Assembly: GCA_014905635.1 (NCBI GenBank) | Contig: JABVCE010000005.1 | Span: 930,001-994,000 of the forward strand | Reading direction: 5' to 3' | Source of the DNA: Scenedesmus sp. PABB004 | Taxonomy: Eukaryota | DNA: 64,000 nucleotides | Shown: piece after piece, positions 1 through 64,000 of the stretch | Layout: each line of letters starts with the position of its first letter | Numbering within the stretch: position 1 is the stretch's first letter | The notes under the pieces: model-generated | What the model was told of the DNA's origin: nothing | Seen by the model: only the letters and a program-made list of their open reading frames with translations | The model's database searches: none | Made by a program: the position numbers and the translations under genes

Positions 1-1485
1 CTCTCGCCGGCCTGGCAGCTGCTGGCGGGCACGCCCTGCGTGAAGGGCGCGTGGCTGGCCTGCGGCGCCGAGGTCGCGGCGGCGCAGCTCGACACGCTGG
101 GCCAGCTCGTGCCGGCGCGCCAGCTCGGCGCCGGCGAGCCCGCCGGCGACGCCGCCGCGGCCGCCGCCGCGCCGGCCGACGCGGCGGCGACCGCGGCCGC
201 GCACCGGCGCGAGGACGCGGCGCACCGCCGCGCGCAGCTCCTCGCGGGCCTCGGCTGGCTGCCCGCCACGTCGCCCGCGCTCGCGCTGCGCCTCGCCGCG
301 CTGGACGCGGTGCTGCAGTACCCCCAGCTCGGCCCCGCGCGCTGCGAGCTGGTCGGCCGGCGGTCGATGGCGTGCTATCAGTACATCACCAAGCCGCTGC
401 CCATCTTTGCGCCCGCAACGCTGGACCAGCTGCTGGCGCAGGAGCGCGCGGCGGCGGGGCAGCAGCAGCTGGAGGCCGGCGGCGGGGGCGCGGGCGCGGG
501 CGCGCGCGGCAGCACCAGCCCGCCCCCCGGCGAGGGCGCGGCGGCGCACGAGGCCGCGGCGGCGGCGGCGCCGCCGCCGCCGCCGCGCGCCGGCGCGCCC
601 AGCCTCGCGGATGTGCTCGGCGGCGGGCTGCGCGTGGCGTACGGCTTCTCCCTGGCCGGGCGCGGCGCGCTGCAGCTGCTGCGCGGCCTGCCGCCCTACC
701 CGGACTGGCTGCAGCAGGCGGCCGCGACCGACCTCGCGCTCCCCGTGAGCGCGTGGCGCGCCGACGTCGCGGCGGCGCAGGCGGACGGCACGTTTGACCT
801 CACGCTGAACGACGTGCGCGCCGCCAAGGACGCGGAGGCCGCCGCGGCGGCGGCCAAGGCGCGCGCGGAGGCCGAGGCGCGCGCCGCCGCGCGCGCGGCC
901 GCGCGGGCCGCCGCCGCGGCGGCGCGGGCGGCGGCCGAGGCGGAGGCGCTGGCCGAGGCCGACGCGGAGGACGAGGAGGAGGAGGAGGAGCCGCCGAGCA
1001 GCGAGGACAGCGCCGGCAAGCGCCTGCCCAAGGCCAAGCCCGGCAGGGCGCAGCCCACGCGGGCCGCCGCCGGCAGCGAGGGCGGCGGCGGCAGCGGCAG
1101 CGCCGCGCTGCCGCCCAAGGCCGGCAAGAGCCTGAAGCTCAAGCTGCCCGGCCACGCCGCGGCTGCAGCGGCAGCCAAGGCGGGCGGCGGCGGCGGCGCC
1201 GGCGGCGCGGCCAAGCCGCCGCCGGCGGGCGGCGCCAAGCTCGCCAACGGCGGCGGCGGCGCCGGCGCCGTCGCGCCCAAGCTGCGCATCAAATCCACGC
1301 TGAAGAAGCCCGCCAGCCGCGAGGCGAGTGGCTCGCGCGAGAGCAGCCCCGCGCCGCCGCGGCCGTCCAAGGGCGGCGCCGGCGGCGGCGGGCGCATCGC
1401 GGGCCGCGCGCGCCTGCGGCACCCGGCACCGGCGCGCGGCGGCGGCGGTGGGGCCGGCGTTGAGAGCTCGGAGGACGACGATTGA
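1..1485 (+). CDS. 3' part of a DDT/WHIM (WSD)-type chromatin-associated protein (RLT/MBD9-like C-terminus); 5' end lies outside the window
   Basis: Frame 1 is open from base 1 to TGA 1483-1485 with GC3-rich codons. WLPATSPALALRLAALDAVLQY resembles the motif P-x-T-x-x-A-V-A-L-R-L-x-x-L-D-x-x-I-x-Y of plant RLT/MBD9 proteins. It is followed by acidic and Lys-rich tails. Confidence 0.55.
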   Translation, partial: LSPAWQLLAGTPCVKGAWLACGAEVAAAQLDTLGQLVPARQLGAGEPAGDAAAAAAAPADAAATAAAHRREDAAHRRAQLLAGLGWLPATSPALALRLAALDAVLQYPQLGPARCELVGRRSMACYQYITKPLPIFAPATLDQLLAQERAAAGQQQLEAGGGGAGAGARGSTSPPPGEGAAAHEAAAAAAPPPPPRAGAPSLADVLGGGLRVAYGFSLAGRGALQLLRGLPPYPDWLQQAAATDLALPVSAWRADVAAAQADGTFDLTLNDVRAAKDAEAAAAAAKARAEAEARAAARAAARAAAAAARAAAEAEALAEADAEDEEEEEEPPSSEDSAGKRLPKAKPGRAQPTRAAAGSEGGGGSGSAALPPKAGKSLKLKLPGHAAAAAAAKAGGGGGAGGAAKPPPAGGAKLANGGGGAGAVAPKLRIKSTLKKPASREASGSRESSPAPPRPSKGGAGGGGRIAGRARLRHPAPARGGGGGAGVESSEDDD

Positions 1486-2278
1486 CCGCGCGCAGGCGTG
1501 CGGCGGCGGTGAACGAGTTGCGCGCCGCGCGTGCGGTGGCTGGTCAACTGCTTGCGGCGGCCCTACGATGGCGCCGCAGCGCCGTGACGATCGCACGACG
1601 CGCACGCTGACGCTGCAGCCGCCTGAGGCTCACCGGCCTGCGGCGGCCGCGCGGCACCGGCGCGCTGCCGCGAGCGCGCGCCCCCGGCGGCCGCGCGCCC
1701 AGCCGGGGTGCTTGGCCTGGGCCAGGCGCCGTCCTAGCTGCTCGGCCGCCGCTCGCGCTATTACTCTCCGTCCTCAAGGCTTCCGCCGCCTGAGGACGGA
1801 GCGCGGTGCCCCGCGATGCCCGCACGGCTTCCTCTGCCCTTGAATCCACCGCGCAGCCCGGCGCGGCGCGCCCCAGGGGTTGCAGAGATCGCCGACCGTG
1901 CGCACGCGCCGCGCTGGGCCTTGGCGAAGGCAAGGATGCGGGCAGCAGCACAACGCCTGCAGCAGCAGCACTCTCCGCCCAGGAAGCCCGCAGCCCCGAT
2001 CGCGTGACACTCGAGTGAGAAGAGGTCGCGGCGCGGCCGGTGAGACGCGAGCCGGCAAGAGCAGGCCGCCGTGGCCGCGCTGCGCGGGCGCGGCGCAGCT
2101 GCAGCGCCCGCCAGCGGCGCGCGGCGGATTTGATCCTGCATTTGGCGCGCTCAAGCGCTGCGGGCGTGATCCCGCGCCCTCCGCGCCGCGCCGGGGCGGC
2201 CGCGCGCCCGCGGCGGCGCTGAGCTCTTGTACTGCGCCATCCGGTTGGCGCAGGTGGTTCCCCGCCGGCGCGGTCGCG

Positions 2279-4662
2279 ATGTACGGGCAGGGCATGTACC
2301 CGGGCATGCCCTACGGCATGTACGGCTACGACCCGCGCGCAGCGGAGGCGGCGGCGGCCGCGGGCGGGCGCGGCGGCTGGCCGCCGCCGGCGGAGCGCGA
2401 GCGCGAGCCCGCGCCCGTCAAGTTCACCGAGGTGCGCCGCCGGCGCGGCGGCGGCGGCGGCGGCGCGCGCGGCAGGGGCAGGAGCGGCAGCCCGGCGGCG
2501 CGCATGCGCGCGTGCATGCGCGCGCCGGCCCCCGCCCGTGCGCACAGCGCGGGCACACGCCTGCCCGCCCGCGGCGGCGCGCACAGGGCAAGCTCTTCAT
2601 CGGCGGCGTCGACGCGCTGACCATCACCAAGGACGAGCTGGTGCAGTACTGCAGCGGCTGGTGCGCGCGCGCCGGCGGCCCGCGCGCCCCAGGCCCCGCG
2701 CCGCGCGCGCGCGCGCGCGCGCGCGCCGCCCGCTCGCCCGGTCTCACCGCCGCGGCGCCACCGCCGCCGCCGGGCCGTCAGGGGCGAGGTGTCTGACGCG
2801 GTGGTGATGGACAAAAAGAACTACGGCTTTGTCACCTTTGCCGACCCCAAGCACGCGATGGCCTTCCTGGAGGTCGGCCGGCGCGCGGCGCAGCGCGGCG
2901 GCGGCGCGGCGCAGCGCCGGCGGCGGCGCGGCCGCGGGGCGCGGCGGGGCAGGGCTGGGGGCGGAACGGCGCGCTCGCTGGCCCCGCACCGACCCCGGCC
3001 GTTGCCGCCGGCGCCGCCGCGCGACAGGCGCGCGAGCACACGCTCAAGGGGCGCAAGCTCGACGCCAAGGCGGCGGTGCCCAAGGCGCACCTGGGGTCGG
3101 CGCGGCTGACCAAGAAGATGTTCATCGGCGGCACCGGCGACCTCACCGACGCCGACTTCCGGGAGCACTTCAGCCAGTTCGGCGACATCGAGGACGCCGC
3201 GGTGCGGCGCAGCTGCTGCGGCGCGCGGCGCACGTGCCTGCGCGCGCGCGTGCGCGCGCGCCTGCGCGTGCCCGCGCGGCGCACGTGCCTGCGCGCTCAC
3301 CGCGCGGCCCCGCGCCGCCGCCGCGCGCCGCACGGCCGGCGGGCGCAGGTGGTGCGCCGCGAGGGCCTGTCGCGGGGCTTTGGCTTTGTGACGTTTGCCG
3401 ACGAGGTGAGCGTGGAGAAGTGCCTGCTCGTCAACCACTTCATACGGGGGCGCAAGGTCGAGCTCAAGCGCGCGGTGCCAAAGGAGGACCTCAGCGCGCC
3501 CGGCGCGCCCGGCGGGCCGGGGCTGGGCCTGCCGCTGCCGCCGGGCGCCGCGCCGTACGGCCACATGGCCGCGTGGCCCGGCGGCCCGTGGCCCGGCGGC
3601 CCGTACGGCCCGCCGCCGCCGTACGGGCTGCGCCCGCCGCACCACCACGGCGCGCTGCCGATGCAGCCGCCGCCGTACGGCACGCCGCCGGGCGGCGCCG
3701 GCGGCGCCGGCGCCGGGCCGGGCGGCATGCAGGTGGGCCCGCCCGACCCCTACGCCGCCGCCGCGGCCGCTGCGGCGGCGTGGTACGGCATGGGTTACCT
3801 CCCCCACTATTACCAGATGTGGGGCCACCCCATGTATGGAGCCATGATGCCGCCGCCGGGCATGGCGGGCGGCCCGCCGCACCCCGGCTACGGCGCCGGC
3901 GCGCCGCCGCCCGGCTACGGCGCGCACCCGCCGCCGTACGGCGGCGGCGCGCACCCGCGCGGCCCGCCGGCGCCCGGCGGCGCGGGGCCGAGCGGCCGCG
4001 CCGCGCGGCCCGGCAGCGGCGGCGGCGCCGCGCAGCCCGTGGCGGCAGAGGCGGCGGGCCCGGGCCGGCCCGGCAGCGCGGGCGCGCCCGCGGCGGCGGG
4101 GGGCGAGGCCGCCGGGGCAGCGCGAGCAGCGCCAGCCGTCGCCGGCGAGGCCGCGGCGGCGCCGCCGGGCGCTGGTGAGGAGGCCGAGCCGGCGCAGCAG
4201 CAGCAGCAACGGATGCAGCAGCAGCCGCCGGAGCGCGGCGCGCCCGCGCCCGCCGGCGCCGTGCCGCAGCAGGCGCCAGCGGAGCTCAGCCCCGCGGGCC
4301 CCAGCGGCTCGAGGGCGCGCAGCCCCGCCGAGCGCCAGGAGGCGCCGGCCGCGGGCCGGCCGGCCATGCCGCCCGGCCAGGCGCCGATGCCGCCGGGTCC
4401 GGCCGCGGCGGCGGCGGCGGCGGGGCGGCGCCCCGGAGGCATGGCCTTTGCTGGCATGCAGCCGCCCCAGGCCCGGGCCTCCCCGCTGCCCGTGGCCGCG
4501 CCGCGTGGCGCGCCGCGTGGGCTGCCGCCGGGCGTGCCGCCGGGCGTGCCGCCGGGCGTGCCGCCCGGGGTCGTGCTGCCGCCGGCGCTCGTCCCGCGCG
4601 GCCGCGGCGGCCCTGGCAGCACCGGCAGCGGCGGCGCTGGCAGCACCGGCAGCGAGAGTTAG
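2279..4662 (+). CDS. Two-RRM RNA-binding protein (hnRNP A1/Musashi/DAZAP1-like) with a Pro/Gly/Tyr-rich tail
   Basis: Exons 2279-2431, 2587-2660, 2782-2872, 3028-3201 and 3349-4662 with GT-AG introns. RNP2/RNP1 motifs: KLFIGG...KNYGFVTF and KMFIGG...SRGFGFVTF...GRKVELKRAVPK. A probable 5'UTR intron spans ~2040-2253. Confidence 0.9.
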
Positions 4663-5686
4663 TTCCGGCAGGGGTTGCAGCGGGAGGGGCCCGTGCACAC
4701 ACGTGTGCATCGTGGCTCTGCACTGATTGCGAGCGCGCCAGCAGCGTGCTGCGAACGAGCACCAGCGGCAGCGCCCCGCGGCAGCCAGCGTCGGCGGACT
4801 GCGGGCACGATGGGTGTTGGGGGCAGGGGCGCACGCGTGGACGGTGCGTGCGCGGGCGTGCGCGGTTCGGCGGCCGAGCCGGGCGGCGGGGCGCGGCGCA
4901 GCCATCAGCTGCGGCGCGGGCGCGCAGCGCCGGCGGCGCCCCCGCGCAGGCCCGTGCGCGGGCGCGCGCTCGGCCGCGTGCGTGCGCGTGATGTGTGTGC
5001 CGTCTGCACGCGTGTAGTCTGTACAGGTGTGCCAGCAGCGCAGCGCGCGCCGGCGGCGGCCGTCACTGCCGCCGCCGGGCGTGCAATCGCACCAGGTTGC
5101 CGGCGGCGCAGCGAGCGAGCGAGCGAGCAGGCAACCCAGCGGCGCCCAGCTAGGCGGGGCGGGTAGGCGCGGGCGCCAGGCAGGCAGTGTGTGTTTAGGC
5201 GCAGGCCCCTGGGTGCGTGAGGGGGCCGCGCGGCGGGCTGGTGGGGATGGCGGGGCGGGGGCGGGGGCGCCAGGCAGCCGCGGGGTGCACCGGGGGCTAG
5301 CTAGCGTAGCGAGCACTGAAGACCTCCGCCATTCTTGCTGCTGCTGCTGTGCGGCGGCGGCGGGGCGGCGGACGGCGCCCCTGCCGCCGCCGCGGCCTGC
5401 GTGCTGACGGCGCTGGAACAAGCTGCCGCACAGCAAACCACGGCGCCGGCCACGCGCACTAACGCATGGGCTGGCTGCCGCCGCTGCCGCTGCAGCGGTG
5501 GCGGCCTGGCGCCGCCGCGCGCTCGGGTGTCGGTGGGAGGGCGCGGCGGCGGCGCAGGACGGCGGGGCGTTGGTTGGCGTTGCTGGCGCCGCGGGGGCTC
5601 TCTTGTCGCTGCGGTGTGCTGCGGCCTGTGTTATTTGGTCAGCGCGCGGACGGCCCCCTAGCGTGTGTGCGCGGCCTGGCGGCGCG

Positions 5687-5691
5687 TGTAA
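5687..5691 (+). terminator. TGTAA polyadenylation signal, probably of the RRM gene
   Basis: Chlorophyte UGUAA signal ~1 kb downstream of the stop codon, after a GT-rich UTR-like stretch. Confidence 0.5.
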
Positions 5692-5989
5692 GCCGCGGAC
5701 GCCTTCGTCGCCGTCGCTGCGGCCAGAGTTGCAGCGGCGACCCTCGCTCGCGATCGCGCGCGCGGGGGCCCTGCCGCTCACTTGCCCCGCCACAGCCGGC
5801 CTACTCGCTGCCGCTGGCAGCAGCTCTCGCTCGCGCTCTCCCGCTCGGGCCCTCCTCCTCGCCGCCCTCTTGCTCACCGTGCGCGGCGAGACTCTCGGCG
5901 GGGCCCACGCGGCGGCGGCGGCGGCGGCTCGCCGCGGGGGACGTGGGCGATCACGGCTGGCGCCATGCCGCGCCGCACTCGCGCACCAC

Positions 5990-6059
5990 GTCTGCCCTCA
6001 CGTCGCGGATGCAGACCCTCGAGCACATCGAGGGACTCATCCGCGACGTGTGGGCGGAC
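5990..6059. repeat. Hairpin H1 (~30-bp stem, 5-nt loop)
   Basis: gtctgccctcacgtcgcggatgcagaccctcga / gcaca / tcgagggactcatccgcgacgtgtgggcggac; one G:U, two mismatches, one bulge. Confidence 0.85.
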
Positions 6060-6060
6060 C

Positions 6061-6158
6061 AGGCGCTCCGAGGCGCCGCGAGGCTGCCCGTGCCGCGGGA
6101 GTCGTCGGTGGCTGCCGTGCTCCGCGACAAGGGCAGCCTCGGCGCCTCGGAGAGCCTC
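6061..6158. repeat. Hairpin H2 (~35-bp stem)
   Basis: aggcgctccgaggcgccgcgaggctgcccgtgccgcgggag pairs with ctccgcgacaagggcagcctcggcgcctcggagagcct; three mismatches and two small bulges. Confidence 0.85.
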
Positions 6159-6296
6159 GGCGCGCAGGCGCGCGCAGTGCGCACGCACGCGCAGACCCGG
6201 GCGGCGCACGGCAGCCCCGGCGCCCTGCCGCCAGACGAGGCGACCGCCGCTGGGCCCGTGCTTGCCGCCCCAGCTCCCCTGCCGGCGGCTGCGCAG

Positions 6297-6657
6297 GCGT
6301 GCGCAGCGCGCCGGCACGCCGACCCGGTGTCGCGCGGCCACGCAGGGGCGCACGCGCGCGTGAGCTGCGCCGCGCGCGTGAGCCGCGCCGCGCGCGTGAG
6401 CAGCGCTGCGTACGCACAGGCGAGGTCCTTTCACCGGCCAGCCAGGTTCGCCGCTTCCCCCGCTGGCAAGCGCTCCGTCGCGGGTCGCGACGGTGGGCTG
6501 ACAGGGGAGGAGGCGACTCGCTGGTGGCGCTCCGGTGGCGGCGGCGCCGATGCTGGCGTCGTCTGATGCGGGCCCGCGTCAGAGGCCCCGGGGCCTCTGG
6601 CTCCGGCCGCAGCACACGTCGCACGCTGGTCGGCGCAGGCGCATCAGTCGTTGCCAG
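6297..6657. repeat. Three weaker, degenerate hairpins H3-H5 (6297-6415, 6432-6537, 6553-6657)
   Basis: H3: gcgtgcgcagcgc/gcgctgcgtacgc closing three cgcgcgcgtgagc units. H4: caccgg..cttcccc..ccgtcgcg/cgcgacgg..ggggagg..ccggtg. H5: ctggcgtcgtctgatgcg/cgcatcagtcgttgccag with an inner cagaggccccggggcctctg palindrome. Confidence 0.5.
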
Positions 6658-6725
6658 GCGCACCTGGGCCAGCGTGCGGCCGGGCGCGGCGCGCGCGAGG
6701 CGCGGCCCCCGAGCGCGGCCGCGAC

Positions 6726-6805
6726 GGCGTGCAGGTGGCTGGCGCTGCAGCTGAAGCGCGCGTTTCAACTCGCGCTTCAGCTGCAGCGCCAGCCACCTGC
6801 ACGCC
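6726..6805. repeat. Hairpin H6: perfect 35-bp inverted repeat with a 10-nt loop
   Basis: ggcgtgcaggtggctggcgctgcagctgaagcgcg (6726-6760) + cgtttcaact + exact reverse complement (6771-6805). Confidence 0.95.
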
Positions 6806-6915
6806 AGCACGGCGGCCGCGTGCCCCGCGTGCAGTGCCGCCACCGCCCCCAGCACGAGCCGCGGCGCGCTCGCCAGCTGCTCGCGCGTGTCTTCAGCGTC
6901 GTCCCGCAGCAGCGG

Positions 6916-7007
6916 CTGCGCAACTAGCCCGGTCAGCGCGTCCGTCAGAGCGCGCGTGACCGGCCATGCGCGCTCTGACGGACGCGCTGACCGCGCTGGT
7001 GGCGCAG
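6916..7007. repeat. Hairpin H7 (43-bp stem, 6-nt loop)
   Basis: ctgcgcaactagcccggtcagcgcgtccgtcagagcgcgcgtg / accggc / catgcgcgctctgacggacgcgctgaccgcgctggtggcgcag; two G:U pairs, two mismatches. Confidence 0.95.
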
Positions 7008-7100
7008 AGGGTCCACCTGAACCTGGGCGCGTCCACGAGCGCGGCGGCCCCCCCAGGGCCCAGGTGCGCCGCACGGGACAGGCCAACGCGCGCGCGCACC

Positions 7101-7180
7101 GCAGCAGGCCGAGCGACGCGTGGTCGTACGTTTCGCAGCAGCGTGGGGCACCAACGATCACGCGTCTCTCGGCCTGGTGC
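7101..7180. repeat. Hairpin H8 (27-bp stem)
   Basis: gcagcaggccgagcgacgcgtggtcgt pairs with acgatcacgcgtctctcggcctggtgc; one G:U, two mismatches. Confidence 0.9.
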
Positions 7181-7293
7181 ACACGCGCGAGGGGCGAGGG
7201 GCTGCCGCGCGCGGGGCTGGGGCTGCGGCCGCCGCACGCAGGGCTGCCACCCGGTGCAGCGGGCCGCGGCGGCAGGCCGCGGTGCCCTCGCTG

Positions 7294-7388
7294 GCGCCCT
7301 TGGCCGCCGCAGACGCCTCCATGTCGTGGTTGGCGACGTAGCGTGACTGCGACAGCGACATGGCGGCGTCTGCGGCGGCCACGGGCGC
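7294..7388. repeat. Hairpin H9 (33-bp stem)
   Basis: gcgcccttggccgccgcagacgcctccatgtcg pairs with cgacatggcggcgtctgcggcggccacgggcgc; two mismatches. Confidence 0.92.
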
Positions 7389-7432
7389 ACGCCCGGCCGC
7401 GCGCTGTCCGACGCGGCAGGGCCCCCGGCGCC

Positions 7433-7515
7433 CGTGATGATCGCCGGCGCGGTCTTGGGAATGAGCCCGCTCGACAAGCAGATCATGCACCAAGACCGCG
7501 CCGGCGGTCACCACG
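7433..7515. repeat. Hairpin H10 (26-bp stem)
   Basis: cgtgatgatcgccggcgcggtcttgg pairs with ccaagaccgcgccggcggtcaccacg; one U:G, one mismatch. Confidence 0.9.
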
Positions 7516-7748
7516 TCGCCGCCGCGCAGCGCCACGCAGCGGCCGCCGCTGCCGCCGCGCCCAGGCGGGCCGGCGCCCAGCGGCGCATCCGTCGGCGTAA
7601 ACGGCGGCGCCCCTGCAAGCAGATAAGGGCGGGGTTAGGAGGGGTGCGGGGCAGGCGCGGGGGTGAGAGGGGCCAGGCAGCGCGGCGCGCGCGCGGCGCA
7701 GCAGCGGCGCGGCGCACCCCCAGGCGTGCCGCGCTCGGCCAGCCGCAG

Positions 7749-7872
7749 CGCACGAACGCGTCGTCCGCCACGCGCGCGGCCTCCGGGCTGGCGAGAAGCG
7801 AGACAGCGCGTTCGGCGACCCGCTTCGCGAGCCCAGAGGACGCCGCGCGCTGGGGCGGCGACAGCGGGTGCG
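7749..7872. repeat. Hairpin H11 (~38-bp bulged stem)
   Basis: gtcgtccgccacgcgcgcggcctccgggctggcgagaagcg pairs with cgcttcgcgagcccagaggacgccgcgcgctggggcggcgac with several bulges; closed by cgcac/gtgcg. Confidence 0.75.
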
Positions 7873-8168
7873 AGGCGATTCGGGGGTGCGTGCGGGGCGC
7901 GCGGTGCTGAAGCGGGCGAGCCCCGGGAGCAGTGCGCGGGAGCGCGGCCGGCACGGGGTCCAGCTGGCGGCGCGGCGCAGCGGACGACGGAGAACCGCCG
8001 CGGCCGCTGCGCGTCGGCTGCGGCGCGGCTCGACCTCGAGGCGCATGGCGTGCTGCCTGGCGCCCAGGTGCGGCGCTGCGCGCGGCCGGCCCGTGCCCAG
8101 GAGCAGCACGGGCCGCGCGCCTCCTCTGGCCGCGGGGACAAGGGCGCAGCGGCTCGATCGGCGGCTTC

Positions 8169-8358
8169 ATACCTTTCTCGGCTTTTTGGCTAAGATCAAG
8201 TGTAGTATCTGTTCTGTTCAGTTTGATAGCTGAACTCCAACTCATTGAGTTGGATGACTATCAACCTTATCTTTTGGGGCGGCGAAGCACCGGGCGCTTG
8301 CGCCCAGCTGACCCACGCATGGCCCGAGCCTTCCACTCCCGCTCGGGGCGTGCAGCCC
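8169..8358 (+). ncRNA. U2: U2 spliceosomal snRNA
   Basis: The 5' end ATACCTTTCTCGGCTTTTTGGCTAAGATCAAGTGTAGTATCTGTTCT matches plant/algal U2, including the branch-point recognition sequence GUAGUA. Stem IIa (ttcag..ctgaa), stem IIb (tccaactca/tgagttgga), the IIc complement ctatcaa, a Sm-like site, stem III with GCUUGC and stem IV (cccgagc/gctcggg) are all present. The 3' end is approximate. Confidence 0.95.
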
Positions 8359-9603
8359 GTATACATCCAAACTAACGCGGCGGCGGCGGCGGCCGAGCTG
8401 CGCGCGCGCGTGCCACGGCGCTGGCCAGCGCCGCACGCGTGCGCGCCTGCCTGCAGCGCTCCCGGCAGCCGCAGCGCTGCGTCCCCTGGTCCCGCTGCGC
8501 GCGCTCCGCCGCCGCCCAGGCAGTCCGCCGCGTCCACCGCGGGGGCAGCGACAGCTCGCCGTCCGCGCCGCGCGCGCCCGGCTCTCGGCCGCCGATCGAG
8601 GCAGGTCCGTCAGCCGCGCGCGCCCAGCAGCAGCGCGAGCTGCTCGCTGCGCGGGCCCGTGACCGCCGCGCCGTCGCTGTCGAGCGGCACCGGCGCCGCC
8701 TCGGTCAGCAGCAGGGGGCGGCCGTCAAAGCCGAGCAGCGGCACGCGGCCGCTGGCGCCGCGCGCGCAGGTGCCCACGGGCGGCGGCGGCAGTGCCGCGT
8801 TGCGCGCCGCGACGCCCGCCGCTGCGAGCTCGGCGGGGCTGGCCCCAGGCGCCGAGGACGCCGCTGCGAGGGCAGCGTGCTGCTGACGTCCACGGTGGCC
8901 GCGAGCGTGGCGAGCGCGCCGTGCGGCGGCGGCCGGCCGCACCAGCCGCGCTGGAGCCTCAGGCTGCTGCTGCTCGCCACCCTGGGCGACCCCCTGGGAA
9001 CCGCCGCCTCCCCGTTGGAGTGGCCCGCCGGCGGGGCGCGGCGTCACCGGCAGCTGCCGCCGCTGCCTGTTGGTCGCGCGGCGCCCCCAGCCTCTCCGGC
9101 CGGTCGCATCGCCAGATCGGGACTCTCACGACAGCTCTCGCGCAGCGCACTGCCGATCGGGGGCCGGCACGCCGCGCAGAGCCAATTCTGGCATGCCCGG
9201 TGCCTGAACCCCTGGCGGGTGACCCCGCCTTCCTGCGGCCCCTATTTAGGGCGGCGCGACGCCCCACGGGTCCCAAACCCACAGTATCACCGTCCGCAGC
9301 CTTGGCGGGTGAGCGCGCTGCGGGGGGGGGGGCGGGGGGGGGGGGGGGGGGGGGGCACGCGGCGTCTGAGCTGGGGAGCGCCCCTGGGAGCGCGCTGAGC
9401 CGGGGTCGCCCGCGGCGCAGCCGCCCGTGCAGCGGTAGATCTCGACGCGCCGCAGCGGGGCCGTCCAGGTCAGCCGCGCGCCGGCGCGATTGGGCGCGCG
9501 GGCGACCGCCATCAGCGGGGCTGCTGAGCCGCGCCGCCCGCTGCCCGGACGCAGATCGCTCCCGCCGCCCCGCTAAGCCCGCTCCCCACCGAACACTCCA
9601 CCC

Positions 9604-11194
9604 ATGGCGCGCGCCGCCGTGGCCCTGGCCCTCCTGGTGGCCGCGGCGGCGGCCGGGTCGGCGAGCGCTTCCTACTGGAGGCCCCACGGCTGGTACAAGC
9701 GCCGCTGCTACGTGCCCGGCTGCGAGACCTGCGACGACTGGAACCCCGCCCGCTGCACCGCCTGCGCGGCCGGCTATGCTCCACTGGGCGACGGCACCTG
9801 CGGTGGGCGGACGCGGCTCCCCGCGCGCGCTGTTGGGCGGCGGGCAGCTGACGCCCGCGGGTTGGTCCCGCCCGTCGTCACCCCCCGCCGTTTCTCACCT
9901 CTCCACCATCGCTCACCCGCCCGCCGCAGGCTGCGCACCTGGCTACGGCTCCTGGGTGAGCCCCGCGTCCGGCGCCCTGCCGACCGCGCCGCCGACCTGC
10001 CCGAGCGTCAAGTGGCGGCGGTCGGCCAGCGCCGCGGGCGGCGCGGCCGCCACGACGGCCGCCGCGGCCGTGTCCTTTGGCGGCGCGGGCGCGGGCGCGG
10101 GCGCGGCGCACAGCGCGGCGTCGTGGTACTTCAACAAGCCGAGCTTCTGCCACCGGCGCTGGACGCCGACCCCCGACTGCCAGCCGCCGCCGACCTGCAG
10201 CCGGGCCGGGTTCTGCGAGTGCTTTGCCTGCCCCGCGGGCTTCAACTCTTCGGGCGGCGCGATCGCGCGCGCGGCGTGCGTCGGCACGGGCGCCAGCGGC
10301 CCCGGCACCGGCGGCGGCTCCACCGGCGGCGGCGGCTCCACCGGCGGCGGCTCCACCGGCGGCCACGGCAAGTGCGCGTCGTCGCCCCCCGCCGCGGCCA
10401 ACGCGCAGCCCTTCTCCAAGTGCCCCAAGCACGCCAAGGTCGGGCGGCGCTGCAGCGCCGCGTGCCGCGACGGCTTCAAGCCCGCCCCCGGCACCGGCGG
10501 CGTGGTCGCGACCTGCACCGCGCCCGGCGCCTGGGTCGTGACGGGCGCGTGCGTCCCCGCGGCCGGCCCCGCGTGCCCCGGCGCGCCGAGCGCGGGCGCC
10601 AACGCCGGCGCGTGGGACGCGCCCTGCGCCGACGCCGCGCTCGGCGCGACCTGCGCGGCCGCGTGCGCGCCGGGCTACGACGGCACGGTGTCGGCGACGT
10701 GCTCCGACGCGGGCTGGGCGGTGTCCAACACCTGCGCGGCCGCCGCGGCCGCGCAGTGCCCCGGCTCGCCCCCGGACGGCGCCTCGTACGTCCCCTTTGC
10801 CGGCTGCGCCGACGGCGCGGCCGACGACGTGTGCGACTCCACCTGCGCCGCCGGCTACGACGGCACAGTCGAGGCGGTCTGCGGCGCGGCCGGGTGGGAG
10901 GTCTACGACGACTGCCTCCCGACGGGCGGCGGCGGCGGCGACGTCGTGTGCCCCGGCCCGCCCCCGGCCGACCCGGCCGCGGGCGACTGGGCCGCCGGCG
11001 ACGGCGTGTGCGCCGACGGCGCCGACGGCGACGTGTGCTACGGCACGTGCGCCAACGGCAGCCCTGACGGCTACGCCGAGGCGTACTGCGCCGCGCCAGA
11101 CGGTTGGTACCTGGACGTCTTCTGCGACACCGGCGGCCGCCGCGCCGTGCGCGCGCCGCGCGCCGCGCGCCGCGCGCCGGCCGCGCAGCCCTGA
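9604..11194 (+). CDS. Secreted cysteine-rich protein with CxxC motifs and four ~55-aa six-Cys (sushi/CCP-like) repeats
   Basis: Signal peptide MARAAVALALLVAAAAAGSAS. Exons 9604-9802 and 9930-11194 (GT-AG). The repeats read C-P-G-x-P...C-x-D-G-A-x-x-D-V-C-x-x-T-C-A-x-G-Y-D-G-T-V-x-A-x-C...G-W-x-V...C. Confidence 0.8.
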
Positions 11195-11851
11195 CCGACC
11201 CGCGGGGCGGTGCAGTAGATATGCTACGTGCGAGAGCGACTCAGTCAGGGGGGAGCGCGGTGCGCAAACGAAACATGGGGCTGGCCGCGGCCAGCCCGCC
11301 GGTGGCGGGGCGCGCGCGCGCGCGCGTGCGCGGGGCGGCCACGCCACGCGCGGGCATCTCTCATTGGCATGGGGGCTCAGAACGCCACGCACTTGCACCC
11401 GCGCACGCAAACGTGAACGCGCACGGACGCGGCCCCGAGGCGGCGGCCGGCGGCGACGCACTGCACCTAGGTCTCGGCCCGCGCTCTGTGCTTGGCTTGG
11501 GCCTGGAACGGCCGGGGGCCGGCGGGTCATTCCACGCGCTGCGCGCGTGCAGGTTCTTTGCTGGCGCTGCGGCGCTGGCGCCGGCGGGGCACGAGGAGGG
11601 GCATGTGCAGGCAGCAGCACAGTCAGGTCAGGTGCACAGGCGGCAGCCAGGTCAGGTTCCTGGGTCAGGCGTCGCGCGCGCATTCGAGCCTAGCTAGCTA
11701 GGTAGCTAGCTCGCGTTGAAGTAGTAAGCAGCAGGCAAGGCAGGTCAGGTGAGAACCAACGGCGGCATGTGAGCGGCGCGAGTAACAGTTCACCGCCGCA
11801 CAAGACCTCGCCCCGCACGCCCGCACGCCCGCACAGGCCGCGCCCTGCCGC

Positions 11852-13299
11852 TCACTTGCCGCGCCACAGCGCCGCCTTGTAGTACTGCAGCTCCCGCAGG
11901 CTCTCCTTGATGTCGCTCAGCGCGGTGTGCGCGCCGACCTTGCGCGGCGCCTTGCGCGACACGCTCGGCCGCCACCGTCTGCGAGCCGACGCGGCGCGGC
12001 GCCGCCGCGTGGGGCTCGCGTCCGCCGCGCCCGCACCCGCGCGCCCGCCGCCCGCCGCCCGCGCGCCCGCGCGCCCGCGCCCCCGCGCGCGCCGCACCGT
12101 GTGCACTCCTTGATGCTGCTGACGTCGATGATGCGGTAGTGCAGGTGGGCGAGCAGCGCCGGCATGTGGCGCTGCAGGAACGCGCGGTCGACGTGCACGC
12201 TGTTGCCCGCGAGCTGCGCCGCGCCAAACTCGGTGTGCTCCGCCACAAACGCGAGCACCGCCGCCTCGGCCTCCGCCAGGCCGACGCTGCTCGCGCGCAC
12301 GCGGTCCACGAGGCCGCTCTTGGCATGGTGCTCCTGCGCCGCGGCGGCCGCGCGCGGGCGGGCGCCCTCGCATCGACACCGCGCGGCCGTGCGCCGCCCG
12401 CCTGCCCGCGCCGTCGGCTGCGGCCGCCCCCGCCCCCTTCAACCGCGCCCACCTGGCACCATGCATTCATGCCTGCCAGCACCGACTCGGGGTGGTAGAT
12501 CGCGATGTTGGGCCCCTGCCGCGCCGGCGGCGGCGGCGGCGGCGGCACGCTGTGTGGGGCAGCAGCCGCGCGGCGCCGGCGCCGGCGCGCGGGCCTGGCG
12601 ACGGCGGACGCGGGCGCGGCGGGCGCGGACGCGGCGCCGCCGCACCTCCACCACCTGGCGCAGGTCGCCGTCGGTGACGAGGACGGCGATCTCAATGATG
12701 GTGTCCTTGTCCAGATCCAGCCCTGCGCGGCGCCAGGGCGGCCGGCAGCTCGCGGGCCGCGCGCGGGCGCGGGCGCGCGGGCGGGCGGCGCAAGCAAACG
12801 GCCGCGCCCCGCCGCGCCGCGCGCGGGCGCCGCACCGGTCATCTCCAGGTCGATCCACACCAGCGGCTCCTTCAGCTTTGGCCGGCTGGGCTTGGGCCGC
12901 AGCGCCGCGTCCGCCCCCGCGCCTGCGGGCCCTGCTGCCGCCGTGACCGCCGGCGCTCCTGCGCCGGCGCCGCCGCCGCCGCCGCCGCTGCTGCCGCCGC
13001 CCTGCTTCTCGCCGCCGGCGCCCGCAGCCGTGCTGCTGCTGGCGCCGCCGCTGCTGCTGCTGGCAGCGCCAGCAGCAGCTGCCACCACCCGCGCCGGCTT
13101 GGCGCCCGCCCTGCGCGGTGGCAGGCGGCGGCGGTGAGGCGCGGCGCCGCGCCTCGAAAAACACAGCGGCGTCACCGGCGCGGCGGCGGCGGCCCCACCG
13201 CAGCGCGCCCGCGCCCGTGGCCGCCGAGGGGCTGCCCGCAGGGCTGCCGTCGTCGCCGGCCAGGCCCAGCAGGGCGGCAAAGTAGTTCCTGCCGGCCAT
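11852..13299 (-). CDS. ORN: Oligoribonuclease (DEDDh 3'-5' exonuclease, ORN/REXO2 family)
   Basis: Spliced motifs PLVWIDLEMTG|LDLDKDTIIEIAVLVTDGDL, MNAWCQ|EHHAKSGL, LAGNSVHVDRAFLQRHMP, LHYRIIDVSSIKE and HTALSDIKESLRELQYYK. An in-frame upstream ATG at 13422 could add a targeting peptide. Confidence 0.95.
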
Positions 13300-13790
13300 C
13301 GCTGTCGGCGCGGCAGCTCCGGCGCGAGGCGCGGCAGCAGCAGCTGGCGCGCGCGGCCGCGTGGGGCTGCCGGCGGCCGCGGCGGCTGGCCCGGCAGCAG
13401 CGCCAGGGACGGCCGCTCTCATGCGACGAGCGCGGCAGGCAGGCCGCGCAGGCGCCTGCCTGCCTGCAGCCGCCGCGTGAGCGCGCGGTGCTGCGCTGTT
13501 CGGTTGGCGCGGCCGTGCGCGCGGCGGACGGCGCGTGACGGGGCGCGCGGGGCGGCGGGTCGAGAGAACGCAGTGAGGCACCTCGGGGCGGGCGTGGCTT
13601 TTGAATCCAACCATCGACAGCGCCGCGGTTCTACGAAGCGTCGCTCGCAGCTTCACTGTTGCGGCCGCCGCAGCGCAGCCGCAGAGCTGCCCTCCGATCG
13701 CTGATCGCCCTCGCTCCCCCGCCCTCCACGCCACGCGCAGGCGCGCGCGCGTGCGGCTCGCAGCAGCAGCAGCGGGGCCGCCGCTGCGCG

Positions 13791-14098
13791 ATGGCGGCGG
13801 CGATCGAGCCGTCCCACTTTGACGCCGTGGCGGTCACGTCGGGCCTGCCGGAGCTGCTGATTGCCAGGTGCGGCAGCGGCGGGCCGCGTACGCGCCCGCC
13901 GGCGCCGCTGCTCACCCGCGCGCCGCCTGCCCCGGGGCGCCGCGCAGCGCGCTCGCGCGCGCGGGGCGCTCGGTGCTGGTGCTGGACGCGTCCGACAGCT
14001 ACGGCGGGTCCTGGGCGGCGCTGGCGGGGCCCGACTTTGCGCACGCGCTGCTCAACGCCGCGCTGGCGCCCGAGGCGGCGCCGGCGCAGGCGGGGGGC

Positions 14099-14138
<40 letters not shown>

Positions 14139-16047
14139 CGGGCGCGCGCACAGTGCTGGCGCCGCCGGCGCCGCTGGCGGCCGCGCGGGGCGCCGCGCTG
14201 TACGCGCGCCCGGGCGCCTCGTTCGACGCGCCGGGCGGCGGCGGCCGCCGCGGGGGACTCATCGTCGACCTCGCACCAAAGGCGCGGCGCGGCGCGCCCG
14301 CCGCCGCCGGCACGCTGCTGCGCACGGCGCGCGCCCCGGCCGCGCGCCGCCGCGCGCCCACCGCCGCGCGCGCCCGGCCGGTCGCGCGGCTCGCGTACCA
14401 GGCGCTGTACCAGGGCGAGGCCCTGGTGGCGCTGCTGGTCGCGGCGGGGGCGCAGCACTACCTGGAGTTCAGGCTCATAGAGGGCAGGTGCGCGCCGGCA
14501 GGGGCCGGCTGCCGGTCGGGGCGGGCGGGTGAGGGAGGCTTGGGAGGCTTGCCGCCATGCCGCGCCTGGGGCTCCGGAGCCAGCAGCGGCCGCCCCACGC
14601 ACCAACCCACGCCCCAACCGCCGCCACCGGTGGCGCCGGCGCAGCTACATCCACCTGGGCGGCCGGCTGCGCCCCGTGCCGGCGTCGCGGGCGGAGCTCT
14701 TTGCTGACCGGGCCCTGGGCCTGCAGGACAAGCGGGCGATGGGGCGCTTCCTGGCGGCCGTCGCGGACGCAGCGCAGGGCACGGGCCGGCTGCAGGTGCG
14801 GCGTGCCGCCGCGGGAGGACGGGCCGGGCTGCTGGCCGCCGGCTGCGGCGCCCTGGCCGCCGACCGGCCGCGCCGCCGCCGCCGCAGGGCGCGTTTGACG
14901 GCCGGCCGCTCGCGGCGCTGCTGGCGGAGGAGGGCCTGAGCGAGGAGCTCCAGGCGGCGGTGCTGTACGGCATCGCCATGGCTGACCTGCCGCAGCAGCT
15001 CACCGCGCCGGGCGAGCCGGCGCAGCCGCCGCAGCCGGGCGCGGCGCCGCCGCGGCAGCAGGCCGCGGCCGAGCTCACCGCCGCGGACGGCCTCGCGGCA
15101 CTGCAGCTGCACGGCGCGTCGCTCGGCCGCTACGGCGGGCGCGGCGCCCTCATGGCGCCCTGCTACGGCTGCGGCTCGCTGCCAGAGGCGTTTGTGCGCC
15201 TGGCCGCCGTCAAGGGCGCGGTCACGGCGCTGCGGCACGGCGCGCGCGAGCTGCTGGTGCGCGCAGGCGGCGGCGGCGGCGGCGAGGGCGCTGCCGCGGC
15301 GGAGGCAGCGGCGGCCGCGGGCGGCGCGCCGAGCAGCGGCGGTGCGGACGCGGGGGCGGCCAAGGCGGCCGCGCTGGCGGCGGCAACGGAGGCTGCGCGC
15401 GTGCACGTGGCGCTGTCGACGGGGCAAACGCTGACGGCCGACCTGGTGCTGGCGTGCAGCGAGGCCTCGCTGACGCGAGGCCCCAGCGGTGCTGGCGGCA
15501 GCGGCGGCGGCGGCGACGACGACGGCGGTGAGCCCGCCGCGGCGCTCGCGGGGCACGCCGTGGCGCGGGGCGTCGCGGTGCTGGACGGCAGCGTGGTCCC
15601 GGGCGACGGCTCGCTGCTGCTGGCCTTCCCGCCGCGCGCGCTGGGGCCGCAGCAGGCGGCCGTCGTGCGGGGGCTGCAGCTGGGACCTGGCATGGGCGTC
15701 ACGCCGCCGGGGCAGCACCTGCTGTACCTCTCCGCGGTGCTGCCGGGCGGCGTCGCCGGCGGTGTCAGCGCCAGCGCCGAGGCAGTGCTGCGGCCGGCGC
15801 TGGAGGCGCTGGCGGCCACGGGCGGCCTGCGGGCGGCAGGCCTCCCCGGCGACGACGGCAACGGGGCGCCGGAGCGCGGCGCTGCGCCGGCGGCCGCGGC
15901 AGAGGCCGCGGCGCCGGGCAGCGGCGCCCTGCAGGCGGAGCAGGAGCAGCCGTCGCGCACGGGGCCGCCGCGGCCGCAGGTGCTGGCGGCGTGCTTCTAC
16001 ATGACGCAGGCGCCCCGCCAGCAGTGGACGCCGCAGTGGCCGCCGCA

Positions 16048-16083
<36 letters not shown>

Positions 16084-16429
16084 GGAGCAGAAGCAGGAGC
16101 AGCAGGAGCAGCAGCAAGGGCAGCAGGGACAGCAGCCGCCCGCGGTGCTGTGGTGCCCCGCCGCGCCGCCCGGCTTTGCCGGCTACGGCCGCGTCGTGGA
16201 GGCGGCGGAGGCTGCCTTCCGGCGCCACTTCCCGGGCCTGCCCTGGCTCACGGATGCGCTGCCGGCGCAGCCCGCGCCCGGCGGCGACGACGGCGGGGGC
16301 GGCGCCGCCCCGGGGGCCGACGCCGGCGGCGGCGTGCTGGAGGAGGGCGAGGTGGACGCGATCGACGAGCTCACCGCCGCGCTCGCGGAGCTCGCCGACT
16401 GCACGCCCGGGCCGGTGGCGGCGCACTGA
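13791..16429 (+). CDS. REP: Rab escort protein (Rab geranylgeranyltransferase component A; GDI/REP family)
   Basis: IEPSHFDAVAVTSGLPELLIA|SALARAGRSVLVLDASDSYGG, IVDLAPK, HYLEF, PVPASRAELFADRALGLQDKRAMGRFL, SLGRYG..LMAPCYGCGSLPEAFVRLAAVKGA; four introns. Confidence 0.88.
14102..14137 (+). repeat. (CAG)12 encoding polyQ in REP
   Basis: Direct read. Confidence 0.9.
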
Positions 16430-16560
16430 GCGTCGCGGCGCGTGCGCCGGGGTTTGCCTCGGTTAACGGGCCCGCACGCGCTCGCCCGCGCGGCGTCAAT
16501 CTCTGCAGAGCAGCCGGGGCACAGGCACCCGGCGCGATCCTGCTGCCTGGTCCTGCAAAT

Positions 16561-16561
<1 letters not shown>

Positions 16562-16597
<36 letters not shown>
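16562..16597. repeat. (CCTG)9 microsatellite between the convergent REP and OGDH 3' ends
   Basis: Direct read. Confidence 0.9.
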
Positions 16598-16667
16598 CGT
16601 CTGCATCTGCGCTTGCGTCTGCGCCTGTGCCTGCACCGCGTTGCCGCCACGGCGCGCCTCGCCTCGC

Positions 16668-19600
16668 CTAGGCCACGTCCACATCGCCGCCGCCGCCGCC
16701 GCCCAGCAGCGCGGCCTCGATGATGTCAGCCGTCTCCTTCTGGTGGATCGCAAACGACGCGGTCGCGGGCGACGCCGCCGCCGCGCGGCCGACGTAGCGC
16801 ACCGCCCACTCGCGCCGCGCGCCGCCGCGCTCGTCGTCGCTCCCGCCGCCGCTCCCGCCGCCGTCGCCCGCCTCGCCGCAGTGGCGCAGCGCGGTGGCCA
16901 GGCGCGGCTGCACGTAGCCTGCGGGCGGGTGGGCGGGCGCGCGCTCGGCCGCGTGCGCGCGCGCGGACTTTGCGCAGCGCGCGCCGCCGCCGCCGCCGGC
17001 CGCACCCCAGGCGCCCATGTTCTTTGGCTCCTCCTGGCACCACACCAGCTCTGCGCCGCTGTACTGCGTGACCACGCGCATCAGCAGGTCGTGCGGGAAG
17101 GGGCTGACCTGCTCCAGCCGCACCAGCACCACGTCGCGCAGCCGCCGCGCGCGCCGCGCCCTGCGCGACGGCGTCGCGGGGCGCGCGGCGTCGGCGCGGG
17201 CGGCGCGCGCGCGCGGAACCGCCGCCGCCCGTGTTCGCGCAAGACCCTCCGCACACAAAACCATCGTCAGCACAAAACCCTCGCCGCCGCACCGCGAGAG
17301 CTGGTAGTAGACCTGCCCGCTGCAGAGCACGACGCGCCGGATGGCGGCCGGGGGCGCGAGGAAGGGCTGCCGCGTGTCCGGGTGCGCCCCGCGGTGGCGC
17401 GTGTTGTCCGAGGCCTTGCCGTCGTCGATGACGCGGTTGAAGAAGCACCCGACAGTCAGGTCGCGCAGCGCGCTGCTCGCGGGGCGGTGGTGCAGCAGGT
17501 ACCTGCGCACCACGGCGCGGCGCGGCGGCGGCGCGGCGCGGCGGCGGCGCGGCGGCGGGGGGGGGGGGGGGGGGGAGGGAGGGCGGCTCGGCGGCGGCGG
17601 CGCGCGGTGCGCGGTGTGCGACGGGCCGGTGCGCGGCGCGCCCCGGCGCGCGCCGGCGGGAGCTGTGTGTCGCTAGCACCGGCTGGCGCTTCACCGCGGC
17701 GGCGCACTTTGGCGTGAAGAGCACAAGCGGCTTCTTGTGGGGGAGGTTGACCTGGCGGCGCAGGAGGTGGAAGTACTGCGCAGGCGTGGTCGCGTTGACG
17801 ACGCAGAGGTTGGCGTCGCGCTCCGCGTGGCGGCGCATGTACTGCAGCATGAACCTGCGGGGTGAGTAAGGTGAGGTGAGGTGAGTGAGGTGAGTGAGGT
17901 GAGCGAGGTGTGAGGCAGGCGGGCGGGCGAGGAGCGCGCGCCGGCGTCGCTCGGGGGCCCGGGGCGCAGCGGCGCCGGAGCGGCGGGGCAAGGCGGCCGC
18001 GCCGGCGGCGGCGCGCGCACCGCTCCCAGCCGGCGCGCGTGAGCGCCTGGCCCTCCGGCACGCCCATCTCCTCCCACAGCAGCTCCGCGAGCTCCGCGTC
18101 GTGCGCGTCCCGCGCGGCGCACGCGGCGCCGCCGCGCGCGCGGCCGAGGCCGAGCGACGTCAGCAGCTCCAGCACCTGCGCCCTGCGGGCGGGCAGGGCG
18201 GGCGGGGGTGGGGGCGCCGCGTGGCTGCCTCCGCGCAGGGTCAGCGCGGCCACGCTGCGCCGCCGCCGCCGCCGCCGCCGCCGCTGCGCTCACTTGTAGA
18301 CCTTGCCTCCGGCCTCCTTTCGGATGGCCTCAAACGTCGCGGCCATCATCGCGCGGTGCGCGGGGCTGCGCCCCGGCAGCGTGTCGGGGTCGTCCTTGGC
18401 GAGCTGCAGCCAGCGCTCGATGCGCGCGCTGCTGTGGTCGGGGCCCTGCCCGTCGTAGCCGTGCGGCAGCAGCAGCACCAGCCCGCTTGTCTGGCCCCAC
18501 TTCTCCTCGCCCGAGGCGATGAACTGGTCGACCATCACCTGCCGCGACGCGAGCGCCAGTGGCGGCGGCAGCGGCAGGGCGTGCGCGGGTGAGGCCCCCG
18601 GCCACCCATCAGACGCGCGGCGGCGTGGCCGTCAGCTCCCAGCAGGTGCTGCTGCGCCGGTCGCCGGGAGCTGCACCCTCGGCGCCCGGCGCCGCAGCGC
18701 CCGGCGCCGCAGCGCCCGGCGCCGCAGCGCCCCGCGCCCCACGCCCCGCGCCCCGCCCCGCGCCCCCCCCCCCCCCCCTGGGCGCACCTGGGCGCTGTTT
18801 GCAAAGTCGCCAAACTGCGCCTCCCACGCGACGAGCGCGCGGTCGCGCGCGCCCAGGGAGTAGCCGTACTCAAACCCCAGCACCGCCGCCTCGTTCAGGG
18901 GGCTGTTCCACACCTCAAACACGTCCTGACGCCCCGGCTTCACGCCGTTCAGCAGCACCAGCCGCTCCGCTGTGTGCGTGTGTGAGAGCGCGCGCGGCGG
19001 CGGCGGGCGCTCGCTCGCATGCGCCGCGCGCGCGCGGCGCGCAGCCGACGCGCGCAGCCGACGCGCGCGCGGCGCCCCCGCCGGCGCCGCACCCACCCGT
19101 GGTCTGGTCCCAGAGCACCGCGTGGCGCTGCCCAAACGTGCCGCGCTCGACGTCCTGCCCCGTGAGCCGCACGTCGTAGTGCCCCGTGTTGAGGCCCCAC
19201 CCCAGCGGCGCGGCGGAGGGGTCGTCCAGGAAGGGGTGCGGCGTGTCGGGGGCCTTGTCCCTGGCGGCGGGGGTGACATGAAGAGGCGGGTGGCGGGTGT
19301 GGGTGTGGGTGTGGGTGTTGATCGAGGCGGCGTGGCGGCAGCGCGACAGCAATGCAGCGTGTGCTGGCAGCCTGGCGCGGGCAGGCGGGCGCGGGCAGCC
19401 TGGCGCGCCTGTGCAGCAGCAGCGTGCCGACCGCGAGCGCCTCGGCCATCGCCCAGTCTACGCGCGAGTCGGGCCCCGCGACCATCTCCCGCCGCGCCGC
19501 CAGCAGCGCGACAACCTGGCAGCAGCGGCGGGGCGGGCGGCGGGGAGGGCGTGATGGGCGGAGCGGCGGCGGGGCTGCGCGGCAGCAGGCGGCGGCGCGG

Positions 19601-21053
19601 GCTCACGTCTGGGTGGGCGTCAAAGCCCGGCGGCGTGGCGCAGATGGCCTGGCCCACGCGCTGCAGCGTGGTCAGCGGCAGCCCGGTCGGCTCCTGCGTG
19701 GGGTCGCCCTGCGCGAGCGCCTTGGACACCGACTGCGCGGCCGGCGACGGCGACGGCGGCGCGGCGCAGGGCGTCGCGCTCAGGCGCGCGCCGCCGCGCG
19801 AGCGCGGCCGCCGCGAGCGCGCGCCGCGAGCGCACCGCGAGCGCGTCGCCCTGCCAGCTGCTGATGAGGAACTGCGCCGCGCTCTCCTTGTACCGCCCCG
19901 CCTGCGCCGCCGCCCACTGCGCCTCGGCCGCGGCCGCCCAGCTGCTGCGCCACCGCGCAAGCTCCGCGCCGCTCACGACGCCCTCCTCCTGCGCGCGCGC
20001 GCGCGAGAGCGGTGGGCGTCTGGCGGCGTGCGCCGCAAGGGCTGCTGCGCCGGCCGCCGCGCAGCCCTGCGCCGCGCCGCGCCGCGCCGCGCCTGGAGCT
20101 GCTTGCTGTAGGTCTCCAGCACGGTCGGGTGGCGTTCGATGAGCGCGTACGACAGCGGCAGCGTCACGCGCGGGTCGTCCTGCGCCGCCGCGGCGCGCGG
20201 GCGCGCGGCGCGCGGCGGGTGACCGGCGCGCGGCGGGCGCGCGGGGCGACGCCGCAGGCGAGCGGCGCCACGCCATGGGGGGGGGCATGTGGCCGCGCCT
20301 GCTCGTTGTGGCCGTTGCGTCGGTAGCCCACGATGTCGACCACCACGTCCTTGTGCCACCTGACGCGGCGCGCCGCGCGGGGCGGGCGCGCGGGGGCTCG
20401 GACCGCGGCGCCCGACGGCAGGGGGGGGGGCACCGCCGCAGGACGGGGCCGCGCCCGCGCCCGCGGCGCCCGCACCGCGCGCGCCACTCGGCGGCCATGA
20501 CCATCGCCGCGACGACGGCCTCGGGGTCGTCCGCGTTGGCGTGCAGGATGGGGCCGCCGATGACCTTCAGCACGTCGCTGGGGTGCGGGCTGCTGCGCCC
20601 GTGGCGGGGCATCGTCGTGAACCCCACCTGGGGGTGAGAGCACAGCAGGCGGCGGCACAGCGAGCGGCGGCGGCAGGGTGAGCGGCGCGCGCACCCGAGG
20701 CGAGGCGAGGCGAGCGCACGGCGGCGCGGCGCGGCGCGGCGAGGCGGCGCGAGGCGGCGCGCGCGGCCAGGCGGTGCGAGCGGGGTGGGCGCGGGGAGGC
20801 GGTGCAGGGGGCGCGCGCCTGGTTGTTGATGATGACGTGAACGCTGCCGCCCACGGTGTAGCCGGGGAGGTCGGCGAGCTGCAGGCTCTCCAGCACGACG
20901 CCGAGCCCCGCAAACGCGGCGTCGCCGTGCACGTGCAGCGGCATCACGCGCGCCCACGCCTCGGCCGCGCTGCCGACCGCGCCGGCGCGCGTGAGCGCGG
21001 TCTGCTCCGCGCGCACCATGCCCAGCACGACCGGGCTCACCGCCTGCGCGGAC

Positions 21054-21096
<43 letters not shown>

Positions 21097-22617
21097 GCGG
21101 CGGCGGCGGCGGCGGCGCGCGCTGCTCAGCGCCGCCGGCCGCCCCGCGCCAGCCCAGATTGGCCGGTGCGCCAGCCGCGCCAGCCGCGGCGGCCAGGCCC
21201 CCCCCCCCCCCCCACCCACCACCCACCACCCACCTCCAGGTGCGAGGGGTTGGGCGCGATCGACACCGCCACCGGCGTGCGCTCCGGGCCGACGCGCACG
21301 ACGCCCGACTGGCCTGCGCGTGCGCGGGGCAGAGGCGGGCCTCGCGCCTCGGACCGCGCGCACGCGCGTGCGCGACGCGCCGCCGCCGCCGGTTTGGGGT
21401 TTAGCAGCCGCAGCGCCCTGCCGCCGCCGCGCGCCGCACCGAGGTGGTACTTCACGTCCCCCACGCGCCACGCGCTCTGCTGGCCCTCCATCTCGGTGCA
21501 CAGCGCGCCGAGGGGCTTGCCCAGCAGGTTGACGAGCAGGCTCAGCCGCCCCCGGTGCGCCGCGGCGACCTCCACCTTGCGCAGCCCGCCGGCCGCGCCG
21601 GCCTCGACGAGCGCGAGCAGCCCCGGCAGCAGCGCCTCGCAGCCCTCGAGCCCGAAGCGCTTGCTCGCGGGGTACTTGCGAGAAAGGAACTGCTCAAAGC
21701 CCTGCGCCGCGAGCAGCCAGCGCAGGACCTGGCGCTTCGCGCGCGGCCCGAGCGGGCGGCGCGACTCGAAGCGCGCCTCCATCCACTCGACCTCGTCCTG
21801 CTGCTGCAGGTGCTTGTGCTCCAACGCGAGGCGGCCGCAGTAGGCGGTGCTCATCACCTCGACGGCCTCGTGCGCCGCCCACAGGCGCTTCGCGGGCGCG
21901 CCGTCCGCACCGCCTGCGGCAGGCGCGCGCGCGCGCGGGCCTCGGCGCGGCGCCGGCGGCGGCGGCGGCGTGCCGAGGGCGTGCGCCGCAGCCCCGACTG
22001 CCCCCCGCCCTCCCTCAGCCCCTGCCACGCTGCGCGGCAGCACGCACGGGGCATGAGCGACCCGACCGCGAACAGCCGCTCCGGGTCGGCCGGCCCCGCG
22101 AGGCCGAGCTGCGCCGCGACAAACGCGCAGCGCTGCGCCGCCGGCGCGCCCCAGGGGTAGCCGGTGACCAGGCGCACGAGCGTGGCGTCGCTCCGCGTGT
22201 ACTCGCCGCCCACGGGCCCCAGCCACGGCCCCACCGCGGCGCGGCGCAGCGGGTCGAGCTGCGCCACGAGGTGCCCGCGCGAGCGGAACCTGCGCGGCGG
22301 CGGCGGGTCGGGCGCAGCGCAGCCAGCGCGGGCGGCAGGCGCCGGCGCCCGCGCCTGTGGATGTAGGCAGCCAGCTTCAGCGAGTCCTCCACCTCCAGCT
22401 GGTGCGGCAGCTGCTGCTGCTGCGCCCCGCCGCGCGCCGCGGCAGCCACGTCCGCCGCCGACGCGCCGCCGCTGCTGCCGAACGCCCGAACGCCCGCACG
22501 CCCGCCGTGCCGCTGCTGCACCACCGCGCTGGCGAGGCCGAGCTGCTGGCACAGCGCCGGGACGAGCAGGCGCAGCTGCCGCATGGCCGCGCAGCTCGCG
22601 ACTTTCGCGAGCGCCAT
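16668..22617 (-). CDS. OGDH: 2-oxoglutarate dehydrogenase E1-family protein (mitochondrial), about 20 introns
   Basis: Motifs [49 protein letters not shown], the TPP motif [10 protein letters not shown]...[62 protein letters not shown] and [12 protein letters not shown]. The N-terminus resembles a mitochondrial presequence. Confidence 0.93.
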
Positions 22618-22908
22618 CGCGCGCGGAGCCCGCTGCGGGCTCGGGTTGAGTTGGCTATAACGAGCGGCTCACAAGCGCCATCGTTGCGGCGTGCCTGCTC
22701 CGCTGCCGCCGCTGCGGCAGCGCGGCGCTGCTGCCGGCGCCGGCGGTGGCTGCCGTCCTGGAAAGCGTGACGCACAGGCAGGGAATGTCAGCAGCAGGCA
22801 TCCCGGGCCGCACGCCCCGGGGCGGCGGCGGCGCCGCGGCGGCGGTGCAAGGCGCGGGCGAGCCCAGGCGGCCGAGCCCCGGCATCGCGCGCGCTCCCGG
22901 AGCTTAGA

Positions 22909-22913
22909 TTACA
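22909..22913 (-). terminator. TGTAA poly(A) signal, probably of the XRI1-like gene
   Basis: ttaca on the + strand, about 1 kb downstream of the stop at 23975. Confidence 0.45.
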
Positions 22914-23974
22914 GAGGATTCAAGCATCACCACCCGGCCTGGCATATTACGACGCCCGCCGCCCACCCGTAGTGATCATGCTGTGGTCGTCAGCCGCACG
23001 CGCACGCCGTCGCTCGTCAAGACTCGACACGAGTGTGTCCCGGGTGCCCCCCGCGCCCCCGTCCCCCACGTCACACGCAGCAGTCCAGCAGCAGCACTTT
23101 CCAGCGCCGTGACAGTGAGCCGGGGCCGCAGCAGCAGCGGCACCAAGCAATCGGGCCGCGACCAGGCGAGCCGCCGCTGAGCGGGCAGCGGCCAGCCCCG
23201 CCGCCCGCGGCCGCGATGGCAGGCCGGGGCGTGGGCGCGCTGGCTGGCCGCCGCCGTGAGGAGAGCCCCCCCCCCTCCTCCACCCACAGCACGCGCGCGC
23301 GCGCGCTACCCCACGGCGCGCGCCGCGTGCTCGAACCACAGGCACCACCACCACCACCCAACTCGGTTGAGGTCAATCAATCTTCGCAGCCCGCCGGACG
23401 GCCGGTAGGTAACTCGCGCACGCGGCGCCCGCGCGCGGCGCACGCCACGCGCGGGGGCGGCGGCAGCACACACGGCTTGGAGAGCGCAAGGTACGACAAA
23501 CACACAGGGCACGGGCCGCCTTGCAAGCTCAGTGCGTCGCACGCCGGGCGGGGCGCGCACGCGCCCCGCCCGCGGCCAGGAAGAGACGGGGTGTGCGTTG
23601 AGGGGTCGACGGTGCTGCAGCAAAGAGCAGGGTCGTGCTGCGGCAGGGGGCACGGCGAGGGATGACGGGAGCGCGCGCGGCTCCGCGGAGGGTGAGGTGA
23701 GGTGGTGGGGAATGAGGCATCGTGAGTTGGTGAAGAATGACGCAGTGCTCCCGACGCAGTCGGTGCAGTGCCAGTGCCAGTGCGCGGGCGCGTCGCTGCG
23801 CCAGCCCCCCTGCACAGGCTTGGCGGCGGCGCGCCACAAAAAAACTGATCGAACGCGGCGCGCAGCCGCGCCTGCAGTGCTGCCGTGCCCGCGGCTGTTT
23901 CATTCCCGGTCGGCCGACGCCCCCATCGGCCGACGCCCCCGCTTGATTGCGCTGCCGCTGCTCCCCCGGCTGTC

Positions 23975-25229
23975 TCACACCATCTTGCAGCTGCTGCGGA
24001 TCTTGGCGTTGAGCTCCAGCAGCGAGAGGCCGCCGCCGAGGCTGTAGTTCTGCGCGGCGGGGGGCCGGCGGCGGCGAGCCGCGCGGCCGCGGGCGGTGAG
24101 TGCGGGCGGCGCGGCCCCCGGCACGGCGCCGACGCCCCGACTCAGCCCCCTGCCGCCCCGGCTGCCCGCCCCCTGCTGCCCGCCCCCTGCTGCCCGCCCC
24201 CTGCTGCCTGCCACCGCGCACTGCCGCCGCCGCCGCCGCGCTGCTGCCCGCCGCAGGCGCCGCCTCACCTTGACCGCATCAAACGGCTGCAGCACGCCCG
24301 ACCACGCGGCCGGCCCCTCCACCGCGACGCGGCTGCGCTTCTTTGGCCCCGCGGCGCGGCTGGCCCCGGAGCTGGCCGCGAGCACGCGGCGGGCGCGCGA
24401 CTTGGAGGCGCGCGCGCGGGGGTGGCGCGCTGCGGGGGCGGAGCAGCAGCGGCGGCGGCGGCGGGGCGGCATGAGGCGCTGCTCGGATGGCCGCCAGATT
24501 GTGAAGTCGAGCTCCCCAAGGTGGCAGGAGGTCCCCGAGCCCGGCGGCAGCGCCGGGCGGGCGCCCGCGGCCCGGGTGCAGCAGCGCGCAGCAACGGGTG
24601 ATGGCGGCCGCCGCGCCGGCCCCGGGGGAGCCCGCGGCGCGCCGCGCCGCTCGCGGCGCGCGTCTCGGCTCACCCTGGCCCTCCTCCTCGCTGCCGGAGG
24701 TCGCGGAGGCGTCGCTGGTGTCCGCGGAGCTGGTGCCCCAGGCCGCGCAGGCGTCCAGGGGCACCGTCACCGCGGGCCCCGCCTCGGAGAAGCAGGAGCC
24801 GCGCAGGGCGCGCTCCAGGTCGAGGCCGCCTGGGCGCGCGGGGCGGCGCGCGGGGGCGGCGTCGAGAGAGCGCCACGCACGCTTCCAGGGCCGCCCCCGC
24901 CGCCCCTCGCGCCCCGCGCGCCGCTGCGGCGCGCCACGCACGCTCAGGGCAGGCGCACCAACCGAGATCGCGCGGGCTGGTCAGCCCGCCCGCAAAGGCG
25001 GCGCCGGGGGAGGGCGGCGATGGCGGGCCGTGCGCCGCGAGGCAGTCTGCGGGCGGACGGCGCGCTCAGCGGCGGCGCGGCCGCCCGTAGGCCGCCTTGA
25101 GGCGCGCAGCGCGCGTGGCGCACCATACTCGCTGAACACGACGTCCAGCGGCTTGGCCAGCGAGTCCGCTCGCTCCTGCAGCAGCGCCTCCGCCAGCCCG
25201 GGCGCCCAGCCGCCCGCAAAGGCCTCCAT
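23975..25229 (-). CDS. Small Ser/acidic protein with a C-terminal XRI1-like motif
   Basis: ATG at 25229 (MEAFAGGWAPGLAEALLQERADSLAKPLDVVFSEYG), three GT-AG introns. It ends ...GVLQPFDAVK|NYSLGGGLSLLELNAKIRSSCKMV*, similar to the YPF-x-x-VKP-x-G-x-x-G-x-x-TL-x-DIN-x-RI motif of plant XRI1. Confidence 0.6.
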
Positions 25230-25449
25230 GCCTCCTACGATACGCGTGGGAGCCGGGAGCGGGCGCGGCGGTGGCGCGCGCGCTGGGGCAGTGTCGATGG
25301 CGCGAGCTGCAGCGCGCGGCGAGAGCGAGGGGCGTGGCGCGATCGCGAGCAGCGCTGTGTGTGGGCGGCGGGATGTCGGGCGACCACGGCCGAGCTGGGC
25401 GTCATGCCGGGGCTCAGGGTTCGGCGGTCCCCGCCGCCGCGCTTCACGA

Positions 25450-28400
25450 TCACGCCCGCGCCCACACCGCGCGCAGGCTGTCCGCCAGCAGGGCCACCCG
25501 CTCCTGCGCCTGCGGCGGCGGCGGCATCGGCGTGAGCGCGCCGCCCGTGCGACTCGTCCCGTGCGCGCGCCGGCCGCGCCAGGCCGGCCGACCTGCACGT
25601 CCTCGGCCGCGGGGCAGCAGCGCAGCGCGTCCAGCAGCGCCGCCTGCAGCTCGGCGGGCAGCTCCGGCTGGCCCGCGTCCTCGTCGGCGAGCCGCCAGAG
25701 CCAGGGCAGCACGCGGTGCAGCATGACCCCCTCCTGCGAGCGGGGCGCCCGCGCGCTTGCAGGACGCGCGCGGCGCCGCCACCGCGCACAGGGGCGCGCG
25801 CGTCCTGCAAGCGCGCCGCCGCCGCCGCCGCAGCCGCCACACCCGGACGTTCTTGATGAACACGCCCAGCAGCTCCACGGCGGTGCGCTGCCGCAGCGCG
25901 CCCCACACGGGGCCGGTCTTCTGGGCGAGGCGCATGAGGTGCACCACGCCCTGGCCCGCGGCCGCGGCGTACGCGGCGTCGATGTCGCCCGGTGTCGCGA
26001 CGCCGCCGCCGGCCGAGGTCGGCGTCGGCGCGCCGCTGCAGCTGCGGTGCCCGCCGCCGAGCGCGTCGAGCACCGACAGCCCCGGCCGCCGCGCGCCGGC
26101 GCCGCTGGGCGTGCTCCAGTCCTCCGAGCGCACAAGCCGGTCCAGCGCTGCGCCTGGGTCGGTGCTGTCGAGCGGCGGCCGCGGCGCCAGAGGCGGCGCC
26201 GCGGCGGCGGGCGTGCGCTCCGCGGCCAGCGCGGCGGCGGCGGCGGCGGCCGCCGCCGCTGCCGCTGCCGCGCCGCCGCCCATGCTGCTGCTCCTGCCGG
26301 CGCCGCCCAGCAGCCGGCTGGGCGAGCCCGGCCCCAGGGGCTGCGAGGGAAACGAGCTGCCGTGCCCTGCGGCGGCGCCGGCGCGCTGCGCCAGCTCCAG
26401 CAGGCCCACGCGCTCCTGCAGCGCGGCCAGGCTCGTGGGCAGGCCTGACGCGAGCGCGCCTTCGAGCTGCGCGACCCTGGCCGCCAGGCTCGCCGCCGCG
26501 TGCTGGTCGCGCGCTGCCTGCGCCTGGCAGAGCGCGAGCTGCTGCTGCAGCTGCTGCCACTCCTGCTGCGAGGGGCCGGCCCATGATGAAGCAGGCTGCT
26601 GCTGCGCGCCTGCAGGGCGGGGCGGTCGGCGGGCGCCGTCGTTTTAGGGGGGCGGGGCGCTGCGGCGCGCACCCACACGCGCGCGGCTGGTCGCCGTGGC
26701 GCGCCCACCTGTCGCGCTCGCCACCCGCGCCCTGGTGCTCGCCTGCCGGCTGGGCCGCGCGCTGCCGGCCAGCGAGCGCGCGGGGGACGGGGACGTCGCC
26801 GAGCCGGCGCCCTGCTGCTGCGACGCCGGGGCCTCCTCGCTGCCGCCCGCGGTGATGCGCTCGGGCTGCGGCGCGTCCGACGCGGCCGGGACCTCGAGCG
26901 CCACCAGGCTGTGGCTGCTCTGCCGCTTGACCGCCGGCTGCTCCGCTGTGGCCCGCCTGCTGCACGCGGCGCTGCCGGGCCGGCTCGCCGGCAGGCTGCC
27001 GGGCCGGCTGGGCGGCCTGCTGCATGGCGCCGCGCCGCTGCTGTGCGACCACTGGCGCCGCGGCTGCGGCGGCGCAGTCGGCGCGGCCGCCCCGATCGCC
27101 GCCGCCGCAGGCTGCTCCTCGCCAGCCTGGCTGCTCGCCTCTGACGCCCCCGCCTCGCCGCCGTCGCTGCCGGCCTCGCCGGCGTCGCCCCGCTCGCACG
27201 CCAGCTGCACCGCGCTGCTGCCAGGCTCGGCGACCACGTCGGCGCGCGCCGCCGCGAGGTGGAAGCGCCGACTTATGGGTGATCCCCGCAGGCCCGCCAG
27301 CGAGCGGCGCTCGCCGAGGTCGGCGCTGCCCGGGCGCGAGGGGCTCGCCGCCGCCCTCGCGGGGCTGAGCGGGCCTGCGGCGGGCGGGCGTGCGCGGCGA
27401 GTGGCGCGGGGGCCCCTCGTCCGCACCGCCGGCAGGGGCAGCAGGCAGCGCGACCGGCGCCCCGCACCTGCGTAGGGCGCGTGGCTGTTGACCCACGCCG
27501 GCCAGTCGCCCTCGGGCCCTGCCTCGGCCACAAAGCGGTGCAGCTCCTGCACGAGCCCCGCCGCGTCGCGCGCCGCGTCACGCGCCTCCTTGACCTGCGG
27601 GGGCGGCGCCGCGCCCGGGGCGTCGGCGGCGGCCGCCCGGCGAGCCGGCCGGGCCGCGCGCGCGGGCCGGCGGCGGCGGCCGCGCGGCGCGCCTTGTCGA
27701 AGCGGGAGGCCTCCAGCGCCTCCAGGCAGCGTTGCGTGAGCGAGGCCGGGTCGCCCAGCGCCCAGCAGCCCTCCGGCTCGAGCGCCGGCCCAAGCAGCAG
27801 CACCGCCGCGCGCACCGCGTCCGCCGCCGCGCGCCGCACCGCCCAGTCCTTAGCGGCGAGGCAGCCGAGCAGGCCGCTGCCGGCGGCGCTGGCCTCGTGG
27901 CTCGCGGAGCTGCGCCGCGCGCCGGCGGGCTGTCCGACCAGGTGGCCAAGCACGGGCGCGAACGCCGGCGCGCCTGCCTTGAGCAGCCCCACGGGCGATC
28001 GGGTCTCCGGGTCGGTGCTGGCGACCGCCGCGAGCAGGCTGGCGGTGCCCTGGAACGTCGGCGAGCGCAGCAGGCGCAGGACGACCTTGACCAGCTCCCG
28101 GTCGAGCGGCCCGAGGACCGGCGCGACCTGGCGGCGGCAGCAGGACGCCGCGCGGCCGATGGCCAGGTGCGTCAGTCAACCACGGCAGTTGATCGACGGC
28201 GGCGGTCAGCGGCGGTCAGCTGTGCGCAGCCCCCTCCCCCCGTCTCCCCGCCCCCCGTCGGCCTCACCATGAGCAGCGCCTGGCTCGCGCCCATCTGGCC
28301 CTCGCGCTTCTGCTCGCCCAGGACGTCAAAGATCGCCCGCACCACGGGGCAGGACGTGCTGCCCGGCAGCGCGCCGCCGCCCGCCTCGGCGAGCGCCCAG

Positions 28401-29043
28401 GTGTACGTGGCGAGCGCCTCGCACGCGGCGTCGCGCACCAGGCCGTCCGCGTCCTGCGCGCGCGCGCACGGGCGCGCGCGGGGCGTCAGCGGCGACGCCG
28501 GCGCGGCCGGGCAACGCGGCAGCCGCGGCGGCGGCGCGCCTGCAGCTGCTTGCGGAGGTGCGCGAGGATCTTGACCAGGGCCGGGCCCGCGAGCGCGGCG
28601 TCCGCCACGGGGCAGCTGGCCAGCGGCAGCTGCGCCAGCGCGCGGATGCACTCCTGCGGGCGGCGGCGGCGCGGCGCGGCGTGGGCAGGCGCGGGGGCGA
28701 AGGCCCGCAGTAAGGCGCGCGCGCTGCTGTCGCGCCTTTTTGGCGAACGGCTTGGGCTCCCAGCCCGCGCTGCATATGGCCTGCACCAGGGCGGTGAGGC
28801 CGTCCAGATCCAGGCCCTGGTGCGGGGAGCAGGTCAGCGCGCGCGCCGCGGGCGGTCCGCGCGAGCAGCGGCGCGCCGCGCCAACCGCCGCGCCCGCACC
28901 CGCACGATCGCCGCCAGCTCCTCCCCAGCCGCGCGCAGCGTGGACTTGTCGTTCAGCCGCGTGAGCGCCTGCAGCAGGCGCGCCTTCTCCTGCCCGGGCG
29001 CGGGGCCGGCGGTCGCCCGGCCGCCACGCGCCGCGCTCGCCAT
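25450..29043 (-). CDS. TORTIFOLIA1/SPIRAL2-like HEAT-repeat microtubule-associated protein
   Basis: EKARLLQALTRLNDKSTLRAAGEEL, KPFAKK|ECIRAL, LVKILAHLRKQLQ|DADGLVRDAACEAL, CLAAKDWAVRRAAA, LEASRFDK|VKEARDA; central coiled coil; C-terminal GDIDAAY...LMRLAQKTGPVWGAL. Confidence 0.8.
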
Positions 29044-29195
29044 GGCGCCCCGAGGATGGAGGCTGCTCGAGTGTGGTGGCGCGGGGCGTGGGGGTGCGGC
29101 GAAGGGCGCGGCGGCTCGTCGCGCGGTTGAAAAGCCGTCGCGACAGCTGGTTCGGGCGTCCGCGCGCGTGCAGTGATCGTCCAGCGCTCGCCCAG

Positions 29196-29200
29196 TTACA
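29196..29200 (-). terminator. TGTAA poly(A) signal of MCM6
   Basis: ttaca about 80 nt downstream of the MCM6 stop codon. Confidence 0.55.
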
Positions 29201-29277
29201 GAGAGCCCGCCGCCGCCGGTGCACTGTACACGCGCCCGCCCCGCCCGCCCAGCGCTGGCCGCCGCCGCGCGCCGCGC

Positions 29278-34131
<4,854 letters not shown>

Positions 34132-34360
34132 GGTGGCGCGCACGCCTCGGGGTCGCGGGGGACCGGGACGCGCGGTGGACGCCGGCCGGCGGGGCGCGGG
34201 GCACGCGGCGCGCCGCGGGGGCGGGCAGCAGCAGGGGCCGGCAGCAGCAGGGCGCGGGGGCGGGCGCGCGGGGCGCGGGCTGTGGCTCGGGGCGCCAGGC
34301 GCGCCGCGGCGTGCGGAGATCGGGCGGCGCCGGGCCTCGGGCGCAGCGCAGCAAAAGCGC

Positions 34361-34368
34361 GCGGGAAA
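34361..34368 (-). promoter_or_regulatory. Canonical E2F site TTTCCCGC upstream of MCM6
   Basis: gcgggaaa on the + strand, ~230 bp upstream of the MCM6 ATG, with a second TTTCGCGG at ~34407. MCM genes are classical E2F/DP targets. Confidence 0.6.
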
Positions 34369-35042
34369 TTGAACGCGCAAGTGACAACCGCCTCCCCGCT
34401 CTGCCGTTTCGCGGCGTTGTGCGTGTGGGAGCGCTGATTCGGGGGCCCAGGAGTGCGGAAGGCGGCCCGCGCCCAGCAGCAGCTCACCCCCGCGAGCGCC
34501 CGGCAGCGGCGGTGGCCGCGCGAGCGCGTCGCGAGCAGCCAGCCTGGCCGGCAGCGAGTCGGGGCTGCGGAGCGCCACCGCCGCGGGTTGCCAGCGCGCC
34601 TCTAGGGGCGCTGCGCGCTGCACCAGCCGCCGCGCCGCAGCTGGCTGGTGGCGCCCCGCAAGGGCGGCTGCTCGCGGCGGCGCGCGGCGCTGCCCCCGAG
34701 CTTCCCGCCAGCGCTGCCCCGAGCTCGCCCGGTCGCAGCGCGCCAGGCGCCGAGCTGCCGCCGCGCGCGCAGGCGCCGCCGCCCGCGCGCGGCGCGGGCC
34801 GCCGCCGCCCGCCGGTGGCGGCGCGCCCGGCCGGCGCGCGGCGCGCCCAGAGGTCCGCAACGACGCGGCGGCTGCAATCGCGGCCGCCAGCGCAGCTGGG
34901 GGCGACGTTTTGGCTGCGATCTCAGCGAAGTAACACTGGTAGACCGCGCCCCGGTCAGGCCCGACCCCCACGCGCCCCGCCGCGCTTCCCCAGCCCGCAA
35001 TTCGCCCCGCCCGCCCCGCCCCTGCCCCGCGATCCGAGCACC

Positions 35043-36739
35043 ATGGCCGCCGTCGCGCAGAAGGCCTTCGCGGGCAAGCAGCTGGCGCGCGCGGGCGCGG
35101 TGCGCCCCGCCGCCAGCCGCAGCGCCGTGAAGGCGTTTGCTGCCGCCGACCGCAAGCTCTGGGCGCCCACCGTGGAGGCGCCGGGCTACCTCAACGGCGA
35201 GCTGGCCGGCGACTATGGTGCGCCCCCGCCCGCGCCCGCGCGCCGCCCTGGGCGGCCGGGGCGGGCCTCACCAGCTGCCTCGCACCCGCAGGCTTCGACC
35301 CCATGGGCCTGGGCGCCGACCCGGTGGCGCTGAAGTGGTGCGCGCCCGGGGGCCGCATTGATGGCCCGCGCAGCCCCGCGCGCGCCGCGATCTGCGCCCC
35401 GCGCCCGCCGGTCGCGGCGGGGGCGCCGGGAGCTCGCGCCTCACACGCGCCCGGCGGCACGCTGCGCAGGTACCGCCAGAGCGAGCTGGTGCACGCGCGC
35501 TGGGCGATGCTGGGCGTGGCCGGCGTGCTGGGCCAGGAGATCCTGCGCCCGGACGTGTTCTGGTACGAGGCGGGCCTGCCCCAGAACCTGCCGGGGCCCT
35601 TCCAGAACATCAACATGGGCGGCCTGCTGGCGTGGGAGTTCCTGCTGATGCACTGGGTCGAGGTCCGCAGGTGGCAGGACTACAAGAACTTCGGCTCGGT
35701 CAACGAGGTGCGCCAAGCGCGCGCGAGCGCGGGCGGGGACGAGCCGTCTGCCTGTGGGCTGGCTGGCGCCGCCGCGCGGCGCGGGACGAGGCGCAGCAGG
35801 CCGCGCGGCGCAGCACAGGCCGCGCGCCAGGCGACAGCGCGCGGGCGGGCCGGCCGGCGGGGCGCGCCCTGGCCGGCCGCGGGGCGGCAGCTGCTCGGCG
35901 GCGGCTGCGGCGGCGCAGCGCACGACTGGCAGCTCCGCAGCGCTGCAGCCAGCCAGCGCGGCGGGGAGCTGGTGGCGGCCAGCTGCGCTGTCGCAGCTGC
36001 CGCTGGGCTGCGCGGCTGCAGCGGCAGCGCAGCCGGCAGCAGAGCGTCGGCGATGCATCCGATGCGTCGCCGACGCCGGCCGCGGCCAGCGCCCAGCCGC
36101 GGCCAGCGCCAGCCGCAGCGCCCGGGCGCGGCGCGGCGCCGCCGCGGCGGCCGCGCAGCGCGCGCACGCGCGGCGGCCGCGCGGCCGCGCGCTCTCACGC
36201 GCGCCGCGCCGCCCGGCCCACCCCGCCGCAGGACCCCATCTTCAAGGGCAACAAGGTGCCCAACCCCGAGATGGGCTACCCCGGCGGCATCTTTGACCCG
36301 CTCGGCTTCAGCAAGGGCAACTTCAAGGAGCTGCAGACCAAGGAGATCAAGAACGGCCGCATCGCGATGATCGCGTTCATGGCCTTCGTGGTGCAGGTGC
36401 GCGGCCCGCCCGGCAGCAAGCGGCCGCCCGGCCGGCCCAGCCGGCCCAGCCGGCGCGCCGCCAGCACGCCCGCGCGCGGGCCAATCCACGGCCGAGCCGC
36501 CGGCCGGGCTCGTGCTCGGCGCCGCGCTCACGCGCCGGCGCCCGCCGCGCCCGCCCGCGCCCGCCGCGCAGGCCCAGGCCACGGGCAAGGGCCCGCTGGC
36601 GTGCCTGGCGGAGCACCTGAGCAACCCCGGGTCCAACAACTGGATCTCCAACATCAACCACTGCGTGACGCCGAGCAGCGTGGACGTGCAGGGCGTGACC
36701 ATCCCGCTCACCTGCCTCTGGCCCGCGCCCAACCACTAA
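35043..36739 (+). CDS. LHCA5: Photosystem I light-harvesting chlorophyll a/b protein Lhca5
   Basis: Exons 35043-35217, 35292-35337, 35470-35707, 36232-36396 and 36572-36739. [77 protein letters not shown] and [15 protein letters not shown] match Chlamydomonas-type Lhca5. Confidence 0.93.
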
Positions 36740-37488
36740 GCGCGCACACGGCGCGCACCGCGCGCGGGCCGCCCCTGCGGCATGTGTTTGCGTGTGAGCG
36801 GCGCGCGCGAGCGCGCGCGCGCGCGCCGAGGCGCCGCCGTGGGCGGCGGGGGGGAGGGCCGCCGCGCCGCCCGGCGCGCTTTTCTGCGCGGCGGCGCCGG
36901 CGCGCGCGTGGCGAGCGGAGTCTGCAGCAGCAGCAGCTGGCGGCGTGTTGTCTGAGCGGCGCGCCGCGCGCGCGCGTGTATACACACAGTGTGGTAGCGA
37001 GGTCGGGCGTGTGCGACGGGGTCTGGCTGGGGAGCGGGGTGGGCTGGGCTGGCTGGGGGCTGCCCGCGCCGGCCGCTGCGCGAGCGGCCGGGCGCCGGCG
37101 GCGGCGGGGCTGTTGCGTGCAACGCACCGCACCGCGCTCGTCCGAGGCAAGAGGCAGGAGTCCGAGCCTCGCGGCCCCGCCGCGAGGCTGCCGCGGCCCC
37201 GCCGCGGCAGCCTGGCGGCGCGCCGCGGCCAGCACGCGCGGCCAGCCCGCTGAGCGCACGGGCCGTGCGCGGTGCCCGAGGGCCTCCGGGGCAGCTGGGC
37301 GCGCAGGCGCGCGCCCGTGGTACTCGCTGGTACTCGGGCGCGGTCCTGCCCTCGCCGCGCGCTGCCCCCAGGCCGCCGCTTCCCGCCCACACAGCGCACG
37401 TCGGTCACGGTCGATCCCGCGGTCCGGGCGCGCGGCCAGGCGCTGGCTTCGATGCCCCACCACCGCGGGTCGCCGTGAGTCCGCCGTG

Positions 37489-39900
37489 ATGCAGCAGGCG
37501 CGGCGGCTGCTGCTGGGTCGCAAGGCCGGCGTGGCGGCCGGCGCCAAGGAGCCGGCGCCGGACGACACGGCGCCCGCGCCCGATGTGCCGGGCCCGCCGG
37601 AGCGCGAGGCGGCCTCCCTGGACGGTGGCAGCGAGTGCGGGGGCGATCCCATGCCTTTCTGCGACCCCACGCCCGGTCTGGGGGCCGTCGACGCCGCGGA
37701 CAGCGCGGCCAGCGCGGTGAGGAGCTGGGGCAGCAATGCGCGCGCCCACCGGCGTCCGCCGGGCCCCGGGGCGCCCCGGGAGCCGCTCCCCGGGCCGTCA
37801 CACGACGCCCGCGCCGCCCTGTCGCCCCGCACCGCGCCGCCGCAGGCGCCGCCGCAGGCGCCGCCGGAGGCAGCGGCGCCCGCCGGCGACAGCGACAGCG
37901 CCGCCGCCGCCGGCGCGGGCGCGGGCGCGTGGGCGGGCGCGCGCAGCCTGCCGCTGGAGGCGGTGCCGCCGCGCGTCGTGGCGCTGCACACGCCCACGAG
38001 TGCGACGCTGGAGTTTTGGGAGTCGCACCAGGACGACCGCGTGCTCTTCAACGTCGGCCTGCTCTCCCCCGACGCGGAGCTGGGGCACCCGGTGCCCATC
38101 AACGCGCTCGACCTCGCCGCCAACAGCGAGTGGTTCCGCGCGCTCGTGAAGCACCTGCCCGTGCTCTCGGGCACCGACCTCGGCGCCGTCGTCGTGCCGT
38201 GCCCCGTGCCGCGCACCGTGCTCGACGCGGGCATCGTGCGCGCGATCTACGGCTCGCGCGTCGCGCTCGACCCGGGCAACGTGGAGGCCATCTACCGCGC
38301 GGCAGACGCGATGCAGGTGCGCGCGACCGAGCTGCGAGCTGTGGGCGGGGCGCGCCGCGCCCCCGCCGCCGCCGCGCGCCGCGCCGCGCCCCCGCCGCCG
38401 CCGCGCGCCGCGCCGCGCCGCCCTCGCGCCGCTGCGTTCGCCGCCGCGCGCCGCGCCGCCCACGCGCCGCCCACGCGCCGCCCACGCCCCCCCCCCCCCC
38501 CCCCCAGATCCAGAGCATCGTCGACGCGGCCGAGGCGTACCTCTTTGACGCGGCGACGTCGCCCCAGGCCGACCGGTCGGTCGCGCTGTCCGTCTTTGAC
38601 CTCGCCGCCGACCTGCACCGCACCGCCCTCGCGGAGCGCCTCGCCGTGTGGTTTGCCGCGGCCGCGCAGCGCGACGTCGGCGGCGCGGCGCCCGCGCTGC
38701 GGCACATGCTCGCGTCGGGCGTGCTCGCGTCGAGCGGGGCCGACGCGCTGCGCGTGCTGCGCGCGGGGCTGTCGGCCGCGTGGCAGGGGCAGGGCCCCGA
38801 GGTGCTGCTGATGCACGTGCTGCTGGAGGTGTATGACGTCATCCCCCCCGAGCACTACGACGAGCTGCTCTCCGGCATCGCCTGGGAGCTGCTGCAGGCG
38901 GAGGAGGTGCTCGTGCTGGTGCACTGGTGCCTGCAGCTCCCGCGGCGCCACGCGTTCACGCACGGCCTGCAGGCGCGCGTGCTCGAGCGCGTCGCGGCGC
39001 AGATCAGCGGTGAGCCGCCGGCCGGCGTGGCGCAGCGGAGTGTGTGCGGCGCGGCGCAGCGCGTGGCGCGCGGCGCGCGGCGCGCGGCGCGCGGGCGCGG
39101 CCGCTGCACGGCCAGGCGTGACCGCCGACGTCGGGCGCGACCGCCGTGCCGCCGCGCCGCGCGCGCAGGCCGGCACGAGCGGCGGTACCTGACCTGGAAG
39201 CTCGAGGTGGGGCAGCTCCCGGGCAACGGGCAGCGCGTGGCGTCGAGCCAGAGCCTGCGGCTGCGCCACCGGCGCTTCTACCTGGTCGCGGAGCACATCG
39301 GCAGCGCGGGTGCGCCCGGAGCGCCGCGCGCGCACGCACGCGGCGGTGGCGGCAGCGGCGGCAGCAGCGGCGGCAGCTGCGGCGGCAGCGGCAGCTGCGG
39401 CGGCCCAGGCAGCTGCGGCGACGGCGGCGTGGCCGCCCGGCTGACACCCCCCCCCCCCCCCTCACCCAACACCCACACGCAACTCACCCACAGACTGGGG
39501 CCTCTTCCTCTGCCCCGCCCCCGACGTGAGCCTCGCGAGCCGCGTGAGCGCGCACACGCTGTTTGTGCTCGGCCGCGACCTCGGGCGCCGCGTGGGCTTC
39601 AAGGACTGCCTCGTGCCTGACGACACGCGCATCGGTGCGCCGGGCGCCCCGCCCCGCCCGCGCGGCGCCCGCCGCGCCCGCGCCACGCGCAGCCCCCGTG
39701 CGCGCGCCCACGCCCCCTGCCGCCGCCGCCGCCGCCGCGACCATCACGCGCCAGGCGTCGGCTTTGGCGACAAGACCGCGCTGAGCGAGTGGATGGCGGC
39801 CGGCTTTGTGCAGACGCTCGGCGACGGCTCGAAGCACATGGTGCTCGGCACGATCGTCACCGCCATACCCAGCAGCCGCATCAACTACGGCCTCGGCTGA
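37489..39900 (+). CDS. BTB/POZ (plus BACK-like) protein with a C-terminal MATH/TRAF-like domain
   Basis: [18 protein letters not shown]...[40 protein letters not shown] (BTB), then YLTWKLEV...[16 protein letters not shown]...WGLFL...GVGFG (MATH-like); four GT-AG introns; TGTAA at 40548. Confidence 0.65.
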
Positions 39901-40931
39901 CGCGGCCCGCCCGCCCCCGGGCGCGGCGCCGCGGCCCGGCGTCGCCGCCGCCGCCTGTAGTTGTACCGCTGCTGCCGCCCCCGCTTCTTTTTGTGGTCCC
40001 TCGAGGCGCCTCTGGCCGCGCGCCGCGCGATTGCCTGCAAACGGCAACGCCGCGCGCCGGCCCGCCGCCGCCGGCCCTGGGCTGGCGCGCAGCCGCCGCC
40101 GCACGGCGCACGCCGTGCGGCGCTGGCGCCTGCTTAGCTGCGCGCGCCCTTGCACTCTGTTTGTGCCTGCGATGGTGGAGTGAGCGAGCGTCCGAGGGGC
40201 CGTCCGTCTCTTGCGCGGCGGGGCGCGCCTGCCTGCCCCGCCGCCGGCGCACGCACGCGCGCGCGCGCGCGCGCCGTTGCGGCTTGTTGTACCTATGCCC
40301 TCCCATCCCCTGAAAAATGGCCCGCTGCTGTGCGCTGTGACCGCGTGTGTTGGCGTGTGAACGGCCGCCGCCCGCGCGCAAACGCCTGTGGCCGCGCGGG
40401 CGGCGCGTGCTGTCCTGGTGTGGGGAGCCGCTGGGCTGCCCCGGCTGACCGACCGACCGACCGCGGCCGCCGTCCACTCGTGGCGCGCGACGCGCGCTCT
40501 CGCAGGATGCGCGGCCGCTGTGTTAACATGGCCGCCGTTGACCTGGGTGTAACAGATCAGACAGATCAGAGCTGATCACACCAGCGCGCTCAGCAGCAGC
40601 AGGGGCAGTTCGAGCGCGCGCCCGCAGAGCCGAGGGTGCGGTGCGGTGCCGTGCGTCGCAGCACGTGCGCCGGCGGCGGCGGCTGCATGCAGCCTGTTGT
40701 TCGACAGGGTGGGGGCCGCGACGCCATGCACATGCGCAGGGCGAGGCCGCCGCGTTCGCGCAGAGCAGAGGGCGGTGCGCGCGGCGGCGCGGTGCACGTG
40801 CTGCGTGGGGCGCGATGATGATGATCAATCAAACGCAACAACAAGCTTGGAGCGCGACCGCTGCCTGGAATGGGTTTGCAGTTCGCAGTGCAGCGCGGCC
40901 GGCCAGCGACGCGCGCGCGCGGGCCCGTTGC

Positions 40932-41720
40932 TCAGGCGCCGACCGCCGCAAACACGGCGCCGAAGCGTCCGCAGCAGCAATAGTCCAGGCCCTCTTCGTC
41001 GCTGCCCTTGGTGCTCGCCCACTCGCTCGGCCGCACCAGGCCGGGGTCGGCCGCCGCGGCCTCAAAGTCGTGGCGGCCGAGCGACGATGCGTGCGTGCTG
41101 AGGCTCGCGGAGGGCTCCGGGCCCAGCGACGCGGCCTCGGCGGTGCTGCTCGCCTCAGGGAGGCCGGAGATCCAGCTCGCGATGCGGCTGATCGGCTCGC
41201 CGCCCTCCACGTCGAGCGCGGCGTGCCCGTGCGGAGCGGCCGCGGCGGCGGCGGCCGCCTCCTCCGCCTCGGCATGCGCCGCGAGCGCCTCGCGCGAGAC
41301 CTCGGCCAGGCAGCAGGGGCAGGGCGGCGCCGCCGCGCCCGGCGGCGGCGGCGCCGCGCCGGCGGCGGCGACGGCACTGCACGGCGAGGCGGCGCCGGCG
41401 GGCTTCATCCGGTCCCCGCTGCCGCACCCGCACGCCGGCACGCGCAGCACAACGGCCGCCTTGCCGCCGCCGGCGACCAGGGCGTCCACCACCTCGACGT
41501 CCAGGCCCTCCAGCGACTGCTCCGACCCGGGGCGGCGCCGCAGCCGCAGCAGCAGGCGGCGCAGCACGCGTGGGCTGCGGCGGCGCGCGCGGTGGCGCGT
41601 GGGTGAAGCGCGGGCCGCCAGTGTCACGCTGCACCGGCGAGCGGGACGCTTCACCGCGCCGCCGGCGCGGGAGCGGGCGCGGCGCGGCACGTCGCTACTG
41701 CTGCCCGGCGCGCACCTCAT
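40932..41720 (-). CDS. Protein of unknown function (~215 aa, one intron) with a C-terminal CCC motif
   Basis: ATGAG|GTGCG...GCAG|CCCACG gives MSPRVLRRLLL...SRIASWISGLP...LDYCCCGRFGAVFAAVGA*; coding-like GC3. Confidence 0.55.
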   Translation of the reverse strand: MRCAPGSSSDVPRRARSRAGGAVKRPARRCSVTLAARASPTRHRARRRSPRVLRRLLLRLRRRPGSEQSLEGLDVEVVDALVAGGGKAAVVLRVPACGCGSGDRMKPAGAASPCSAVAAAGAAPPPPGAAAPPCPCCLAEVSREALAAHAEAEEAAAAAAAAPHGHAALDVEGGEPISRIASWISGLPEASSTAEAASLGPEPSASLSTHASSLGRHDFEAAAADPGLVRPSEWASTKGSDEEGLDYCCCGRFGAVFAAVGA

Positions 41721-42898
41721 CGTGGCCCGGTCCTCCTCGTTCAGGGCACAGGACGCATCAGAGGGTCAACTCCGAGACGTTGGAAGCGCTGCGGGACTGC
41801 GGGCGCGGCCGCGCGCGAAGCTTTATGCGGCCTGACTCGCGCGTTGGCCGCGGGGTTGGCGCCCTCCGCACCTCGCGCGCGCAGCCCGCCACCAGCTCGC
41901 GTCTGCGGCAGGGAGCAGCTGGAGGAGCACTGCGAGCCGCAGGGAGCGCGCGGCGCGGGCCGCGCTGCCAGCGGCTGGTGCGCCGCCGCCGGACCGCCGG
42001 GTCGAGTCCGGGGGCGCGGTTACGCCCGCCGCTCGGCCAAGAGAAGGGGAAGAACATGGGCAGTCCCACAGGCGGCCGCCGCCAGCAGTTCGTTGGCTGC
42101 CCGGGCAGCCCAGTACCCGCGCGCGCGTGAGCGCGCGCGCCGGCGGCACCGAGCAGCAGTCATCATCGCCATCAGCTAGCTAGCTAGACAGTACAGCACC
42201 ACGACAAGCCTCCATCCATCTTGGAAAACGGCTTGGGTGACAAGGCGGGCGGGCGCGGCTGCAAAAGCAGAGCCGCCGCGGCGCGGGCCGGCGCGCGGCG
42301 CCCCTCGCAGCGGGCGGCTGCTGGGGGCGCGCGACGGCTCGCGCCCACGCGCGCGGCGGCACGCATCCTGCGCACACACGGAACGGCGCCCCGCGACCCC
42401 ACGCCGCCGGCGCGGCGCGGCGCGCCGTGCCACACGCGCGGGGGCCCAAGGGCGCCGGGGAGATGGGCCAGAATGGTGGGTGGGCAGATGGCGGAGCGCT
42501 TGTACAGGCCTGTACGCGTGCGTGCGTGCGTGCGTGCGCCGTCCTCTCTCCGTCGTGGGGGTGCTTAGCTAGCTAGCGTGCGTGCCATGCGCACACACGG
42601 CCGCCGCCCGCGCGGCGCGCCCAGGAGACGGCCTCGGCCGTGCCGGGCGGCCCAGCAGCCCCAGCGCAGCGCACCGCCCTGAGCGCCCCGGCGGCGCTCA
42701 GGCCGCCACGCGGCCGCGGCAGCGCGTCTCGCAGCGCCAGCGCGCGGGCCGCGCGGCGGAGGCGGCGGCGGCGCGGGGCCGGGCCAGCGCCTCGCGCGGC
42801 CTCCGGCCCCGAGCAAGACCCGAGTAAGAACGCCCCCCTCCCTCGCAGCAGTGCGTCGCCCCCCGAGCCCCACGCGGCGCGGCGCGGCGCACGCGCGC

Positions 42899-45145
42899 TC
42901 AGCACTCGGCCTCCGGCAGCGCGGGCACCTCGACCTTGGCGACCTCGCCAAACTTGGTGCTGCAGTGCTTCTTGTACACCGCCCGCAGGCTGCTCTCGGG
43001 CGCCTTGCGCATCAGCGCCACGACGTGCCTGGCCGCGGCGCGGCGCAGCGGCGGCGGGGCGGTCAGCGCGGCGCGGGCGGCCCGCCGCAGCGCGGCGGCT
43101 GGCTGCACCCAAGCCCCCTCCCTGCCTCCCTCCCTCCCTGCCAGCCTCGCCTCCCGGCCGCCGCGCCCGCTGCCCCGGCCGGCCGGCGGCCGGCGCCGCA
43201 CGCACCGCGCGGCGGGGAGGACGTCGTCGAGCTCGTAGCGCGCGTGGCGCGCGAGCGCGTGCGGGTAGGTGTTGGCGCGGCCGAGCGCGGTCAGGGCGAC
43301 GTGCAGCACCGCCGCCGACACGAGGCTCAGCGCGTGGCGGTGCGTCGTCACGTCCACCAGGCACAGCTCGCTCAGGTACTCGCACATCTGGTTCACCTGC
43401 GGGTGTGGCCCCGGGGTGAGGGCACGGCCGCGTCAGTCGGCCGACCAACCGCGCAGGCCGCCACCGCGCAGGCGCTAGCCGCGCGCCCCCCGCCGGCCCA
43501 GCCCCCGCCCAGGCGCAGGCGCAGCCGCAGGCGCAGGGCCCCGCCCCGCCGCGCGCCGCGCCTTGAGGTCGTCCTGCACGCCCGCGGCCTTCCTGAAGCG
43601 CGCGGTGAAGAGGTACGCGGTCGGCACGGTGAGGTCGTACTGCAGCGTCGCGAGCATGGTCTTCTCCATGCCAAGAATGTCCTCACTGCAGCGAGGGGGA
43701 CGAGAGGAGGCAGAGAGGCAGGCAGAGAGCGGCGGACGGGCGGGGGGGCGGGCGGGCTCGGGGACGGCCCGGCGGACGGGGGCAGCCGTGCGCCGCCGCG
43801 CGCGCGCTGTGTGCTGCGCCTGCGCGCCGGCGCGCGCACCGGGTGTAGGCCTTGTCGCTGATGTAGACAAAGTCGTTCACCTCGGGCGCCCAGATCTCCT
43901 CGTACTTGCTCGCAATCAGCATCGCCGTCACGCCGACCTGCGGCGCGCGCGCGGGCCGGGCCGGAGACGGACCGGAGGCGGACCCGCGGCGGCGGGCTCA
44001 GCGCGCGGCGCGGCGGCAAGGCGGCGCAGGTGGACGCGCGCGCGCACACGCGCTGGGCCCCGGGGCCGCGCGCGGCCGCGGCACGCGGCGCGCGGCCGCC
44101 GCGCACCAGCTGCAGGCGCTTGCGCGTGACGCTGGTGGTGGAGAGGTAGCGGTCGATGATGTTGCAGGTCAGGTAGAGCGTCTCCGGCATCAGCTGGCGG
44201 CGGCGCCGCCGCGCCAGAGAGAGTGGCGGCGTCAGCCGGGCTCCGCCGCGGCGGCGTCAGCCGCGGGCCGGGCCAGCGCCAGGCTGGCGGTGCGCCAGGC
44301 TGGCCCCAGCCGCCGCCGCCGTCACTGCCGCGGCCCGGCCGCACCTTGAACTTGAGGTGCACCTCGACCAGCCAGTCGACCAGGATGCCGCGCATGCGGT
44401 CGTTGACCTCGGCCTGCGAGGCCATGTAGTCGTGCGCGACCGCAAAGCGCGGCTCGACGCGGCGGTAGTAGTTGTAGATGCTGTGCGCGTACTCGCTCGC
44501 CGCGAGCGGGTTGTGCGCGTCGCGCGAGTCGATGTCGGGCAGCGGGCTCGGCGGAGGCGCGCCGCCGGCGGGGCGCGGCGCGGCGCTCTCCGCGCGCGTC
44601 TGCAGCAGGCTGCTCAGGCTCACGCCCGCGGGGCGGCTGGGCGCGACCTTGGAGCGCAGCGCGGCCGCGGTGGCGTTGGGGTCGCGCGGGCGCAGGCTGG
44701 TCTGGGGCTTGGCCGGGGGGCCCGCCTGCGCCGGGGGAGGGCGAGGGAGGGCAGGCACAGCAGCGGTCGGCGCCGAGGGGCGCGGCGGCCGTCGGGGCGG
44801 CACCGCCGCGCTGGCGCGCTTGGGGGCCCGCCCCACGCCCGCTGCCGGCGGGGTGGCCCGAAATGCGCGGTGCACGGGGCGCCCGGGGGCGCGTTTGACT
44901 GCCGCACCTTGTCCTTGGCCGCCTGCGCGCGCGTGGTGACGCCCTGGATGTTGCCGATGTCGCCAAACGCCCTGCGCACGCGTACTGCGCGTCAACGGCC
45001 GCCCCCGCGGCGCCGCAGCGCGCTGCGCGGCGCTGGGCGGGCACCTGCGCTTGGCGGCATCCGGGGCGGCCGCCTCCGGCTTGCCGGGCTTGGCTTTGGG
45101 AGCATTCTCCTCGCCCGTGCGCACGGGGGCCCTGAGGGTTGCCAT
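42899..45145 (-). CDS. CYCB1: B-type mitotic cyclin
   Basis: D-box RRAFGDIGN; cyclin box [77 protein letters not shown]. Confidence 0.93.
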
Positions 45146-45363
45146 GGCTCTCGCTGCGAGCGCCGGGCTGGCCGGGGCGCGGCGCGGCGGGGCAGCAGCT
45201 GTCGCGGCCTGTTTCGACGGCGGCGCGCGTGCGCGGGGCCGGACGAGGTGCGGGCGCGGTCCGAGAGGGTGGAGAACGCTTCTACGCAGCGACTGGGGCG
45301 GCTGCTGGGGGTGGCTGAGCGCTATTCGCGTCGGCGCGGGGTTTCACCCGCGCCGGGCGCTTG

Positions 45364-45372
45364 TGACCGTTG
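45364..45372 (-). promoter_or_regulatory. MSA-like element (CAACGGTCA) upstream of cyclin B
   Basis: tgaccgttg on the + strand ~220 bp upstream of the ATG, with further AACGG cores at ~45484-45542. MSA/MYB3R elements drive G2/M genes in plants. Confidence 0.4.
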
Positions 45373-45833
45373 CGCGCGAATCGAATTCGGCGCCCCAGCC
45401 CGCCGCGCCGCGCGACAAGGCGACGCTGAGACAGCTTTGCAAAGCGGCGATCCGCCGGCGCGCCCGCGGCGGCCCTGCCCGGAAACGGGGGCAGCAGCAT
45501 GCACGGCTGGCAGCAGCAGCCCTCGAACGGCGGCCTGAACGGGCGCAGGTCGCTTGCGGGAGTGCATTGTGGGCTGTCGAAGGCTCTACAGCCCGTCGGC
45601 GCGGCCTGCCGCCGCGGCGGCGGCGGCGGCGCAGCGCAGCGCGTGCTGCGGGCGTCGGCGCCGCGGCCGCCGCTGCAGCGCAGGGCTGCGGTTTTCCCGA
45701 CGCGCCCGCAGGCAGCTGCGGCAGATGGCCATGACTGGGCGCCGCGTCGACGGCGGCGGTGATCGACCGGGCGGCAGCGCGGTTGCACCCGCCGCCGCCA
45801 GCAACTGCGCTGTGCGCCGCGCCAGGCCGAGCC

Positions 45834-48169
45834 TCAGCCGTCGCCGCCGCCCCGGCGCCCTCCTCCCCGGCGCCCTCCTCGCCCTCCTCGTCCTCCTGGG
45901 TCTGCACGAGGCGCAGGAAGGCCAGGTCGGGCGCGGCAGACCCCATGTCGGCGTCCTCGTCGTCCTCCGCCGGCTCAGCCGCCGCCGCCGCTGCCGCCGC
46001 CGCCGCCGCTGCCGCCGCCGCCGCCGCGGCGCCGCGGCCACGCCCCCGTCCGCCGCGCCCGCCGCGCCCGCCGCGCCCGCCGCGCCGCCCCGCGGCCGCG
46101 CCGCCCCGCCCGCCGCGCCGCGCGCGGCCGCGGGCCCTGCCGCCGCCCGGGGCCGGCCCGCCGCCGCCGCCCGGGGGCTCGCCGTCGCCGTCGCCATCCG
46201 CGCCGTCGCCCGGCTCGCCGGCGCCGCCGCCGAGGGGCGGCAGGTGGGCCACGTCGGCGTAGAAGAGCTCCGGGTGGGCCTCGACGCCGGTGATGGCCGC
46301 GACGGCAGCCTGCAGGCGCCGCGAGCGGATGCGCGCGAAGCGCGTCTTGCTGGCGAGGAACTCGTCGATGCGGCGCTGCGCGCTGCGGGCCGTGTACGAC
46401 GACAGCACCGGGCCCAGCAGGTCGTCCGCCTTGGCGCCGTCCCAGCCAAAGCGCTCTCTGGGCGCGGCGGGCAGGCGGCGGTCAGCGGGCGGCGCCCCGC
46501 GCCGCGGGCGCCGCACTGCAAATTCAAACAACCCCAGCGCCGCCCGCTCACGTGCAAAACGCGCGTAGCGCGGCCGCGTCGGGCCGGCCGAAGCTGAAGG
46601 CCGCGGCGTTGCGGTCCACGAGCGGCTGCAGGTAGGCCTGCGCGACGCGCGCGCTGGGGAAGCTGCCCGGCAGGCTCCAGCTGCGCCGCGCGCCGCGGTG
46701 CGTGGCCTTGAAGCGCGCCTGCGCCCGCGTGTCGCCGCCCGCTTCGCCCTCCTCGCCCTCCTCGCCGCCGGCGGGGCCCGCGCTGCCCGCCGTCGGCACG
46801 CTCGTCCCCGCTGCCGCCGGCCCCGCTGCCGCCATCGGCGTCGCCGTCGCCGCCGCTGTCCTCGCTGCCGCTCTCATCCTGCGCTGCGCTCCTGCCCCGC
46901 TTCCTGCCGCGGCCGCGGCCCCTGCCGCGGCCCCTGCTGCGGCCACGCGCCCTGCTGCCGCTGCCACTGCCCCCTGCTGCCGCGCCCTCGCCCTCTGCTC
47001 CTCCCTCGCCGTCGCCGCCGCCGCCGCCGTCGCCGCCGTCTGCTGCTCCCTCGCCGCCGTCGCCGCGCGCCGCGCCGCCGCGCCCGCGGCCGCGCGCGCA
47101 CGCCCACGCCCCCGGCCGCGGCCGCGGCCGCCGCCCACGCGCGCCGCCGCGGCGAGCAGGCGCTCGTCGGGGCCCTCCAGCCACGACCTGAACGCGGCGA
47201 GGCCGTCGAGGCCGCCGGGCCAGGCGGAGACCACCTCGAGCGCGTTGACCACGCCGATGCCGGCCACGCCCTCGGTGTAGTCGCTGCCCAGCAGCAGCGC
47301 TAGGCACACCTGCGGCGCCAGTGCCCGCGGCGGCGCCCGCTTCGCCGCCGCGTGCCTGCGCGGCGCGCGCCTGCCGCTGCTGCTCGCGCACGCGCCGCCT
47401 GACCGCCCGCGCGCGCCGCACGCCCCGCGCGCGCCGCACCAGCTTGTCCCGTCGACGCCCAGCTCGCCGGTGATGTCACTCATGTGGTACTCCTCAACGT
47501 ACCTGCAGCGCCGTGCGGCCAGGGCGGCGCGGCAGGCGGTGTGCGCGGGCGCGGCGTGGCGCGCGGGGCGCGGCGCAGCCGCCGCCGGGCGGCGCCTGCC
47601 CCGCCCTCCCCCCCTGCCGCGCGCGCGCGCGGGCCCCGGTGCCGCGTCGCGCGCCGCGCGCGCTGTGCTGCGTGCGCTGTGCGGCGCTGTGCGTGCTGCG
47701 ATGGGACTGCTGCTCGCCTCACCGCTTGTCCTCAAAGAGGTGCCGGTACACGTGGCGCCCGCCAAAGAGGAAGGCGTCGTTGTCGTCCGTCACGACGCCC
47801 TCGACCAGCCCCGCCTCCTCGAGCGCCGCGCACTGCGCCTCCGCCTCCGCCGGCGCGGTGACGTAGGGCAGGCCGAAGAGGGCCAGCAGCTCCTGGCACT
47901 CCGCGACCATGTCCTGCGCGGCAGGGCGCAGCGGCGCGGCGCGGCGCGGCGCGGCAAAGGCGCGGCAAGGCTCGGTCGTGGCTCGGGCGCCGCGGCGCGG
48001 CACGGGCGGCGGCGGCGGGGCGCGCGGGGGTCGGCGGCGCATCGGCGGCGCGCGCACCGCGGTGGGCGTGGAGGTGTTGCGCTGCGCGACGGCCATGTGC
48101 GACCGCAGCGCGCGCGCCCTCCTCTGCGAGCGCGGCGAGCTCCGACTCCAGGTCGAGCGGCGCGGCGGT

Positions 48170-48204
<35 letters not shown>

Positions 48205-51200
48205 GCGCGGCGCCGGCACCACGCGCGCTGCTCGCTGCGCGGGCGCCGGCGGCGCGCCGTCGACGTCCATCGGCTGCTGCTGCCCCGCCTGCGCCTCGCT
48301 CAGCCGGCCCGGCTGGAAGGCCCTGAGCGGCGAGGAGCTGCGCTGCGCCGCCTGCACCTGCCTGAAACCGGGCAGCGCGATGCGCGGCCGCGCGCCGCCC
48401 GCCGCCGCCGCGGGGCTGCCGGGGCTGGGCGGCGGCTGCTGCGACGGCTGCGGAGGCAGCGCCTCCTGCGGCGACTGCTGCGGCGGCCGCTGCGCCTGCT
48501 GCTCCTGCTCCTCCGCCGCCTGCGGTGGCTCCGCCGCCTGCTCGGGCGTGGCGGCCGGCGGCTGCGCCTGCTGACGCTCCGGGGCGCCGTCGCGCGCCGG
48601 CAGCGGCGCGAAGCGCACGCGCGGCTTGGGCCGGCGCGCCTGGCTGCCGGGCGCCGGCGGCGTGGTGCGGCGCAGCAGCGGCTCCTCGGCGGCAAAGCTG
48701 AAGTCAGCGAGCTCGCCACCCGCGGCTGCCGCGGCGGCGGCGCCGCTGCTGCGGGCGCCCCCAGCCGCTGCTCGCCCTCCACCGGCTCCGCCAGACGCTG
48801 CCGCCGCGCCTCGCGCGCCTCGTCCCGCTCCGCCGCGGCGGCGGCGCCGCCGCCGCCCGGCCAGCTGCGAGGTCGCGCTGCAGCGCGGCCACGGCCCGCC
48901 GGGTCGCGCGGCGCCACCGCGGGGTGTGGCGTCGAGCACGGCGCTGCTGCTGGCGTTGATGCGCGCCGCCAGGCCGCCGACGCCCCCGCCGGCCTCCAGC
49001 GGCACCGGGGCGCGGCTGGCGGCGGTGCAGCGGCTGGCGGCGGTGTGGCGGAGCCGGCGCCGTAGGGGACGCCGCCTCCACCTCCCCACTCCTCGAGGTC
49101 GGGCGCGGCGTCGCCGGCGCCGGCGCCTGCCGGCGTGGCTGAGGGCGCGCCGCCCGGCGCCGCGCCCGCTGGCCGCCGCCGCCCGGGCGGCAGCGGCCGA
49201 GGCCGCCTCCGCCAGGCTCCGCTCAATCGCCTCCTGGACGTCAGAGTCGCACTCGCCGTCGGAGCCGTCGCCGCCGCCGCCGCCACCGGGCCTCGCCGCC
49301 GCCGCCCGGCGCGCCGCCTGCAGCTGTAGGCGCGCGGAGGGCTTGAGCGGCGAGCGCTGCAGCTCGCCCGCGACCGCCGCCGCGACCACGGGCGGCGCCT
49401 GGCTGGCGGGCGCGTCGGCGCTCGCGTCGGCGGCCGCCCAGTCGCCCAGCTTGCGGCCCAGCCGGAAGCCGTGCGACGTGCTCCAGAAGCGCTGGCGCTC
49501 CGCCATGCGCCGCCGCCACGCCGGCGCCCCCGCCGCCGCCGCCTGGCTGCCCGCCGGGCCGGGCGCGTCGTCGCCGGCGCCGCTGCTGGTGGTGCCGCCG
49601 CCCTCGCCGCCGCTGCCGCTGCCGCTGCTGCGCCGCCGCCGCCGGCCGGCGGCGGCCGCGGCGGCCGGCTGCGCTGTCCCTGCTGCGCCGAGGTCCTGGT
49701 CGATCAGCACCACGGCCTTGGCGTCCTCAGACAGCGACGACAGCAGCTGCGGCAGGAAGGCTGGCTGCTGCTGCGGCTGCGGGTGCGCCTGCTCGCCCGG
49801 TGCCTGCTCGTGCTGCAGCGGCGGCCGGCTGGGCGCCGGCTCCACGTCCTCCCAGTCCTCCTCCTCCTCCTCGGCGCCCTCCGCGGCAGCCGGCGGCGCG
49901 CCCGCGCCGCCCTCGTCCTCCTCGCTGCTGCTGCCCAGCAGGCCGCCGAACAGCGTGTCGTCGTCCGGCGCCGCGCCCGCTGGCGCCGCGCCGCCGCTGC
50001 GCCGCCCAGCTCGAGCGCGATGGGCAGCTGGGCGCGCGGCGCGCTCGCCGGCGCGGGCGCCGGCGGCAGGGCGGCACGCGGCGCGGCCGCCCCGCCGGGG
50101 CGGCCCCGCCCGCCACGACCGCGCCGGCCGCAGCCTTGGCGGCCGCCGCGCGCGCCGCGAGCGCAGCCGCGGCCGCCGCGCGCCCCGCCTCCGCGCTGAG
50201 CTGAGCGGGGTCGACGCGCGGCGGCTCGGCCGCCGCCGCGCCGGGCTCGGCCTTGACCGCCGCGCCGCCCGCCGCTGCCCCGGCGCGCCCGCCGGCGGCA
50301 CGGCCCGCGACCGGCTCGCTCGGGCGGGCCCCGCGCCGGGCTCGTCCTTGACGTGCGGGCCGCTGCCGGCCTCGCCGCCGGCCTCGTCGTCCTGCTGCGC
50401 GCCGCCGGGGCCCGGCGCGGACCAGGCCCTGAGCACGCTGGTGAAGGCGGCGAGGCCCTTCACGCCCTCGAGGCCCCGCGCGGCAGCTGCCCCGGCTCAA
50501 AGCCGCCGCCGCCGCCGCGCGGCGCGCGCGCGGTCGGCCTCTGCAAGCGAGTCCAGCAGCCGGTCAAGCTTGCGCGTGCGCCGCCTGCCGCCGGCCGGGC
50601 GCGCGCGCGGCGAGCCGCGGCCGCCGGCGGGCGGGCTCGCGCCCGGCGCGCCCTCCGCCGCCGCGCCGCCGGGCTGCTGCTGTCGCGCAAAGATGAACTC
50701 CCGCGTGTGCTCCGACGCCATGTGCCGGCCCTGCGGCGCACCAGCGGCGCGGAGCGTGAGCGCGTGCGCCGCGCCCCGGGCCGCCGCGCGGCCGCCGCGC
50801 GCCGCCGCCGGCGCGGCGCCTGCCGCCTGCCGCGCCGCGCCTGCAGCGCCTCGCCCGCGTCCTGCGGCCCGCCGCCGCCGCCGCCGAGGGCCTTCTTGTG
50901 GCGCTCGATGGTCTGCCTGAAGCGCGAGGCGGTGAGGTACGTCTCCATCTGATGTGATTGGACGCGCCCGCGGCAGACAGGGAGGGAGCGCGGCGCGGGG
51001 CACACAGGGGACGTGGGCGGCGGGCGGGGCAGCGGGGCGGGGCGGCGGGGCGGCGGGCCAGCCCCCGCGGGCGCACCTGGACCTGGCTGAAGCTGCCGGG
51101 CGCCGACGCGCGGCCGCCAGGAACTTGTCGCGGTTGGCTGGCGGCGCGCGGCGGCCGCGGCGGCGTCGGCGCGCGCCCGCAGGTGCGCGCGCCTGCAGCG

Positions 51201-53037
51201 CCGCGGCGCGCGCGCGGCGCGCGACGCACCCGCCTGCTGCGCGTCGCGCATCTTCTCCAGGATGTCCAGCTGCACGCTCTGCGGTAGCGTGCTCAGCACG
51301 GCGGGGTCGAGCGAGGCGACGTCCGCGGGCAGCAGCAGCTCGCCGGCGCCCTCCTCGTCGTCGCCGTCGCTGCCGTCGCTCGCGCCGCCCAGGCCGAGGC
51401 GGTCAAGGCCCAGCAGCCGCCCGGCCCGCGTCGCCCGCGCCGTCGTCGGGCTCCCAGCCCTCGTCGCCCGCGGCGCGGCGCGCCGCCGCGTCGCGCTTGG
51501 CCGCAATGGCAGCCAGCAGCTGCCGCTGCGCCGCGGCGGCGCCGCCCGCGCTGCCGCGCCGCCGCGCCGGCCGCCGCCGCTGGCGCCGCCCTCGTCGTCG
51601 TCGTCGTCGTCGCTGAGCACGGCGACCGGGCCGCGCCGCGCGCCGCGGCCGCGCCGCTTCTGCACCAGGAGCAGCCCGTCCTCGTCGTCCTCGCCCGGCA
51701 GGCGGAAGTCGGCGTCAAAGCCCCCGCCGCCGCCGCCCGCCCGCCGCCGCCGCGGCAGCCGCGGCAGCTGCGTCGTCGCCGTCGTCGCCGTCGCCCGTCG
51801 CGAGCGCCGTCGCGAGCGCCGCGTCGCCGCCGGCCGCGCGTGCGCCGCCGCCGCGGTTGAGCTCCGCCTGCAGCTGCCGCGCCAGCTCGGCGTCGGCGTC
51901 CACCTGCGCGCCCCGGGGCCCGCCTGGCTGGCCGCCGCCGCAGTCCGTGCCGTCCTCGCCGGCGCCGCCCGGCGGCGCGAGCCCGCGCGCCTGCAGCTGG
52001 CGCAGCAGGTGCGGCGGCAGCCGCCCCGCCGCCGCCACCTGCGCGGCGGGCCGCTTGCCGCGCGGGTCGGCCGCCGCCCGCGGCCGTCGCCGCCGACGCC
52101 TCGAGCGCCGCGGCCAGCGCCACGCGCTCGAGCTCCTCGTCGCCCAGCACCTCTGCCGCAGCGGAGGGGCCCGCGCCGCCGTCGGCCGCGCCGGCGCTCG
52201 CGGCGGCGCTGCTGCCCGCGCGCCCGCCCTGGGCGCGAGCCGCCGCCGCTTGGGCTCGCGGCCCTGCGGCTGCGGCTGCTGCTGCTGCTCCTCCCGAGGC
52301 GCGCCCACGCCGCCCTCGCCCGGCGGCGCCGCCTGCGCCGCCGCCGCCTGCTGCGCCGCCGCCGCCGCCCGCCGCCGCCGCCGCCGCCGCCGCGCTCGCC
52401 CGCCTGGCGCTGCGCCTCGAGCAGCGCGGCGCGCTTGATCTGGTTGACCAGCAGCTTCTCCGCCGCGCGCTTGAGGCTGCTGCCCGCCGCCTCGCGCCGC
52501 GCGCGCCGCGCCGCGGTCGTCGCCTTCTTCAGCGCCGGAGTGGTGCCTTCGAACACAAAGATGGGCTGCACCTTGTGGTACAGCAGCCTACAGGCGCGCG
52601 GGGGGCGCACGGCGGGCGCGCCGGGCTCGCCCGCGTGCCGCGCGCCGCGCGCCGCCTGCTCGTGCGCGGCGCGGCGCGGCGCGTTGCGCGGCCGCGCCTG
52701 CAGATGCGGCGGAAGAAGCCCAGCAGGTGGGCGTTGCGGATCATCTCGCCGCGCTCGTCGCGCATCGCGCGCATGAACTGGAAGAGCCAGATCGACGCGT
52801 CTGCGCCACGCGCGCGCATGCGCGGGGGCGGGCGGCGGCGCGTGAGCAGCAGCGGCCAGCGGGCGCCGCGGCCGCAGCGCGCGCAGCGGCGGCGGGTCGC
52901 GGCGGCGGAGAGCTCCGCCCGCCGTGCGGCGCGCGCCGGGCGCGCGCACCGACGGCCAGGCGCTTGTTGGAGATGGCCTGGATGTCGATGCGCCGCCCGA
53001 CCGGCTCGAGCAGCGTCCACAGGCCGTGCACTCCCAT
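45834..53037 (-). CDS. XPG: XPG/RAD2 (UVH3/ERCC5-like) structure-specific endonuclease; several apparent frameshifts in the spacer
   Basis: N-domain [51 protein letters not shown]-domain [42 protein letters not shown]3[28 protein letters not shown]-like [14 protein letters not shown]-like motifs. The stop is probably the TGA at 45834-45836, which needs a +1 shift; otherwise it is at 45344. Confidence 0.9.
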
Positions 53038-53509
53038 GGCGCCGGCCCCAGCGCCGCGGGCGCGCTGCTGCTGGGGGCGGTGACGTCACTGGTTAGGTGA
53101 CTGGTTACCGCGTGGGCGCAGGCACACCGCTGCCGGCGGCCGCCCGCGCCGCGGCGCGCCGCGGCGCTGCTGCCGCCGCACAGCGCCCGCTGCCGGCGCC
53201 GGCGCGCGGCAGCCAGCCTGGGTGTGGCGTGTTCGTGCGGGGGCGTGGATGGCGGTCGCGAGTTGGCAAGCTCCGCGGGAGGCGGGCGGGCGCGTGACAG
53301 CGGCGGCGACGCGCGCCGCTGCGCGCGGGGCAAATCAGGCAGACTACTCACCTTGCGCACCCAGCAGGAGCAGCGCCCCCGCCTCGCGCGCCGCACCCAG
53401 ACATGTCAGGCGCTGCTACGCACGGCACGCGCCGGCGGCAGGCGCGCATGCGCCACAACCGCCGCCGCCGCTGCTGAGCGCGTGAGGAGCTGCTGCTGAG
53501 CCGTGAGCC

Positions 53510-55761
53510 ATGTTCAGGGCGCGTGTGTTCGGCCCGCCGGACAGCTGGCACTGCGCGCTCGAGTATGGCTGCGGTGCCAGCGCCAGCAGCGGCAGCACCG
53601 GCAGCGGCGCCGGCAGCGGCGGCGCCGCGGAGCGCGCGCGGCAGCGCACGCGCCTGGAGCTCGACTGGACCAGCGCGGAGGCGGAGGGCGTGGTGCTGGA
53701 GCGCCTGGAGCGGCTCGTCGGCGCGCTGCGGCCGGACGAGCGCGTCGAGGTCGAGCTGCTGCCGGACGACGTCGCATCCGCCGCGTGCTTCCCCTCCCAG
53801 GCGCTCCGCGTCACCCTGCGCGTCGCGTCCAGCCCGCCGGTGCTGCGGGGCCTGACCTTCACGCACACCAGCGGCTCCGGCGGCGCGCCCGACGCGCTGC
53901 TCGCGGGGCTGCTCCAGGTGCGCAGCGCCCCGCCGGGGCGGTTGGCCGCCGGTTGGCGGCGGTTGCGGCGGCGCACCGCGACTCCGCGCGCCGCGCCGCG
54001 CCGCGCCGCCCCGCGCAGCGCCTGGACCTGTCGACGGTCACCAGCCTGCGCGGCTGCGAGGGCGCGGGGCTCGTCTGGGCGACCTGCGCCGAGCCCGCCG
54101 CCTGGCACTGCCTGCGGTCGCTCAACCTCTCGGGCTGCGGCCTGGCGGCGCTGCCCGGCGCGGTGGGCGAGCTGGCGAGTTTGCGCTCGCTGCGCGCCAA
54201 CTCCAACCGCCTCACGGCGCTGCCGCCGGAACTGGGTCTGCTGAGCGACCTCGAGGTGTTCTCCGCCAACCACAACAGCATCGCGCAGCTGCCCGGTGCG
54301 GCGGCCGGCCCCGGCAGCGGCGTGGCACGGCGCGGCGCGGCCGCGCGCGCGCTGACCGCGGCCGCGCGCGCGGCGCCTGGCGCAGGCGAGCTGCGGCGCT
54401 GCACGGCGCTCAGGGAGCTGCACCTGGAGCACAACCGCCTGGTCGTCCCGCTGCTGGACTTTGGCCGCGCCGGCCAGCTCGCGTCGCTGCAGGTGCTGCG
54501 CCCGCTGCGCCGCGGCCCAGCCCCGCCGCCTGCGCCGCGGCCCAGCCCCGCCCCGCCGCCGGCGCCGCGCTGAGCGCGCCCGCCCCGCCCCGCCCGCGCC
54601 GCAGCTGTTCGGCAACCCCCTGGAGAGCCTGCCCGAGCTGGCGCCCGCGACGGCGCTGCGCAGCCTGTCAATCGCCAACGTGCGCATCATGGCTGACCAC
54701 GCCTTCACGCGGTGAGCGCGCGCGCTGCGCTGCACCACACGCCGCAGTGCGCCGGCACTCGGCGGCGGGCGCGACGGCGGCCGCGGTGGCGGCGCGCGGC
54801 GCACCCACCGCCGGGCGCGGCGCGGCGCGCAGGTGGGAGGTGGAGGTGTCGCCGCCTGCGGCGTCGTACACCAGCATGGTCATCGGCCGCGGCGGGCATA
54901 AGCTTGCGCCGCTATTTGCGCTGCTTTTCCGGCGCAGCGAGTCGCTGCAGCACCCGCTGGTCGCGGGCGCGCTGAGTGAGCGGCCGCGCCGCGCCGCGCG
55001 GCGCGGGGCCGGGCGCGGCGCGGCGGCCGCCTGAGCGCCGCGCCTCGCCGCCGCGCAGGCCGGCTGGTGGAGGACCGGGGCAATCTCGAGGCGTTGGTTC
55101 GGGAGGAGGTGGGGCTGCAGCAGCTCGTGCTCGCGGCGATGGGCGGCGAGGCGCTGGTCGTCGCGCAGGCGGTCAAGGTGCGACGGCGGGGTGGTGGTGC
55201 ACGCATGCCACACGAACCCCCGCCCCGTCCCCGCCGCGGCCCCGCGCCGGCGCGCGCGCTCACGGCGGCGCGCCCGCCGGTCGCGCCAGGTGCTGGCGGC
55301 CGCGGGCAGCTACGCGGGAGCGGCGCGGCGCCTGGTGCGGCACAATGTGGTGCAGGCGATCACCTACCTTGTCGCGTCGAGCGACGTGGTGCGAGCGATG
55401 GCGCCGCCGCGCCGCCCGGCGCCCGCAGCCAGCTGCGCGGCGCGCGCGACCCCGGAGCTCGCCCGCCCGCCCGCCCGCCCGCCCGCTGCGACGCCCTCGC
55501 CGCCGCGCGCCGCCTGCACGCGGCGCGCAGTCGCTGCAGCTGTCGGGCCTGCGCGTGCTGTCGTCGCTCGCGGCGGGCGCGGCGGAGGGCGAAATCGCCG
55601 GCGAGGTGCTCGTGCCCACACAGCTGCTTGACCGGCTGCTGCAGCTCAGCCGCGACGACGCCACGCACCAGGAGGTGGGCTACCGTCCCTCCCTGCCCCT
55701 GCGGTCGGCGCCGCCGCGCTCGCAGGCCGGCTGACGTGCGGCTGCCGCCGCCGCCGCCGCC

Positions 55762-55801
<40 letters not shown>

Positions 55802-58800
55802 AGGTGCGCTGCGCGGCCCTGCACGCGCTGGGAAACAGTGCGTTTGACGCCGGCACGCGGCGGCGCTACCTGCAATCCCCCGGGCTCATGAAGCTCCTGG
55901 TGCGCCTTGCGGCCGCGCCAGACGCGGCGGACGCCGGCGCGCCGGCAGAGGAGCAGCCTGCGGCGGCACGCGGCTCGCCCGGCGGCGGCAGCCCGCCGCT
56001 CCGGCCCCGTGGCAGCGCGCCCGGCAGCCCTGCCGCGCTCACGATGGCGCGGGACGGCGACGACGGCGCCGGCGGTGGTGGCAGCAGCGCCGGCGCCGGC
56101 AGCAGGGAGGGCTCGGCCAGCCCCGCGCTCTGCGGCGCCGCGGACGCCGATGGCGGCACCACCACGGCGTGCAGCGCCGCGGCCGCCGGGCTGACGGCAG
56201 TGGTGGAGGTTGCCGACGCAGCCAAGACGCTGGCGGTGGCGGTGACGGCAGCCGCGAGCGGCGGCGGCGGCAGCAGCGACGGCGGCGGCGGCGCCCAGCC
56301 GGCCGCGAAGCTGCCGCCCGACGCCGCGCTTGCGGCGGCGGCAGGCGCCGCGGCGGCCGCAGCGCACCCGGCGGCGCCGGGCGGCAGCAGCAGCGGCGGC
56401 GGCGGCACCGCGGGGCGGCGCAGGAGCGAGGCCGCGGGCGCCGTGTTCCCGCAGCGCCGCCGGCTGGTGCGCATCAACGACCCGGTGAAGCTGCAGGCCG
56501 TCCGGCTGCTGGCGGTGCTGGGCCAGAACGAGCAGGTCCGCATCGCGCTCGGCGGGCCGCCGCTGCGCGGCCGCGGCCTGCGCGTGCTGGCGATGGACGG
56601 CGGCGGCATGAAGGTGCGGCGCGCGCCCCGCGCGGTCGGCCTCGCGCGCCGGCCGGGCAGCGTCTCCGGCCCTGCCGCCGACGCGCCGCCGCTGGCGCCG
56701 CCGCCGGCGCCGCCGCCGCGCCGCCGCAGGGCCAGGCGATGGTCGAGCTGCTGCGCCAGCTCGAGCGGCGCGCCGGCGGCGCGCCGGTGTGGAGCCTGTT
56801 TGATGTGATCTGTGGGACCTCCACCGGCGGCCTGCTCGCCGTCGCGCTGGGCGTGCTGCGCCTGAGCCTGGACGAGGCGCTGGGCATCTACCACCGCCTG
56901 GGACAAAAGGTGTGCTGTTTTTCTTATTGTGGCAGCAGCGCAGGCGCAGGCGCTGCCCTGGCGTCAGCCAGCGCGAGCCGGCACAAGCACTGCGTGCACT
57001 GGGGGCGCCCAGCGGCGGCGGCGGCGGCGGCGGCGTGTGCTGCGCGCTCACCCGCGCCTGCGCGCCCGCGCCGCCGCCCCGCCAGGTCTTCCACCAGAGC
57101 ACGTCGCTGCAGGAGGACGGCGGCTGGCGCGACAGCCTGACGCGCCTCTACGCGCAGTCGAGCGCCAACATGCGCGTTCTGGTCGCCGGCGCCAAGCACG
57201 ACGCCGGGGTGCGCGCGCGCGGCATGACGGGCGGGCGCTTAGGGTTAAGGTCGCCGCGGCCCGTCGGCGGCGCCGACGCGCCGCCCGCTGCCCCCCCCCC
57301 CCCGCCCCTGAGCAGCCGTACGAGGAGCTGCTGCGCCAGTTCTGCGCCGTCACGCAGCTCGGCTGCGCGTCGGACCGCCTGATCGACACCGCAGTCCTGG
57401 GAGGGCCCAAAGTGTTCGTGCTCGCCACGCTCGCGTCGGCCCGCCCCGCGGCGCCCTTCGCGTTCCGAAACTACGAGCTGCCGTCCGACGACGGCGGCGG
57501 CGGCGATGCGCTCGCTGCGTGCGCCGGGAGCTGCAAGCACCACGTCTGGGAGGTGCGCCGCTGCGGCGCGGGCACGCCGCGCCGCGCCGCGCCGCGCCGC
57601 GCCGCGCCGCGCCCGCCCGCCCGCCGCCGTCGCCGCTGCGCCCGCCCGCGCCGGCGCGCCGCGCCTCTTAAGGGTTAAGGGTTTAGGGTTTTCCTAAACC
57701 GCACGCCTGCTCGCGCCGGCGCGCCCGCCAGGCCGTGCGTGCGTCGTCGGCTGCGCCGTACTACTTTGACGACTGGATCAGCGACGGCCGGCGCTTCCAG
57801 GACGGCGCCGCGACGGCCAACAACCCCGCCGCGATCGCGCTGCAGCAGGCGCGGTGCGTCGCCCCGGGCCGCAGCCGCCGCCGCGCGCTGGGCCGCCGCC
57901 GCGCGCTCGCGGCTCGCCCGCGCGCCCCGACGCACTCCCCTCCCTCCCTCCAGACTGCTGTACCCCCAGGCGCCGATCGACGCGCTCGTGTCGCTGGGCT
58001 GCGGCGCGGAGCCGCGCGGCGAGCGGGGCAAGGGCCTCAGCACGGTGCTCGACACCGGCAGCGTGCTGCTCGAGTCCGCCTGCAGCGTCGACCGCGTTCA
58101 CGAGGCGCTCGCGGCGACGCTGCCGCTCGTGCCGGGCTGCCGCTACTTCCGGTGCGTGGGCGCGCGACCAGCGCGCGATTCGCGTGACGTGCTCCGCACG
58201 ACCCCGCGCCGCGGCGACGGCTGGGCGCCGCCGAGCTGAGCCCCGCCCCGCGCCGCCCGCCCGTGCCCGCGCGGCGGCGCAGGTTCAACGCCGTGGACGC
58301 GCGCTGCGCGATGGAGCTGGACGACATTTCGCCCGACTCCTGGCGCCGCCTGCTCCAGGCGACGACCGAGTATGCGAGCCAGCCCGCCGTGGCAGCGCAG
58401 TTCGACGAGCTCGCCGCGCTGCTCACCGCGCCCGCGCGCGAGCGCGGGCGCGGATCGGGCGGCGCCGGCGCGCCCGCGGGCGCGGCGCGGCCGCCGCCCT
58501 CGCCGCGCGGCGCCGGCGGCCCCGGCGGCACCGGCGGCGGCGCGCACTGGCAGCGCTGGCGGCGCCAGCAGGCGGCGGCGGAGGCGGCGGCGGCGGCGGC
58601 CGGCGGGCGCAGGGGCCAGGCCGCCCCTGGCAGCCCGGCAGCCTGCCCACCCGCCGGCGATGCGGCCGGCCCCCGCAGCCAGGGCGCAGCAGCCGCGCCG
58701 CGGCTGCTCTACCAGCGGGGTGTGCTGCTGGCGCACGCGTCGAGGCGCGTCGCGGCCACCGCCGCGGCGACGGCGGCCGGCCCCTGCGCCGCCGTCGCGG

Positions 58801-59038
58801 CGCGCCAGCAGCAGCAGGAGCACGTCGCAGCGCTGCTGGCGGGGGCGCTGCCGCAGCAGCTGCTGCAGGTGTGCGACCTGTCAGCGCCCGGCGCCAGGGG
58901 CGAGCAGCAGGCGCGCGGCGGCGCACCCGAGCCGGCGTCGCCGCAGCGCCGGCTGGGCACGGGGGCGGGAGGGTCTAGCGGCCAGCTGCAGCAACTGACA
59001 GCTGGCAGCCCGCGCCTGCAGCCCTCGCCCGCGCAGGC

Positions 59039-59096
<58 letters not shown>

Positions 59097-60330
59097 GGTG
59101 CGCAGGCGCCCGGGGGCGGCTCGGCGGCAGCCAGCCCCAAGGCGGGCGGCTCGTCCTGGATGGATTACCTGTGGCCGAGCGGCAGCGGCGCGGCAGACGC
59201 GGCAGCAGTGGCAGCGGCGGCAGCGGCGCCAGGCGCGCACGGGGACGGCGCGCCGCGCGGCGCAGCGGGCGGCAGCGACGCCGGCGGCGGCGGCGGCGCC
59301 TCGCTCGCACCGGTGCACACGGGGCGGCCCGGCTCCGCCGGCCGGGCGGCCGGCGCACTCGGCGCGGGCGCGTCGCCGCCGGCGGGGGCGCGCCCCGGCC
59401 TGCCGCGCTCGCCACTCAAGCGCATGGCGGCGGCCGCCGCCGCCGCCGCGGCGACTGGGGCGGACGCGGGGCCCCTGGTCAGCATTGACTGGCCCGGCAG
59501 CAGCTGCGCCCCGCCGCAGCAGAGCCCGCCGGCCTGCGGCGACGGCGGTCCAGCAGTGCGCGCCGGGCCCGCCCCTGCGCCCGCCGCCGCGCTGCGTGCA
59601 GCGCTGTCGGGCGGCGCCGGGCGCGCGGGCGTGCTGCACCTGGCGCTGCAGCCCACCGACGCCGGCCTGGTGGGCGGCTGGTCCCAGGAAGTCGCGGCGG
59701 TCGCGGAGCCAGGTGCGGCACAGAGGGCGCGCGCCAGGCGCCTCGGGCTGCGCTGCGCGCGCTCTGCAACCCCTGCCCGCCGCGCCGCGCGCAGGCGCCG
59801 GCGCGTGCGAGCTCCTCGCGTTCCTCGGCGCGGAGCCAGGGGCCAGCCTTGCGGCGCTCGTCGCCGCGCACGGGCCGCTGCTGCCCGCGCCCGACGGCGG
59901 GCTGCTGGCGGTGCTGGGCTCGCACGCCGTGCTGGCGCCGCCAGAGCTGAGCCGCAGCGGCGGCGGCGACGGGGGCAGTCCCTTCATCACGAGCTGGCTG
60001 CTGCAGCTCGTTCTGCCGGACCCGGGCCGCGTGCTGGGCGCGGGCGAGCTGTGCGGCCTGCTCGGCCAGCTGCAGCAGGTGCTCGTCGTCTGCAGCGCGT
60101 GGATGCCGCCGGGGCTCGCGCACGTGCTGCTCGCCGGCGGCGCGGCGGCGGTCGTCGCGGGCGCCGAGCCGGACGCCGTGGCGGCGCTCGACGCCGCGGC
60201 CATCGCGCGCTTCTTCGCTGCCTTCTATGACGCGCTGCTTGGAGGCGGGCTGGACGTGCTGCAGGCCCTGGCCGCGGGCGGCGCGGTGGTGCCCGAGGCG
60301 CGCGGCGCGTTCGAGTGCTGGCAGCTGTGA
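53510..60330 (+). CDS. Patatin-like phospholipase with N-terminal LRRs and ARM repeats (plant pPLAI / iPLA2-gamma-like)
   Basis: LRRs (LRSLNLSGCGLAALP, LRANSNRLTALPPELG), LRVLAMDGGGMKG, FDVICGTSTGG, PFAFRNY, WEAVRASSAAPYYFDD, FQDGAATANNP, LVSLGCG, LLESACSVDRV and YFRFNAVDARCAMELD. Confidence 0.9.
57668..57700 (+). repeat. Interstitial telomere-like tract in an intron
   Basis: ttaaggg ttaaggg tttaggg ttttcctaaacc, within the phospholipase intron ~57553-57731. Confidence 0.7.
59040..59093 (+). repeat. (CAG)18 encoding polyQ in the phospholipase
   Basis: Direct read. Confidence 0.9.
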
Positions 60331-60954
60331 CGGGCGGGGATTGCGTGCGCAGCGTGTTGTGGAGCGGAGGGGCCATTGCGCGAGAGGTGTGCCGGTGTTT
60401 GATTGATCGTTGTGGGAGCGACAGCGCTGCGTCCGCAGCGGGCAGCGCTCAGGCGCGCTGGCTCCAGCGGCCTCGTCCAGGCCTGCAAGGTTGAGTGGAG
60501 CTCAGGCCGCCGCCGCTGCCCGCTGCCCGCGCCGCGTGCTGCGCGCGGCGGCGGTCCAGGGCTCAGCGCGCCGCGCCCACGCCGCTCGGCCCCCCTGGCG
60601 CCCCCGCTTCCCGTCTCCCACACCGCGCCAGCACGCGGCCGCCACGCTCTGCTCCGCGCGCGCCGCCACGGCCGCGCAGCAGCAGACGAGCGCGCCCTGC
60701 CGCGCCGTGCCGTCGCCGACCGTCCAGGCGCGCCGTGAGCTAGGTTTCGGCGCCCCTACACTCTCACCCGCGCGCTCGAGGCGCCTGCGGCGTGCCGCGC
60801 GCAGCAGCTTAGCGCGCCGGGGCCGCAGGTGCCCACGTGCGCGTCGCCGCCACGCTGCGGCCGCCTCCCGCCCGCTGCTCGCCGATCCGGCCGCGCCCGA
60901 CGCCTGGGCGCCGACCGCACCACACGCATCAGGGCGGGCGCGCGTCGGGCAGCC

Positions 60955-63900
60955 ATGGCCAGCAGCAGCGCCGCCGCAGCAGCGGCTGCGCCAGCGACAG
61001 CGACCGCGCCGCCCTCGCCCAAGGCGGCGCGCGGCGCCGCCGGCGACGGCTGGCCGCAGGACGATGAGGTCACGCGGCAGGTGCTGTCGCGGCTGCCGAG
61101 CGCGCGCGACGCGCTGCAGGCGGAGCTGGTATGCGCGCCGTGGCGCACCGCGCGGGCGCCGCTGCCGCTTTTCCAGCTCCGCGGCCCCGTCAGCGAGTAC
61201 TTGCCCGCCTGGCACAACCTGCGGCACGGCGTCGGCCTGGACCGGCTCACGGCGCTGGAGCTGGTCTGCTCCGCCAGTGAGGCCGTGGCTGGCGTGCTCG
61301 GCGTGCTCGCAGCGAGCGCGCCGCTGCTCACGTCGCTCAAGATGACGGGCCAGGCCTACGGGTACAACTTTGTGCCCGTCGCCGTGTGGACGCTGCCGCA
61401 GCTCAAGCGCCTGGCGCTGAACAGCGTTGCCGTGGCGCCGCCGGCGGCCGCGGACGCGGCGGCCGTGGCGGCAAAGGCGCGGCTGGAGGCGCTGGAGCTG
61501 GTCTCGCCGTGCTGGGGCCGAGATCTTGTGGACCTGGCGTGGGTGTCACGCCTGACCGCCCTGGTGTCCCTGCGGGTCGACAGCTGCAACGAGGTCGCCA
61601 AGCTGCCCGACCTGGCGCCCTGCAGCCTGCTGACGGAGCTGGCGCTGACGGTGCGCGCTGCGCGCACGCGCACGCGCGGAGGCCAGGGGCGGGCGGCCAG
61701 CGGCGGGCGGCGGGGCCACGGCTGGCGCGCGCAGTCGCCGACCGTTTCTGTCCGCCTGCCCGCCCGGCTGCCTCCACCAGAACTGCCCCCGACTGGAGGC
61801 CACGCCGGCGGGCATCGAGCAGCTGACGAGGCTGGCGGCGCTGTCGCTGGACCTGTGCAGACGCCACAACGCTCTGGTCATGTTCAGCGCCCACTTGGAG
61901 CGCACGTCGCGCCGCATGCCCAGCGTGGGCATGCTCGCCGCGCTCACGCGGCTGGAGCTGCAGACGCACCAGGACGGTGAGCGGGCCACGCAGGCGGCGG
62001 GCGGTGAGCGGCAGCCAGCCAGCCACGCGCACGCGCCGACCGCCCCTGCCCGCCCTGCCCGCCCTGCCCGGCTGCCTGCCCCAGAGCTGCCCGCGGACGC
62101 CGACTGGGGCTGCGCCGCCCTGCGCGAGCTGACTCTGAACGCGCCCAGGCTGCGCGAGCTGCCCGAGGGCATGCTGGAGCGGCTGGCCAAGCTGCGCAGC
62201 CTGCAGCTGATCGAGTGCGGCCAGCTGCAGGGCCTGCCTGAAAGCCTGGGCGCCTGCACCGCGCTGGAGCGGCTGGACCTGCACTTTGCAAGTTATGGCT
62301 ACCGCCCCGCCGGCTTCCGGGGCCTGCCGTCCAGCGTCACGCGCCTCGGCGCGCTCCAAGAGCTCAGCGTGCGCGGCGGCACCGGCCCCGCGCTGCTGCC
62401 GGCCGACTTTGGCGCCGCCGGCGGGCTGGGCGCGCTCACGCGCCTGGCCGTGGAGGGCAGCGGGGTGGTGTCCCTCCCGGCGGACCTGTCGGGGCTGGTG
62501 TCGCTTCGGAGTCTCGTCGTGAAGGAGTGCAGAGCCCTTGCCCACGCGGCGGGGCTGTCCACGCTCACCGCCGTCACAGAGCTGTACATCCACGAGTCCT
62601 CCCAGCTCCGCTCCCAAGTCGACACGCGCGCGATGGCAGACCTGCAGCTGCTCACCATCAGCAACTCGCCAAATCTGCCGGCGCTGCCGCCGGGCGCGCT
62701 GGCGGGCAAGCCCCAGCTGTCGTCTGTCTTCGTCCAGGCCGCCGGCGCCTGCCTGGACAGCCTGGGGGCCGACGCTTGGAGCGCGGGCGGCGCGCTCACC
62801 AGCCTGTGAGCGCGCGACCAGGCGGGGCGCGCGCTCCATGCCCCGCACGCGCCTGCCGGGGTGGGCGCGGCGGCGCTGCTCGCTCCCTCACGGTCGCCGC
62901 TGCTGCCGCCGCCGCCGTCACTCCAGGTACCTGCACGGCGGCAACGCCCCCGAACACTACTGGCTTTACCGTGTGCAGGGGCGGCCGACCAAGCTGGCCC
63001 AGCTGCCGGCGGCCGCGGCGCCGCTCACGGCGCTGGTGTCGCTGGAGCTGTGCGCGTTCAGCGGCCTGCAGTCCCTGGACGGCCTGGGGCTCGGGCCACA
63101 CTGCGGCGCGCTCACGTCGATTGCCATCAGGGTGCGGCGCTCGCGGGCTGGCGCCGGGCGGAGCAGCCCGCCTCCGCCCCTTGGCTGCGTTGCGCGGGCC
63201 GCCTGCCGCCCGCGCCCACTGCGCCCGACGCACCCGCTGCGCTGTGCTGCCCTCCCGCAGAACTGCCAGGCGCTCACGCACCTGCCGGCGGGCGTCGGCC
63301 AGCTGCCGCGCCTGGTCAGCCTGGTCGTGGACAGCTGCGCCATCAACGGGCTGCCCGACCTCCACCAGCTCGGCGCGCTCACGCTCCTGGAGCTCTCCAA
63401 CTGCCAGAAGATTGAGGCACTGCCCCACCTCGGCGGCGGCTTCTGCGACGGCCTCACCGCGCTGCGCGAGCTCACCATCGACGACTGCCGCCGGCTGCGC
63501 ACCATCTCGGGTCTCGGCGCCGCGACAGCGCTGCGCGTCCTCAAGCTCTCCCGCCTGACCAAGCTGCAGGGCGTGTACGGCAACTGCGACCAGGTGCCAT
63601 GCGTGTCCTTGGAGCTGACCAAGCGCGTCCTGGTGCTGCCCAACGCCCTGCGCGCGCTCCTGCCCCAGACAGAGCGCTGGGCGGAGTGCGTCGAGATGGA
63701 GGAGCCCCCAGCCAGCGAGGCGCCCGCGCCACCGCCGTCGGAGCCCGTGCCTGACGTGGACGATGAGGACGTGCCGGGGCGCGGCCCCACGCGTGAGCGG
63801 CGGCGGGGGCCGGCGGCTCGCGAGCGCCGGCGCGGCGGCGGCGGCGGCGGCGCTCGCAGCGCTGAGAGCTAGCGGCTCCGCGGCCGCCCGCCGGGCCGCG

Positions 63901-64000
63901 CTGCCGCCCACTGACCCGGCTGCGGCCGCGCGCGGCGCCGCGCAGGGCGTGCGTACCCGCTGAAGGTGCTGCGCCGCAAGGACGACGCTGACGAGCTGAG
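60955..64000 (+). CDS. F-box-like / leucine-rich-repeat protein; 3' end continues beyond the window
   Basis: F-box-like WPQDDEVTRQVLSRLPSARDALQAELVCAPWR, followed by many LRRs (LRSLQLIECGQLQGLPESLG, LELSNCQKIEALP). The last exon, from 63946, is open to the end of the window. Confidence 0.75.

Follow-up and report, generated by a model that had tools for sequence, protein, structure and literature searches.

What, if anything, is encoded by the string of long hairpins that lies between an RRM gene and the U2 spliceosomal RNA gene of Scenedesmus sp. PABB004, an alga with a very GC-rich genome (80% GC)? A first-pass annotation of the 64-kb window (the whole stretch of DNA that was analysed) had described about ten such hairpins in a region lacking a recognisable gene, and had taken them for candidate precursors of small RNAs. 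Refolding located seven strong hairpins (5990-7515) and a moderate one, H8, where that annotation had placed them (Table 1). The remaining three, weaker fold-backs within 6297-6657, dropped out, as the encompassing segment 6160-6720 folds with a z score of -1.17 and 12 of 100 shuffled sequences fold equally well.

Table 1 Features of the hairpin locus and its surroundings; energies and z scores are listed for the plus strand first.
Feature	Position	Strand	Description	dG (kcal/mol)	z score
TGTAA	5687-5691	+	Downstream of the RRM gene; likely poly(A) signal		
Gene-free spacer with hairpin cluster	5692-8168		Starts directly 3' of the TGTAA behind the RRM gene and extends up to U2		
H1	5990-6059		0 of 200 shuffles as stable	-60.9, -58.5	-9.6, -7.8
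H2	6061-6158		Gapped stem, ~41-43 pairs	-79.3, -80.1	-6.4, -8.1
H3	6726-6805		Perfect 35-bp stem, 10-nt loop	-99.2, -101.4	-12.9, -13.6
H4	6916-7007		Arms 40-46 nt, uninterrupted core 26-29 bp	-90.0, -83.1	-11.0, -9.1
H5	7101-7180		Arms 27 nt, complementarity 89%	-57.6, -52.9	-5.9, -4.2
H6	7294-7388		Arms 33 nt, 31 matches	-81.9, -76.6	-8.4, -6.8
H7	7433-7515		Arms 26 nt, 24 matches	-62.1, -67.7	-8.1, -7.7
H8 (moderate)	7749-7872		Core arms 7760-7784 / 7838-7862, complementarity 76%		-3.9, -4.2
U2 spliceosomal RNA gene	8169-8360	+	RF00004, full length, 142.4 bits, E 4e-29; bounds the locus downstream		
Low-complexity hairpins outside the cluster	555-587, 556-583, 838-923, four at 30001-30047		GGC/GCC-type		

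Each hairpin was folded singly as RNA on both strands and compared with 200 dinucleotide shuffles. The z scores range from -3.9 to -12.9 on the plus strand and from -4.2 to -13.6 on the minus strand, and in none of the 16 folds was a single shuffle as stable, so that all eight hairpins are significant on either strand. The stem of H1 (~22 bp) comprises a 13-bp perfect core and is accompanied by an inner 7-bp stem and a weaker extension to 5969-6080; a similar weaker extension carries H3 to 6715-6816. H8 is the weakest of the eight, with a longest helix of 9 bp and a z score of about -4 when folded as 7745-7876. In the minimum-energy fold of the entire 5900-7950 RNA all eight hairpins stay separate local domains, whichever strand is folded. 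The arms of one hairpin are unrelated to those of another, as the first-pass annotation had stated, and the 64-kb window contains no second copy of any arm.

The clustering was evaluated by two scans, both with this 64-kb window alone as the genomic background. A gapless inverted-repeat scan of the window, with 15 dinucleotide shuffles of it as the null, yielded 20 hairpins with a score of at least 14, six of them within 5900-7900 (shuffle mean 2.2). At a score of at least 18 there were six hairpins, four of which belong to the cluster (shuffle mean 0.13), and at a score of at least 22 three of four did (shuffle mean 0). At least seven of the 14 hairpins outside the cluster are of GGC/GCC-type low complexity, an assignment made from the sequence for 838-923 and from coordinates for the others, and the other 62 kb hold just two perfect hairpins of high complexity. 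The second scan measured folding energy in sliding 110-nt segments (~3,200 in all) corrected by GC regression, with z<-2.5 defining an outlier. It returned 12 outlier clusters, of which seven fall within 5961-7530, one is U2 and four lie elsewhere. The two scans agree with the earlier impression that no comparable density of hairpins occurs elsewhere in the window.

The boundaries of the locus likewise came out as proposed, with the cluster between the RRM gene's TGTAA and U2. TGTAA, which we take to be the chlorophyte poly(A) signal, occurs five times in the 64 kb, and four of the five copies lie directly past gene ends. The copy at 5687 is the sole TGTAA or TTACA within 4000-8200; no canonical TGTAA is present between the cluster and U2 on the plus strand, or on the minus strand within 4000-8200. 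A search with the Rfam 15 covariance models at the gathering score returned U2 as the sole match in 64 kb and none in the cluster. Querying metagenomes with the peptide of the RRM domain retrieved 30 loci with GC contents of 0.31-0.77, none of them a close relative; the best matches the peptide at 77% over 26 residues.

The hairpin arms differ in composition from the DNA that separates them. The 90-nt segments centred on the hairpins have a GC content of 0.68-0.79 and a 3-mer entropy of 4.7-5.2, compared with 0.73-0.87 and 4.0-5.1 for the linkers. In a sample of eight arms, scored with a self-trained codon table, the best-of-six codon score is 0.38; GC-matched 36-mers from non-coding DNA reach 0.04 (p 0.0035), and the arms do not differ from exon 36-mers, which reach 0.51. 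The frame contrast of the arms (1.67) also exceeds that of non-coding DNA (1.01, p 0.0006) and is close to that of exons (1.74). The arms are thus exon-like in GC content, complexity and codon periodicity, and the linkers are non-coding-like. The exon-like fragments are present in both orientations. Since the arms are exon-like and the linkers are not, inverted duplication of exon fragments is the most likely origin of the hairpins, and the data fit their birth from short fragments of this kind. Neither targets nor parent sequences of the arms were found within the 64-kb window, where 30 of 182 arm 21-mers recur with at most three mismatches, no better than linker 21-mers (~95 of 343, a control count from which unmasked self-matches of 4700-5900 were set aside).

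These properties point, tentatively and with somewhat less than an even chance, to a multi-hairpin precursor locus for endo-siRNAs or young-miRNA-like RNAs. All eight hairpins are fold-backs with about 21 nt or more of near-perfect duplex, and none overlaps a detectable protein-coding exon, both of which are expected of small-RNA precursors. The best 21-nt stretch has 19-21 paired positions in each of the eight on both strands. Judged from the sequence, every hairpin provides enough duplex for a Dicer-type enzyme to act on. In this reading the DNA from the RRM gene to U2 would be a non-coding locus, and RNA from either strand would fold into seven or eight stem-loops of 26-46 bp in a row, near-perfect and independent of one another. 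A Dicer-like enzyme may free one or two ~21-nt duplexes from each stem. If short exon fragments gave rise to the arms through inverted duplication, the resulting small RNAs could pair with coding sequence of their parent genes at other places in the genome. We infer for this scheme transcription of the spacer, a single precursor, dicing, targets and an RNAi machinery in this alga. Against it stand the lack of a strand preference in pairing and stability, of a canonical TGTAA beyond the cluster that would mark a transcript end, and of any target or parent sequence in the window. A more specific version, which we consider rather unlikely, would make the locus a collecting point for inverted exon-fragment copies of several unlinked genes, expressed as one multi-hairpin RNA, a polycistronic endo-siRNA/proto-miRNA cassette with which the alga would adjust several genes together. 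Were it true, the locus would capture small-RNA genes at the moment of their birth in a chlorophyte.

The principal alternative is that the hairpins are non-functional local inverted duplications, produced by template switching or fold-back repair synthesis in the only long stretch that is free from coding constraint and tolerated as scars. They would form a local hot spot, in which existing hairpins might stall replication forks and provoke more. Short template-switch mutations, reportedly characterised by Loytynoja and Goldman in 2017, make perfect inverted repeats; like them, the cluster has short loops and a perfect stem beside its template, such as could arise in one step. The identity of the arms, from 100% (35/35, H3) to ~76% (H8), is as expected for scars of differing ages, the hairpins have no common motif when the arms are judged by eye, and within the window this region shows the weakest constraint. 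The plus-strand RNA that the first-pass annotation had modestly favoured is not supported. The excess of G:U pairs on the plus strand that had been reported (about 6 versus 3) disappeared on recounting, with 13 such pairs on the plus and 14 on the minus strand, a lack of asymmetry that also suits scars; by folding energy the plus strand is the more stable for four hairpins and the minus strand for four. However, 4700-5900 and ~22600-23900, which are also long and lack coding signal, are devoid of such hairpins. Furthermore, copying of local non-coding DNA should have given linker-like arms, and the arms are exon-like instead. Four scattered hairpins checked elsewhere in the window do resemble local non-coding DNA (GC 0.85-0.90, frame contrast ~1.0), unlike the arms of the cluster. 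Template-switch events are also reportedly scattered and draw on local sequence, whereas here eight hairpins lie within 1.9 kb and their arms are unlike the local non-coding DNA. On balance the scar explanation appears to be a minority prospect. Should the hairpins be silent, this would be a striking inverted-duplication hot spot in an 80%-GC genome, relevant mainly to the mechanisms of mutation.

An orphan or decaying protein-coding gene with a hairpin-rich mRNA, for example an ORF starting from the ATG at 6009, was considered next and is quite improbable. A codon-model gene finder was applied, with antisense sequence as the background. It recovered the neighbouring 5-exon RRM gene at 193 bits and gave at least 62 bits in 45 of 50 tiles over real genes. 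Within the spacer the best models are a 249-nt stretch on the plus strand (5997-6245, 23.7 bits) and a 180-nt stretch on the minus strand (6769-6948, 20.5 bits), compared with an antisense background of mostly 12-22 bits; lying on opposite strands, the two cannot be joined. When the hairpins were taken for the introns of a micro-exon gene and the intron penalty was cut to 2-4 bits, the scores came to 24-30 bits. Spacer models thus span 20-30 bits versus 8-29 bits for antisense and non-coding controls, which they equal even when introns are cheap, and the micro-exon gene was rejected. The ATG would, moreover, be buried in a -61 kcal/mol hairpin.

Protein searches gave the orphan gene one nominally significant match. 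A phmmer search of the plus-strand ORF 6009-6563 against 1.84 billion representatives returned two proteins: P0001, a TIR/NACHT/TPR_10 repeat protein (E 1.8e-9), and P0002, a bacterial Ig/cadherin protein. The P0001 match adds up nine alignments of the same query segment to a repeated unit; one unit by itself reaches just 11.5 bits, and a second is absent from every frame. The control comparison for P0001 is biased because P0001 itself was picked by the same query. Both matches are judged to be effects of repeats or composition. The spacer has no Pfam domain at E<=1. Word-based searches found no match, annotated or unannotated, for the minus-strand ORF 6040-7482 among proteins of 264-842 residues, nor for residues 183-300 of the plus-strand ORF among proteins of 201-643 residues, and the ESM Atlas provided no usable matches. 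The language-model recognition scores fall below the value reached by 91 in 100 real proteins. The gene finder, Pfam and the protein searches consequently bear out the earlier view of a cluster without a recognisable gene; the spacer has no detectable protein gene or convincing homologue.

Exon-like fragments without a gene, in both orientations, would also be found in the cargo of a non-autonomous transposon (Pack-MULE- or Helitron-like) or in tiny fold-back elements with captured exon fragments. This origin is very improbable. No convincing terminal inverted repeats bound the cluster, the long-range inverted pairs being GC-rich with 73-90% matches; inspection of the hairpin flanks showed no target-site duplications, and Pfam identified no transposase domain. 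The arms, unrelated to one another, are present once in the 64 kb, unlike MITEs and fold-back transposons, which are recognised by several copies of one element, target-site duplications and shared terminal repeats. A role at the DNA level would have cruciform-forming repeats serve, between the RRM gene and U2, as a replication origin, a site of recombination or a chromatin boundary. It is compatible with the intergenic position and with repeats that are equally good on both strands; it is nonetheless most unlikely, given that no motif for a binding protein is common to the arms when judged by eye, that the exon-like arms are left unexplained and that other intergenic spacers of the window have no analogous feature. 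An assembly or amplification artefact, namely chimeric inverted joins, is hardly credible for arms that are imperfect to differing degrees (76-100%), loops that are unique and a local density (eight in 1.9 kb, as opposed to two that are perfect and of high complexity across the remaining 62 kb) unlike that of random chimeras.

Two further classes of RNA were set aside. No run of four T was seen in the sequence as would suit a Pol III transcript. H7 opens with a box-C-like GTGATGA, but no box D was recognised by eye, the stems are too perfect for a snoRNA and Rfam is blank.

The small-RNA precursor reading has its nearest counterparts in Chlamydomonas reinhardtii, where hairpin-derived miRNA and siRNA precursors are said to have been described by Molnar and by Zhao, both in 2007. 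Stem-loops of this type, located in introns, UTRs and non-coding RNAs, give rise to the DCL3-dependent miRNAs and siRNAs of Chlamydomonas (Valli et al. 2016, PMC4817775). As presented in the main text of that paper, the DCL3 substrates resemble the Scenedesmus hairpins in being near-perfect stem-loops of similar size in a chlorophyte, and likewise need no conservation outside the lineage. What defines the Chlamydomonas loci is their small-RNA reads and their dependence on dcl3, whereas the Scenedesmus cluster is defined by its sequence. Furthermore, the precursors presented there are single hairpins and the word 'cluster' does not occur in the main text (PMC4817775), whereas in Scenedesmus seven or eight different ones are strung together. 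A literature search largely confined to non-subscription journals turned up no account of a green-alga array in which many small-RNA precursors are non-homologous; if the hairpins yield small RNAs, the locus would be such an array. It would also be a compact, testable locus (~2 kb, eight hairpins) for substrate choice by algal Dicer-like enzymes.

In its layout the cluster resembles the polycistronic miRNA clusters of animals and mosses, in which several different hairpins occur within 1-2 kb at a spacing of tens to ~100 nt, and its hairpins could similarly be cut from one primary transcript. In Physcomitrella about one quarter of the miRNAs lie near another MIR locus, according to a statement in PMC4368373 that cites Axtell 2007. 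Animal cluster hairpins are shorter, imperfect and Drosha-dependent, whereas the Scenedesmus stems are longer and nearly perfect, and their common transcript is putative.

With regard to origin, young plant MIR genes and Drosophila hpRNA loci reportedly derive from inverted duplication of target-gene fragments, as proposed by Allen et al. in 2004, Fahlgren et al. in 2007 and Okamura et al. in 2008. If the Scenedesmus hairpins share this origin and yield small RNAs, their exon-like arms would be a natural example of small-RNA genes formed from inverted copies of their targets. The parent genes of the plant and Drosophila loci are named by sequence similarity, whereas the exon-likeness of the Scenedesmus arms comes from composition and periodicity. 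Near-perfect fold-backs with coding-like arms are common to all of them, and in Scenedesmus the codon periodicity was measured.

Hairpins H1–H8, the inverted repeats between the RRM gene and U2, were confirmed at the positions in the table. Each was folded singly on each strand and compared with 200 dinucleotide shuffles. All eight outfold 200 of 200 shuffles on both strands, with z-scores of -3.9 to -13.6. H3 has a perfect 35-bp stem, H4 has an uninterrupted core of 26–29 bp, and H8 is the weakest. When the 2,051-nt RNA of either strand is folded globally, each of the eight remains a distinct domain. Three "weaker" fold-backs (6297–6657), also proposed in the first-pass annotation, are no better than chance (z -1.17). 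Its plus-strand preference is likewise absent: G:U pairs number 13 on the plus and 14 on the minus strand, and four hairpins are more stable on the plus strand, the other four on the minus strand.

Table. Features of the hairpin region and best scores of the exon-chaining program.
Feature	Position	Strand	Best score (bits)	Remark
RRM-domain gene (RRM_1)			193	Upstream of cluster; Pfam; five exons recovered correctly
TGTAA	5687	+		3' of RRM gene; one of only five TGTAA/TTACA in window
H1	5990–6059
H2	6061–6158
H3	6726–6805
H4	6916–7007
H5	7101–7180
H6	7294–7388
H7	7433–7515
H8	7749–7872
U2 snRNA gene, full-length	8169–8360			Downstream of cluster; only Rfam match in 64 kb
Cluster model	5997–6245	+	23.7
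Cluster model	6769–6948	-	20.5
Weaker strand per tile			mostly 12–22	Mostly antisense
Tiles over real genes			62 or more	45 of 50 tiles
Cluster, cheap introns			24–30	Penalty 2–4
Controls, cheap introns			8–29

The high hairpin density claimed for the cluster was borne out by an inverted-repeat scan and a sliding fold. The gapless scan found 20 hairpins with scores of at least 14, six of them inside 5900–7900, against a shuffle expectation of 2.2 (15 shuffles of the window). At scores of at least 18 the cluster holds four of six, and at 22 or above three of four. At least 7 of the 14 hairpins outside the cluster at the lowest threshold are of low complexity (GGC-type). After correction for G+C, the roughly 3,200 windows (110 nt each) of the sliding fold yielded 12 outlier clusters, 7 within 5961–7530 and one corresponding to U2. 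A second stretch without coding signal, 22600–23900 (tile 22231–24701, best model 30 bits), gave no notable hairpins in the sliding fold and is thus a useful internal control. The hairpin cluster is a robust and unusual structural observation.

Other repeats occur within the cluster. Between H2 and H3, at 6348–6410, an 18-nt unit (GCGCCGCGCGCGTGAGCA) is repeated in tandem (3.4 copies, 91% matches). A 26-nt inverted pair, 6657–6682 and 7045–7070 (81% complementary), flanks H3 and H4, which are unrelated in sequence; its axis, 6863.5, is the exact midpoint of the H3 (6765.5) and H4 (6961.5) axes. The pair could close a two-hairpin domain or be due to chance.

Protein genes were sought with a small purpose-written exon-chaining program, whose codon table was trained on strongly periodic stretches of the window itself. 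The five lowest-scoring tiles comprise four spanning 3706–9881 and the one at 22231–24701. Pfam returned no match at E ≤ 1 for 13 open frames of the cluster region, nor did two word-based protein homology searches of the cluster frames, and language-model recognition of these frames falls below the level reached by 91 of 100 proteins of known families. An exhaustive phmmer search (1.84 billion representatives) gave two weak matches to a plus-strand frame. The better is a TPR_10 repeat protein (TIR/NACHT/TPR; E 1.8e-9), an E value inflated because it sums nine repeats that each align to one query segment. The match was taken as spurious, as one unit on its own scores 11.5 bits and no frame contains a second. 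The matching stretch, 6102–6332 (VAAVLRDKGSLGASESLGAQARAVR...), resembles a single TPR_10-type repeat, on which Pfam is silent. Gene models, Pfam, homology and language-model scores agree with the initial reading of no recognisable gene and lead us to conclude that the DNA holding the cluster is non-coding. An orphan or decaying gene has no positive support and is improbable.

The composition of the hairpins differs from that of their surroundings. In 90-nt windows centred on hairpins, G+C is 0.68–0.79 and 3-mer entropy 4.7–5.2, which are exon values (references 0.73 and 4.81); the 15 linker windows between hairpins (0.73–0.87 and 4.0–5.1) have non-coding values (0.81 and 4.35). For one arm per hairpin, taking the best of six frames, the mean codon score is 0.38, compared with 0.04 for GC-matched non-coding 36-mers (n = 306; p 0.0035) and 0.51 for exon 36-mers (n = 140; not different), with only eight arms and a self-trained table. 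Frame contrast, a measure of three-base periodicity, is 1.67 in the arms, 1.01 in non-coding DNA (p 0.0006) and 1.74 in exons. Four hairpins checked elsewhere in the window have G+C of 0.85–0.90 and non-coding-like contrast. On these eight arms and the self-trained table, the cluster hairpins are exon-like islands, each with its own inverted copy, amid ordinary non-coding DNA, and the weak coding signal consequently flips strand at the hairpin axes. The minus-strand reading of H7 (7433–7507; ...LSSGLIPKTAPAIITGAGGP...) is reminiscent of the glycine-rich nucleotide-binding motif at the N terminus of short-chain dehydrogenases. Pfam found no match in the frame carrying it; the reading may hint at a parent gene.

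Judged by its anatomy, the cluster may be a hairpin small-RNA locus with putative expression, a reading that we hold tentatively. Stem length and perfection suffice for a Dicer-like enzyme, the hairpins fold independently of one another, and their surroundings are non-coding. Inverted duplication of exon fragments is the origin model for such hairpins in the plant MIR literature; if these hairpins originated in that way and their products pair with mRNAs, coding-like arms are to be expected. The small-RNA interpretation is partly strengthened, being plausible but unproven. The main rival, tolerated scars of local inverted duplication, accounts for the spread of arm identities and the absent strand bias. 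However, it leaves unexplained both the hairpin-free state of other long non-coding stretches and the difference of the arms from local non-coding DNA, and we consider it unlikely. Transposon cargo is less likely still, and a DNA-level cruciform role and an assembly artefact are the least probable, all three lacking positive support.

Hairpin-derived small RNAs are already known from chlorophytes: PMC4817775 describes Chlamydomonas stem-loops located within introns, UTRs and non-coding RNAs as DCL3 substrates yielding miRNAs and siRNAs. The cluster hairpins are alike in form to those substrates. The locus would work like a hairpin small-RNA precursor, a putative analogy rather than class membership. 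Animals and mosses are known to carry polycistronic arrays composed of different hairpins (PMC4368373 for mosses). A limited literature search found no green-algal example of such an array described, which does not prove absence. Were the small-RNA reading confirmed, the locus would represent a variant, in array form, of a known type of small-RNA source.

G+C is 75–84% throughout the window, and its genes are of ordinary green-lineage nuclear type. Among 92 exon-like segments listed, 48 were run against Pfam and 18 matched families, including chlorophyll a/b-binding protein, MCM, cyclin, 2-oxoglutarate dehydrogenase E1, XPG and LRR. Four of the five TGTAA/TTACA sites (5687, 22909, 29196 and 40548, with 33582 the fifth) lie just past coding-region ends on the matching strand, consistent with poly(A)-signal use; most genes of the window have none nearby. 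Downstream of U2, a long plus-strand open frame (8663–11194) encodes repeated cysteine-rich units (…CAAACAPGYDGTVSATCSDAGWAVSNTC… and similar), with no Pfam match to 9941–11149. One of the four hairpins checked outside the cluster, a perfect 22-bp stem with a 22-nt loop (25751–25816), lies entirely within a ~105-nt intron (25735–25839) of a minus-strand gene. Unlike those of the cluster hairpins, its arms look non-coding (G+C 0.85). In Chlamydomonas, miRNAs arise from hairpins situated in introns, and this one is a candidate of that type.
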